This document shows, piece by piece, positions 1 through 64,000 of a stretch of DNA of 64,000 bases; position 1 is the stretch's first letter; each line of letters starts with the position of its first letter. Both the position numbers and the translations under genes were made by a program. Location: NCBI GenBank assembly GCA_951406725.2, contig OX597816.1:63178001-63242000 (forward strand), in the 5' to 3' direction. The DNA is from Octopus vulgaris (lineage: Eukaryota). Below the pieces are notes generated by a model. The model worked only from the letters and a program-made list of their open reading frames with translations, searched no databases and was not told the origin of the DNA.

Positions 1-430
1 TTTAGTATCCGCAGTAAACTTAAACTGAAATAAAACTCCACCTCAAATCAGTCATTTAATGAAGTTTCCCTGTAATTTTCATCTTTGAATATTCGTTTTT
101 TCCGTGATCCCGTGTGTTTAATGCAGTAAAATGTAGGACTAGAAATTAGAGAAGAAGTCTTTCAGCATATCTCGACAAGACTACACAAACTCTACGCTTC
201 TCATATCAAGAAATTATCGTTGCATCATTGAATCCTCTCCTCACTAATATGCGAAAAGCCGGCTGAAGTAAACGTCTAAGTGGTTCACCGTTCTACAGAC
301 ATACAATACTTTTAATGTAATTCATATGCAGACTCAGTGTGACACACCCGATTTCATTCACAAAGAAGTCGACCCGAGGCTATAGAAATTGTTTGTGTTA
401 GATGCCTTGTGGCGGAAACCTAAAGAACAA

Positions 431-853
431 AGGTGGCGAGCTGGTAGGAGCGTTAGCACGCCGGGCGAAATGCTTGGCGGTATTTCGTCTGCCTCTACGT
501 TCTGAGTTCAAATTCCGCCGAGGTCGACTTTGCCTTTCATCCTTTCGGAGTCGATAAATTAAGTACCAGTTACACACTGGAGTCGTTATAATCGACTTAA
601 TCCATTTGTCTGTCCTTGTTTGTCCTCTCTGTGTTTAGCCCCTTGTGGGTAGTAAAGAAATAGGTATTTCGTGTGCCGTTACGTTCTGAGTTCAAATTCC
701 GTCGAGGTCGACTTTGCCTTTCATCCTTTCGGGGGCGATTAAATAAGTACAAGTTATGCACTGGGGTCGATATAATCGACTTAATGCGTCTGTCTGTCTG
801 TCCTTGTTTGTCTCTGTGTTTAGCCCCTTGTGAGTAGTAAAGAAATAGGTATA
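431..853 (+). mobile_element. tRNA-head SINE family A, head-to-tail dimer (full copy plus 5'-truncated copy)
   Basis: Pol III-like head (ggcgagctggtagga...gagttcaaattcc) and core gaggtcgactttgcctttcatcctttcggggtcgat...aagtac occur twice; flanked by direct repeat aaagaacaa (422-430, 854-862); further copies elsewhere in the window. Confidence 0.85.
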
Positions 854-1242
854 AAAGAACAACTTTCAAGAACAATAATAGGTTATTGACGTAGAAAGTT
901 GTAGGCTTTTTCCCATATCGAAGTTCGATGAGCTGGAAAAAGTTTTTTTTTATAGTTCACAGTTAGGAACTAGGGTAGCTATGAATGCAAATAAATATTC
1001 AAATTGAGGTAGAGGAGCAGGTGAAAATCCAGGCTACATGTTTCCTACCTGGCAGATCCTTGGAAGTGGTAATTACTCAGTGTAGGATAGTCCACTTGCT
1101 ACTCACCTGGTTGAAGTTATAATTACATGAAGGTTATGTTGTTGTTAAGGAATCCCAAGTTAACTTGCCAGAGGTATAATTTAAAATTTTACCTGCTCCT
1201 CTCCCTCAGTTTGGATATGTGTGTGTGTGCATATATATATAG

Positions 1243-1412
1243 GGAGGGTTTACGAAAAAAACAAAAGACGATGACAGCTGGTGTACAAAACAAACAGATG
1301 TATTAGTATAACGTTCAGGAATAGAGAAAGTATTTTACGTTTCGAGCCTACACTCTTCTACAGAAAGGGATACAGAAAAAAAAACAACGAGAGAAACAAG
1401 GAGAGAAAAAAA
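1243..1412 (-). mobile_element. Short repeat family F carrying a variant hammerhead-like motif
   Basis: Near-identical to 4055-4243, 18948-19110 and 29285-29645; minus strand reads ctgtaga-agagtgtaggctc-gaaacgta at ~1331-1368. Confidence 0.7.
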
Positions 1413-1559
1413 TGTGTGTGTGTGTATATATATATATATCATCATCATCATCATCATCATCGTTTAACATCCGTTCTCCATGCTAGCATGGGTTGGACTG
1501 TTCGACCGGGGATCTGGGAAGCCAGAAGGCTGCACCAGGCTCCAGTCTTATCTGGCAAT

Positions 1560-1658
<99 letters not shown>

Positions 1659-2168
1659 AATAAGAAAATGGAAGGGATCAATGGGTGGTTCATCAACTTT
1701 TAGACATTATATTATGTCAACTTATTTATTTATTTTCTAAAATGACAATTACAAGAATATACATACATGTATAACATATTATGCTTTACATATTTCGGGT
1801 GGTGTATTTACATAGATTCTGCCATTTTGGCGGGATCTAAGTGCATACACATTTCTTTGACTATTTTCATTTGATGATGGGCCACTGAACTCAAAATATA
1901 AAGGTTTATCAAAAGCATTCTGCATCGTTAGAAGCTTTCTTCATTTCTCATTCCATTCATTTTTCTATTTCTGTACCATACTGCTTCAAGTGAACTGCAA
2001 CACTCTTCGTGCATTCATACATACATACACACATACACAGACTCAAACATACATGCATACACATACTCAAAACCACATGCACACACTCTAAAAAACACAT
2101 GCACACACACACACACGCTTTTATGAAAACTGTTACTCAGAGTTTCAATGTAACCATTCATCAGATGA

Positions 2169-2565
2169 TAGGAGTGGCTGTGTGGTAAATAGCTTGCTTA
2201 CCAACCATATGGTTCCAGGTTCAGTCCCATTGCGTGGCACCTTGGGCAAGTGTCTTCTACCATAGTCTCAGGCCGACCAAAGCCTTGTGAGTGGATTTTG
2301 TAGACGGAAACTGAAAGAAGCCCATCGTATATATATATGTATATGTATATATGTGTGTGTGTTTGGATGTCTGTGTTTGTCTCCCCAACATCGTTTGACA
2401 ACAGATGCTGGTGTGTTTACGTCCCCGTAACTTAGCGGTTTGGCAAAAGAGACCGATAGAATAAGTACTAGGCTTACAAAAAATAAGTCCTGGGGTCGAT
2501 TTGCTCGACTAAAGGCGATGCTCCCTCATGATCACAGTTAAAAGACTGAAACAAGTAAAAGAGTA
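2169..2565 (+). mobile_element. tRNA-head SINE family B
   Basis: A/B-box-like head (tggctgtgtggt...ggttcagtccc), internal (TA/TG)n, 3' end gactgaaacaagtaaaagag; many copies in the window. Confidence 0.85.
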
Positions 2566-2689
2566 ACATATGTATGTATATATAGTAAATTAAAAAAAAA
2601 AGCAGGGGAAAAAGACAAGTACAAAGCAACAATGCAAGGACGTAGCATATGCAAAGTATTAACAAAGTCCTCAGAGAAGGAAAGAGAGG

Positions 2690-2850
2690 TTGTTTTATGT
2701 TTTGAGCACAGCTCTTCTTTGGAAACAGGAGACTTAGTAAAGTCCAAAAGAAAAGTAGAAGGCAAGAGTGATTGTTTTATGTTTTGAGCTCAGCGCTTGT
2801 TTGGAAACAAGAGACTTAGGAAAGTCCAAAAGAAAAGGAAGAAGGAAGAA
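2690..2850. repeat. Two tandem 82-bp units resembling a decayed family F hammerhead motif
   Basis: ttgttttatgttttgagc...ggaaacaggagacttag...aagtccaaaagaaaag starts at 2690 and again at 2772. Confidence 0.65.
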
Positions 2851-2901
2851 AAAAATCACCAACAGTCCACATGCAGTTACTTTTTTATACTTATATATAT
2901 A

Positions 2902-2939
<38 letters not shown>

Positions 2940-2941
<2 letters not shown>

Positions 2942-3245
2942 AGGCGCAATGGCCCAGTGGTTAGGGCAGCGGACTCGCAGTCGGAAGATCGCGGTTTCGA
3001 TTCCCAGACCGGGTGTTGTGTGTGTTTATTGAGCGAAAACACCTAAAAGCTCCACGGGGCTCCAGCAGGGGGTGGTGGTGACCCCTGTTGTACTTTTTCA
3101 CCACAACTTTCTCTTACTCTCTCTTCATGTTTCTTGAGTAACGCTGTAATGGACTGGCATCTCGTCCAGCTGGGTGGTGGGGGGAAACACATACACCACA
3201 GAAACCGGGAGACCAGGCCCATGAGCCTGGCTAGGCTTGAAAAGG
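2940..3245 (+). mobile_element. tRNA-derived SINE family D
   Basis: A box tggcccagtgg and B box ggtttcgattccc followed by a ~240-bp body; homologous copies at 28505-28812 (-) and 42781-43058 (+). Confidence 0.85.
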
Positions 3246-3851
3246 GCTACGTTTATCGTTTTATATATATATATATTTATAATTTGGCAAATCCCATCAA
3301 AGAAATTGATGTGTTTAATGCTTGTGTGAACCTCTGTCCTGTTGTATCAATAAAATAAGGGCCAGAACCAAAGTTAAATAAATACTGGCATTGATATGAA
3401 CAATTTATAAATCCTGAAAGTTGGTGGTTCCCTCTGCATGGCATAGCACAGTGCAGTGATTGAAACCAGTTAAAATATTTGAATTCAAAAACTGTATCAG
3501 ATTAATAAACCCAATGCATTGCCATTTGAATATTTCCCCGTTATTTCTGAGTGTTTTCGTTATTTACATCAAAAACACTGTTGATTTATGTATTGGTATG
3601 ACAAAGGTATCTTCACCTGCTGGAATATTGCCATTTTTATATATTGCTATATTATTATTCAATGTCACTATTTTTTGCCTAAAGACAGAATAGATGAACA
3701 CATACACACACACACACACACACACGATATGGTGTGACTCTTTGTGTTTGGTGTATGTAGCTGTATGTGTTCACATGTATCTGTGTCTTTATATAAGTGT
3801 ACATGTGTGCAGATACATGTGTTATGTAAATACATGTATAGTGTATGATTG

Positions 3852-3918
<67 letters not shown>

Positions 3919-3921
3919 ATA

Positions 3922-3964
<43 letters not shown>

Positions 3965-4107
3965 CTCTCAACCTTGAACTTGTTCGTATAAACTGTCCCG
4001 TTCGTTTTATTTTATTTTCTCATATATTATCTTTTTTTACATTCATTTCATCTTCTGCACGCATTTTTTTTCTCTCCTTGTTTCTTTCCGTGTTTCTTTT
4101 CTGTGTA

Positions 4108-4145
4108 TCTTTCTGTTGAAGAGCGTAGGCTCGAAACGTAAAAGA
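4108..4145 (+). ncRNA. Minimal type I hammerhead-like motif with A6U core variant (family F)
   Basis: tcttt-CTGTTGA-a-gagc(gtag)gctc-GAAA-cgTA-aaaga: 5-bp stem I, 4-bp stem II, palindromic ACGT stem III. Confidence 0.55.
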
Positions 4146-4241
4146 CTTGTTTTATTTATATTCCTGAGCGCCATACTAATACAATTGTTTGTTTGTATTC
4201 CACCTGCCTTCGTCTTTTGTTTATTTTCATAAAGCTTCCTG

Positions 4242-4296
<55 letters not shown>

Positions 4297-4479
4297 TCAT
4301 CATCATCATTTAATATCCACTTTCCATGCTGGCATGGGTTAGACGGTTTGACTGATGACTGGTGAGCCAGAAAGCTGCACCAGGCTCCCATCTGATCTGG
4401 CAAGCTTTCTACGGCTGGATGCCCTTCCACTCTGAAAGTGTAGTGGGTACTTTTCACATGCCACCGGCATGTTTTCTGC

Positions 4480-4700
4480 AGCTGTACTAAACTGGGTTTT
4501 ATGAGTTTTCTCCTCTATCCACCTGTTCAGGTCTTTAGGGATAATTCCCAATGGAACCTACAGCAGCTGGGATACATTTTACCCACACTTTCCATAGTCT
4601 CTGTAATTCGATAGCCAGGGCCTGGTACTTTGTTATTTTTTCTATACTTCTCATATTAATGTTAACATCATTTGGGACTGTAAAGTCAATTATCTGACAC
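4480..4700 (-). pseudogene. Restriction-like endonuclease (RLE) domain fragment of an R4/Dong-type non-LTR retrotransposon
   Basis: Manual translation: CQIIDFTVPNDVNINMRSIEKITKYQALAIELQRLWKVWVKCIPAAVGS / frameshift / LGIIPKDLNRW; fits the RLE C-terminal pattern IID..VP.D....EK..KY..LA.E..RLW....IP..VG..G.IPK.L. Confidence 0.75.
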
Positions 4701-4941
4701 TCCCCCTTTTGACCAGGCTCCCGTGGCTTTTATGGGTTTTTCCACCAGAAACCTTTCGTAACGCCTCCCCCTATTGGGAGTTTTTCGTTGTTATAATTTT
4801 TCGTTGTTACACTGTTTTTACACGTTTTTTTTACAAACGGACAAAACCCTTTGTAACTTTCGTCCTGTGTTTTGTCCCTTTATGTTATAATTAAGTTTTG
4901 TCAGACCTTGTGGCCAATAAACGAACGAATTATTATTATCA

Positions 4942-4994
<53 letters not shown>

Positions 4995-5580
4995 GAGTGA
5001 GAGAGCAGTGCATGCCATCAAAGTGACACTGGGGTAAAATATACGAAGCCCAATATACCCATCATGACTACCCGTCTGATAAAGGTACACCAGGCACATG
5101 CATCACAACCATATGTGCGCGACATGGTGATCTCATATCAAGATAAACAGCACATGACCTTGCAGGTGGGGCCCAGTTAGAATTTTCTTCAGGTTGAGTA
5201 GCCCATTCCGCTCAAAAGGTCCCCGAATAAGGGTTGTTTAAGGATGTTGAAAGAACCACCCATGTTTCCAGAGGTGAATTATTCAAACCCCAAAAATCCC
5301 TCTCAACACATGGCTATGATGCTCCCCCACTACTTCTGCTCGTGATCAGAGATGCACATATCGTCAGCCACTAAGGGACATGCTCAACTGGTTAAGGTCA
5401 AACAACTGACAAGCAAATTTGTGGTATTGAGCAGAATATTTGCTGTAGCCCATCTTTTATACCAAGACAAAACAATGTACATGATAACACTTCCAATAAG
5501 TTAAGATCAGAAGCCATGAGAGCCACTGCCTGGTACTGCATCAGGGCATTTATTACTGCATCAGGGCATATTTGGTACTG
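4995..5580 (-). mobile_element. ~580-bp non-coding insertion embedded in (TAA)n, possibly a non-autonomous retroposon
   Basis: Complex, more GC-rich sequence flanked on both sides by long (ATT)n arrays; short duplication of tactgcatcagggcat at the right end; no useful ORF. Confidence 0.5.
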
Positions 5581-5609
5581 CATTATTATTATTATTATCA
5601 TTATTATTA

Positions 5610-5675
<66 letters not shown>

Positions 5676-5718
5676 TTATATCTATAAGAATGCCATATTA
5701 ATATGGCGATAACAATTA

Positions 5719-5804
<86 letters not shown>

Positions 5805-6787
5805 CATTATTATTATTATCATTATTATTATTATTAATGTTGTTGCTGTTATTTTTTAACATTCTGATTTCAAAAGCCACCGAGGTCAACTTTGCCTTTT
5901 TCACCCTTTCAGGGGACAATAAAATAAGTACCAGTGATACACGATGTAAATAAGCTTCACCCTCACTCCCTCGAATTTCTGGCCTTGTGGTGCCCAAATT
6001 GGAAACAATAATTATTAATCATACCATTGTTATTCTTCTTCTTCTTGTTCTTCTTCTTCCTATTACAGTCTTTATCATTTGTTATTACATGTATGACGGT
6101 GTTTTCTATTTGTTATGATCTTCTTTCCTGTACAGTCATAATATTTTTTCTTTTCTAGGATTGTAATGTTTATTTCCATGTTATATGGATAAGGTTAGGA
6201 ATATCTTTTCTTCTCCGTCATGTCTTTCATTGTAGTTGTTGCTGTTGTTGTTGTTGTCGTTGTTACTGTTTACCATTCCTCTCTTGTGTTTCAATGTTTG
6301 TTTGCGTTTTCTTTTTAAAAAAAATTTTTTTTTTGTTTTGTATTTCCGTATTTTGTTTTCGTGTTGTTGTTCCTGAAATGTCTGTCTCTATGGACCTGTT
6401 TTTGTCAACCCCCCACCCTAAACTTTTCTTTTACAAATGTGTTGTTTTGTTTTGTTTTGACCTTCTTTGTGTGTGTTTTTGTCTTTTTTCCCTTCACACA
6501 TGTTTGGTGACATATGTCTTTTACCGGCTTTCCTTGTCTTTAATTTTTAGCTGTTTGTTTATGGAAACATGCTTTTATGCTTCTCTTTCTCTCTCTCTCT
6601 CTCTCTTTCCCTCTCTCTTCTCTCTCTCTCTCTCTCTCTACAACTTTTCTAATTAATGCTATGTCAATTTCTTTATTAACCAATGAGGTTGAGAAAAAGA
6701 CGGGACAATACGAGGACAGACAAAACAAACATCGGGGTCAGGGTATCGAATGAGACGAAACGTATGAATAAATAAACATTTAAAATA

Positions 6788-7336
6788 TATACAAGTATAT
6801 TTGCCACTGAAATATGGCTAAGCGCTAAGGATGGATGCTACTGTACCTTGTAGCCTCAGGAGAACATCTTTGGGGCTACAAGCTACAAGCTACAGTAGCA
6901 TCCACCCTTAGTGCTTAGCCACATTTAAGTGGCAAATATACTTCACATTGTCATGCAGCTACTGTTTTTACTTCGTTCAGAGATTTATTATTGTTTAAAA
7001 AATATACAATTAAATGAAGCGGAGGATGCGGTCGACCCCACAAACCACATACTCACACTGAGTATACAAGTATATTTGCCACTGAAATATGGCTAAGCAC
7101 TAAGGATGGATGCTACTGTACCTTGTAGCCTCAGGAGAACATCTTTGGGGCTACAAGCTACAAGCTACAGTAGCATCCACCCTTAGTGCTTAGCCACATT
7201 TAAGTGGCAAATATACTTCACATTGTCATGCAGCTACTGTTTTTACTTCGTTCAGAGATTTATTATTGTTTAAAAAATATACAATTAAATGAAGCGGAGG
7301 ATGCGGTCGACCCCACAAACCACATACTCACACTGA
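6788..7336. repeat. 275-bp tandem duplication; each unit contains a ~150-bp foldback palindrome
   Basis: 6788-7061 and 7063-7336 differ at about one base; aagtatatttgccact...agtggcaaatatactt is self-complementary within each unit. Confidence 0.9.
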
Positions 7337-7669
7337 AGACTTTGCTTTCTCCCTTTTTATATTCTCGTTTAGACAGGTTCTTTAACTCGCAACATACTTG
7401 CTATAGACTTCCATCTTTTGCGAAACACACTTTGCAACAGGCATTCAGATTTATTTATAACTGATGATATTGCTGAATTTGGTACCACAAAGTCCCAAGA
7501 AGGATCTTCAACAGAAATTGGTTAAGAAACCCCTCTTCTCCTAGCATAAAACTCCCTTGTTCATAGTCTTGTGAGTTGCATGGTGACCTCAGTAGAGCCG
7601 GTGGCATGAAAAAATTAAGGACCCAGTACATACTGTTAAGTAGATAGCATTAAGAAGGGTATCCAGCTG

Positions 7670-8287
7670 GTGAAATTTTTTTTCCCACGAGAGTTCCATA
7701 CCCCAGTAATGAACTCATTTGCATACAGCTAATCAGAGCGTACCTCGACCTTGTTGTCAAGTTAACAAAGGTTGCCTAGATGTAAAGCCCAACATAACAT
7801 TCATGAATGTGTTAAAAACAACCAATCTCTTTGTAAAACGCACTCTACCAAGTAAACTCAAGATGAAGAGCAGTCGGCCGATTGCCAAATTATGCCAGAT
7901 TTTAGAAGGAGACGAGTAATTAGATAGATTTGCATCTATACCTATTATCGGATTTTGTTAGGGCCCCATATGGAAAAGATGAGGGTGAGAAAAATGTGGG
8001 TAGAGGGTGATGTGCTAGCAACCCTCTCTTTTTACTGTTTTGCAAAGTAAACAACAAAGTAACAAATAACTAAGCAGAGTCAGCCATGGTTGAAACAAGA
8101 ACAAGAACTACAAGCATTATTAAAAAAGAAAAAAGCATGGTCATTCCTTACCCAAGTGACCTTATCTTATCGCCCATCACTTGTTATGCATTCGTAAATT
8201 AGTTTGATAGTTGAGCTCTGATTGGCTGTATGCAAATGAGTTCATAACTGGGATCCGGAACTCTCGTGGGAAAAAAAAAAATTTCTC
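7670..8287. mobile_element. MITE with ~70-bp TIRs and a degenerate 9-bp TSD (Mutator-like by inference), inserted into a family C SINE
   Basis: TIRs 7670-7739 and 8215-8287; flanks atccagctg / atccaacta (7/9 match); host SINE resumes at 8288. Confidence 0.75.
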
Positions 8288-8388
8288 ATCCAACTATAGA
8301 AATCCTGTCCAAGTAGACATACTGTCCTGGGATCCATCAGATCCTGTCAAACCATCCAACCCATGCCAGCATGGGACATCGGCCTTAA

Positions 8389-8514
8389 ATGATGATGATG
8401 ATGACGATGATGATGATGATGATGATGGTGATGGTGATGATGGTGATAATGTTGATGATGATGATGATGATCGTGATAATGTTGATGATGATGATGATGA
8501 TGATGGTGATAATG

Positions 8515-8545
<31 letters not shown>

Positions 8546-8580
8546 TGATAATGTTGATGATGATGATGATGATGACGATA
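8389..8580. repeat. Expanded (GAT)n tail with higher-order ggtgataatgtt units
   Basis: Read directly; source of the poly-D/S/H/M ORFs in the track. Confidence 0.9.
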
Positions 8581-9504
8581 AAAAGCTAGTGGGTATACCA
8601 CTTGAGAACAATACTTAAGTCAGACAAGCATACTTGTGCACATACGCATGTGGATGTTGGATGTGCAGCATGGAATTACATCTTCTTTGTGCACTGTGCC
8701 AACAAGTATTGGCATTTGGAACCTCAATGCCAAAATCTGAAGATTTGTTATTTTTATTGGGAAAATTAGGCAGCAGGAAACTACCATCTTTTGCATTTTA
8801 CTTTTTTACTGGTCCCTCTTGCTGGACTGCAGCCATGTCAGAGCACTATCTTGAAAGATTTTGGTGAAATGAACCAACCCCAGCACTTAATGTTTACTTT
8901 TAAGTCCAATATACTCATTCTGTCTATCTCTTTTGCTGAACTGTTATAGGGTTGTAGAAATAACAAATAACTATGCCATCAGTGAAGTAGAATAAGTGTG
9001 TGTATGTGTATGTGTATGTGTATCGGTCACTTCATGTAATTACATATATGATCATATGTGTAACTTAATTAAATTATATATGTATATACATCATATATAC
9101 AGTCTATATATATATGTATATCGATCTGTATATCTATCTATCTCTCTGTCTATCTTCGCATATACGTATATATATGTGTGTGTGAGAGGGTATGTATGTA
9201 AGTATGTATGTATGTTTGTATGTATGTATGTTTGTATGTATGTATGTATGTATGTATCTATCTATATATATATCTATCTTTCCATCCATATATCTATATA
9301 ATTACACATGCAACAATTCCTAGTTAAGAGATTGCAGAATCGTTAGCAGGCCAGACAAAATACTTAGTGGTATTTCATCTGTCTTCGTGTTCTGAGTTCA
9401 AATCCTTTAGAGGGGACAGGGATGTGAATAAATCAAGCGGGGGTCAATGTCATCGACTAGTCTCCTCCCCACAAATTTCAGGTCTTGTGCCTTTAGTGGA
9501 AAGG

Positions 9505-9549
<45 letters not shown>

Positions 9550-9766
9550 GAGGTAGTGAGCTTCCAAAATTGTTAGAATGCCAGGTGTAATGCTTAGTGG
9601 CATTTTGTCTGTCTTCATGTTCTGAGTACAAATTCCACTGAAATCCATTTTCCCTTTCATCCTTTTGGGGTCAGTAAAAAATGTACCAGTGAAATATTGG
9701 TGTCGATGTCATCAACTAGTCCTCCCCTACCACCAAATCACAGGTCTTGTGCCTTTAGCAGAAAAG

Positions 9767-9826
<60 letters not shown>

Positions 9827-10217
9827 TTTATCGTTATTATTATTATTACTATTTCATTACAGAAATTGCCATTAAAATTCTTTTCCTCGTCTGACCAAAC
9901 TTTGATGCCATCTGTACAGTTACCTGCATTTCTAACTCATTGCTAACAGCGAAGGAAGGGAATAGCCACTAAAATGTTAAGAATGCCGGAAATGATGCAT
10001 AACCAGTCTAGTTTCACAGATGTATTGTGCAATTGGTTATTCTCTTCTCATGTCTGTCCATCCTCCCACCACCACCACCACCACCACTCTCGCTGCCAAC
10101 CTCTTGCTCTTCTGAATTTTATATTTGCTGTTTTCGGCTTTTATTTTCTTTTATTTAACATTCTTCTTCTGTTAAACACTCTTTCTTCCTTGCTATTATA
10201 TCAGCTGTATATCTTAC

Positions 10218-10249
<32 letters not shown>

Positions 10250-10303
10250 GTGTTTAACAGAAGAAGAATGTTAAGAGAAAAAAAAGACGAAAACAGCAAA
10301 TAT

Positions 10304-10369
<66 letters not shown>

Positions 10370-10390
10370 TATGTATATATAGATATATAG

Positions 10391-10421
<31 letters not shown>

Positions 10422-10489
10422 TGTGTGTATATATGTATATATGCACATACACCCATATACTCAAATATACCCATTCATATATATTTATA

Positions 10490-10730
10490 TCATCATCATC
10501 ATCGTTTAACATCCGTTTTTCCATGCTAGCATGGGTTGAACGGTTCGACCGGGGTCTGGGAAGCCAGGGGGCTGCACCAGGCTCCAGTCTGATCTGGCAG
10601 TGTTTCTACAGCTGGATGCCCTTCCTAACGCCAACCACTCCATGAGTGTAGTGGGTGCTTTTTACATGCCACTGGAACAGGGACCAAAGGGAGCTGGCAA
10701 CGGCCACAGTCGGTTGGTGCTTTTTACATA
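10490..10730 (-). mobile_element. SINE family C with (GAT)n tail
   Basis: catcatcgtttaac...ccatgctagcatgggtt...ctacagctggatgcccttcctaacgccaaccact is shared with many copies. Confidence 0.8.
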
Positions 10731-11010
10731 ATGAATATATATATGTGTGTGTGTGTGTATATATTTATGTTTGTATATATATGTATACAAATATGCACAC
10801 GCATACACACACGCACGCATATGTGTGTGTTTATATATATATATATATATATATGTAAAATTATAAATAAGGGCAAAGAAAAAATTTTCTTTCCCTATAT
10901 GTTGAAGATAGATGCTAAATCATCTAACCACATTAAATATTTTGACTGTTATTATATACATACACACACACATATTTATATAGGTTTTTATGCATATATA
11001 TTCATATATC

Positions 11011-11067
<57 letters not shown>

Positions 11068-11284
11068 ATATATAAATATGTATATATATCTATATATCTA
11101 TATATATATATTTAAATATAAATGTATATATATGTATATATATAAAATATATATGTATAAATATGTATGTATATATATGTAGATAAATATATATGTATAT
11201 ATATATGTGTATAAATATATATATGCATAAGTATATATGTAAATATATGTATATAAATATACATGTGTATATATGTGTGTGTGG

Positions 11285-11321
<37 letters not shown>

Positions 11322-12696
11322 AATATATATGTACATATATAGATAAATATATATGTATATATATATAGATAAATTATGTATATATATTGATAAACATATA
11401 TGTATATATACAAATAAATAAATATGTATATATATGTACATATATGTATATGTATGGAGAGAGAGAGAGAGATATGTATATGTATATTCTTCCTCACATC
11501 TCTCCCTTCTCTCTTCTGTCCCTCTCTTCTTCGTTCCCTCCATCCAATCTCCCTCCTCTCCTTTCACATCCCTCACACTCTATCCCTTACTGTTATTACA
11601 TTACCAACCACCTTGCTATATTTCATTGAATGTCAAATGACATGGCAATGTCTCAGTGCTTTCATCATTCGTTTATCATTTTCCTGTTTGCCATTAACCT
11701 TTCCATTCCATCTTCATCCAATACCATTATGAAATTACCAATGGTATGAGTAAGAGTGCTTTTGATTGCAGCGATTTCCCCATTCATTTTCTACTCCCCC
11801 CCTTTTTTTTCTTCATTGTCTTTCCTGTGTGTCCATGTGTTCATATATGTGTCTGACTGTATGTATGTTTGTGTGTATGACTGTGTGTGTGTGTTTTAGC
11901 GATTGTGTGTGTGTATGATACAAAGGTGTGTGCATGTAGGTGCATGTACTCTACATAGGATTGTGATTAGTGACTTTAGAGTAAGAGCCAGGTGATTTTA
12001 GAGATGGATGGCATTTTGGTAAAGGAAAACATGGAAGCTAAAAGAAGTCTTCATGGATTGCAGGTTCAGAGAAATTTCTAGTTGAATGTTTTACGACTAA
12101 AGAGAGAGAAGAGATAGCAGCTCGTAACTCAGAGAAAACTAGAAGTTTCTTTAAGACAACAAACAGAGGGCTACTAACTAGAACTGTGGCTGGTGCCAAA
12201 GTCCATGGCAAATGCAAACAGAGATGAGGGTGGAGTAAGGTTAAGGATTTGGATGTAGAGGTTTTATTGTAACCAGACTGAGATAGCGGCTGCTATCAAT
12301 CAGCTTCAGTTATTGTCAAGCAAATGCTATTTTGAAAGAAATCTTGGCAACAGTTGAGAGGGTCGGTCATTGGATATGGCTGAAAATGGATGGTGAAATC
12401 TGGCTGATGTGTGTGTGTGATGAAATCTGGCTGATGTGTGTGTGTGAGGCAGGTACTTGTGTGCCTATACGGCTAGTCAGACCAGCTTAGCTCCCCAATC
12501 TGAATAGTGGTAATGATCCCAAAATGGATTTAAGAGTGAATTAGTTGATCCATTAGGGAGTGGGGGCCTGACATCATTGGTGGTTATGATGTGTGCTGTA
12601 AAGCCATTGAGAGAATGGCCCAGAAATGGTGTGCATTAATTTCTGATGACTCCTGAGACATACTGACTCCTGAGTCCTGACACAAGCAATCCAACC

Positions 12697-12741
12697 CTTG
12701 CTATCTGTAAGAGGGTTTCCAACCCTCTTACAGATAGCAAG
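12697..12741. repeat. Perfect 21-bp inverted repeat with a 3-nt loop
   Basis: cttgctatctgtaagagggtt-tcc-aaccctcttacagatagcaag. Confidence 0.9.
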
Positions 12742-13068
12742 TGAAGATGCATGGCTTAGTGTTTAAGGTATTCATCTCATACATGTAAGGCTGTGAGTTC
12801 AATTCTTGGTGGTGTGCTGTGTCCTTGGGCAAGACACTTTATTTCACATTACTCCGGTTTCTTCAGCTGGTAAAAATGAGTTGTAACTGTGATTTAAAGG
12901 GCCAGCCTTGTCACATTCTGTGTCATGCTGAATCACCCCGAAAATTTACATTGAGGGTACGTGAATCTGTTGTGTGCTTAACCATTTGCATGCTAATTTC
13001 ATGAGCCGGTTGTTCTGTTGATCAGGTCAATTAAAACCTTTATTGTTATAACCAATGGAGTGTCAGTT
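12742..13068 (+). mobile_element. tRNA-head SINE family E (CORE-like) with TSD agatagca
   Basis: tggcttagtg...gagttcaattc head, then tgtgtccttgggcaagacacttt; agatagca at 12732-12739 and 13069-13076; related copies at 40255-40563, 42417-42662 and 63305-63525 (all minus). Confidence 0.75.
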
Positions 13069-13969
13069 AGATAGCACCACAAAATCTAAGAGACCGATTT
13101 GAAATGACTAGAAGAAAAGGAGGTAGCTAAGATAAAACATCAATTAGCCAGAAGGGAATCTAGACATCAGTATATCAGGCAAGAGGAGAGGCTTGTGTAT
13201 TTTCTGAGATGTGAAGATCAGGAACATGAGATGTTCTGGATTGTCTGGTAGTGTACTACAAAGAATCAAGATGTTGTCAGGGATTAGAATGTACAGAATG
13301 ACTATGACATTGTTGATTTTACTGTTGCTAAACAAGGAAACATGAAAATGTTACAATATGAGGCTGGTGAGTGTATAAAATGCATGAGAGGAAGAGTTTA
13401 TCCTAGCAGACTCAACAGTGGGATAAACCTTCCAAGTTGACAGCAATATGATAGAGTGATTAAACTATGAGAAACTTGTCCATCAAGTTAGTTGCAGAGA
13501 TACCTGAAATATTTTGCATGGTGATCCAGTCGTGACCATCCTGTCAGATCTTTAGACACCATATCTAAGATTGCATTATGCAATAATGGTAGGGTGCAAT
13601 TTGAGGAAGATTTTGCTGCTATTTCTAGCAAGTCAAGTCACCATGTGGCAGCACATTCATTCTTTTGTTGAATGTATATGTTCTGGGAGCTATTGTTGTT
13701 ATTGTTGTTCAATACCTTTAAGTGATCCCTCACCAAGCAGACTTAATTTGGTCAGACATTCCAGGCATGACTATCACATATTTTTCAAGCATAGTGTATC
13801 TCAGGCTGCATTATCCAATATGTCCTTCACGGAAACAGCTGGGTGTAATTGAAGGGTGGCTGTGCCTTTTAATTTGTGATTACCTCATGTGCTGTATATT
13901 GCATATCTCTCTCTTTCACTCTTACTCTCTCCATATATGAGTGTGTATGTGTGTGGGTGTGTGTGTGTG

Positions 13970-14442
13970 GATTGAAATCGAAATCAAATTCGATGACTGG
14001 CATCCGTGCTAGTGGAGTGCTAAGAGCACCATCTGAGTGTGATCGTTTCCAGAGCAGCTGACTGGCTTCCGTGCCGGTGGTACGTAAAAAGCACCATTTG
14101 AGTGTGATCGTTACCAGTGTTGCCTTACTGTCACTTGTGCCGGTGGAACATGAAAAAACATTCGAGTGAGGTCATTGCCAGTGCCGCTGGGCTGGCTCCT
14201 GTGCAGGTGGCATGTAAAAAACACGATTTGAGCGTGGCCATTGCCAGTACCGCCTGACTGGCATGTAAAAGCACCCACTACACTCTCAGAGTGGTTGGCG
14301 TAAGGAAGGGCATCCAGCTGTAGAAACTCTGCCAGATCAGATTGGAGTCTGGTGCAGCCATCTGGTTTGCCAGCCCTCAGTCAAATCGTCCAACCCATGC
14401 TAGCATGGAAAGTGGACGTTAAACGATGATGATGATGATGAT
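13970..14442 (+). mobile_element. SINE family C with internal tandem subrepeats
   Basis: Repeated gtgccggtggcacgtaaaaagcacc units, then ggttggcgtaaggaagggcatccagctgtagaaac and a (GAT)n tail. Confidence 0.8.
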
Positions 14443-16164
14443 GATATATGTGAACATGCTGTTATGTATGGTGTATGGACAACACTCAGTTTTGTGTTGC
14501 TCATCCAGTAAAACACATTTTGATTTAACATGAATAAAGACTTAGTAATCAAATCCTTTAACTATTTGCCCAATTAAACTAAGTATCATATATAGATTTT
14601 CTTTTACGAACACTGAAGATTTAAGTAAGAGTTTATCATATACACACATCTACACATCTTTGGGGGTTTTTTCTCCTCCACTCTTGCTGTGTGTATATTT
14701 ATTCATGGTGATATGTTTGGATAAGGCATATAAACACAAGCTGAAAATAATCAATTAAGATGCTATTATTAGTGCCCTGAGTTTAAATATCATATTACAA
14801 GAATGTTGCATTGTAATCCAACCAAAACCACTTTTCCTTTTCCGGTAAAGCTTAGTGCCAGGTATTTCCCTCCCTGTTTTCTGTTTTCTAGTGCTTGCTT
14901 TTATCTCCGAAACTGAATTTTCTGCTTGGGTTAAACACATGGCTCACATACATACAATGTTTCTTGGTTGTCATTAGATTCTGTTGGCTGACATTGGAGC
15001 ATTGGACAAACATCTATTGCTTCACTATCAAGAATTTTCCTGTTTTTTTTTTAGATTTTGTTTTTGCTTTTTTTTTTTTGTCTTTCTAGCTAAGATTGGA
15101 TTTATCCCATTTGCTGCAGTATTGGTTTAAACATTACCTAATGTCCAGGCATCGATGTCGTTTGGCAATGTGTTTCACTGAAGCGAAAGGATAATTTATT
15201 GCGAAATTGTGTTGGGCTGCTGTTACATGAGCTTAAGCTGATTGCGATACTTTCATGATCTCGCTCTCTCTTTTCCCATCCAAGTTACACAAAATCCGAG
15301 AAGAGGATACCACATTATTACACGCATACATACACACACACACAAACACACTCACTTGCATGCACACACACACACACACACACATGCTCTCTTGCATGCA
15401 CACGCATGCACAGACATGCACATATATGTATATACGTTTGTGCTTGGGGGCAATGTTATGCAGATTGGTTTGCTTAAAGTGCATTTTACTTACATAAAAC
15501 AATTGTCCATTCCCTAGGGAGAAAATAAATAAGTACCTTTTATTGCAGATTCCTAAGGGGATAAGACAAAAAAAAGAACTACAATATATACTGGGAGCAA
15601 GATAGGATATTAACTATAATTATGAGAAAGAAAGGAACCAAAACGTGAGGAGTAATATAAAACAGATGCGGGCAAACATGGCAGTAAGAAGCAATAACAG
15701 GTTTGCTTCCTTCTTTCGAAAGAGGAAAGAGTGACATGGAACACAGAAGTGTGTTTAAATTTTCTGCTTTCAGTGTCGTTCTAGTGTCTACGTCTTGATG
15801 TGCAAGACTGATGTGGTTGGTGTTGTAGCCTGAGGTCAGCCATCTTGCAACATATGCAGGGCTTTTGCGTATAACATTTAAGGTGTCACTATTCTGTGTT
15901 TTATTTATATATATATATATATATTTACATGTCTTGGACTAACAATGACATATGTGCCGGTGTGGGTGGGTAGTTAAGAAGCTTGCTTGGCAACCATGCA
16001 GTTTTGGGTTCAGTCCTACTGTGCGACACCTTGAGCATGTGTTCTTTTACTACAACCCTGGGCTGACCAGTGCCTTGTGAGTGAATTTGGGGGACAAACT
16101 GTGTGGAAGCTCATCATGTGTGTGTGTTTTGCACTTGTCCCTTACACACATATGTGTGTGTGTG

Positions 16165-16558
16165 ACTGGCCTCCGTGCTGAGGGCACGTAACAAACACCA
16201 TCCGAGCGTGGCCGTCCGCCAGCCTCGTCTGGCACCTGTGTCGGTGACACATAAGAAAACACCATCCGAGCGTGGCCGTCTGCCAACCTCGTCTGGCACC
16301 TGTGTCGGTGGCACATAAAAAACACCATCCGAGCGTGGCTGTCTGCCAGCCTCGTCTGGCACCTGTGTCGGTGGCACATAAAATCACCCACTACACTCTC
16401 GGAGTGGTTGGCGTTAGGAAGGGCATCCAGCTGTAGAAACACTGCCACATCTGACTGGCCTGGTGCAGCCTTCGGGCTTCCCAGACCCCAGTTGAACCGT
16501 CCAACCCATGCTAGCATGGAAAGCGGACGTTAAACGATGATGATGATGATGATGATGA
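16165..16558 (+). mobile_element. SINE family C with three ~63-bp internal tandem units
   Basis: aacaccatccgagcgtggccgtctgccagcctcgtctggcacctgtgtcggtggcacat x3 (~16185-16385), then the family C 3' end. Confidence 0.85.
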
Positions 16559-16576
16559 TATATATATATATATATG

Positions 16577-16627
<51 letters not shown>

Positions 16628-17612
16628 CTTCTTATATAAAATAGACCTGTGTGTGTGTCTATTTGCTTTCCACAGGAAAATGGCTGTGCGAGTGGCTCCC
16701 ATATTTGAGATGCCTGAATAATTTGATCTCAGACACGTAACCAGGGTCATCAGTTTATTTTTTTTATTAAAAGAAAATAATATTGCTTTATATATATAAT
16801 TCACTTCTTCAGAAATGTTTCTCAATGTCAACTTCTGGTATTGATGTAGCAATGGTGAAATTTTCCGTTTTCTTTTCCAAAGTCTGTCACTCTCTATTTT
16901 AATGTTTTCATTTCAAGTTTTTATTTGCTATTTGCAAACAGCTACGATAAATTACTGAAAGAAATGTTTACTAAGTTCATAGATTGAAATATTCAGTACA
17001 AGATAGTTTTTAACGAGCTTTTATTTATATGATTTTTTAAATTTCATGTTCGTTTCATTCATTGCCTGTAATGTTCTCTCCCTCCCTCTCTCTCTCTCAC
17101 ACACACACACAAATCAATCGCATACGCACACGTATGTTTTTGTATGTATGTGTGTGTGTGTATGAGACAGAGAGAGAGAGAGTGATGTCTAAGTGGCATT
17201 CACTCTTTCTCTCTCTCACACATACACACACACACGTGCACACACATGTATACAAAAAGATGTATGCATATTTATTTATGTATGTATACATAACAACACA
17301 CCCTTTCTCTCTTTCACACACACCTCAATTTCATCTGATGCTTGATACTGTATGTATGTGTGTTTGTGTGTGCGTGCACGTGGGTGGGGCATTCCACTAT
17401 CGCCATTTATTTCATTCACTCTTGTAAAGATATTCACATAACTCTTTTTTTCATTTAATCCCATTTTAATTTTCAAAAAAGTTTCCAAGAACAATATTCT
17501 CACTCTCTACATGAGGAGTTGGGGAAGGTGTAGATGATCAGTATTCTACAGTAAAGCAAAGATGAGTACAGGTAGGCAATGTTGAATTCTGTAAATATAT
17601 AAACAAAAGCTT

Positions 17613-17656
<44 letters not shown>

Positions 17657-17681
17657 CTCTCTATTAAGCTATTTGCCAGAA

Positions 17682-17832
17682 TCTTCTGATGAGGATAACA
17701 TGATTTCACATCACAGATCTCAAAATCCATGCTAGTTCATCTTGTCTATACTCCAATAATAATATTGTACTTCATTACATAATATACAAGGTTAAGCTAC
17801 CTGTCAACATTTATCTGAAACAGCTGTAAAGA
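17682..17832 (+). ncRNA. Type I hammerhead ribozyme motif with a ~110-nt insert in stem II
   Basis: tctt-CTGATGA-ggataa[...]ttatct-GAAA-cagctg-TA-aaga: 4-bp stem I, 6-bp stem II, palindromic ACAGCTGT stem III; predicted cleavage after 17828. Confidence 0.6.
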
Positions 17833-18682
17833 GGAAATGGGATTACATCATTTATTTGTATAAGCAACTTCCCATATGAATCCTACACCTTGTATCTACT
17901 TTTGCTTATCTGTCTTTTCTGCTCATGTATATATGTATATGCATATATATATATACATATATACATGTATGTATATATGTGTGAATGTAAGTATTCCATG
18001 CTTGTTATAGGATGAGCAAAGCAGTGGTCATTGTTAACATTCTGGGTTGACATAACAGGTCACTTCTGTGTTTTTGAAGATTAAAATTTTTAAAGAAATA
18101 AGAAATAAAATAACAATAAAGAAAAAAAAAAAAAGAAACCTTTATCTGAAAACCAGTAAAAGTTGACATCAGGAAGAGTTTCCGGCCATAAAATACTGTG
18201 TCAGATAACTTTCCTATCCAATTCCATATTAGCATAGGAAAATGAACACCAAATGGACAAACATCGAAAGCAACCTTTGCCTAATAAAATTTTATAGACC
18301 TACACACAAATTAGCATCTTCTTTTTTATAAGTTGGGTGTCAAAAACTGAAAGTCATTTACACCTTTATTCTATTACTGTTTTCAGACACTGGTTATTGG
18401 CCATGCTGGGGCACTGGCTTTTATGGTTTACTCAATCATATCGACCCCTGTGCTTACTCTTAAGTCTGGGTTTTGGTTCTTTTATGAATCTATTTATCAA
18501 ATGGATAAATTTTTGGCACACCATGACTAACCTGTCATAGTTATACATAAACACTCACACACACACACACACACACTCACAGAGTTGTTTTGCAAGATTC
18601 TTGATGTGAAATCATGTCTTGAAACATGTATTGTTGCATTTTGGGATGGTCACGAGTTTTTTGTGCCAAATAAACACACACA

Positions 18683-18745
<63 letters not shown>

Positions 18746-18947
18746 TATATATATTGCGTGCCTTTATTTGGCAAAATAAAAAAAAAAAAATGAAATGACC
18801 ATCCTGAAGTATAACAGAGATAGCTGTGTGGCAAGATGTCCCTGGTTCAATCCCATTGAGTGACACCTTGAGCCAACCAAGACCTTGTGAGGGGATTTGG
18901 TAGACTGAAACTGAAAGAAATCCATCCTTTATATATATATATATATA

Positions 18948-19108
18948 AAGGAAAGTTTACGAAAATAAACAAAAGACAAAGACAGGTGGTGTACAAAACA
19001 AACAGATGTATAAGTATAGCGCTCAGGAATAGAAAAAGTCTTTTACGTTTCGAGCCTACGCTCTTCTACAGAAAGGGATGCAGAAAAACAAGGAGAAAAA
19101 AAAAATGT

Positions 19109-19110
<2 letters not shown>
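18948..19110 (-). mobile_element. Repeat family F copy with variant hammerhead-like motif at 19039-19076
   Basis: Minus strand reads ccttt-ctgtaga-a-gagc(gtag)gctc-gaaa-cgta-aaaga. Confidence 0.7.
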
Positions 19111-19164
<54 letters not shown>

Positions 19165-19227
19165 TAATTTTATTTGTCAGGGAATAAAAATTCCGGCATA
19201 ACAAATTGTTCTCAATGAATAAATATA

Positions 19228-19505
19228 TATTTTCATTTAGAGATAGTAGGCTCCTTCATCTCACCATATATAAAAGAATTTTTATTTTAAATACCTACTA
19301 CTTTATAACTTATGAGAAAATGATATAGGGGCCTGATGATTGGGGTTATATTTTAAGAATGGTTCCAGCAAAACACGGAGTGGTTCAGCAACCGGGAAAT
19401 GTACCTCATGAAACACGTGTAGCCAAGTTATAAAGTAGTAGGTATTTAAAATAAAAATTCTTTTTTATATGGTGAGATGAAAGGGCCTACTATCTCTAAA
19501 TGAAA

Positions 19506-19508
<3 letters not shown>
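19228..19508. mobile_element. Foldback element: ~84-bp inverted arms around a hammerhead-containing loop
   Basis: Arms 19228-19311 and 19425-19508 are near-perfect reverse complements; embedded among microsatellites. Confidence 0.85.
19330..19424 (+). ncRNA. Type I hammerhead ribozyme motif
   Basis: ggc-CTGATGA-t-tgggg.tatatttt[...]gaaatgta-cctca-t-GAAA-cacgtg-TA-gcc; extended stem II, palindromic ACACGTGT stem III; predicted cleavage after 19421. Confidence 0.7.
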
Positions 19509-19557
<49 letters not shown>

Positions 19558-20505
19558 ATGTTTGTGTGTCTGTGTTTGTCCCTCTAGCATTGCTTGACAA
19601 CCGATGCTGGTGTGTTTACGTCCCCGTCACTTAGTGGTTCAACAAAAGAGACTGATAGAATAAGTACTGGGTTTACAAAGAATAAGTCCCGGGGTCAATT
19701 TGCTCGACTAAAGGCGGCGCTCCAGCATGGCCGCAGTCAAATGACTGAAACAAGTGAAAGAGAGTATATGTATATGTATGTGTGTGTGTGTGTGTGTGTG
19801 TTTATCCCTGACTAGCACTTGGCATCTGGTGCTGGTTTGTTTACTTCCCTGTGATTTAGCAGCTCTGCACAAGTGAAAGATTAAGTATCAGGCTTAAAAA
19901 AAAAATTTTTTTTTAAATGGGATTAATTCAACAGACTAGAAATCTTTCGAGGTGATGCTCCAGCATGGGTGTAGTCAAATGACTGAAACAAGCAACAGAT
20001 AAAACCATGTACACACACAGACACACACACAGATAAATATATGACAGGCTTCTGTACAGTTTTCAAATACCAGATTCCGTGCGCATAGCATAAGTCGGCT
20101 GGAAGATATGCACCCAGTGTGCCATGCGGTGGCAAGCAGGAAGTGAACGTCTTGACTGCAGAGCCATGCATGCACCTGGTGCCCACAAGAAGCAGTGAAT
20201 AGATTTTATATATATTGAATGTAGGATAGCGACAGTGAGCTAGTAATCCATGCACCTTAAATGTGCATATTCCAAGAAGATTCCGGATCTGTGTCATTTG
20301 AAGAAAGAAAAGAATATAAATACACTCACACTCATCTACACACACACACACACACACACAGATGGTTTTTGTGTTAGGACAACAAACATTAATTAACGAA
20401 ATGTATTCATATACCTGTGTATTTGTGTATGTTTTTATGTATACATATATATTTGTGTATATATACATACATATACACATGCAAATATGTATACATACAT
20501 ATATG

Positions 20506-20536
<31 letters not shown>

Positions 20537-20696
20537 ACCTATATTTACATAAACACAATTATATATACAAATATATACACATAAACATATATATACATAT
20601 ATATAGATATATATGTTTATATATGTATATATATATACATACACACACATACGTATATATATATACACACATGTTTATGTATATGTATATATGTAT

Positions 20697-20728
<32 letters not shown>

Positions 20729-20817
20729 ATGCATACATATATATATATATGCATACACCTATATGTATATATATGCATACATATATATGTATACATATAT
20801 ATACACATATATGTATA

Positions 20818-20869
<52 letters not shown>

Positions 20870-21415
20870 TATATACATACCTGTATATACACACACATGC
20901 GCATGTGTGTGTGCATTGTACTCTGCTTGTCTGCGTGTGTTAGTGCGCAAACACATTGTCAGATAGCAATCTAGTGGAAGTCCTAGAGCTGTTCTGTGAA
21001 TGCATAGACGTGAGCGTAGCATTGTGAATAATACTTGTGTGTGTGTGCATCTGTGTGTGTGCATCTGTGTGTGTGCGCGCGCGCGCGTGTGTGTGTGCGC
21101 ATGTGTGTGCATGGTTTTAACAACACAGGCAGACTCTGCTGCATGAGATTACCAACAGTAACTGCAAGGAATGACATTAATACATCAACTAAAAGCTTTT
21201 AGCTGTTTCTTGTTTATGCAGTCTTCTTCTGTTGTTGTGGCTGATGTTGTTGTTGTTGTTCTAGTTGTTGATGTCGTTTTCTTTCCGATTCCTTAAAGAA
21301 ATTTTCCAACAAAGAATGAATCAGTCTTTTACAACAAACTAGATTTCATTGTTGAAATTCATATTAATGCTCAGTAACATTATATATATATGTATACATA
21401 TATATATATATATAC

Positions 21416-21451
<36 letters not shown>

Positions 21452-21454
<3 letters not shown>

Positions 21455-21822
21455 CTTTACTCTTTACTCTTTTACTTGTTTCAGTCATTTGACTGTGGCC
21501 ATGCTGGAGCACCACCTTTAGTCGATCTAATCGACCCCAGGACTTATTCTTTGTAAGCCTAGTACTTATTATATATCTAGTACTTATTATATATCTTTTG
21601 CTGAACTGCTAAGTTATGGGGATGTAAACACATCAGCATCGGTTGTCAAGCGATGTTGTGGTGACAAACACAGACACAGAAACATATACATACACATATA
21701 TATACATATATATATACATATATACGACAGGCTTCTTTCAGTTTCCGTCTACTAAATCCACTCACAAGGCTTTGGTCAGCCCGAGGCTATAGTTGAAGAC
21801 ACTTGCCCAAGGTACCATGCAG
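21452..21822 (-). mobile_element. SINE family B, 5'-truncated
   Basis: Reverse complement of the family B body with a (ctcttta)n tail. Confidence 0.8.
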
Positions 21823-21881
21823 TGATATATTGACTTCTATACATGTGTGTATATATGATGTGTGTGTATATATATATATAT

Positions 21882-21921
<40 letters not shown>

Positions 21922-22452
21922 GCATACACATAAATATGTGTGTGTGTGTGTATATATCTATCGTCATTATCTTCATCATCGTTTAACATCCGCTTTCCAT
22001 GCTAGCATGGGTTGGACGATTTGACTGAATGTCTGGCGAACCAGATGGCCACACCAGACTCCAATTTGATCTGGCAGAGTTTCTACAGCTGGATGCCCTT
22101 CTTAACACCAACCACTCCGAGAGTGACCTAACGAATATATATCAGTTTACCAATGACATATGTATATAGCTTTTTATCTGTTACTTATTTCAATCTTTAC
22201 ACTGCAGCCATGCGGGAGTACTGTCTTGAAGAAATTTTAGTTGAATGTATCATCCCCAAACCTTAATTTTTTAAGGCCAGGTACTTATTCTATCAGTCTC
22301 TTCAGCCAAGCAAGAAATATGATGGAATGATTAAGCTGACCTTGTAATCAGGGGGTGACAGTTTCTAACACAACCACAGGTGGAACCAACTCTTGTCTGT
22401 GCAATTTCATAGGCAGAAGCTCTTTGACGACACTGTTTCAAATAATGTACCT

Positions 22453-22665
22453 ATTTCTTTACTACCCACAAGGAGCTAAACAGAGAGAGAACAAACAAGG
22501 GTGGCCAAATGGATTAAGTCGATTACATCGACCCCAGGGTGTAACTGGTACTTGATTCATCGAACCCGAAAGGATGAAAGGCAAAGTCAACCTCGGCAGA
22601 ATTTGAACTCAGAACGTAACGGCAGACGAAATACGGCTATGCATTTCGCCCAGCGTGCTAACGAT
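22453..22665 (-). mobile_element. SINE family A with 12-bp TSD
   Basis: aataatgtacct at 22441-22452 and 22666-22677 flanks a reverse family A copy. Confidence 0.85.
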
Positions 22666-23130
22666 AATAATGTACCTGTCGTCCAAAGTCCTGATTTAGC
22701 ACATATTTTGTCACGAAGGTTCTGGCAGTGATTTATCTGAAGGATACATGCCTGTGCAATGCCCATACACTTATGTGTTGATTTAGTGTTTAAATAATAA
22801 ATAAGCTGGTCAAACAACTCAATGGCTGATCTCTAATTAGTATGAGTGCGTGCATGTGTTTGTGTTTGAAGTTTCAGAGTGTGTATACACACATGCTGGT
22901 GGTGTGTGCGAGTGTGCAAGCAATGTATATAGACGTGTATACACACACACAAACACACACACACATATAGGGAGTTAAAAGCTATGGCTGGTCATAGAGT
23001 GAGCATTGATTTCACGCCTATAAAGAGCTTAGCAGTATAGGTGACTTGCTCTGATGCTTTAAGGGATGTTTCATTTTCGGATATATGAATTGGTGATGTA
23101 TATACATATATTTATATTTACACTTCCCCC

Positions 23131-23175
<45 letters not shown>

Positions 23176-23243
23176 TGGCCATTGATAAAGTTTTTTTCGA
23201 GAAAATATATATTTTTTTTTGAAAAGAATTTTATCCTCACATT

Positions 23244-23337
<94 letters not shown>

Positions 23338-23687
23338 TCGCGCAAATATATATTTCTGTCTAATGGTATCAGCCATGCTGGGGCAGAGTACAGACATATT
23401 CTGTGTATATACATATATATATATATATTTACACCACACACACACATTTGTAAACACGTATGTTTGTGAGTACATGTGTGTGTGTATATATATATACATA
23501 TATACATATGTAATATATGCACTATCTATACACACATAGCTTTTAACTTCCTATATGTGAGTGTGTGTGTGTGTACATAGCCTTGTGTGTAAGAATGGAG
23601 ACTGTTGATTAAACAACTGAATACTTCTAGTAAAATCTGAAGGGGAAAATATATACATTTATAAACATGCATATATATATATATATA

Positions 23688-24058
23688 TACTCTTTACTCT
23701 TTTACTTGTTTCGGTCATTTGACTGAGGCCATGCTGGAGCACCGCCTTTAGTCGAGCAAATCGACTCCAGGACTTATTCTTTGTAAGCCCAGAACTTATT
23801 CTATCGGGGACGTAAACACACCAGCATCGGTTGTCAAGCAATGCCAGGGGGACAAACACAGACACACAAACACACACATACATATATATATATACGACAG
23901 GCTTCTTTCAGTTTCCGTCTTCCAAATCCACTCACAAGGCCTTGGTCGGCCCGGGGCTATAGCAGAAGACACTTGCCCAAGATACTACGCAGTGGGACTG
24001 AACCCGGAACCATGTGGTTGGTAAGCAAGCTACTTACCACACAGCCACTCCTGCGCCT
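23688..24058 (-). mobile_element. SINE family B, near full length
   Basis: Reverse-complement head ends accacacagccactcctgcgcc at ~24058. Confidence 0.85.
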
Positions 24059-24065
24059 ATATATG

Positions 24066-24099
<34 letters not shown>

Positions 24100-24102
24100 T
24101 AT

Positions 24103-24155
<53 letters not shown>

Positions 24156-24168
24156 CATATGTATATAT

Positions 24169-24290
<122 letters not shown>

Positions 24291-24839
24291 GATGATGTGC
24301 ACACAGTGAAATAACCAGAGTATGTATGTACATCTGCATTATATTCACAGGCTGTCAGTTCTAATTTATTTGTTCCTTCTCTCTTGTATGGCGATTGTCT
24401 TTTCAAGTCTTCAGTCTTCCATATTCTGCAGTCTTCTCTGTAGAGCTGCTGCACACACAGTACCATTCTCTTCATTTGCTAATTGACATATATGTGAATA
24501 AAAACGGAAACTGTTGCATTGAAAACTTTACAAGTTATGCCAAAAGCGTCTTTGCCTGCGTTTTATCTGTTTCTCTCAACAAATGCATGCCTCTTAACAT
24601 ACCTTTGTAGCTATCGTTGCATTATACGAGTTCGTGGGTGTATGTGTGAGTGTGTGTGTGTGTGTGTGTATTTATACATATATATTTATACATATATATA
24701 TTTATATATATAAGTATATATATATAGAAGTATATATATATATATAAGTATATATATGTATGTATATGTATATATATATATATGTAAATGTGTATGTGCA
24801 TATATATATATATATGCATATATATATATATGTGTATAT

Positions 24840-24875
<36 letters not shown>

Positions 24876-24923
24876 GTATATATATATATGTATGTGTATA
24901 TATATATGTATGTATGTATGAAT

Positions 24924-24957
<34 letters not shown>

Positions 24958-25486
24958 GTATGTATGTATTTATGTATGTACGTGTGTATATGTATGTATA
25001 TATATATGTATATATATATGTATGTATATATATATATGTATGTATGTATATATATATATATGTATATATACATATATATTTATGTGTATATATATATATA
25101 TATGTATATGTATATATGTATGTATATATATTATATCAAACATGTTTCCACGTACACTTGAACAGATTTACTTGTTCTGCGTTCTTTGTACATTATGGAC
25201 ATCAACATATACAGACATGTACATTGATATATACACATGCACACGCACACACACAAGCACATGAATGCACACACATGCATACACTCATCTGCATGCATAC
25301 GAGCATACGCTCTCCCCCCTCCTCGAGCGCTTATTATCATCACCCCCCTGTATGTTGTGCATTACAACAGACACAATGAGAAGATCTGCAGTGCCTTGTC
25401 TCATTGTTGTCTGCTGAATAGGAAAAGAGGAAATGATATGCAACAGAAAAAAAAGATCCCTCCTTCAATATGTATAGTATATATAT

Positions 25487-25518
<32 letters not shown>

Positions 25519-25519
25519 C

Positions 25520-25551
<32 letters not shown>

Positions 25552-25604
25552 TATATCTATCTATATATATATATATATATATACATGTGTGTATATGTAT
25601 ATAC

Positions 25605-25636
<32 letters not shown>

Positions 25637-25651
25637 GTGTGTATATACACA

Positions 25652-25688
<37 letters not shown>

Positions 25689-25696
25689 CACATACA

Positions 25697-26190
25697 TATC
25701 ATCATCATCATCATCATCATCATCATCGTTTAATGTCCGCTTTCCATGCTAGCATAGGTTGGACGGTTCAACTGGGGTCTGGGACGCCCGAAGGCTGCAC
25801 CAGGCCATTCAGATCTGGCGGTGTTTCTACAGCTGGATGCCCTTCCTAACGCCAACCACTCCGTGAGTGTAGTGGGTGCTTTTTATGTGCCACCGACACA
25901 GGAGCCAGACGAGGCTGGCGAACGGCCACGCTCGGATGGTGTTTTTTACGTGCCACCGACATGGAGGCCAGGCGAGGCTGGCACGGCTACGATCGGATGG
26001 TGTTTGTTACGTGCCACCAACACGGAGGCCAGTCGACGCGGTGCTGGCTACGGCCACGTTCGGATGGTTCCCTTATGTGCCACCAGCATTGGTACCACAA
26101 ACTACAAATTCCATTGATGTGGATCGATTTTGATTTTGATTTGATTCTTTGATTTTGATTTTCACTTGCCTCAACAGGTCTTCACAAGAC
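25697..26190 (-). mobile_element. SINE family C with internal tandem subrepeats
   Basis: (CAT)n tail, family C body and four diverged gtgccacc...gg units. Confidence 0.8.
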
Positions 26191-26192
26191 CT

Positions 26193-26285
<93 letters not shown>

Positions 26286-26434
26286 TTATGTACATATATA
26301 TATGTATATGCACATATATACCCTAGACACAGTAGCCTAGGGTAGTTTTTCTACCTGGTTAGCTCATGTCACCTATCCTACCCATGTATGCATGGAAGAT
26401 GTATGTTAACTGGTGATGATGATGATGATGATGA

Positions 26435-26468
<34 letters not shown>

Positions 26469-27214
26469 TTGCAGGCATGTGTGTGTGATCAAGAAGCTTG
26501 CTTTCCTATTTTCCAATCCTATAGTCTTGTGTTCCTTCTGTCCCTCTGCACATCGCCTTGTGCAAGTGTCCTCTTCTATAGCTCTGGACTGAGTAAAGGT
26601 TTTCGGAGTGGATTATGTAGATAGAAACTGAAAGAAGCCCATTGTGTGTGTGTGTGTGTGGTTATATAAATATATATATCGTCATCATCGTCGTCGTCAT
26701 CATCATTTAACAGCCATTGTTCATGCTGGCATGGGTTGGATGGCTTGATCAAAGCTAGGGAGCTGCACCAGACTCCAGTCTGATTTGGCAGGGTTTCTGT
26801 GGCTGGATACTCTTTTCAATGCCAACCACTTTACAGGGTGTTCTGGGTGCTTTTCTGTAGCACAAAACAGGTGCTTTTATGTGGCACCATACAGGCACTT
26901 TTGCCTGAAACCACATGTAAGTGATGCTGGTGTTGTTTGCCGAATTTGTTTGAGTATAGGAGAAAATGTCTTGAAGTATTTCTTTAGTATATTTCAACAT
27001 TGAGTTCAAATGACACTGAGGTGAACCTTTCCCTTAATCCGTTTGGTGGAAAATGGGGATCACTAATATAAAGAACCAGTTCAGTACTGCTGTTGATGTT
27101 ATTGATTCAGCCCCTTCCCTGCAAAAGAACTCACTCCCTATTGTTATTATTTAGCTCCAGGTTGAGCCCTCCTTGCATGTATCTATGAACAAAGAGGTAC
27201 CTCGAAATAAAGGG

Positions 27215-28110
27215 GACAGATCCTGTACACTATAGATCTTGCAATCAGACCTGGACACAATGCAGCAAGGGGATCATGGACTGGCAACTCAAGCTGGCTG
27301 TGGACAAATGTACCACCATGCATTTTGGGAGGAAAAAACCCAGTGTCTAATCTCAAAAGTCTTCTTGTGAACATGACCTGAGCATTATTGTCGACAGCAA
27401 TTTGCATTGGACAAAACACATTGCTAAAATTGCCAAGAAGGCTGAGGATGTCTTGGCATCACTCACCAAGTCCTTTGTGAGCCGTTCTCCGGCTATCTAT
27501 CTGAGGCTTTATATAGCTATAGTGTGACCTCACCTGGAATTTGCATCACCGGTCTGGAATCCCTATCTTTCCCTGGATATTAATCATCTGGAAACCGTTC
27601 AGCGATATACAACCAAGAGAATATCCTCCATCTGGCATTTGCCGTATTCTGAACGCCTTACTTCCCTGGGCATGGATACATTGAAACTCCGACGTCTGAC
27701 AACTGACTTGGCAGACACCCATAAAATTATTAACCATCTTACTGAGCACCTTTTCAAACTCCACCTGTCTTACACCCATGGACATGTTTACAAAGTCAGA
27801 AAGCAGCATGGCTCTTGTAACTTTTGGAAACATTTTTTCGCAATAAGAGTTGCTGAAGCAGGGAACAAACTGCCGCCATAAGTTGTTAGTTGTCGGAGCA
27901 CTGCATCCTTCAAAACTTCCATGCTTCCTGAGATTCGCCAACACTACACCTGATTTTCTCCCCTCCATACACACGCAAGCATGTATCTGACTCATACACT
28001 GTTCACTCTCTAGACATTTGTACATTACTCCATATGCTTTATACGCACTTTTGACAAGTTGTGGGGCACCTGATCCCTGTATACAATAATTTCATTATTA
28101 TTATATTATA
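27215..28110 (+). pseudogene. CR1-type LINE 3' fragment (RT C-terminus and 3' UTR)
   Basis: WQLKLAVDKCTTMHFG, PHLEFASPVWNPY..DINHLETVQR, LPYSERLTSLGMDTLKLRRL..DL, HFFAIRV...NKLP; stops and frameshifts; (ATT)n tail. Confidence 0.85.
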
Positions 28111-28504
28111 AGTTCAGCTATGGCCATATCATCTATTATTCAGAATTAAGTGTATATAGAACTATGTAATGCATCATCATCTTTGTTAACACAGTAAAGT
28201 GTATTTCGAAAAACTTTCGGCTGCTATTTCCAGGAGGTCTGTCACCATGTCGATGCTCTTGCTGAATGTTGGTTTCAAACGTTTGGTGCAGGGCCTGAGA
28301 GTTTGGCAGGAGGGAGTAAGTCTTCTATGTCAATCCTAGTACTCAGCTGGTACTTACTTTCTTGACCCCGACAGAATTAAAAAGCAAAGTCGACACTGGA
28401 GGAATTTGAACTCAGAATGTAAAGATAGGCTAAATGTCATGAAGAATTTTGTCCTGTATGCCAACGATTCTGCCTGCTTGCCACCATAAATATTTTATGC
28501 AGTC

Positions 28505-28812
28505 TTTCCAAGCCTATCCAGGTTCATGGGCCCGGCTTCCCTGTTTCTATGGTGTATGTGTTCCCCTACCCACCAGCTAGATGGGACGCCAGTCCATCGC
28601 AGCATTACTCAAGAAACAGGAAGAAAGAGTGAGAGAAAGTTGGGGCAAAGGAAAACAACAGGGGTCGCCACCACCCCCTGCCGGAGCCTCGTGGATCTTT
28701 AGGTGTTTTCGCTCAATAAACACACAATGCCTGGTCTGGGAATCGAAACCACGATCCTCCGACCACAAGTCTGCTGCCCTAACCACTTAACCACTGGGCC
28801 ATTGCACCTCCA
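28505..28812 (-). mobile_element. SINE family D
   Basis: Reverse complement of 2940-3245. Confidence 0.85.
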
Positions 28813-29284
28813 CTGCCACCATAAACCCTTGTGGAATATGGAAATTACATTGTAGAGTTAATATGCCAGACATCTAAAAGATGTTCCATAGTGAACATTG
28901 TATTCTATATTTCTTCCAAGTGCACCAATCACACTTAGAGCTAGAATATATTTGCTTATACTTCCATAACATGTGTGGGTGTGTGTTTACATGTGTATGA
29001 GTGTGTTAATGTGTTTCTGCATTTGCGTGTTACAACATTTTTATTTTTATATGTAATACATATTTTATGTGCATGCACATATGTATATATATATATATAT
29101 ATGTGTGTATGTATCTATATATGCCCACAGCACACACACATGTATATATATACATATAAACTTGCAAAGATGTGTGTGTGTGTGTGTGTGTATGTATTTA
29201 TATATATATATATTTGTGTATCTATATCTATGTGTGCATGTGTATATATTATGAGTACGCATATATATATACAGAGAGAGAGAG

Positions 29285-29643
29285 AGAATTCACAAAAAAA
29301 AAGATGAAGACAGGTGGAGTAGACAACAAACAGATGTATTAGTATAACGCTCGGGAAGTGAGAAAGTCTTTTATGTTTTGAGCATATGCTCTTCCACAGA
29401 AAGAAACAAGGAGAGAAAATAAAGAATGTGTAGTGGCTAATGTTCTATCATTAGCCCCTACACGCAATTTTTTTCTCTCCTTGTTTCTCTCCTTGTTTCT
29501 TTTCTGTGTATCTTTCTGTCGAAGTGCATAGGCTCGAAACGTAAAAGACTTGTTTTATTTCTATTCCTGAGCGCCATACTAATACATTGTTTGTTTGTAC
29601 TCCACCTGCCTTCATCTTTTGTTTATTTTCGTAAACCTTCCCG

Positions 29644-29645
<2 letters not shown>
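29285..29645. mobile_element. Inverted pair of family F copies forming a ~360-bp palindrome
   Basis: Left copy and right copy (hammerhead-like motif at 29511-29548) face each other across the hairpin gtgtagtggctaatg...cattagcccctacac. Confidence 0.75.
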
Positions 29646-29705
<60 letters not shown>

Positions 29706-29879
29706 GTGTATATGTGTGAGTATGAATGTATGTGTGTGTATATGTATATATATTGCATTTGTGTAACTCATGCACACACATAGAGAAATATGGAAATATA
29801 TATATGCATATAATTGTGTGTATACATATGCATATAATTGTGTGTATATATACATATATATATGTATCTGCATAAGGAT

Positions 29880-30065
29880 ATGATCGATATTTAAATACCG
29901 ATCTTATCAGGTGGCCAGCATGGAAACAAAGATAATAATTATTTAAAATTATAATTTAGGGTACCTAAGAAATACCACCATTAAATGTGGTTTTAGAGTC
30001 AAGTTTTGACTGTTATTTTCAGCGTAGTGGTATCTCCTAGATACCCTAAATTATAATTTTGAATA
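29880..30065. mobile_element. Short foldback element, family G
   Basis: Arms ~29940-29978 and ~30027-30065; homologous to 46855-47067 including the unique flank gatcttat..gtggccagcatggaaa. Confidence 0.7.
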
Positions 30066-30324
30066 CATATATATGTACATATATATATTTATGTATGTAT
30101 AAATATATATACATATGTATGTATATGTATATATATGTAAGTATATATATATGTAAGTATATATATATATATGTATGCAAAAAGCAATAAAGATTCAAGT
30201 CAATTTTAATGAATTTACTTGAATATGGTACCTAACTTAGATGCACCAAAAAACTATACGGTTTTAACAATACAGTAATGTGGGGTGATTATAAGTGAGA
30301 AAGAAGCAACAAGAATGGATAAGT

Positions 30325-30415
30325 TTTTAGTACAATCGTTTCATACAAGGACAGGCTTTATTAAAAGTTGCAAAAATTGCAGCATATAAACGTGTCCCGT
30401 ATTCATCAGCTAAAA
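30325..30415 (-). ncRNA. Type I hammerhead ribozyme in the 3' pseudo-LTR (sense to the PLE ORF)
   Basis: ttttag-CTGATGA-atacgggaca[...]tgtccttgtat-GAAA-cgattg-TA-ctaaaa: 6-bp stem I, ~10-bp stem II, near-palindromic stem III. Confidence 0.8.
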
Positions 30416-30564
30416 TACATGTGAGTTCTCTAGACATCTTAGTGGTTGAGGCTATACTCATGAAGTAATGTAGATAATTAAGTAACATAAACAGATTTCC
30501 AAAGTTCATTAAAGTTCTTTAAAGATGATGTACAGTCTTATCACAGAATTTTAAAAGGTTTTAA

Positions 30565-30856
30565 TAGCATCACAGAGAAGGTGACTTAATCCATAGTGTA
30601 CATATGAATTTCCAGAGATATGAGGAGGGATTACATACTCACAGACGACAAATTTATCCATGGCTAATCACAACGAGGTGGGTCTCAATTCCTGCTTATT
30701 AGCATTACAGAGAGGGTGAATTAATCCTTTGTATAGATGCACAATTTCCAATGGTGTAGATGTAAATTTCCAGAGAAATGAAGAGGAATTTCATATTCAC
30801 AGACGATAAATTTATCAATGGTTGAACACAATGAGGTAGGTATCAATTCTTGCTAT
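30565..30856. repeat. Two diverged tandem units (~135-155 bp) in the PLE 3' region
   Basis: tagcatcacagagaaggtga...cacagacgacaaatttatccatgg...caattcctgct is repeated from 30700. Confidence 0.7.
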
Positions 30857-31902
30857 ATGATTAGGTATTTGCCACATTAATCACATTACTGCTATTTTCA
30901 AGAGACTGTAGCTATTTAACTTTTAAAGGCTGAAGGGCTTTCTAGAGAGGCAAAGAACAGAAAGGGAAGGAAAGAGAGGAAAAGAGAGAAAATAAAGGAG
31001 GAGGGAGCAAAAAAAAGGGGGGGGGACTAAAAGAGAAGAGAAAAGGAAAAAGAAAAAAAGAAAAAAGAGAATAAGAAGAAGAAAAAGAAAAAAGAGAAAA
31101 GAGAAAGAAAAGAAAGAGGGAAAGAAGGGAGAAAAGAAAAAGAAAAAGAGGGTTCTAGTTATACAGAAGAATTAGTAGACGGCAAGTCTGGTTTTAATTT
31201 GCAGGCATCTAGGAACTAGAGGAGAATATTATTCCTTGACCAGTAAAACAGCTAATTTATTGCTAACGTGACGCCGTTGAAAGCAGTTATGAATTTAAAG
31301 AGAATCTAAAGAGATAACAAGGTCAGGGGTATAGGGGTCAAAGGCTAAAATCAAAAGAAAATACATTAGGAAAATCTAAGTATAATCTTATCAAAAAGTC
31401 ATTAAAATTTATTTATTTAATTTATTCGTTTTACTGTCTTAAGGAGTTGCCGTTATTATTCATACATTGAGGGACTACAGGTCAAATCTTAGAAGATCAT
31501 TTACAAGGTGTTAGGGAATTGTCTATCATAATGAAGATATTCATACTATCATCGAGGGAGTAGCCTTATTTATTTAATTTTGAAATAGAATTATGAGGCT
31601 TTAGTAACTCATTTTATTTTATTAAAGTTATGTTATTTAAATTAGATTAAGTTAAGAATTAAAAATTAAAAATTAAAATTAAGATTTAAAATTAAGATTT
31701 AAAATTATGAATTTGAAATTAAATAAAGCCTCAATTAAGCAGCGTATAAGTACTATTTATTTCCCTGTTCTCAAAAAACTGATGCAGATATAAGGAAAAA
31801 GATAACTGTAGTGTGAGAACTCTTAGTTATCTACTTAAAGCAGTGCTATACTAGTAAAAATCAAGTTATATCTATCTATCTATCTAGTTACGAATATTCT
31901 AA

Positions 31903-33378
31903 TCATTTAAAATATTTTAAAGTCTTCAATTTAGCGTGGACACAAACTTGACCTAGTTCGATATGGTTATTCAATAAGTTTCTATGTTTTCTATGCTTTA
32001 GAATTTCATACGTCTCCATGGAGCATAGTTGGCAACCAACCCTGCTATTTTTATACGGAATTGCTCTCCTAACTATTTCCCAATTAAGGTTATAATTATT
32101 GTTATTATTTTTGAGTTCCCAGATTTTGTTTGAAAGTGTGGTGGTACCAGCTTTATGACGTAATTTAAAAGACGAGATGTGATTTCTAACTCTGGCTAGA
32201 AAATTAATTGTACATCCAATGTAAAAATATTTGTTATTCTCCGTGGATATGGTACATTTATAGATTACATTATTTTCCCCGCATAGACCAGGTGCCGGGC
32301 ATTTTGATTTTATTCTACACTTACACACAGGAGGAACAACTTCAGGTTTTGGATAATTCTTGGGTAGATGTCTTAGGTTCCTATTATTTTGATTATCATG
32401 AGTATAATTGTCCTTATTGTTATTAATATTTTTATAGTTGGTGCTGATATCTAAAGTATTGCTATTATTTATTGATCCTTCTGTTTCATCTTTTAGGTCT
32501 AAAGTCCTACCATGATTTTTTATATTATTGGTAATGTTACTATTATTGTTAGTCTTTTTATCCAACTGCATATTGTTGTTATAGATATCACTGATATTTT
32601 CATTCTCCTTATTTTCTCCATTAGCCTTATTTCTATTATTTCTATTATTAACATTATTACTTCTATTAATATCGGTATTGTTATTATTACTATTAATGTT
32701 AATGTTATTAGTCATTCTGTGGTTACTAATTTCACCCATGTTCTGATAGTTACTATTGCTGTTTTTATTGTTGGTAGTATTATTATAGTTGCTATTGGTA
32801 TTCATGCTGATATTATTATTTTTATTTCTATCTTTCCTGGCTAGTTTAATTTTGTTATTATTAATCTTAGCTATTAAAGTGGACATATTTGGGAGGGTTG
32901 AATAAGAAATCCTAACTGTTTTCCTAGAAATAATTCTATGATATCTATGAGAGATTGGGAAATTTTTTTCTAGAATTACTTTGAATTTGTTCTGTATATC
33001 CGATTGTATCGCACAGTTGAAAGGAATATTCAGCCATATTATATCTTTTTTATTAAATTTAGGGTTCGTAGAATTATTACTATTCATCTCACCAGAGTTA
33101 TTGTATTTATTACCATTATTTTTATTTTTATTTGTGTGCATCTTTGGTTTATCTACTTCGATATTATCCGAGTTACCTATGTTTTGGTCAATGCTTCTAT
33201 TTGAATTGTTGGGCCTGTACGTTAGATTAGCGTTTACCGTTAATTTAATTCTACTTTTATTTCGGGCTTGGTCTGTATTGCTGCTTACGTGATTACTGAT
33301 AACTTCTTTATTAGGAATACGTAAGTTCTCCTTATCAACGAATGTAATCTTTTGGTTGTATCCTGCCTTAGTTAATGC
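31903..33378 (-). CDS. PLE polyprotein C-terminus: Asn-rich linker plus GIY-YIG endonuclease (frame open from 33378; first Met at 33141)
   Basis: ALTKAGY...IIWLNIPF...NFP..H.YHRI..R.TVRISYS..PN; CKCR.K..CP..G.C; NVIY...YFYIGCT..F.AR..NH..SF; CQLC..E; LLN; CVH. Confidence 0.85.
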   Translation of the reverse strand, partial: ALTKAGYNQKITFVDKENLRIPNKEVISNHVSSNTDQARNKSRIKLTVNANLTYRPNNSNRSIDQNIGNSDNIEVDKPKMHTNKNKNNGNKYNNSGEMNSNNSTNPKFNKKDIIWLNIPFNCAIQSDIQNKFKVILEKNFPISHRYHRIISRKTVRISYSTLPNMSTLIAKINNNKIKLARKDRNKNNNISMNTNSNYNNTTNNKNSNSNYQNMGEISNHRMTNNININSNNNNTDINRSNNVNNRNNRNKANGENKENENISDIYNNNMQLDKKTNNNSNITNNIKNHGRTLDLKDETEGSINNSNTLDISTNYKNINNNKDNYTHDNQNNRNLRHLPKNYPKPEVVPPVCKCRIKSKCPAPGLCGENNVIYKCTISTENNKYFYIGCTINFLARVRNHISSFKLRHKAGTTTLSNKIWELKNNNNNYNLNWEIVRRAIPYKNSRVGCQLCSMETYEILKHRKHRNLLNNHIELGQVCVHAKLKTLKYFK

Positions 33379-33500
33379 TCAGAATGGGAGTTAAATATAT
33401 CCTTATTGGATGATAATTTTGAAATTCTTAATGAAATATTTCTTACTAAAGATTCAATTATATTTGGGGGATGATTTGATAATTTATTTACGTAATTCGT
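33379..33500 (-). pseudogene. Frameshifted PLE RT-thumb remnant upstream of the GIY-YIG frame
   Basis: Manual translation TNYVNKLSNHPPNIIESLVRNISLRISKLSSNKDIFNSHSE (SNHP motif); shifts frame into ALTKAGY at ~33380. Confidence 0.8.
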
Positions 33501-33673
33501 GATTTCGCCTTCCTGTGATGCTATTAAAACCTTTTTAAAATTCTGTGATAAGACTGTACATCATCTTTAAAGAACTTTAATGAACTTTGGAAATCTGTTT
33601 ATGTTACTTAATTATCTACATTACTTCATGAGTATAGCCTCAACCACTAAGATGTCTAGAGAACTCACATGTA

Positions 33674-33764
33674 TTTTAGCTGATGAGTACGGGACACGTT
33701 TATATGCTGCAATTTTTGCAACTTTTAATAAAGCCTGTCCTTGTATGAAACGATTGTACTAAAA
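33674..33764 (+). ncRNA. Type I hammerhead ribozyme in the inverted 5' pseudo-LTR copy
   Basis: ttttag-CTGATGA-gtacgggaca[...]tgtccttgtat-GAAA-cgattg-TA-ctaaaa; predicted cleavage after 33758. Confidence 0.8.
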
Positions 33765-34045
33765 ACTTATCCATTCTTGTTGCTTCTTTCTCGCGTATAT
33801 ATATGTATGTATATTTATATATATATATATATCATCATCATCATCATCATCATCGTTTGTATATATATATATGTACATATATATGTGTGTATATATATAT
33901 GTATATATACATATGTAAGTATATGCATGTATATATGTATGTATATATATATGTATATAGATATGTATATTTATATATATATCTGTATGTCTATATATAT
34001 ATATTTGTGTGTATATATGTGTGTGAGCATATATGTATACATATA

Positions 34046-34121
<76 letters not shown>

Positions 34122-34580
34122 CATATATATATATGTATATGTATGTATTATGAATATGTATATATTAAAACAGAATGATCAAACGAAAGTATTTCGTTAT
34201 CACTGTTATATATTTGATCACCTGGAAATGAGTTTTTCATCTCAACATTTATTTATTTTCAATTACTTCTCCAATTCGAAGTAATTTTGCCTGAATTCTA
34301 TTTTGTTTGAAGTTATCGAAAATATCAGACGCTATTAAACGTAGGTGTTCCAAAATACATTTGTTTTGTGATTGAAGATAAATCTTCATTTCTACAAAAG
34401 TATGATACGTATGACAAATATATCGCTTTGGTTTCGGTATTAATGATCTTGTTAGATAAACTTCTGTTGATATTTAAGATAAATATTAAAAAAAAAAGAA
34501 ACAAAAATGTATTTGTGATATATGCGTACCTATGTCAATGTGTTTGTGTGTATAGGTATGAATGCTTATATGTGTGCATG

Positions 34581-34613
<33 letters not shown>

Positions 34614-34736
34614 TTATATCTCTCTCTCTATATATATATATACATATATGTCGACATATATATATGTATATATATATGTAATAAACAAACATATATGTAT
34701 ATGTAATAAATAAACATGTATATATACATACATACA

Positions 34737-34785
<49 letters not shown>

Positions 34786-34892
34786 ACATATCTGTGTATA
34801 TATGTTTATATATGTATATATATGTTCATCTATATATATATATATATATATATGTATGTTTATGTATATATATATGTATGCATATATATATA

Positions 34893-36080
34893 AGGATGGC
34901 TCCCTCACAGACAGTCCAACTAAGATCAGTGAGATGCTGAATGACCAGTGTCTTTACCACCCCATTGGAACACAGACAAGTGAACAAACCAGTGGACTTC
35001 TTTGCCACCTCACCTATAACCAGCGAGGCGGTTACAATAGAATGTATTGACATTAGCGAAGAAGATGTCCTACTAGCCATAGATGAAGTGGACACAAACT
35101 CAACTGCTGGTCCAGATGGTTTCCCAGCAATCCTCCTCAAAGCGTGTAAATATGCCCTGGCAAAACCCCTCAAGATTCTCTTCCAGAGCTTTCTTACAAA
35201 TGGCAAACTGCCAAGCAAGCTGAAGCTAATATGCCCAATACATAAAGGGGGAAGTAGAGCAGATGCCAAAAACTATAGGCCTATCTCTCTGACTTCACAC
35301 ATCAGCGAAGTCATGGAACAGATAGTCAGAAAGAAACTAATCGCATTCCTTGATGAAAATAACTTGCAGAGTGATACCCAGCATGGTTTTCGACCATGTA
35401 GGAGCTGCCTGACCCAGCTCTTACAACATTATGACTGGGTGTTGAGGCAGTTACTCAACAAATCAAATGTGGACGTAATCTACCTTGATTTGCAAAGGCT
35501 TTTGACAAGGTGGATCATTGTATGATATGCTACAAACTGCGTGACCTCGGCATAGCTGGAAAACTTGGAGTGTGGTTACATGACTTCCTGAAAGATAGGA
35601 GTCAGGCAGTAGTGGTTAATGGAGCCACCTCTATGAACACACAAATAGTGAGCAGTGTTCCACGGGGCACTGTCTTGGGACCACTGCTTTTTATAGTGGC
35701 CCTCTCAGATATGCCCTCAAATGCCCAGATAGCCACTCTGGCAAGCTATGCAGATGATACAAAAGCCTCGCAGAAAATACAGAACCCCAGTGATGTTGCA
35801 CACCTGCAGCAGGAGTTGGACTCAATCTACAGATGGGCTGAGGATAATAATATGCAGTTTAATGCTGAAAAATTCCAGGCCCTGCACTACCAGCATTCAA
35901 AACTGAATATTAAACTTACAGGATACACCGGTCCACAGGGAATTTCAATCTCAGAGCCTAAGTCTATGAGGGACCTGGGTATCAACATGAGTGAGGATAC
36001 CTCTTTCCAAGTGCACATTACCAGGATGGCGACAAAGTGCAGACGACTGGCTGGATGGATCCTAAGAACATTCAGAACCA
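34893..36080 (+). pseudogene. CR1-type LINE reverse transcriptase fragment
   Basis: AGPDG, NYRPISLTS, QHGFR..RSCLTQL, DVIYLD / frameshift ~35490 / AKAFDKVDH, VPRGTVLGPLLF, YADDTK, W..DNNMQFN..K; truncated at both ends. Confidence 0.92.
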
Positions 36081-36214
36081 CTGATAGAATATGTACTAGG
36101 CTTACAAAGAATAAGTCCTGGGGTCGATTTGCTCGACTAAAGGCGGTACTCCAGCATTGCCACAATCAAAAGACTGAAACAAGCAAAAGAGTAAAGAGTA
36201 TATATATACATATA

Positions 36215-36590
36215 TGATACCTGTGCCAGTCGCACGTAAAAGCACCATACGAATGTGGCCGATGCCAGCGCTGCCTTGACCGGGTTCCGTGCCGGTGGCA
36301 CGTAAAAAGCACCAGCCGAAGGTGGCCGTTGCCATCCTCCCCTAGCACCTGTGCTAGGTTAGTGGGTGGTTTTTATGTGCCGGTGGCATGTAAAAACCAC
36401 ACACTACACTTTCGCAGTGGTTGGCGTTAAGAATGGCATCCAGCTGTAGAAACACTGCCAGATCAGACTGGAGACTGGTGCAGCCTCCTGGCTTCCCAGA
36501 CCCCAGTCGAACCATCCAACCCATGCTAGCATGGAAAACGGACATTAAACGATGCTGATGAGGATGATGATGATGATGATCATGATATAT
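36215..36590 (+). mobile_element. SINE family C, preceded by a family B 3' fragment at 36080-36198
   Basis: Family C body and (GAT)n tail. Confidence 0.8.
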
Positions 36591-36686
36591 ATATAATCAT
36601 ATCAAAGGGAAATGGAAATTTATTTAAATTTACAATTCTAGTGGTCTAACGTGTAAAAAAATTAGTCAAAAAGACTATACATTAGT

Positions 36687-36886
36687 CATACGATATAGTG
36701 TATATTTAAATACATAAGGAATCCACTTATAAGAATTCAACATTTTAAATGTTTTTCATTTTTCAATTCATTCCTGTCGAATTTTATCCCTAATTTTTGT
36801 GGTTATAGAACCTTGCTGTTCTTTCTAGCATGTAGAATTCCTACAAGCAGATTCCTTATGTGTTTAAATATACACTATATCATGTG
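36687..36886. repeat. Foldback element with ~55-bp arms
   Basis: gatatagtgtatatttaaatacataaggaatc pairs with gattccttatgtgtttaaatatacactatatc. Confidence 0.75.
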
Positions 36887-38218
36887 TATATATATATATA
36901 TATATATACATATACATGATGTTTGCTAGAGTGATGTATCTGTTTTCCTCTTTAGTAGTTAATATAAGAAACACATTTTCTTTATTTAGTGATGACGGCT
37001 GCCTATTTATATTGATGTATTTCATAGTTAAATGACTCTTTCATGTTTTGCTTCCTCTTAGTTATTTGACATTATGTTATTGATAATTTGGAAAGAGCTT
37101 GGCATCTTTTGATGTTGTTTATCTGACATTTACACTGCAGTCATAGTTATGTCGACAGAGAATGTTTAGATTTTGTCAGGTTATTTTTCTTTCTATTTTT
37201 AATTTAAATTTGATTTGTTTTTTTTTTTTAGAATCCTTTAATATTAAAATATACGAAATTGCAGTCATTATCATCATCGGTTTCACATCCATTTCTCCAT
37301 GATTGCATGGGTCGGTTGTAATTTGTTGTGATGCAAAATTTTCTGTGACTGGATGCCTATCCTGTTTCCAACCCTCACCTGTTTCCAAGTAAAGTAATAC
37401 TTTCCCCCATGGCCAAGCATGTTTTCTGGGAAGATTGGAACCAAAAGACACTGCTTGTATGGTGGTTGCTCCTGTTTACAGCTATGACTTTGCCAAGGGA
37501 AAGAGACTAACACAAACACACGCACACAAATGAATAAATACATACATACACACAAACACAAATATATACGCACACACATACATACACACACATATTAATG
37601 CATACATTCACGCACACAAACATACACACACACACTTACACAAATAAATAAATACATACACACAAACAAATATACACACACACATATATATATACACACA
37701 CATATTAATATATACATTCGCACTCACACACACTCACACAAATACATATACACACACACACACTCACACAAATACATACAATGACACACACACACGGTCA
37801 TATATATGTATGTATGTATGTGTATATATGTGTGTGTGTGTTTGTGTCTGTGTTTTTCTCCCCTACCATCGCTTGACAACCGATGCTGGTGTGTTTATGT
37901 CCCTGTAACTAAGCAGTTTGGCAAAAGAGACCGATAGAATAAGTACTAGACTTACAAAGAAAAAGTCCTGGGGTCGATTTGTTCAACTAAAGGCGGTGCT
38001 CCAGCATGGCCGCAGTCAAATGACTGAAACAAGTAAAAGAATAAAGGAATAAAAGAATATGTATGTGTGCGTGTGTGTGTTTGTGTGTCTGAGTTTGTCC
38101 CCTAACATCGCTTGTGCTTACGTCCCTGTAACTTAGCAGTTCAGCAAAAGAGACCAATAGAATAGGTACTACTAGGCTTACAAAATATACGTACTGGGGT
38201 TGATTTGCTCGACTAAAG

Positions 38219-38311
38219 GCAGTGCTCCAGCATGGCTGCAGTGCTCCAGCATGGCTGCAGTGCTCCAGCATGGCTGCAGTGCTCCAGCATGGCTGCAGTG
38301 CTCCAGCATGG
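38219..38311. repeat. 19-bp minisatellite x5 derived from the SINE B 3' end
   Basis: gcagtgctccagcatggct repeated five times. Confidence 0.9.
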
Positions 38312-38677
38312 CCTGAAGTTATAGCTGAAGCCACTTGTGCTGTGGGGCTGAACTCAAAATCTTGTGGTTGGCAAACAAACGTCTTAATTACACTACCATA
38401 AATACGTAAGCAAATGCCACAAGTTATTTCATCTTATGCTCCACTAATTCTACTGCCCACACACTCTACTGTAAATTTCATCATTTCTATTTTTATGTTT
38501 CTCTTTACATAACAACTCTTCTTCTACTAATACCTCATTCAGTCAGTCGATTTGTTAGTCAATCCACAATGAGTATGTTTCTTGCGTCAGGCGGCAGTTT
38601 TCTTTCAGAGTTTCCTGTCAGGTTGCATCATCTTCTGTATTTTATATGTATTTTATAAGTATCAGTTGACAACTCAT

Positions 38678-38866
38678 TTACTCTGATTTACTTCTTTCAG
38701 TCATTTGACTGTGGGCATGCTGGAGCACCGCCTTTAGTTGAGCAAATCGACCCCAGGACTTATTCTTTGTAAACCTAGTACTTATTCTATCGGTCCCCTT
38801 TGCCGAACGTAAACATGCCAGCATCGGTTGTGATGTGATGTGAGGGGGACAAACACAGACACACAA

Positions 38867-38899
<33 letters not shown>

Positions 38900-39058
38900 C
38901 CACGGGCTTCTTTCAGTTTCCGTCTACCAAATCCACTCACAAGGCTTTGGTCAGCCCTAGGCTATAATAGTAGACATTTGCCCTAGGTGCCACGCACCTA
39001 GAACCTGGAACCATGTGGTTGATAAGCAAGCTACTTACTACACAGCCACTCCTACGCC
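38678..39058 (-). mobile_element. SINE family B
   Basis: Reverse-complement copy ending acacagccactcctacgcc. Confidence 0.8.
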
Positions 39059-39428
39059 TTGTATATTCACGTTGTTTTTTAATTAAGTATGCATTATCTA
39101 GCAGCTTTGAGATTTCAATTATTATTTAGTCTTAGAATGACATTGTAGGGTAGGTGTTCAAAACCAGATCTGGTTAGTTTAAACATAAAAGAAGTACAAT
39201 ATTTGGGCCTCAGTATTTATTTTACATCCTGTCCTTATTGCATCAGTCCCTTTCTTGCGCATGTGGGGGGTCAATAAATTAGAATACTAGCTATCAAGTA
39301 CTAGGGTCGATTTAATTGACTAACTTGCCTCTCCTCAAAATTGCAGACCATCAAACTGTGGTTCAAGTAATTATCAAATACTGCATTATCTAACTTATTC
39401 TTCTTTAAGAAAGAGTGATATTTAAAGT

Positions 39429-39659
39429 AATTGCAGCGTGGAAGGTGTTTATAAGCCATTTAAGAAACACACAAAAACCGTTAGATTCACTTCAACATTT
39501 AAATTTAATTTGTCAAAATATTTTCGTCGTTTTCAGTGAACAGGTTGCGGTCTCAAAGCGACGAAAATATTTTGACAAATTAAATTTAAATGTTGAAGTG
39601 AATCTAACTGAAAATGTGTGTTTCTTAAATGGCTTATAAACACCTTCCACGCTGCAATT
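39429..39659. mobile_element. Near-perfect 231-bp foldback palindrome
   Basis: ~105-bp arms aattgcagcgtggaagg...ttttcgtcg / cgacgaaaa...ccttccacgctgcaatt around a ~20-nt loop. Confidence 0.9.
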
Positions 39660-39973
39660 GTTTACGTTCCAGCACACGATCTCAGATCAAGTCACTCGCT
39701 ATGCAAGTACATACCTGATATTTAAAGATTTGATTGTTATTTCTTGTCGGTTGTTCTTAAGTTACTATTGTTCAAGCCAAGTGAACTGTGATGGAACACA
39801 CCTATGGTGAAAAATGTACCAACTATAGTCATTCCATTTCTTTTAAGGTTGTGTAAGATTTCATTATTTAATACCAAAGTAGGAACATCCTTTATATTTG
39901 AAGGCCACTTATAATTAAGCGTGGTCCAAGAATTGCAAATTACAAGAAGATATTTTATTAAATATTTAATTAA

Positions 39974-40191
39974 CCTCTTGGCATTCAGATTATTCTGTGA
40001 AATGTAATGCTTATTTATTCATTGTTTTGAATTAATCATGCATTATCTTGCAGCTTTGAGATTTTCATGATGTGATTGTTTATTTCTGGAAGGACATTGT
40101 TGGGTTGGTGTGAGAGGTTGGATCTGGTTGGTTTGAATATAAAACAATTAAAATATTTAGGGTGGACATGGCTGGCTTGAATGCTAAGGCG
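39974..40191. mobile_element. piggyBac-like MITE
   Basis: TTAA on both sides (39970-39973, 40192-40195); imperfect TIRs cctcttggcattca / tgaatgctaaggcg; partial second copy at ~39065-39210. Confidence 0.6.
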
Positions 40192-40949
40192 TTAAACTTA
40201 TATGAAATGTGATTGCTTTTATTATGAGAATGTAAAAAAAGACCCCCTTCACTCATGAATGACTATTGGATTGCACCTAGAAAGTGACCCTCCGAGGCAC
40301 AAGTCTGAGCAAGGTTGTTTATGGAAAACCAGTAGTTTCCCATGCATACCAGCCTCTTCTCTCCACACCACTGATGTTATCCAGGGGAAAGGCAAAAGGG
40401 CCATCAGTGACATTGCAACTTATTTCTACAGATAAATGAACTGGAGCAACGTGAAATAAAGTATCTTGCTGAAGAACATAACACACAGCCTGGTCTGGGA
40501 ATTGAACCCACTACGTCATGATTGTGAGTCTGATGCTCTAACCACTGAGCCATGTGCCTTCACACATAGGAGAACATAATTACAGACATGAGGCATAGGC
40601 ATTGCTTTGAGGTTAAGGGCACTTCTCAGCTACAAGGTTCTAGATTCAGTCCTACTGTGTAGCACCTTAAGCAAGCATCTTCTATTATAGTACCAGACTA
40701 ACCAATACTTTGTTAAGGAATTTGCGAAACAGAAACATAAGCTGGTTGTGTGTGTGTGTGCATACATGCCGACATGAATGTTTAGAAAACTATGCTGAGC
40801 TGACTTTATGGTTTGTGGCTCAACTCCAAGTGGTGAGGTCATCGTTTGTGTTTAGGCAATTACTGTGAAGTTTGGTGGCATTTCCTGTTAACAAACTGTG
40901 TACAAGCTTATACACTTTGGATTCCGCTGAAATAATAATAATGATGATG

Positions 40950-40990
<41 letters not shown>

Positions 40991-42780
40991 TAAATATATC
41001 CCTTTGAAAAAACAGGTTAAGGGCTGGCAACAGGAAATGTATACATCTGTAAAAATCCTGCTTCAAATCTATTCCATTTTAAGCATTGCTAGCACGTAAA
41101 TGAAATAAATAAATGGATTGTAAATTTTAGAGTAATAAATCAATATATAAATTGATCTTTTAATGATTTGATTATATATTATATTTAATTAATAAATGTT
41201 ATACTCTGTAATCATCAAATATGTATTTTTTTTTTTTTAATGTAAAATCCAAACTTCTTCTGATGGCTGCATTTAAGAGCTACAGTGCTTGTAGATTCCC
41301 CATTCTTATATGTCCTTTATTATTCAAAATGATTGAATGTAATTTAAAGCAAATTTAGTTGCTATTTCTAGGATCTCATGTGACCACATAGGTTCATTAC
41401 TGATTTCTTTCTTATAGTTGTTGTTGTTGCTGGTAATGTCTTTAAAGATTAAAGTAATTTTAATATATAATGAGAAATTGTGACTTGTTACTGATGACGA
41501 GTATTAAGCAGCATTCACAATATACCATATTCTTTTAGCTGATAAAATGTTCGTCTGTTTGTCTGTCTGTCTGTGTGTCTGTCTTATGACCCTTGCCTTC
41601 CCATATCTCACTAAACCACTTATAATTGTAATTTACACATTTCTTATCTACATTTCAAAATGGTTCTCATAAGCTATTTGTTAAGCACTTTGTACATTAT
41701 AGGTCAAAGAGAAGAAGAGGAAAAACAATCACCTCTTTGGTGAAGTAGTTCTAGATTCAACATTATCTGTTGTGTTTCAAATACTTGAATAATTCATTTC
41801 CTTAATTCTACCATAATAATTCCAGATATCATTTCTGGAATTTTCTATGTTGATTGCTCTCTACAGTAGGTACAAGGCCTGAAATATCAGGGGAGGGCAG
41901 TTGTTGAATAAATCACACCCCTTGCTCAACTGGTATGTTCAACCCAAAAGAACGAAAGGCAAAGTAGACCTTGGTGGAAATTGAACTCAGAATGTAAAGA
42001 TGGACAAAATGCTACCATGCATTTTTCCCATCATGCTAATGGTCAATGTGGGTTTTATGTTTGTTTTCTATGTTGGTATGGAATGGACGGTCATTTCTCT
42101 GCTCCTAGTTAGATCAGTTCATGCTCATCAGTTTCATTTTTGGTCAATTTCTACTACCAGATACTTTTCCTAACACCAACCACTTTACCCAGTGCATTTT
42201 TTTTTCATTGCATCACCACTAAGGAGGTTATGTCTTTGACAAGACTAAAGGGACCTCTTGGCCCCACCCACTTTTAACTGATGCTGTGATAAAATGCACC
42301 CAGAAGGGACAATGGTGAGAGTGTGATGTATAAGAAGAGGTGTATATATGATGGAGGTGAAGGATGGACATTGATAATGAACAGTCTGTAGGGCAGGGCT
42401 ATAGATGGAGTGTACAGGTAAGGTAAAGTTACCTTCTTAGTCATACCGACTCATAACAGCCAGTTTCCTATTTTCCATGACACATAAATTCCTCACCTGG
42501 ATGGGACACCAGTCCCTCACAGGATTACTCACTTTTGCCAGCTGAGTGGACTGGAGCATTGTGAAATGAAGTGTTTTGCTCAAGAATACAATGCATCGCC
42601 TGGCCCAGGAATTGAAACCACAACCATATGATCATGAGTACAACGCCGTAGCCACTAAGCCACAGATGGAGCGTATGGGGATATATTCATGCTTGATGAG
42701 GTCCCTTAAGGATATACCCCAAAATGAATGGGAGAGCGAGGGTTGATAAAGATTAGAAGGTGCAACTATAGGCTGAGTGT

Positions 42781-43058
42781 GGAGGCACATGGCCTAGTGG
42801 TTAGAGCAGCAGACTTGCGGTCGAGGGATCACAGGTTCAAATCTCAGACTGGATGATGTGTGTATTTATGAGCGGCTCCGGCAGAAGGTAATGGCGAACT
42901 TCTGCTGACTCTTTCACCACAACTTTCTCTCACTCTTTCCTCCTGCATCTTTGCAGCTCACCTGCGATGGACCGACGTCCCGTCCAGGTGGGGAACCTAT
43001 ACGCTAAAGGAAACTGGGAAACCGGCTCTTATGAGCCGGGGATGGCTCGAGAAGGAAC
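42781..43058 (+). mobile_element. SINE family D-related copy
   Basis: tggcctagtggttagagcagc...ggttcaaatc head; body similar to 2940-3245. Confidence 0.75.
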
Positions 43059-44384
43059 ATTCATAAAGGCTTAGTGCATGAACTGAATGTATATTTGATG
43101 ATGTTTATTAAACTTCAGGATGGGTCAGAAAGTGAAAGTGATAAGGGTAAGAGAGTGGGGCTGTTGGTTAGGTCAGATAGGTGCAATGGTGGTAAAAATA
43201 GTAACTGCTGCAATAATAGCTCCATTATAAATTGTCACATGCCCTGAATAATGAAGTTACAATATTAAAAAATATTTTCATGTTCTGCATCAGTCTATAT
43301 ATATATTGTGACTTGATTCTAAAATTGAAGCTTTGACAAGCTTTGTTTATGAAGTGCTCTTTTGTTTGTGCATTACAATGGGGAAATTAAAAATATTGAT
43401 ACATTTCCATATAACATTCGTGGACAAGTTTTTCGTAATGTCTATAAATAACATACATGTCTATTTATATAAAAAAACCCACTATAATGCTTTGACTGAA
43501 ACGTGATTCTCTGACCTGTCAATGAGGACAGCAACTCCGAATGAGAAATAATTCTGAATATGAACTAAAAGCAATGATGATAATGAGAATAACTTCCACT
43601 AATCCAGCATTTAGACAAGTAGTTCCCAAACAGTGTGCCCCAAGGAGTATTTAAGGAGTCCATGGATTTTTAAAAATACAATTTAAGGCATTAGAAAATA
43701 ATAATGGTTGTGAGTTTGGGTATTCATAATTTTGCTTTTAACACAAATACAATTAATATAAGGTAAGCCATAGCTTTCTATATTTTTTCCTAGATTTTTA
43801 ACTTTAAAACGCATTTTCTTTTTAAACCCTCCATGGGAAATGAACCTTTATTGATATACAGGGAACTCATTAAAGATATTTTGTTTTTTCTACTGTATCC
43901 TTTTCTTAAGACAGCTGAGTGTGGTTCGGGAGCAATTTCGTTGCTATTTCTAGCAGGCCAAGAAATTATACAGAAGCCTACTGTTGGTTTTGTAGAAACA
44001 GTTACAATAACTATAGCAGAAATAGGGCTTGTGTTATATCACTATTGTAAGGAGAATAGTTTCTTGATATTGTTTCACCTGTTGTTTATGGGTCCTGGAT
44101 AGGCTTCAATGATGATGCAATGATTGAAATAACACTAAGCATTTTGTCCAGTATGCTAACAATTCTGCCAGCTTGCCACCTTCAATAATAATAATAATAA
44201 TAATAACAGTAATGATGACATGGAAGTATGAATAATGTTAATAAATAGAAATGAATGTTTTATAGGAAGAATGAGAAATAATTTTAGTTATAAAGGTTAC
44301 AATATTATGATATAAAGATATGAAGAGCAAGTGTATGAACTCAGTTATATTCTAGGATATTCGCTTTTGAATTTGTGTCTTGTG

Positions 44385-44773
44385 CCCCATGCTAGTAGGG
44401 TGCTACCATCTGAGCATGATTGTTGCCAGAGCGGCTAACTGGCTTCCGTGCCGGTGGCATGTAGGAGGCACCATTCGAGTGGGATCGTTACCAGCATCGC
44501 CTTACTGGCACCTGTGCTGTTTGCATGTGTAAAAAAAGATTCAAGTGAGGTCATTGCCAGTGCCGCCTGACTGGCTCCCTTGCCGGTGGCACGTAAAAGC
44601 ACCTACTACACTCTCGGAGTGGTTGGCATTAGGAAGGGCATCCAGCTGTAGAAACTCTGCCAGATCAAGACTGGAGCCTGGTGCAGCCATCTGGTTCGCC
44701 AGCCCACAGTCAAACTGTCCAACCCATGCTAGCATGGAAAGCAGACGTTAAACGATGATGATGAGGAGGATGA

Positions 44774-44775
<2 letters not shown>
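44385..44775 (+). mobile_element. SINE family C
   Basis: Matches 13970-14442. Confidence 0.8.
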
Positions 44776-44804
<29 letters not shown>

Positions 44805-44807
<3 letters not shown>

Positions 44808-45030
44808 CTGTAAGACCTTCTATCTGTAAATGTTCTAAAATCTACACAGCCTTGGTTTTTTTATCTCATTAAGAAAAAAAATCTTTATATACACACGCTG
44901 ACATATGACCAACGTTGTGGACCCCTTATTCGCATAATCACCGAACCTGGGACTTAACTAGGGTCTATCCATAGCACTTATTCAGTATTACCTGACACCT
45001 TTGGGTCTCAATGACACCATTACCTCTCAT
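44805..45030. repeat. Interspersed repeat family H (second copy at ~50740-50918)
   Basis: tacacacgctgacata...tagcacttattcag.attacctgacacctttgggtctcaatgacaccatta is shared by both loci. Confidence 0.75.
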
Positions 45031-45399
45031 AATCTCTATATGTGTGTGTGTGTGTGAATTGTCTACACATACACACTCACACACATATGCAGACAAATAT
45101 ACATTCTGTTATCATTTTATGAAGTTAGTACTTCTTTAAAATATGTATCTAAATATTTATTTATGTATGCATTTAAATGAAGCTTTAATGTTTTGCCTCA
45201 TATCCTGTTGGCAATGTTTTTCCATTCATTCTGTGAGCTAAACGCTTAAATTACTGAGTATCTTGCTGTATATATTTGTGTGTGTGAGTGTGTGTGTGTA
45301 TGTGAGTTAAACTATCATCTTGGTGATACGCATGTATACAAAAGGCAAGTTCCACTGCTTCTAATTACCAATATGCATACAACATACATACATACATAC

Positions 45400-45438
<39 letters not shown>

Positions 45439-45674
45439 TTCAGCAAAATAGGATAAGAATGTGCATTGTCCGTTTAATTAGAAACTTCTATAAGTGGCTG
45501 AAGATTGGTCGACATTTTAAAACTGATGTAATACTTACAGTGTTTTTATAAAATGAAGTAGCATGGAACAATTGTACTTCTCTACCTTGGATATACTTGT
45601 TGCTTATTTTGATTATAATCATCCCATTTGATTTATATGGATAATACCATACAAAATTCTAGTGCCTTTATATA

Positions 45675-45711
<37 letters not shown>

Positions 45712-46582
45712 TCACACACATGTCTCTATATACATGTATATATGTGTGTGTGTGTATTTGTAAATAAACTAATGGCTATCAGGAAAGTGATGCAGACATT
45801 CATAAACAGATGCCTTACGAGAATACTCTCAAGAATTCCGAATATCTTTCTGCAATGGCTGAGTGTGGGAACACGTATAATGACTTCCTGCTGATGTGCA
45901 AATCAACAGAAGATAGAAATAGGTTTTGACAGGCGTTAAGGAAATCTGCTTGCGGCACTAACTAAAGGAGTCCTCGATGTGGATGCGGTTGCTAAGGAAC
46001 TCAGATGACGCTCATATTAAAAATACCCCAAAAAATAAAACAAGGAAGCAAGAGAAAACTATAGAATATAACAAATATTAATATCGGTAAAAGTACAAAC
46101 TTAATGAGACAGAAAGAGTGGGTCTACTGCGCTCTAGGGCAACTAATGAGGGTTGGAGGAAACCCCTATGTGGTCACACAGATTGTCAGAAATGGTAGCC
46201 GGGTCTCTCTCAGAAATCATACTTAATTATGTTTTTCTGAAATTGAAGTGTATATGAACATGTTAGATATAGAATATGTCTGGAAAAGACTGGATGGCCA
46301 TAACTAGTAAGGTTTTTGCTCAGAAGACTGTGTGATCTGTGTTGGCTAGTGAGAGAGCGGGTGGAGAGAGAGAGAGAGAGAGAGAGATAGTAACTCTTGG
46401 TGGTTCAGAAATGAAATTCTTGTTTACAGAGGTTTGGTGCTCTAATTCTTGTTTACATAGGTTTGGTGCTCTTAGCAGTGATGGTCGTTATAATCAGGGT
46501 GATCATTAATTGCTTTTACGTATTCTCTTATTCTTTTAATATAGAAATATTAGATATTAACATTTACTTTAATACAACCTAA

Positions 46583-46614
<32 letters not shown>

Positions 46615-46854
46615 ATTCATATAATTATTATTGACTGTTTATTTGAAGTTCTGGTATTAAAACTGGCTTCTCAAAATCTATTATTTCGATTCTATGTGCA
46701 GTGTGTGAGTCCTGCTTTCAGTGCATGTTTAGTGTATAAACTATACAAATGTATGTAAAAGCATTTCTGTATCAACACACACACACACACACACATAGTT
46801 GGAAAGGTTAAGAGATATCACACAAATGCATATATATATATATATATATAAATA

Positions 46855-47067
46855 TGGATAAGCTCGTTAATTTAATTATCGATCTTATTGAGTGGCCAGC
46901 ATGGAAATTAAAACCTTCAAAGGTGATAATTATTATTAAAATTATAATTTAGGGTATCCAAGAGATACCTCCACACTGGAAATAGCAGCCAAAACTTGAT
47001 TAAAACCACATTGAATGCTGCTATTTCCCATTGTGGAGGTAACTCTTAGATACCCTAAATTATAATT
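46855..47067. mobile_element. Short foldback element, family G, second copy
   Basis: Arms ~46940-46989 and ~47017-47067. Confidence 0.7.
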
Positions 47068-47249
47068 ATATATATGTATATATATATATCTGCGATGACT
47101 TTTCTGATGATCTTTTTGGTAAGCAGTGTCAGTTTTACGATTCTGTAAATAATAATATGTGCCTCAATATTGGACTATTTACCTTAGTCAATGCATAGTG
47201 ATCGCTTATAAGCTTTAAGCTTATAAAATATTATCAACATATGTATATA

Positions 47250-47456
47250 TACTCTTTTACTTGTTTCAGTCATTTGACTGTGGCCATGCTGGAGCACCGC
47301 CTTTAGTCGAGGAAATCGACCCCGGGACTTAATCTTTGTAAGCCCAGTACTTATTCTATCGGTCTCTTTTGCCAAACCGCTAAGCGACGGGGACGTAAAC
47401 ACACCAGCATCGGTTGTCAAGCAATGCTAGAGAGACAAACACAGACACACAAACAC

Positions 47457-47493
<37 letters not shown>

Positions 47494-47640
47494 CGACAGG
47501 CTTCTTTCAGTTTCCGTCTACCAAAACCACTCACAAGGCATTGGTTGGCCCGAGGCTATAGTAGAAGACACTTGCCCAAGGTACCACGCAGTGGGACTGA
47601 ACCTGGAACCATGTGGTTGGTTAGCAAGCTACTTACCACA
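47250..47640 (-). mobile_element. SINE family B
   Basis: Reverse-complement copy of the family B body. Confidence 0.8.
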
Positions 47641-47801
47641 TGGACATCATAAGAGTTTATAAACTTTCAAGAGAATGTGAAGCAGTTCTTTTTTTGTAAC
47701 AGTTTTTTTTTCTTTGTAACAGTGAATCACATAAATCTCGAAATACTATAAGCCCATGGGACTCGAACCCCCATCTCTTGTAGACATGCATACAGGACAC
47801 A

Positions 47802-47844
<43 letters not shown>

Positions 47845-48276
47845 ACACGTCCTCACAAACCACGGATATGTATACTCTTTTCTTCATTTAATAAATTTCT
47901 ATTACATACATGCACACACAATCATTTCAAATTTGCTGACCAATGTTTAATTTGCATGCAAGCATTCACATATGTATGCAAGTTTCTTTACACACACACA
48001 CATTCAAAATTTTTTCTTTTTTTATATAAAAACACTCGTCATGTGACCCATCCATAGCGTTCTCTTTCTCTTTCCAATTCCATGTAAAATGATTCATCAT
48101 AATTGCTTAGCGATACAAAGTATTATTCTTTATTTATTTTTATTTTTTTTCCATTTACATTTTTTTTTTTTTTTTTTGCTATATCTCTCGCTGCATATAA
48201 ATTTATGTATAATTGTTGTGCGGTATTTGTTTTCTATCTTCTGTGAATGCTGACCAAAGTATTACTTTTGGCACAG

Positions 48277-48368
48277 CTGAAGCACGACGGCACCGAATCT
48301 GGGACAGAAGCAGAAGACGAAAAAGCCGCACGTCTTGAATATCGGACATTATCAGCCGGAAATCGTAG
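48277..48368 (+). CDS. Candidate internal exon of an unidentified host gene (LKHDGTESGTEAEDEKAARLEYRTLSAGNR)
   Basis: Branch-like gctgac, acceptor ttacttttggcacag, one open frame, CpG-rich non-repetitive composition, possible donors after 48364 (gtaggt) or 48368 (gtaccc). Confidence 0.45.
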
Positions 48369-48633
48369 GTACCCCCCATCATTGATGTCTGTCGTTAGTC
48401 GAAGTCAGTGTATGCAGTTGTTCTTGGCAAGTGAAGTGTTTGTTGTTGTTGTTGTTGTTGCTGTTGTTGTCGTTGTTGTTATTGTAGTTTTGTTGTTGTT
48501 TTTTGTTGTTATTACTTACCACATTTATTTTTGTTGTTGTTTTCTTTGTTCTTTTCTTTTTACTTTTTTTCTTTTATTTGCTGATGCCTGTGTTGTTACG
48601 TAACATTATCCTCATCATCATCATCATCATCAC

Positions 48634-48681
<48 letters not shown>

Positions 48682-48737
48682 CATTATTATTATCATTATC
48701 ATTATTATTATTGTTATTATTATCATTATCATTATTA

Positions 48738-48768
<31 letters not shown>

Positions 48769-49098
48769 AATTATTATTATTATTTTTATTATTGGCAGTG
48801 AGTTGGCAGAATTGTTAGCACACTGGGCAAAATGCTTAATGGCATTTCAACAGGCCTTATGTTCTGAGTTCAAATTCTGCTGAGGTCGACTTTGCTTTTC
48901 ACCCTTTCGGTGTAGATAAATTAAGTACTCGTGAAACACTGAGGTTAATGTAATCAACGAATCCCCTCCCCCAAAATTTCACACCTTGTGCCTTTCGTAA
49001 AAAGGATTATTATTATTATTATTATTATCATAAGGGCAGTTGATTAGCAGAATTTATAGAATGCCATTCAAAACATCCAGCCTTTTCTGTTCTGAATT

Positions 49099-49151
<53 letters not shown>

Positions 49152-49318
49152 CTTGCCAGAGAAGACTTAAGTTGTGACCCTTCTAGCATTAATAAAATAA
49201 GTACCAGTCATGTACTTGGGAAAGATGTATCTGATTATATCATTCCCAATTGTGACTTTGTCACAGCATAAGAAATCCCTCATCATCATCATCATCATTA
49301 TTATCATTATCATTATCA

Positions 49319-49365
<47 letters not shown>

Positions 49366-50593
49366 GTTACTATTATTATTATTTGGATTGGCAGGTATTG
49401 TTAGAATCTCAGAAGAAAAAAAGGAAAAATGTTTCTCGTGGTATTTGTTCTACCTCTTTACATTCTGTGTTCAAATTCCGCTGAGGTCCATTATAACCTA
49501 TATCCTTTCCAAGTCAATAAAGTATCGGTCAAACATTGGGGACAGAAGAATCAGGTAACCGCCTCCCCTGAAAATTTGGCCTTGTAACTTAAGTCATAAA
49601 CCCTTATTATAACCATTGTCTCTTATATGGAGGGTAAACTCTATGCCTCAAATTGGTTTTGAGACCCAGTTTCAAATCCATGTTATGACTGCCCGTTGCC
49701 CTTGAGGATGTCACGTGTCATAGTTCTTGTTCATTATAAACCAAACATTTCAGTTTTATTTAAGAAATTATAATTGTACTCATTACCCTTTTTTTTTTTT
49801 GTTTAATGGCATTCATTTTCATTTGTATTTATCATTATGGTGTATATATTTGCATGGATGTGGATGCATAGGGACATGGGACAGGCTGTGTAGGGAAGCA
49901 AGGTAGGCAGCACCTATTATAATGTAAATGATTTCCATTTCATTATAAAATGTTACTAATTTTATGCATGGATTTCAGTAAAGGAAATATATTTTGATGT
50001 TCAACAAGCAGAATTTCTCTTAAGATATATAAAGGTGTGTGTGTGTGTGTGTGCGTGTGTGTGTGTGTACATACTAACTGTTGTCAATATTAAATAAACC
50101 TGTGAGTTCAGATCCAGAATACATTAAACATTGTGCCATAAAGACGGAATGATAGCTGCTTTTTGTTCAGTATCATTGGATTCAGGTATGAGTATGTGGT
50201 TGTACGTGTGTATGTATGTATGCATTTGTGTGTGTGTTTGTTTGTATGTATGTATGTATGCATTTGTGTGTGTGTGTGTTTGTATGTGTGTGTGTGTGAA
50301 CGTATATATGTTTGTATAGAGCAGGTGAGAGAGGGAGTTCTTTACTGGATCTCTCATTATTCCCTCCTGCAACACTCTCTAACTCCACTATGTTTCTACC
50401 ATCGTACACTCATTCTGCCTCAGATTTCTGTCATCTACCAAGCTGGGGCCGAACCTTGAAGTATTTTAATGAGATGAATTCACCCCAGTTCTTTTCTTGT
50501 TTTTAAACTTGGTGCTTATTCTATTGGCCCTCTTTTGCTGAACTGCTAAGTTACATATATATATACATATATATAAGAATTTTTTGCGTAACA

Positions 50594-50948
50594 GCATCAA
50601 CAACAGCAACAACACAAGAATTCTCCAGCCATTGAAAGTGACCCTACATGGTCACTTGACTTGCTAGAAATAGCAGCCAAATCTTCCTCTAACTGTACCC
50701 TATTAACATATTGGATAATATAGTCTTTGGTACTGATTACACGTAATAAGATAAAAAAACCAAGGCTGGTTTTTCTTATGTACACACGCTGACATAGAAC
50801 CAACATTGAGCCCTTTATTTGCAATATTACCAAATCTGGAACTTAACTATGGTCTGTCTATAGCACTTATTCAGCATTACCTGACACCTTTGGGTCTCAA
50901 TGACACCATTATCTCTTATATATAACATAACGTATATCTATATATATA

Positions 50949-50994
<46 letters not shown>

Positions 50995-51157
50995 TATTGG
51001 TGATTGAAGAAATGGATATATATTTATTCTACACGTGTTGAAAGGCACAAATTACCAAATATGGAATATGGGACCATATTAGGAAGAAAATAGGAAATAT
51101 AGAACAGAGGCGGAGCAAAACAAATATATATATGTTTATCAGTGTATGTTGAGAACC

Positions 51158-51214
<57 letters not shown>

Positions 51215-51405
51215 TATATATATTAGATACTAATTTAATAGTATATTTATTCCACACAAGTGTATTATATATATATATTTTATAACATATTATAATATTT
51301 TCAAAAATAAATATAAGTATATATATATCTAGCACATTAATCAAAGTGTATATATATATGTGTATATATATATGTGTATATATGTGTATATATATATATA
51401 TATGT

Positions 51406-51441
<36 letters not shown>

Positions 51442-51450
51442 GTATATATA

Positions 51451-51496
<46 letters not shown>

Positions 51497-52168
51497 AATA
51501 TATATATGTATATAAATATATATACATACATACATACATCCTCACAAACATAAACATGTTGTTTTCATAATATTTTTATAAATTGTCTCATTGTAATAAC
51601 ACCTGTTGCTGACAATTTACCATGTACTTTTGACAATTTACCTAATCAATGCCTACTGCCTACCCTAAGTATTTACTCACAGCATGTGCCTGCTATGTGT
51701 ATTTCAGTTGGTTTCAGTGTCCTTGTGCATAAGGCAGAGCGTCACCTCCGCCAACTCCTCTTAGCTGTTGTTATTTGATTAAACTGCTGTGTGCCAGTTT
51801 GGTACTGTCGAAGTGGTGGAGGTGGTGGCAGTGGGTGGAGGTGGTGGTGGTGGGTGGAGGTCTGTCTGCATAGAGCTGTTGGAGGGAAGTCTGTCTGAAA
51901 GAGACCTGGAATATGGTGCATGAATGTAAGAATATATTTTCGCTCTGATTTGAATATAGATATCAACATATTGCACTTGGCATTGGTTCAATATGAAGTA
52001 AGCTTGTGGAACAGAAGCGCATCAACAACAGCAACAACAACAGCACAAGAATTCTCCAGCCATTGAAAAGTGACCCTCCATTGTCACTTGACTTGCTAGA
52101 AATAGCAGCCAAATCTTCCTCTAATTGTACCCTATTAACATATTGGATAATATAGTCCTTGGTACTGA
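50594..52168. repeat. ~145-bp direct repeat pair (50594-50736 and ~52019-52168)
   Basis: gcatcaacaacagcaacaac...gaattctccagccattgaaagtgaccct...atattggataatatagtc.ttggtactgat is near-identical in both. Confidence 0.8.
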
Positions 52169-52239
52169 TAAAAAGACAGGTTGGTCATGGTTGAAATGCT
52201 TTTGCTCACAGATTTTCTTGGTTTGAATCACCACCCAAG

Positions 52240-52650
52240 AGGTGAAGAAGATCCATAAGAGGAATTCTTCCATTGTTTGGTGGCTGTGGTGAAAGAGGTT
52301 GTTTGTTAGACAAGGCTGAAAGGCATGAGAACAGATACATTCCTCTGTGGTAGAGCTCTCTCATTGACGTCTTCAAGTTTCATTTGAAAAGGAAACTGAG
52401 AGTGGATGGAGAGTGAAGTGCTGTCTTTGAGTGAGTTTATTGAAAGATGAGTGAAAGTTGTGAAAATGGCAAGAGTGGATGGACTGTGAGTTTGAGAGAA
52501 AGAATTGGAGAGTGCACTTGCTCCTGGGGTTTCAGGAAAATCTTGGACAGTGGAGTTCCTCGATTATCCCTAGAGGCCTTCCTGTATTAGGAAGGCCGCA
52601 TCTCTTTCCTCCTCCACACCCCTTATATTTTTAACCTTTGTATGCTATGC
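52240..52650 (+). pseudogene. Degraded L1/Tx1-type LINE ORF2 C-terminus and 3' UTR
   Basis: Manual translation CLVAVVKEVVC*TRLKGM...FKFHLKRKLRV...EFIER*; family assignment from recalled motif only. Confidence 0.4.
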
Positions 52651-53263
52651 ATATGTCTCTTCTTTTTTCAGTGTATACTGTATATATAAAAGGCATGATG
52701 CGTGTGTGTGTATGTGAATGTAATTTATGCATGTCCACAAATTAGCACACATGTTGCTCCAAATTTAGGAGGGCATTCGTCATGATCCTTGCTGTGTTTT
52801 CGTCAACTTATTTTTACCAGAGGCACCAGCAAATAGCAGCAAAAATTAATTTTCTACCAAAACTTTTAACAATTTTCAAGTTGGAGAAATCACCATTGTT
52901 TGCAAACAGGAGTTAAGTCCCCTTCTAGTGACGAGTAAGTTTTTGTTAAGACTTTTGTTGTTTTTTTTTCCATGGAGGTAAAAAGTGTTTTGTTGATATA
53001 CAGGCAAGACACACACACACACGAGCATGTATGCATACAAAAAACATGCATGCAATAGGTGTACATATGTACGTGTGTGCATGTGTGTGTGTGTGTGTTG
53101 CCCATACATATACATATACATATATATAAACCAATTTAAACGGATTTCGCCCAAATTTGAGATCGATGCTGCTTAGTTTGGTTTGAAATAAAGAACTTGA
53201 TTAGTTTAATAATCCTAATTTAATCCTGGGCAAAGCTGGGTTATACTGCTAGTTATTATTATA

Positions 53264-53294
<31 letters not shown>

Positions 53295-53816
53295 TTTAAT
53301 AGTTTAATTAGAAATGCTGTGCTCAAGGCCCTTTACTGAGTTTTATTTAAGACTGCAGGATAGAAGGGAGTCGTTCACTAACTAGAAGCCTAGCTTGCTG
53401 GAAGCACACTATGGTGGTGTCAAACCAGGCCCTGGGTTAACTTTACCACTCAGTGCTATTTTCATTGTTACTACATTATTTAGCAGTGGTCTTTTATCTC
53501 CTGGTTCTGGATTCAAAATTTATTGAAACCAGATTGATATCAAACACTCTCTGCTTCTTTAAACATAAAATTGCTGCCATGGATGGCATTGTGGTCATTA
53601 GGAAATTCATATATTTGGACATTGTTCTTCTCTCTTTGACCAGTTTCATCTGGTTGATATTTTTGCATCTGATAACCTGGAGTTAAAAGGTTTCATTTGT
53701 TGTTATTGCTTCTGTGAGTGGTGGATACCTGATATAAAGGATTAATAACCTACCTGGCATAAACCATTAAAAGGATATCTAACTCTGGAGATTAAGCTTA
53801 ATATATAATAAATACA

Positions 53817-54223
53817 GTAGTTGTATACTGTCAACTTAATGTGACAGTCCCAAGAAGGGAATAATACTACTGCTATTTAGCCCTAGGAAGCAGCAACACT
53901 TCCTGTGGGCCTTAACACATTTCCTGTGTCCTTATGTTTGCAAGGGAGAGATAAGCACCACCACCCAGCTAAGCCTGCATTCAGAGACTAGTTTCTGAGT
54001 CTTTGCTCGTCTTCAGTCTGGAGTAGCATGGCTTGCTAGTTGGAGATGCCTATCTAGCCCTTGTAAACATATAATTATTCTAGTGAAATATGTTCACTGA
54101 TTTCAGAAGGACACAGGAAATGTGTCAAGGCCGACAGAAAGCAGTGCTGCTTCCTAGGGCTAAATAGCAGTAGCATTATTCCCTTGATGGAACTGTCACA
54201 TTAAGTTGACAGCACACAATTAC
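53817..54223. mobile_element. Foldback element: ~117-bp inverted arms around a hammerhead-containing loop
   Basis: Arms 53817-53933 and 54107-54223 are clearly reverse complementary (ctgtcaacttaatgtgacagt; ctactgctatttagccctaggaagcagca). Confidence 0.85.
53982..54020 (-). ncRNA. Minimal type I hammerhead ribozyme motif
   Basis: Minus strand reads caga-CTGAAGA-c-gag(caaaga)ctc-a-GAAA-ctag-TC-tctg; palindromic ACTAGT stem III, GUC cleavage triplet. Confidence 0.7.
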
Positions 54224-54776
54224 TTTATCATACCACTACTGCATAAATCTCTCTGAGAGATTTAGAAATGTATTATTACTAATAAATGCAGTTTTGCAAT
54301 TATTTAGAACCTTTCCATTGTGATATTTCAAATGAAATACACAGCTTACGTATTCCTCTTATCTATTAATTAATAGATAATAATAAAGATTTTAGCTGGA
54401 TTTAGTAAACTAACAGCTCTGTGATTAAGAATCTGGTTGCTTGGAATACAATTTGGAAAGTTCTTACATGACACTAAGATGTATTTTAATTTAAATATAA
54501 TCACCTCAAATTAGAAATAGTAGTTATTTTTGTTGTATCATGGGTTATTTTCTGTATATAATTATTTGTTGTTTTTTTTTCTCAATCATCACCATCATTA
54601 TTTTAGGTCTGCTTTCCATACTGGCATGGGTTGGATAGTTTTACAGGAGCTGGCTAGGTAGAAAACTGCACCATGCTTTGCTGTCTGTTTGGATGCTAGT
54701 TTATTTACATCTCTGTAACTTAGCAGTTCAGCAATATAAACCAATAAAATCAATACTAGACTTCTAAAAAAAAGTA

Positions 54777-55288
54777 CCATAAATCCTCAAGTATAATTCG
54801 CATTTTTCCCCCAAAATTTAAAGGTCAAAATCGCTAGTGTGTATTATATACGAGGTTGAAAATGAAAAATATTTTCTAAGCAATGTCCAAGTCTCTATTT
54901 TCTGTCCGGCAATGTTTAGTCAGACACATTTTGTGATGTCGGGCACGAAAATCCCTTAAGCTAAGCCTGAAAGCAATGAAGTCATAAAAGAATCATCCAT
55001 AACTTGCAGTAAGCAACATTTATTAAACGTTATTACTGTTATTTCTTTATTTTCTGCAAACAAAATGCACGAAAAAGCTATATGTTTGCATCATGTTATA
55101 TATACAATAATAATAAAGGACATTATCGTATACATTTTTACAAACCAAGGACGTTATATAGACCTCCTTGACTCAAGTTAGAGAAGGGGTGCGTATTATA
55201 CACAAGGTTTAGGTTTTTCAGAGGTACAGACCCCTAAAAATCCCCTGCGTATTATACTCAAGGGCGGACTATACTCAAGGATTTAAGA
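54777..55288. mobile_element. Non-autonomous Tc1/mariner (pogo/Tc2-like) DNA transposon inserted in a SINE B
   Basis: TIRs ccataaatcctcaagtata / tatactcaaggatttaaga, TA on the left flank, internal gcgtattatac repeats; host SINE B resumes at ~55291. Confidence 0.65.
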
Positions 55289-55851
55289 CACTAGGATCGA
55301 TTTGTTTGACTAAAATCCTTCGAGGAAGTGTACCAGCATGGCAGCAGTTCATTGAGTGAAACAAGTCAAATATAAAAAGATTAAAGATGAACTGAATTTT
55401 TCTCGTGATTGTAGATGAGTGTTCATTGTTTTTATTTTCAAAACTGGTTTGTAAAAATAAATGCAAGCCTTGCTGGCCTTCATTTATATGCAAAAGATAC
55501 AGCTCTTACATAATGGCCAGTTATTTTATTATTTATTTCCGGTTTTTTTTTCCCAATATATTTAATGGTATTTGCATTTCAATGGGATAAACACAATGCA
55601 AATATCTGAAACAGCTGTTTAGAAAGTTATTTCGTGCGTGCGTGCGTGTGTGTGTGTGACTGTTTGTGTGTGTGTGTGCATGCGTGCATTAGTGTACTTA
55701 TATGTATGTGTGTGTACATGTATATGTATGTTTGTGTATATATATATATATATATATGATGATGATATATATATGTATATGTATGTATATATATATATAT
55801 ATATATGTATCTATAGGCATGTATATATTTGCATGTATGCATTTATGTGTT

Positions 55852-55905
<54 letters not shown>

Positions 55906-55935
55906 TTATATATGCATATATTTGTGCTTGTGTGA

Positions 55936-55969
<34 letters not shown>

Positions 55970-56468
55970 CGTGTGAGGTGTGTTGTCTGTGTGTGTGTGT
56001 GTGTGTGTGAGTTTGTATGTATGAAACTTACTGCTAAATAAAAAGATGTCATCTGACACTTGATACCTGATTTTTCACTTCAGTGATGGGGGGGGTAGTG
56101 GCACTGAAGTCGTTGTTGCTGTTGTTGTCATCGGTGGTCCTAATGGGGTTAAAGAAATATATGTACCCAGAAAGAAAAAAATGCAAAACACAGAGCCAAA
56201 GAGCAAAGCAACCTGTGAAGTCATACAAAGCGAAAATATAATTTATTTTAGGGCTTCATTATAGCTTCTTTCGCAAATGTATTAAACTGACAGCGAAGGT
56301 TTCAAGTAGGCCATCACATGCAGATGCAGAAATGATGGTGTCACTACATGCTGAGAGTATTACAGAGAGAATGGAGAACACACACACACACACATATATA
56401 CGTATATATAAGTAAATATATATGTATATATATATATAAGTATATGTATATACATATACATATATATA

Positions 56469-56508
<40 letters not shown>

Positions 56509-56759
56509 TATATATTATATTAAATTAGAGACAAAACCATATATATATATAGGGTGAAAGTAAAAAGAAAAGTAAGTGAAAATGTACATTAGAAATTAAA
56601 AAAAGTAAAGGCTTTTTATGAAAAGTAACGATAGATATATACAATTAGATGAACTGAGGTAGGAATAAAAATAATACAAGGCATTATTGTGAATTGTTAA
56701 AGAGATTTAAAAGCATACCGGTTTCGTAAATTTATTAAATATATATATATATATATATT

Positions 56760-57028
56760 TACTTGCACTTGTGCCGGTGTGCTGGTGACATGTAAAAAAA
56801 AACATGATTTTTCTGTGGCCATTGCCAGTACCGCCTAACTGGCCCTCATACCGGTGGCACTTAAAAACACCCGCTACACTCTCGGAGTGGTTGGCGTTAG
56901 GAAGGGCATCCAGCTGTTGAAACTCTGCCAGATCAAGATTGGAGTCTGGTGCAGCCTTCTGGTTCGCCGGTCCTCAGTCAAATCATCCAACCTATGTTAG
57001 CATGGAAAGCGGACGTTAAACGATGATG

Positions 57029-57030
<2 letters not shown>
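56760..57030 (+). mobile_element. SINE family C
   Basis: Family C 3' half with (GAT)n tail. Confidence 0.8.
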
Positions 57031-57061
<31 letters not shown>

Positions 57062-57654
57062 ATGTGTGTGCATCCATATGTATACATATATACGCATATA
57101 TATGTACATGCACACTCACACACACACACACACATATACACATACATATATATATATATGTATATCAGACGCTTTCTAGAAGTCAACAAGGTAATTGATA
57201 GTAAATAAGAAAGGAATGTAAATGTCTGAATGTAGTATGTGTTTAATTGCCGAGAAGTAGCGGAGGGTGTGCGGAGGGAGGAATACATGACAAAACTTAT
57301 TGGAAATCTCAAAAAAATCTTTAAGAAACTGTTTGTTTTTTTTTCTTTTTCAATGTTTAGTCAGCGAGCTATTCAGTTTGTTTATGGCTTGTGTATCAAT
57401 ACAGTATTTGAATTTATATTTGGAAAAACAATCATTCATCTTTCCAGGAAACTATAGATTGGAAATGTTTAGTAGTTTAGTAGTTTGTGTATTGTTGTTG
57501 TTGTAATTCAGTCCGTTGTTGGCTCTTGCCAAGCTGAAGTATATTCAAAGACATTCAAGCTGTGACCATTCCTTTGCTTCTGGAGACCTCTGCCACCCGA
57601 GAAATAGTCCGCTCCGGTTAACGGATTCTATGTCTCCCTTATGCTTTTTTTAAG

Positions 57655-57839
57655 CATAGCTCTGTGGCAAGAAGCTTCTTTCGCAACCACATGGTTCCAG
57701 GTTCAGCCCCACTGTGTGGCACCTTGGACAAGTGTATTCTATTATAGCTCTACTATAGCCTTAGGCTGACTAAAGCCTTGTGAGTGGATTTGGTAGACGG
57801 AAACTGGAAGAAGCCCATCGTGTGTATGCGTGTGTGTGT

Positions 57840-57876
<37 letters not shown>

Positions 57877-58068
57877 CATAGGAGTGGCTGTGTGGTAAGT
57901 AGCTTGCTTACCAACCACATGGTTCCGGGTTCAGTCCCACTCCGTGGCACCTTGGACCAGTGTCTTCTACTATAGCTCTACTATAACCTTATGCTGACTA
58001 AAGCCTTGTGAGTGGATTTGGTAGATGGAAACTAGAAGAAGCCCATTGTGTGTATGCATGTGTGTGTG

Positions 58069-58115
<47 letters not shown>

Positions 58116-58505
58116 GCGTAGGAGTGGCTGTGTGGTAAGTAGCTTGCTTACCAACCACATGGTTCCGGGATCAGTCCCACTCCGTGGCACCTTGGGCAAG
58201 TGTCTTCTACTATAGCCACGGGCCGACCAAAGCCTTGTGAGTGGATTTGGTTGACAGAAAACTGAAAGAAGCCCGTCGTATATATGTATGTGTGTGTATA
58301 TGTTTGTGTGTCTGTCTTTGTCCCCACAACATCGCATGACCACTGATGTTTGTGTGTCCCCGTCACATAGCTGTTCGGCAAAAGAGAACCGATAGAATAA
58401 GTACTAGGCTTACAAAGAATAAGCCCTGGGGTCGATTTGCTCGACTAAAGGCAGTGCTCCAGCATGGCCACAGTCAAATGACTGAAACAAGTAATAGAGT
58501 AAAGA
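57655..58505 (+). mobile_element. Three tandem SINE B heads; only the last has a complete 3' end
   Basis: Heads at ~57655, ~57875 and ~58115 separated by (TA)n. Confidence 0.85.
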
Positions 58506-58535
58506 GTAATATATATATATATACACATATATATG

Positions 58536-58596
<61 letters not shown>

Positions 58597-58689
58597 AATA
58601 GCAGCATGTAGTTCCAGGTGAGACAAGCATTCCATTGTAAGGGTCTCAACGGACCCCACTTTTTTTTTCTAACTATTTGTGACAGTAGC

Positions 58690-59098
58690 TCTTTTTTTTT
58701 ACTTGTTTCAGTCATTTGACTGCGGCCATGCTGGAACACCGCCTTTAATCGAGCAACTCGACCCCAGGACTTATTCTTTTGTAAGCCCAGTACTTATTCT
58801 ATCGGTCTCTTTTGCCGAACCGCTAAGTAACGGGGACATAAACACACCAGCATCGGTTGTCAAGCAATGCTAGGGGGACAGACACAGACACACAAACACA
58901 CACACGCATATATATATATATATATATACAAATATACGACGTGCTTCTTTCAGTTTCCGTCTACCAAATCCACTCACAAGGCTTTGTCGGCCTGAGGCTT
59001 ATAGTTGAAGACACTTGCCCAAGGTGCCACGCAGTGGGAGTGAACCCGGAACCATGTGGTTGGTAAGCAAGCTACTTACCACACAGTCACTCCTGCGC
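58690..59098 (-). mobile_element. SINE family B, full length
   Basis: Reverse-complement copy ending cacagtcactcctgcgcc. Confidence 0.85.
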
Positions 59099-59904
59099 CT
59101 CCAATAGCTGTGTATATTTTAAGGGTACCCTATTATTTGTGTGTTACACAGTGATGACAGCGTTTCACATTTGAAAATAAAAATTGACCTGGTATATATA
59201 CTTGCAACATATGGAAGACATAAAGTCACACTGTATTCTTTAGAACGCGGTTGCTACAGACAATAACATAACCAAGGTACATGTACACATTGGAACATAA
59301 GCACGGCTGCCATACACACACACACACACATATGCAAACACATGCACATACACTCTGACTTGGCATTTCAGTTGCTTGTGTGTGTGTTTGGTGTGTATGC
59401 AAGTGTGTGTATGTGTGTGTGTGTGTGTGTGTGTGTACAGTGATCAACTTTGTGTGAACTGTAAATAATGTTGCTAGTGACAGCCACTGGCACCACCATC
59501 ATCTACACCACCACCACCTTCTACTACTACTACTACTGCTGCTGCTGCTGTGACTACAACTCAAAAGAGAACTTGTTTAATGGCTATGGTTTCTATATCT
59601 TCCCTTGCAAGCTCAAGCCATACAGTGACACATGGACTGGCACACACACACACACACACTCACTCACATGCACACACACACACATACATGCATATCCATG
59701 CAGACTTTTATATCCAATATGCATGCACACACTCATACTCAGTGGTACAAAAACATATATACACACTAACATGCATAAACACACACACACACACACACTG
59801 ACTGTCTGTCTTTCTCACTCACTCTCTCTCTCTCTGTATCTATCTATCTCTCTATCTACCTGTCTGTCTGTGTATCTATTTATCTGTTTATCTACCTTAT
59901 ATAC

Positions 59905-60140
59905 CTATTTCTTTATTACCCACAAGGGGCTAAACATAGAGGGGACAAACATGGACAGACATAGGTATTAAGTCGATTATATCGACCCCAGTGCTTAACT
60001 GGTACTTAATTTATCGACCCTGAAAGGATGAAAGGCAAAGTCGACCTCGGCGGAATTTGAACTCACAATGTAACGGCAGTCGAAATACCGCTAAGCATTT
60101 CGCCCGACGTGCTAACGATTCTGCTAGCTCACCGCCTTAA
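59905..60140 (-). mobile_element. SINE family A, full length, with 15-bp TSD
   Basis: atctaccttatatac at 59890-59904 and 60141-60155. Confidence 0.9.
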
Positions 60141-60943
60141 ATCTACCTTATATACTACTGGGATGGCTTCACAAGCAATGAGTGTGGGATTAGACTTCCA
60201 GTGTATATAAATAGGGGTACAACATCTCTTACTGACTAACCAACCAGCCAGCCAGCCAACCATCTCACCATCCAACTAGCCAATCTACTGAGCAATTTAC
60301 ACCCTCCCTGTCAACCAGTCAACCTATCAACCTAATTTGCCTACATGCTGACCAACTCACAAGCCTATCTACTAACTAAGCTCTCACTTGACCCTCCAAC
60401 CTAGTGGTACCATGACTTGTATCAGCCAATTCACATGACTCCCTCTTTACTGTCCTACCCGCTGATGAAGGAACTTCCATGTGCTCACTCAAGATGCTAG
60501 AAACACAAAGTTAAATTCCTTCAAATAGCACCATGGGTAGGTCAGGTCACAGTTATATTGTTTTTAATGGTCATAGGTTTTGTTAATTGGGGCTGACTGA
60601 CCTCAATTTAAATGTCACCAATATACCAACCATTATCACAGAACAGACTGAAAGATTGTTGCTGTCAGTCCAGAAACAGCTGTAGTGTTCGTTTATTCTA
60701 TAATTCTTTTATTTGTTTCAGTCATTCGACTGCAACCATGCTGGAGCACCACCTTAAAGGGTTTTAGTTGAAGAAATTGACCTCAGGATTTATTCTTTAT
60801 AAGCCTAGTATTTACTTTATCAGTCACTTTTGCTGAATCTCTAGCTTATGGGGATGTAAACACACCAACATCGGTTATCAAGCAATGGTGGGGGGGGGGC
60901 GAACATTACATACATACATACATACATACATACATTACATACA

Positions 60944-61012
<69 letters not shown>

Positions 61013-61131
61013 CATACATAGCCTGCTCACTTAGCGAGCAGGCTGGCGTCATTTGAAGGCTAAAAACAATGCGAAGCGCATTGTGACCAGCGATGTGTAG
61101 CAACATCTGATAGCCTGGTCAAAAATATATA

Positions 61132-61177
<46 letters not shown>

Positions 61178-61349
61178 ATGGGCTTCTTTCAGTTACTGTC
61201 TACCAGACCCTCTCCTCTGCTGTGAAGATGATGTTCTTGGCCACTTGCATGCTCTTTGTCTTCCTGGTGTTGATCTTGAAGCAAGCTTTCATGTTGTTAG
61301 GCTCACAAATAAAACCTTGTAGTAACATGAACTAGCAACCTCCTGAAAC

Positions 61350-61610
61350 CCCAATCAAGAGGAGGAATTGGGGTTGACTAGCACATATCCTACAGAAACC
61401 TTTCAAACATTATGAGGCAAGCCCTTTGATGGACTCACCAGGAGAGATGCAAACAGGGCAGACCAAAAGTAACATGAGGAAGGTCCACAGAAACTGAAGT
61501 GCTGGCAAGTGATTACACCTAGGGACAACTGAAATCCATTGCTGAAAATCAAGACAGATGGAGATCTCTTGTTGGTGACCAATATTCCATGTGGAGCTAG
61601 AGGATTAAGA
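61350..61610 (+). pseudogene. RTE-clade LINE 3' end, degraded
   Basis: IKRRNWG*LAHILQKP..NIMRQAL*W..Q....GRPK.T*...QL...A..QDRWRSLV fits the RTE C-terminal pattern. Confidence 0.7.
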
Positions 61611-62010
61611 AGTGGACATAGCAGTTTGGATGCTGGGCTCATGATTGTTGCATTGCGGGTTCAGTTCTCAGAGTAGGTGACGTATTTTGTCTTTGAGTAA
61701 GGTCCTTACATTTCATATTGCTCTTGGACACACAATCGGAAATGAGTACGAGTAACATATTGAGGAATAACACCCCACAACACTTAGGTGTCTAGTTCAG
61801 GAGTAAGCCTTGGACACCCGGCTTTAAATGCCTTGAAAATTGAGATAAACTCTGGTCTCTAGCATAGAGGCTGAATTCAAAGACAAGAGAATGTATCTTT
61901 ATCGCTTTCTGTGTGTGTGTGTATGAGCATGTCAATGTATATATTATATACACACACACATATATACACACATATATACACATATATATATACATGTGTA
62001 TGTATGTAAG

Positions 62011-62042
<32 letters not shown>

Positions 62043-62210
62043 CATGTAGGTATGTATGTATGTATGCATGTATGTATGTATATATATATATGTATATATA
62101 TGTGTCTGTGTGTGTTGAGAGAAAGGGAGATGTATGTATATACCTCTTTATCAGTTTGTTTTCTTTCACTTCCTTGCTCTATATTTTTTTTTTTGTTTTA
62201 TGTCTTTCTC

Positions 62211-62244
<34 letters not shown>

Positions 62245-63862
62245 GTCTCTCATTCGCTCTGCTTTTTTCTCCTTTTCTCTCCTTCTGTTTATTTTCCTTC
62301 TCCTTGTTGACAGATTTTTCTTTCTTTCTTTCTTTCTTTCATTCTGATCTGTTTGTTTTTCTTTCTTTCCTTCTCTTTTTCCTTCTTCCTTTCAAAACTC
62401 AATATCTTTTCAATGTTCAAATCTGTCTGTCTGTCTTCTGTCTGTCTTCTGTCTTTCTCTCCTCTTCCCCCCCTCACCCTAGTGACTTAATTACCTAGTA
62501 TTTACAATATCTCGTTACTATTTTAATTATTTTCTATTCTGTTCCTCTTCTTTACAGGGCAATAGGCCAAATATTTGTGGTGGTGGTGGTGATGGTAGTG
62601 GCGGTGGGGAGACAGATTTGACTGAATTAACCATCATTGCATTTCTTGTTGTTGTTGTTATATAACCCAAGTTCAGTGCTCATTGAGCATGTCTACGAGT
62701 AAAGGCATGCCAGTCATGACCATCACATCTTTTTGTTGTCTGGAACTACATTCTACATTCTACATTGCCCCTGTCTTTATTTAGGGTGGTCGTGTTGTGG
62801 TTTCAGCGAAATTTGGCTGCTCTTTCTAGCATATCGTGTGGCTTCTATGAAACTCCTTTGTTCTTATTGCTATTACAATTTAGTGTTGAGCTGGCAGAAT
62901 TGCTAGCATGCGGGGACCAAGCATGCTAAGCAGTATTTCATCTGTTTACGTTCTGAGTTCAAATTTCACTGAAGTTGCCCCTGCCTTTCATTCTTTTAGG
63001 GTCCATATATTAACCCTTAGGAGACAACAGGGTCAATCTGTCGGCTGAAAATTCATTAGTTCATTCAATTTCCTTCAAGAATATATATTATTTCTGTTTA
63101 TTTTCCTTCTCTTTGTTGACAGATATTTCTTTCTTTCTTTCTTTCTGATCTGTTTGTTTCTCTTTGTTTCTCTTTTTCTTCTTCTTTTCAAACTTGATAT
63201 CTTTTCAATGTTCAATGTTTCATTATATATATATATTATATATATATAATATATATATATTTCCTACAAGAATTTATATATTGTATTCTTCTTCTTCTTG
63301 TGCCTTTCTTGGGCCTGGTTTCCCCGGTTTCAATGGTGTGTGTTCCCCAGTTGGATGGGATGCCAGTCCATCGCAGCGTTACTCATTTTTGCCAGCTGAG
63401 TGGACTGGAGTAATATGAAATGGAGTGTTTTGCTCAAGAATACAACGTGTCGCCTGGTCCAGGAATCAAAACCACAATCTTACGATCATAATGCTGACAC
63501 CCTAACCACTAGGCCATGTGCCTCTACATATATTGTATTAGTTCATTCAATTTCCTACAAGAATATATATAGTTTTATATATGTAAAGTTATTACTTTAT
63601 TTTTTATAATTCTTATTGAAAAATAAGTGCGTGCCACCTGTGGGGCCTTTGAAAATGGTTCTGTCTTCTTGGCACTGAAACTCCAAATGAGGTTCTATCT
63701 CCAAAGGTTTAATTACCATATATTAAGATATATTAAGCTTTCAAAATTCACTCTGACACTGCCTACAAGCATAACATTGTGGATGGAGGTGCCGAAATGC
63801 AGTGCAGTCACCTAGAGATTCTGAGCATAATACCAGGCAAGGCACTAAGGTGAAATACAAGA

Positions 63863-63903
63863 CACCTGAAGAAGGCTGGAGAATACACAGCCAAACCATA
63901 GTG
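63863..63903 (+). ncRNA. Decayed hammerhead-like motif
   Basis: cac-CTGAAGA-a-ggctg(gagaataca)cagcc-aaac-cata-gtg; catalytic G12 is lost. Confidence 0.35.
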
Positions 63904-64000
63904 AAAAGCAACGATCAAGATGAGGACACCAGTCTCATTAATACACAATATATATAAATTCCCTATTTCAGAAATATAGAATGATATTATTAGTACCACT

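What the first reader, a model, noticed from the sequence alone, without database searches (positions are those of the whole stretch)
19228..19508. Ribozyme-in-a-hairpin element 1: intact hammerhead in the loop of an 84-bp foldback
This ~280-bp non-coding element has inverted arms enclosing a complete type I hammerhead that directly abuts the right arm. It looks like a MITE but carries a PLE-type ribozyme. It may be a miniature non-autonomous PLE derivative or an extremely truncated insertion with an inverted pseudo-LTR (inference). A transcript would be long dsRNA with a self-cleaving loop.
Basis: partly seen in the sequence, partly recalled or inferred. Interest (0 to 1): 0.75.

Follow-up and report, generated by a model that had tools for sequence, protein, structure and literature searches.

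The report
Mirror-image stump of Hydra-type Penelope retrotransposon
This DNA hairpin is two cut-short copies of the end of a common jumping gene lying head to head in a TA repeat, and the self-cutting RNA motif inside it is the jumping gene's own and likely a passenger here, so it is ordinary, though such stumps likely record how these elements insert.

Summary
The 84-bp arms (81/84 match) and the hammerhead core are real, but the element is larger and is not a fixed unit. It spans about 19161-19508: two 5'-truncated 3' ends of a Penelope-like retrotransposon (PLE), joined head to head in (TA)n. Walking upstream in sister copies reached the parent ORF (RT, CxCx5C linker, C-terminal GIY-YIG), with the motifs of the Hydra clade; in one tandem copy the hammerhead, arm and tail directly precede the ATG. 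Of 86 family loci, 43 are inverted pairs, 143-3244 bp long, with scattered junctions: independent truncated insertions, not a MITE. The ribozyme is Hydra-typical (U-U at 10.1/11.1, palindromic minimal stem III) and probably needs a dimer; cleavage is untested. The inverted copy with a one-sided tail is published, and this scan has noted such stumps in this and other genomes. What is added: 42 of 43 pairs have exactly one long and one short end, the arms share source alleles, and in 18 pairs, this one included, neither arm can be a copy of the other. That favours two primings on opposite strands.

The parts
19112..19160 (.). (TA)n microsatellite, left flank and likely target
   Evidence: sequence; 110 of 128 family ends are followed by (TA)n
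19161..19227 (-). PLE 'tail' of the inverted copy (sequence between the short and long 3' ends; 8-nt deletion against sister copy L002); left edge uncertain by a few bases
19228..19311 (-). left arm: rest of the inverted 'long-end' copy, truncated 3 nt past the hammerhead cut site
19307..19311 (.). head-to-head junction; AACT (19307-19310) fits both copies, with one extra T
19312..19508 (+). forward 'short-end' copy, 197 nt of the element's 3' end, 96% identical to sister copy L005
19330..19424 (+). type I hammerhead motif: stem I 19330-32/19422-24, core 19333-39, U-U 19340/19409, stem II 19341-46/19403-08 with long loop, GAAA 19410-13, palindrome 19413-20, cut site 19421|19422
19425..19508 (+). 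right arm: 3' end of the forward copy up to the family's short end
19509..19545 (.). (CA)n/(TA)n microsatellite, right flank, running into a multi-copy interspersed repeat from about 19561

Best explanation
The sequence is two 5'-truncated 3' ends of a Penelope-like retrotransposon with Hydra-clade motifs, lying head to head in a TA microsatellite, likely laid down in one insertion in which reverse transcription was primed twice, on opposite target strands. Shown: the family, its ORF, the two fixed 3' ends about 70 nt apart, the variable 5' junctions, the one-long-one-short rule, and that both arms come from the same source subfamily. Inferred: the endonuclease cut both strands of (TA)n; one cDNA began at the distal start (giving the tail) and one at the proximal start; both stopped early and were joined through a few shared bases. 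The 84-bp 'arms' are the overlap of the two copies. The hammerhead is the normal motif of the element's pseudo-LTR and lies in the loop because only one copy was long enough to include it. It is probably inactive as a monomer, and the locus is a dead, neutrally decaying stump.
For: Multi-copy repeat: 754 first-look candidates, 146 exact matches to a 21-mer and 0 to its control. Most copies lack the left arm and continue upstream in shared sequence into an ORF with RT and GIY-YIG-like motifs; L096 holds 3' UTR, hammerhead, arm and tail directly before the ATG. A related family's ORF (56% identical over 491 aa) finds 37 homologues, one with RVT_1. 43 inverted pairs in 86 loci, 42 of 43 with one long and one short end, P about 5e-12 against free choice of ends; 20 of 21 in the 54 loci fetched after the idea arose. 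The short arm reaches more than 5 nt further 5' in 18 pairs, the long arm in 18, and 6 are level. Arms share 106 of 145 subfamily-allele sites (73%) against 14% in permuted pairs, maximum 31% in 2000 permutations. The three arm differences here are private changes, none compensatory. The architecture is published (PMC3846280; PMC8557442); two RT start sites and extension of both strands were shown in vitro for another PLE (PMC11167929).
Against: The priming steps are inferred from genome structure alone. [quoted passage not shown] 45 of 131 arms have no partner within the stretch fetched, so a paired event is not shown for every insertion. One pair (L135) is short/short. Pfam gave only a sub-threshold GIY-YIG hit (E 0.02, cut-off not reached) and no RT hit for the family's own ORF pieces; the assignment rests on motifs and homologues, with no tree. 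No target-site duplication can be read in the microsatellite. Junction overlaps (17 of 30 direct junctions) are soft evidence, because BLAST ends extend in AT-rich DNA.
Confidence: 0.9

Rival explanations
1. Same identity (truncated PLE ends), but the mirror image arises by self-priming or snap-back of one cDNA, or on an antisense template, and the tail is left by endonuclease resolution of the intermediate.
For: Proposed in print: self-priming on an antisense template (PMC3846280) and tail by EN-mediated resolution (PMC8557442). Arms share source alleles, as one template predicts. 6 of 42 pairs have both 5' ends within 5 nt.
Against: In 18 of 42 pairs, including this locus, the short arm holds 5' sequence missing from the long arm while the long arm holds the tail missing from the short arm, so neither is a copy of the other. 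Two pairs (L016, L140) have no overlap at all.
Confidence: 0.2
2. A MITE-like or miniature non-autonomous unit (arms plus ribozyme) that moves as a whole.
For: Short, non-coding, long inverted arms, TA flanks; three other loci align over the whole 281 bp.
Against: Those three have different junctions; junctions are scattered over the 43 pairs (42 distinct 4-nt-binned junction classes); the ends are asymmetric; the sequence is continuous with an RT-encoding element; 24 of 43 pairs hold no whole hammerhead.
Confidence: 0.02
3. The stump has been co-opted as a hairpin RNA (siRNA source, editing substrate or self-cleaving regulator).
For: Very stable fold; core letters intact; contigs identical to this copy occur in two runs of one study that are guessed to be RNA.
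Against: Arm mismatches are uncompensated private changes and a loop-II hairpin is broken; 42 similar pairs lie elsewhere with arbitrary content; the runs are only guessed to be RNA, and no control stretch was laid. No host protein domain was found in 150 open frames of the window, so no host transcript is identified.
Confidence: 0.05
4. The inverted copy stops 3 nt past the cut site because its template RNA had been cleaved by the hammerhead in vivo.
For: 6 of 125 other arms begin within -1..+3 of the cut site against 2.3 expected (P 0.03, including the loci that prompted the idea).
Against: In the independent 54 loci: 3 observed, 1.8 expected, P 0.26; a higher peak lies at +40 in AT-rich sequence. 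No reads ending at the cut site were seen for PAc.
Confidence: 0.12

Closest known systems
Hydra clade of C-terminal EN+ Penelope-like elements (Craig et al. 2021, PMC8557442; e.g. Penelope-13_HM, Hydra-1_Obim)
   Same: RT then C-terminal GIY-YIG, DKT, CxCx5C linker, no CCHH, CxxC and CxH, (TA)n targets, hammerhead near the 3' end with U-U at 10.1/11.1 (14 of 25 Hydra families in suppl. file S2, counted by eye); Penelope-13_HM is noted with a 5'-truncated inverted copy.
   Different: Unit about 3.9 kb (L097) rather than under 3 kb, with an asparagine-rich insert and about 1 kb of 3' UTR; KWK for RWK; hammerhead loop II about 56 nt; its hammerhead is unlike the one listed for Hydra-1_Obim, so it is a different family; tail about 70 nt rather than 30-40.
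Inverted pLTR with optional one-sided tail in EN+ PLE insertions (Arkhipova et al. 2013, PMC3846280; PMC8557442 Fig. 2)
   Same: Head-to-head inverted 5'-truncated copy, tail at one end only, AT-rich target.
   Different: Here both copies are cut down to under 200 nt, and the one-sided tail is counted as a near-strict rule (42 of 43).
Minimal type I hammerheads of metazoan PLEs (Cervera and de la Pena 2014, PMC4209133)
   Same: Short stem I, long stem II, palindromic minimal stem III, mostly single motifs from truncated PLEs; pairs on opposite strands 100-700 bp apart are already mentioned.
   Different: The G10.1-C11.1 pair that paper calls highly conserved is U-U here.
PAc Poseidon PLE in vitro (Frangieh et al. 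2024, PMC11167929)
   Same: Two RT start sites bounding the tail, both target strands cut and extended, AT-rich target, hammerhead in the pLTR not needed for insertion.
   Different: Other clade; there the tail lies inside the ORF, here it ends about 65 nt before the ATG; coupling of the two starts to opposite strands was not reported in the parts read.
L1 twin priming (recalled, not read here)
   Same: Two primings on opposite strands give an inversion joined by microhomology; L016 and L140 have the non-overlapping form.
   Different: Here the second start is a fixed site and the two copies usually overlap, which creates the hairpin.
MITEs (recalled) and non-LTR retrozymes (bioRxiv 10.64898/2026.07.22.740005, part 1 read)
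   Same: Short, non-coding; inverted ends as in MITEs; type I hammerhead as in retrozymes.
   Different: No fixed unit and no symmetric ends; no tandem array of hammerhead monomers.

Membership tests
EN+ Penelope-like element (parent family) | Single ORF with RT and GIY-YIG endonuclease | tested here: met
   RT motifs (DIDNYY, YRDDL) and VVYKC..YIG in one reading direction in L097, L056, L060; homologue with RVT_1; Pfam alone weak; all fetched copies of this family are broken
EN+ Penelope-like element (parent family) | Partial tandem forming a pLTR that holds a hammerhead | tested here: met
   L096/L065: 3' UTR, hammerhead and tail directly before the ATG; same hammerhead about 1 kb after the ORF in L056, L057, L060-L063
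EN+ Penelope-like element (parent family) | Inverted 5'-truncated copy and one-sided tail | tested here: met
   43 pairs, 42 with one tail
EN+ Penelope-like element (parent family) | Target-site duplication | tested here: inconclusive
   flanks are microsatellite
Hydra clade | DKG changed to DKT | tested here: met
   SDKT in L097, L100, L101
Hydra clade | CxCx5C linker before a C-terminal EN | tested here: met
   CNCMDKNHC in L056; degenerate in L097
Hydra clade | CCHH absent; CxxC and CxH around the conserved E and N | tested here: met
   one Cys only between VVY and YIG; CLLC and KCKH follow
Hydra clade | N-terminal RWK motif | tested here: inconclusive
   RLKWKA, a conservative variant
Hydra clade | (TA)n insertion | tested here: met
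   110 of 128 ends
Hydra clade | Groups with named Hydra RTs in a tree | not tested
Neptune clade (first guess) | CX2-5CxxC linker and CCHH motif | tested here: not met
   linker is CxCx5C and CCHH is absent
Type I hammerhead ribozyme | Conserved core letters and stems I-III | tested here: met
   core intact in 66 of 81 family copies
Type I hammerhead ribozyme | G10.1-C11.1 pair | tested here: not met
   U-U here and in most family copies; typical of Hydra families
Type I hammerhead ribozyme | Self-cleavage | not testable with these tools
   monomer fold share about 4e-4 by nearest-neighbour energies, which ignore tertiary contacts
MITE | Fixed-length copies with the same ends and interior | tested here: not met
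   spans 143-3244 bp, scattered junctions, asymmetric ends
Non-LTR retrozyme | Tandem monomers each with a hammerhead | tested here: not met
   one motif at this locus; neighbouring copies are inverted, not tandem

The most novel reading that the evidence does not exclude
PLE integration is a programmed twin priming: one ribonucleoprotein uses its two fixed RT start sites once each, on opposite strands of the cut target, from the same source RNA, so every insertion starts as a long-end/short-end head-to-head pair. The 42-of-43 rule, the shared alleles and the arms that cannot be copies of each other would be the genomic proof, linking the in vitro two-start result to the unexplained inverted pLTR and tail.
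Probability: 0.5. Interest if true: 0.5.

Novelty: new member of a known kind. Interest (0 to 1): 0.22.

Why it matters
The locus itself matters little: it is one of many stumps of a PLE family. The family data bear on an open question, how PLEs make their inverted pLTR and tail, and give a sharp in vitro prediction. It also warns that such stumps pass for MITEs or ribozyme hairpin genes in annotation. If transcribed, they would be ready-made long dsRNA for editing or small-RNA pathways, which is untested.

Tried and rejected
Rfam on the whole window and on the loop: no hammerhead match, only microsatellite-driven miRNA hits. Neptune clade: my first guess from the cysteine linker, dropped after reading the Hydra definition. 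U-U at 10.1/11.1 as a sign of decay: dropped, it is the family majority and common in Hydra families. Truncation at the hammerhead cut site: not supported in the independent set. C6:128.98 Mb as a tandem full-length copy: it is separate insertions. Pfam on ORF pieces: nothing above cut-off. Host gene: 150 longest complex open frames of the window gave only an unrelated RT at 34941-36214; short exons would be missed. Expression: no RNA holder listed on record; contigs with 0 differences from this copy, including its private letters, occur in X2 and X3, but they reach only 30 and 22 letters left of the junction, under the tool's 31-letter bar, the runs are only guessed to be RNA, and no control stretch was laid, so transcription is open. 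Literature: no paper held all of Penelope / retrotransposon / both strands / head-to-head / target-primed; no listed PLE paper held 'twin priming'; five searches in all, subscription journals mostly not covered. Sequence look-up in earlier findings: nothing.

Full report
Observation. The arms are at 19228-19311 and 19425-19508, 84 bp with 81 matches and no gaps, around a 113-nt loop. The region folds at -138.9 kcal/mol against -58.6 for shuffles, z -17.9. The loop holds every conserved letter of a type I hammerhead; a relaxed descriptor finds 4 such cores in the window and none in 100 shuffled windows. Rfam misses it. Stem I is 3 bp, stem II 6 bp behind a U-U pair, and stem III is an 8-nt palindrome.

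The element is bigger than reported. Sister copies have two fixed 3' ends: a short end, where the right arm stops, and a long end about 70 nt further on. The window's left copy carries that extra piece to about 19161, with an 8-nt deletion. The insertion is therefore an inverted long-end copy (19161-19311) joined to a forward short-end copy (19312-19508), between (TA)n and (CA)n/(TA)n. The 84-bp arms are the part the two copies share.

Parent element. The genome search gave 754 first-look candidates, 40 scored; most match only the loop and right arm and continue upstream in shared sequence for up to 720 bp. Walking further reached an ORF with a cysteine linker and a GIY-YIG-like domain, then RT motifs, then the N-terminus. 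In L096 the 3' UTR, hammerhead, arm and tail lie directly before the ATG, the partial tandem typical of PLEs; L097 is a nearly full-length broken copy of about 3.9 kb. The motifs (KWK, DKT, CxCx5C, no CCHH, CxxC, CxH) fit the Hydra clade as defined in PMC8557442 (section 11 read), not Neptune. That paper's supplement lists U-U at 10.1/11.1 in 14 of 25 Hydra families (counted by eye), so this feature is clade-typical; its octopus family Hydra-1_Obim has a different hammerhead. Pfam support for the family's own pieces is weak. A related family's 781-aa frame, 56% identical over 491 aa, finds 37 homologues with the same motifs (3 of them read). No tree was built.

Fixed unit or independent insertions. 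An exact 21-mer just inside the short end has 146 matches, 100 listed. I took the 85 loci that hold those 100 matches plus the window's copy. They hold 131 arms: 43 head-to-head pairs and 45 unpaired arms. Spans run from 143 to 3244 bp, median 325, and junctions fall into 42 distinct binned classes; 24 pairs hold no whole hammerhead, 7 hold two, and 6 look like this locus.

How it is made. 42 of 43 pairs have one long and one short end, and 20 of 21 in the 54 loci fetched after the pattern was noticed; the exception L135 may be a decayed long end. Arms of one pair share subfamily alleles at 106 of 145 sites against 14% for permuted pairs, and differ by 5.1% against 9.2%; rare variants are mostly not shared (21 of 185), which argues against wholesale conversion between arms (41 pairs with overlap). 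In 18 of 42 pairs the short arm reaches further 5', in 18 the long arm does, and 6 are level. Here the short arm has 114 nt that the long arm lacks, and the long arm has the tail, so neither was copied from the other. With the in vitro result that a PLE protein cuts and extends both strands and starts at two sites bounding the tail (PMC11167929, parts 1-2 of 4 read; passages), the simplest reading is two primings on opposite strands, joined at their truncated ends. That step is inferred. Published alternatives are self-priming on an antisense template (PMC3846280, passages) and endonuclease resolution (PMC8557442, passages).

The ribozyme. The core is intact in 66 of 81 family copies that hold it, as expected for a recently spread element. 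The monomer fold is rare by computed energies (about 4e-4, with or without the arms). PMC4209133 (parts 1-2 of 4 read) found no monomer cleavage for a minimal PLE hammerhead, low cleavage for dimers, and already mentions opposite-strand pairs 100-700 bp apart. I tested whether 5' ends pile up at the cut site, since this locus stops 3 nt from it: 6 against 2.3 expected overall, but 3 against 1.8 (P 0.26) in the independent set. Not supported.

Reality and expression. Contigs from another study match this copy with 0 differences, private letters included, which speaks against an assembly artefact, though none passes the tool's bar for bridging the junction. Whether the locus is transcribed stays open. 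No host protein domain was found in 150 open frames.

Verdict. Real, explained, and of a known architecture; this scan has reported the same kind of stump here and in other genomes. The family seems not to be the listed octopus Hydra family. The counted long/short rule is the only part of wider interest; my searches found it stated only qualitatively. The retrozyme preprint was read in part 1 of 5; its supplements are closed and may bear on related elements. L1 twin priming and MITE features are recalled, not read.

Noticed in passing
window 53812-54228 (tail continues to about 54280): Second foldback, 125-bp arms (88%), with a type I hammerhead on the minus strand (CUGAAGA core, palindromic stem III). 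Different family, 2535 first-look candidates; sister copies again show variable junctions and mostly one tailed and one untailed end.
   Followed up: partly
window about 30170-33799: Larger PLE insertion: 296-bp inverted repeats, 98% identical (30290-30584, 33505-33799), each with a hammerhead (G-U at 10.1/11.1); the left one has about 120 nt of extra tail; a 491-aa asparagine-rich frame at 31906-33378 (-) ends in a Hydra-like endonuclease.
   Followed up: partly
window 17680-17834: Single hammerhead-like motif with palindromic stem III and a 124-nt loop II, beside (TA)n; likely another PLE end.
   Followed up: no
window 18951-19110: Short repeat ending at the same (TA)n as the finding, with four more copies in the window (1248-1399, 4078-4233, 29295-29423, 29481-29640); possibly another TA-targeting element end.
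   Followed up: no
window 19561-19760: Interspersed repeat with 12 more matches in the window, probably a SINE (label recalled).
   Followed up: no
window 34941-36214: Broken reverse transcriptase, RVT_1 in two frames.
   Followed up: no
window 7676-8278 and 36692-36881: Further inverted repeats (64 bp and 52 bp) without a clear hammerhead.
   Followed up: partly
L026 1141-1782: A long/short pair whose short end is joined tail to tail to a further inverted copy, apparently a second insertion at the TA end of the first.
   Followed up: no
L066, L067, L076 around 1360-1440: ORF-bearing copies whose 5' end begins at the start of the tail, in direct orientation; not accounted for by the simple model.
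   Followed up: no
L100 3173-5515 (-), L101: Related Hydra-like family with a 781-aa open frame and long poly-asparagine runs, like the N-rich inserts described for rotifer PLEs in PMC3846280.
   Followed up: partly
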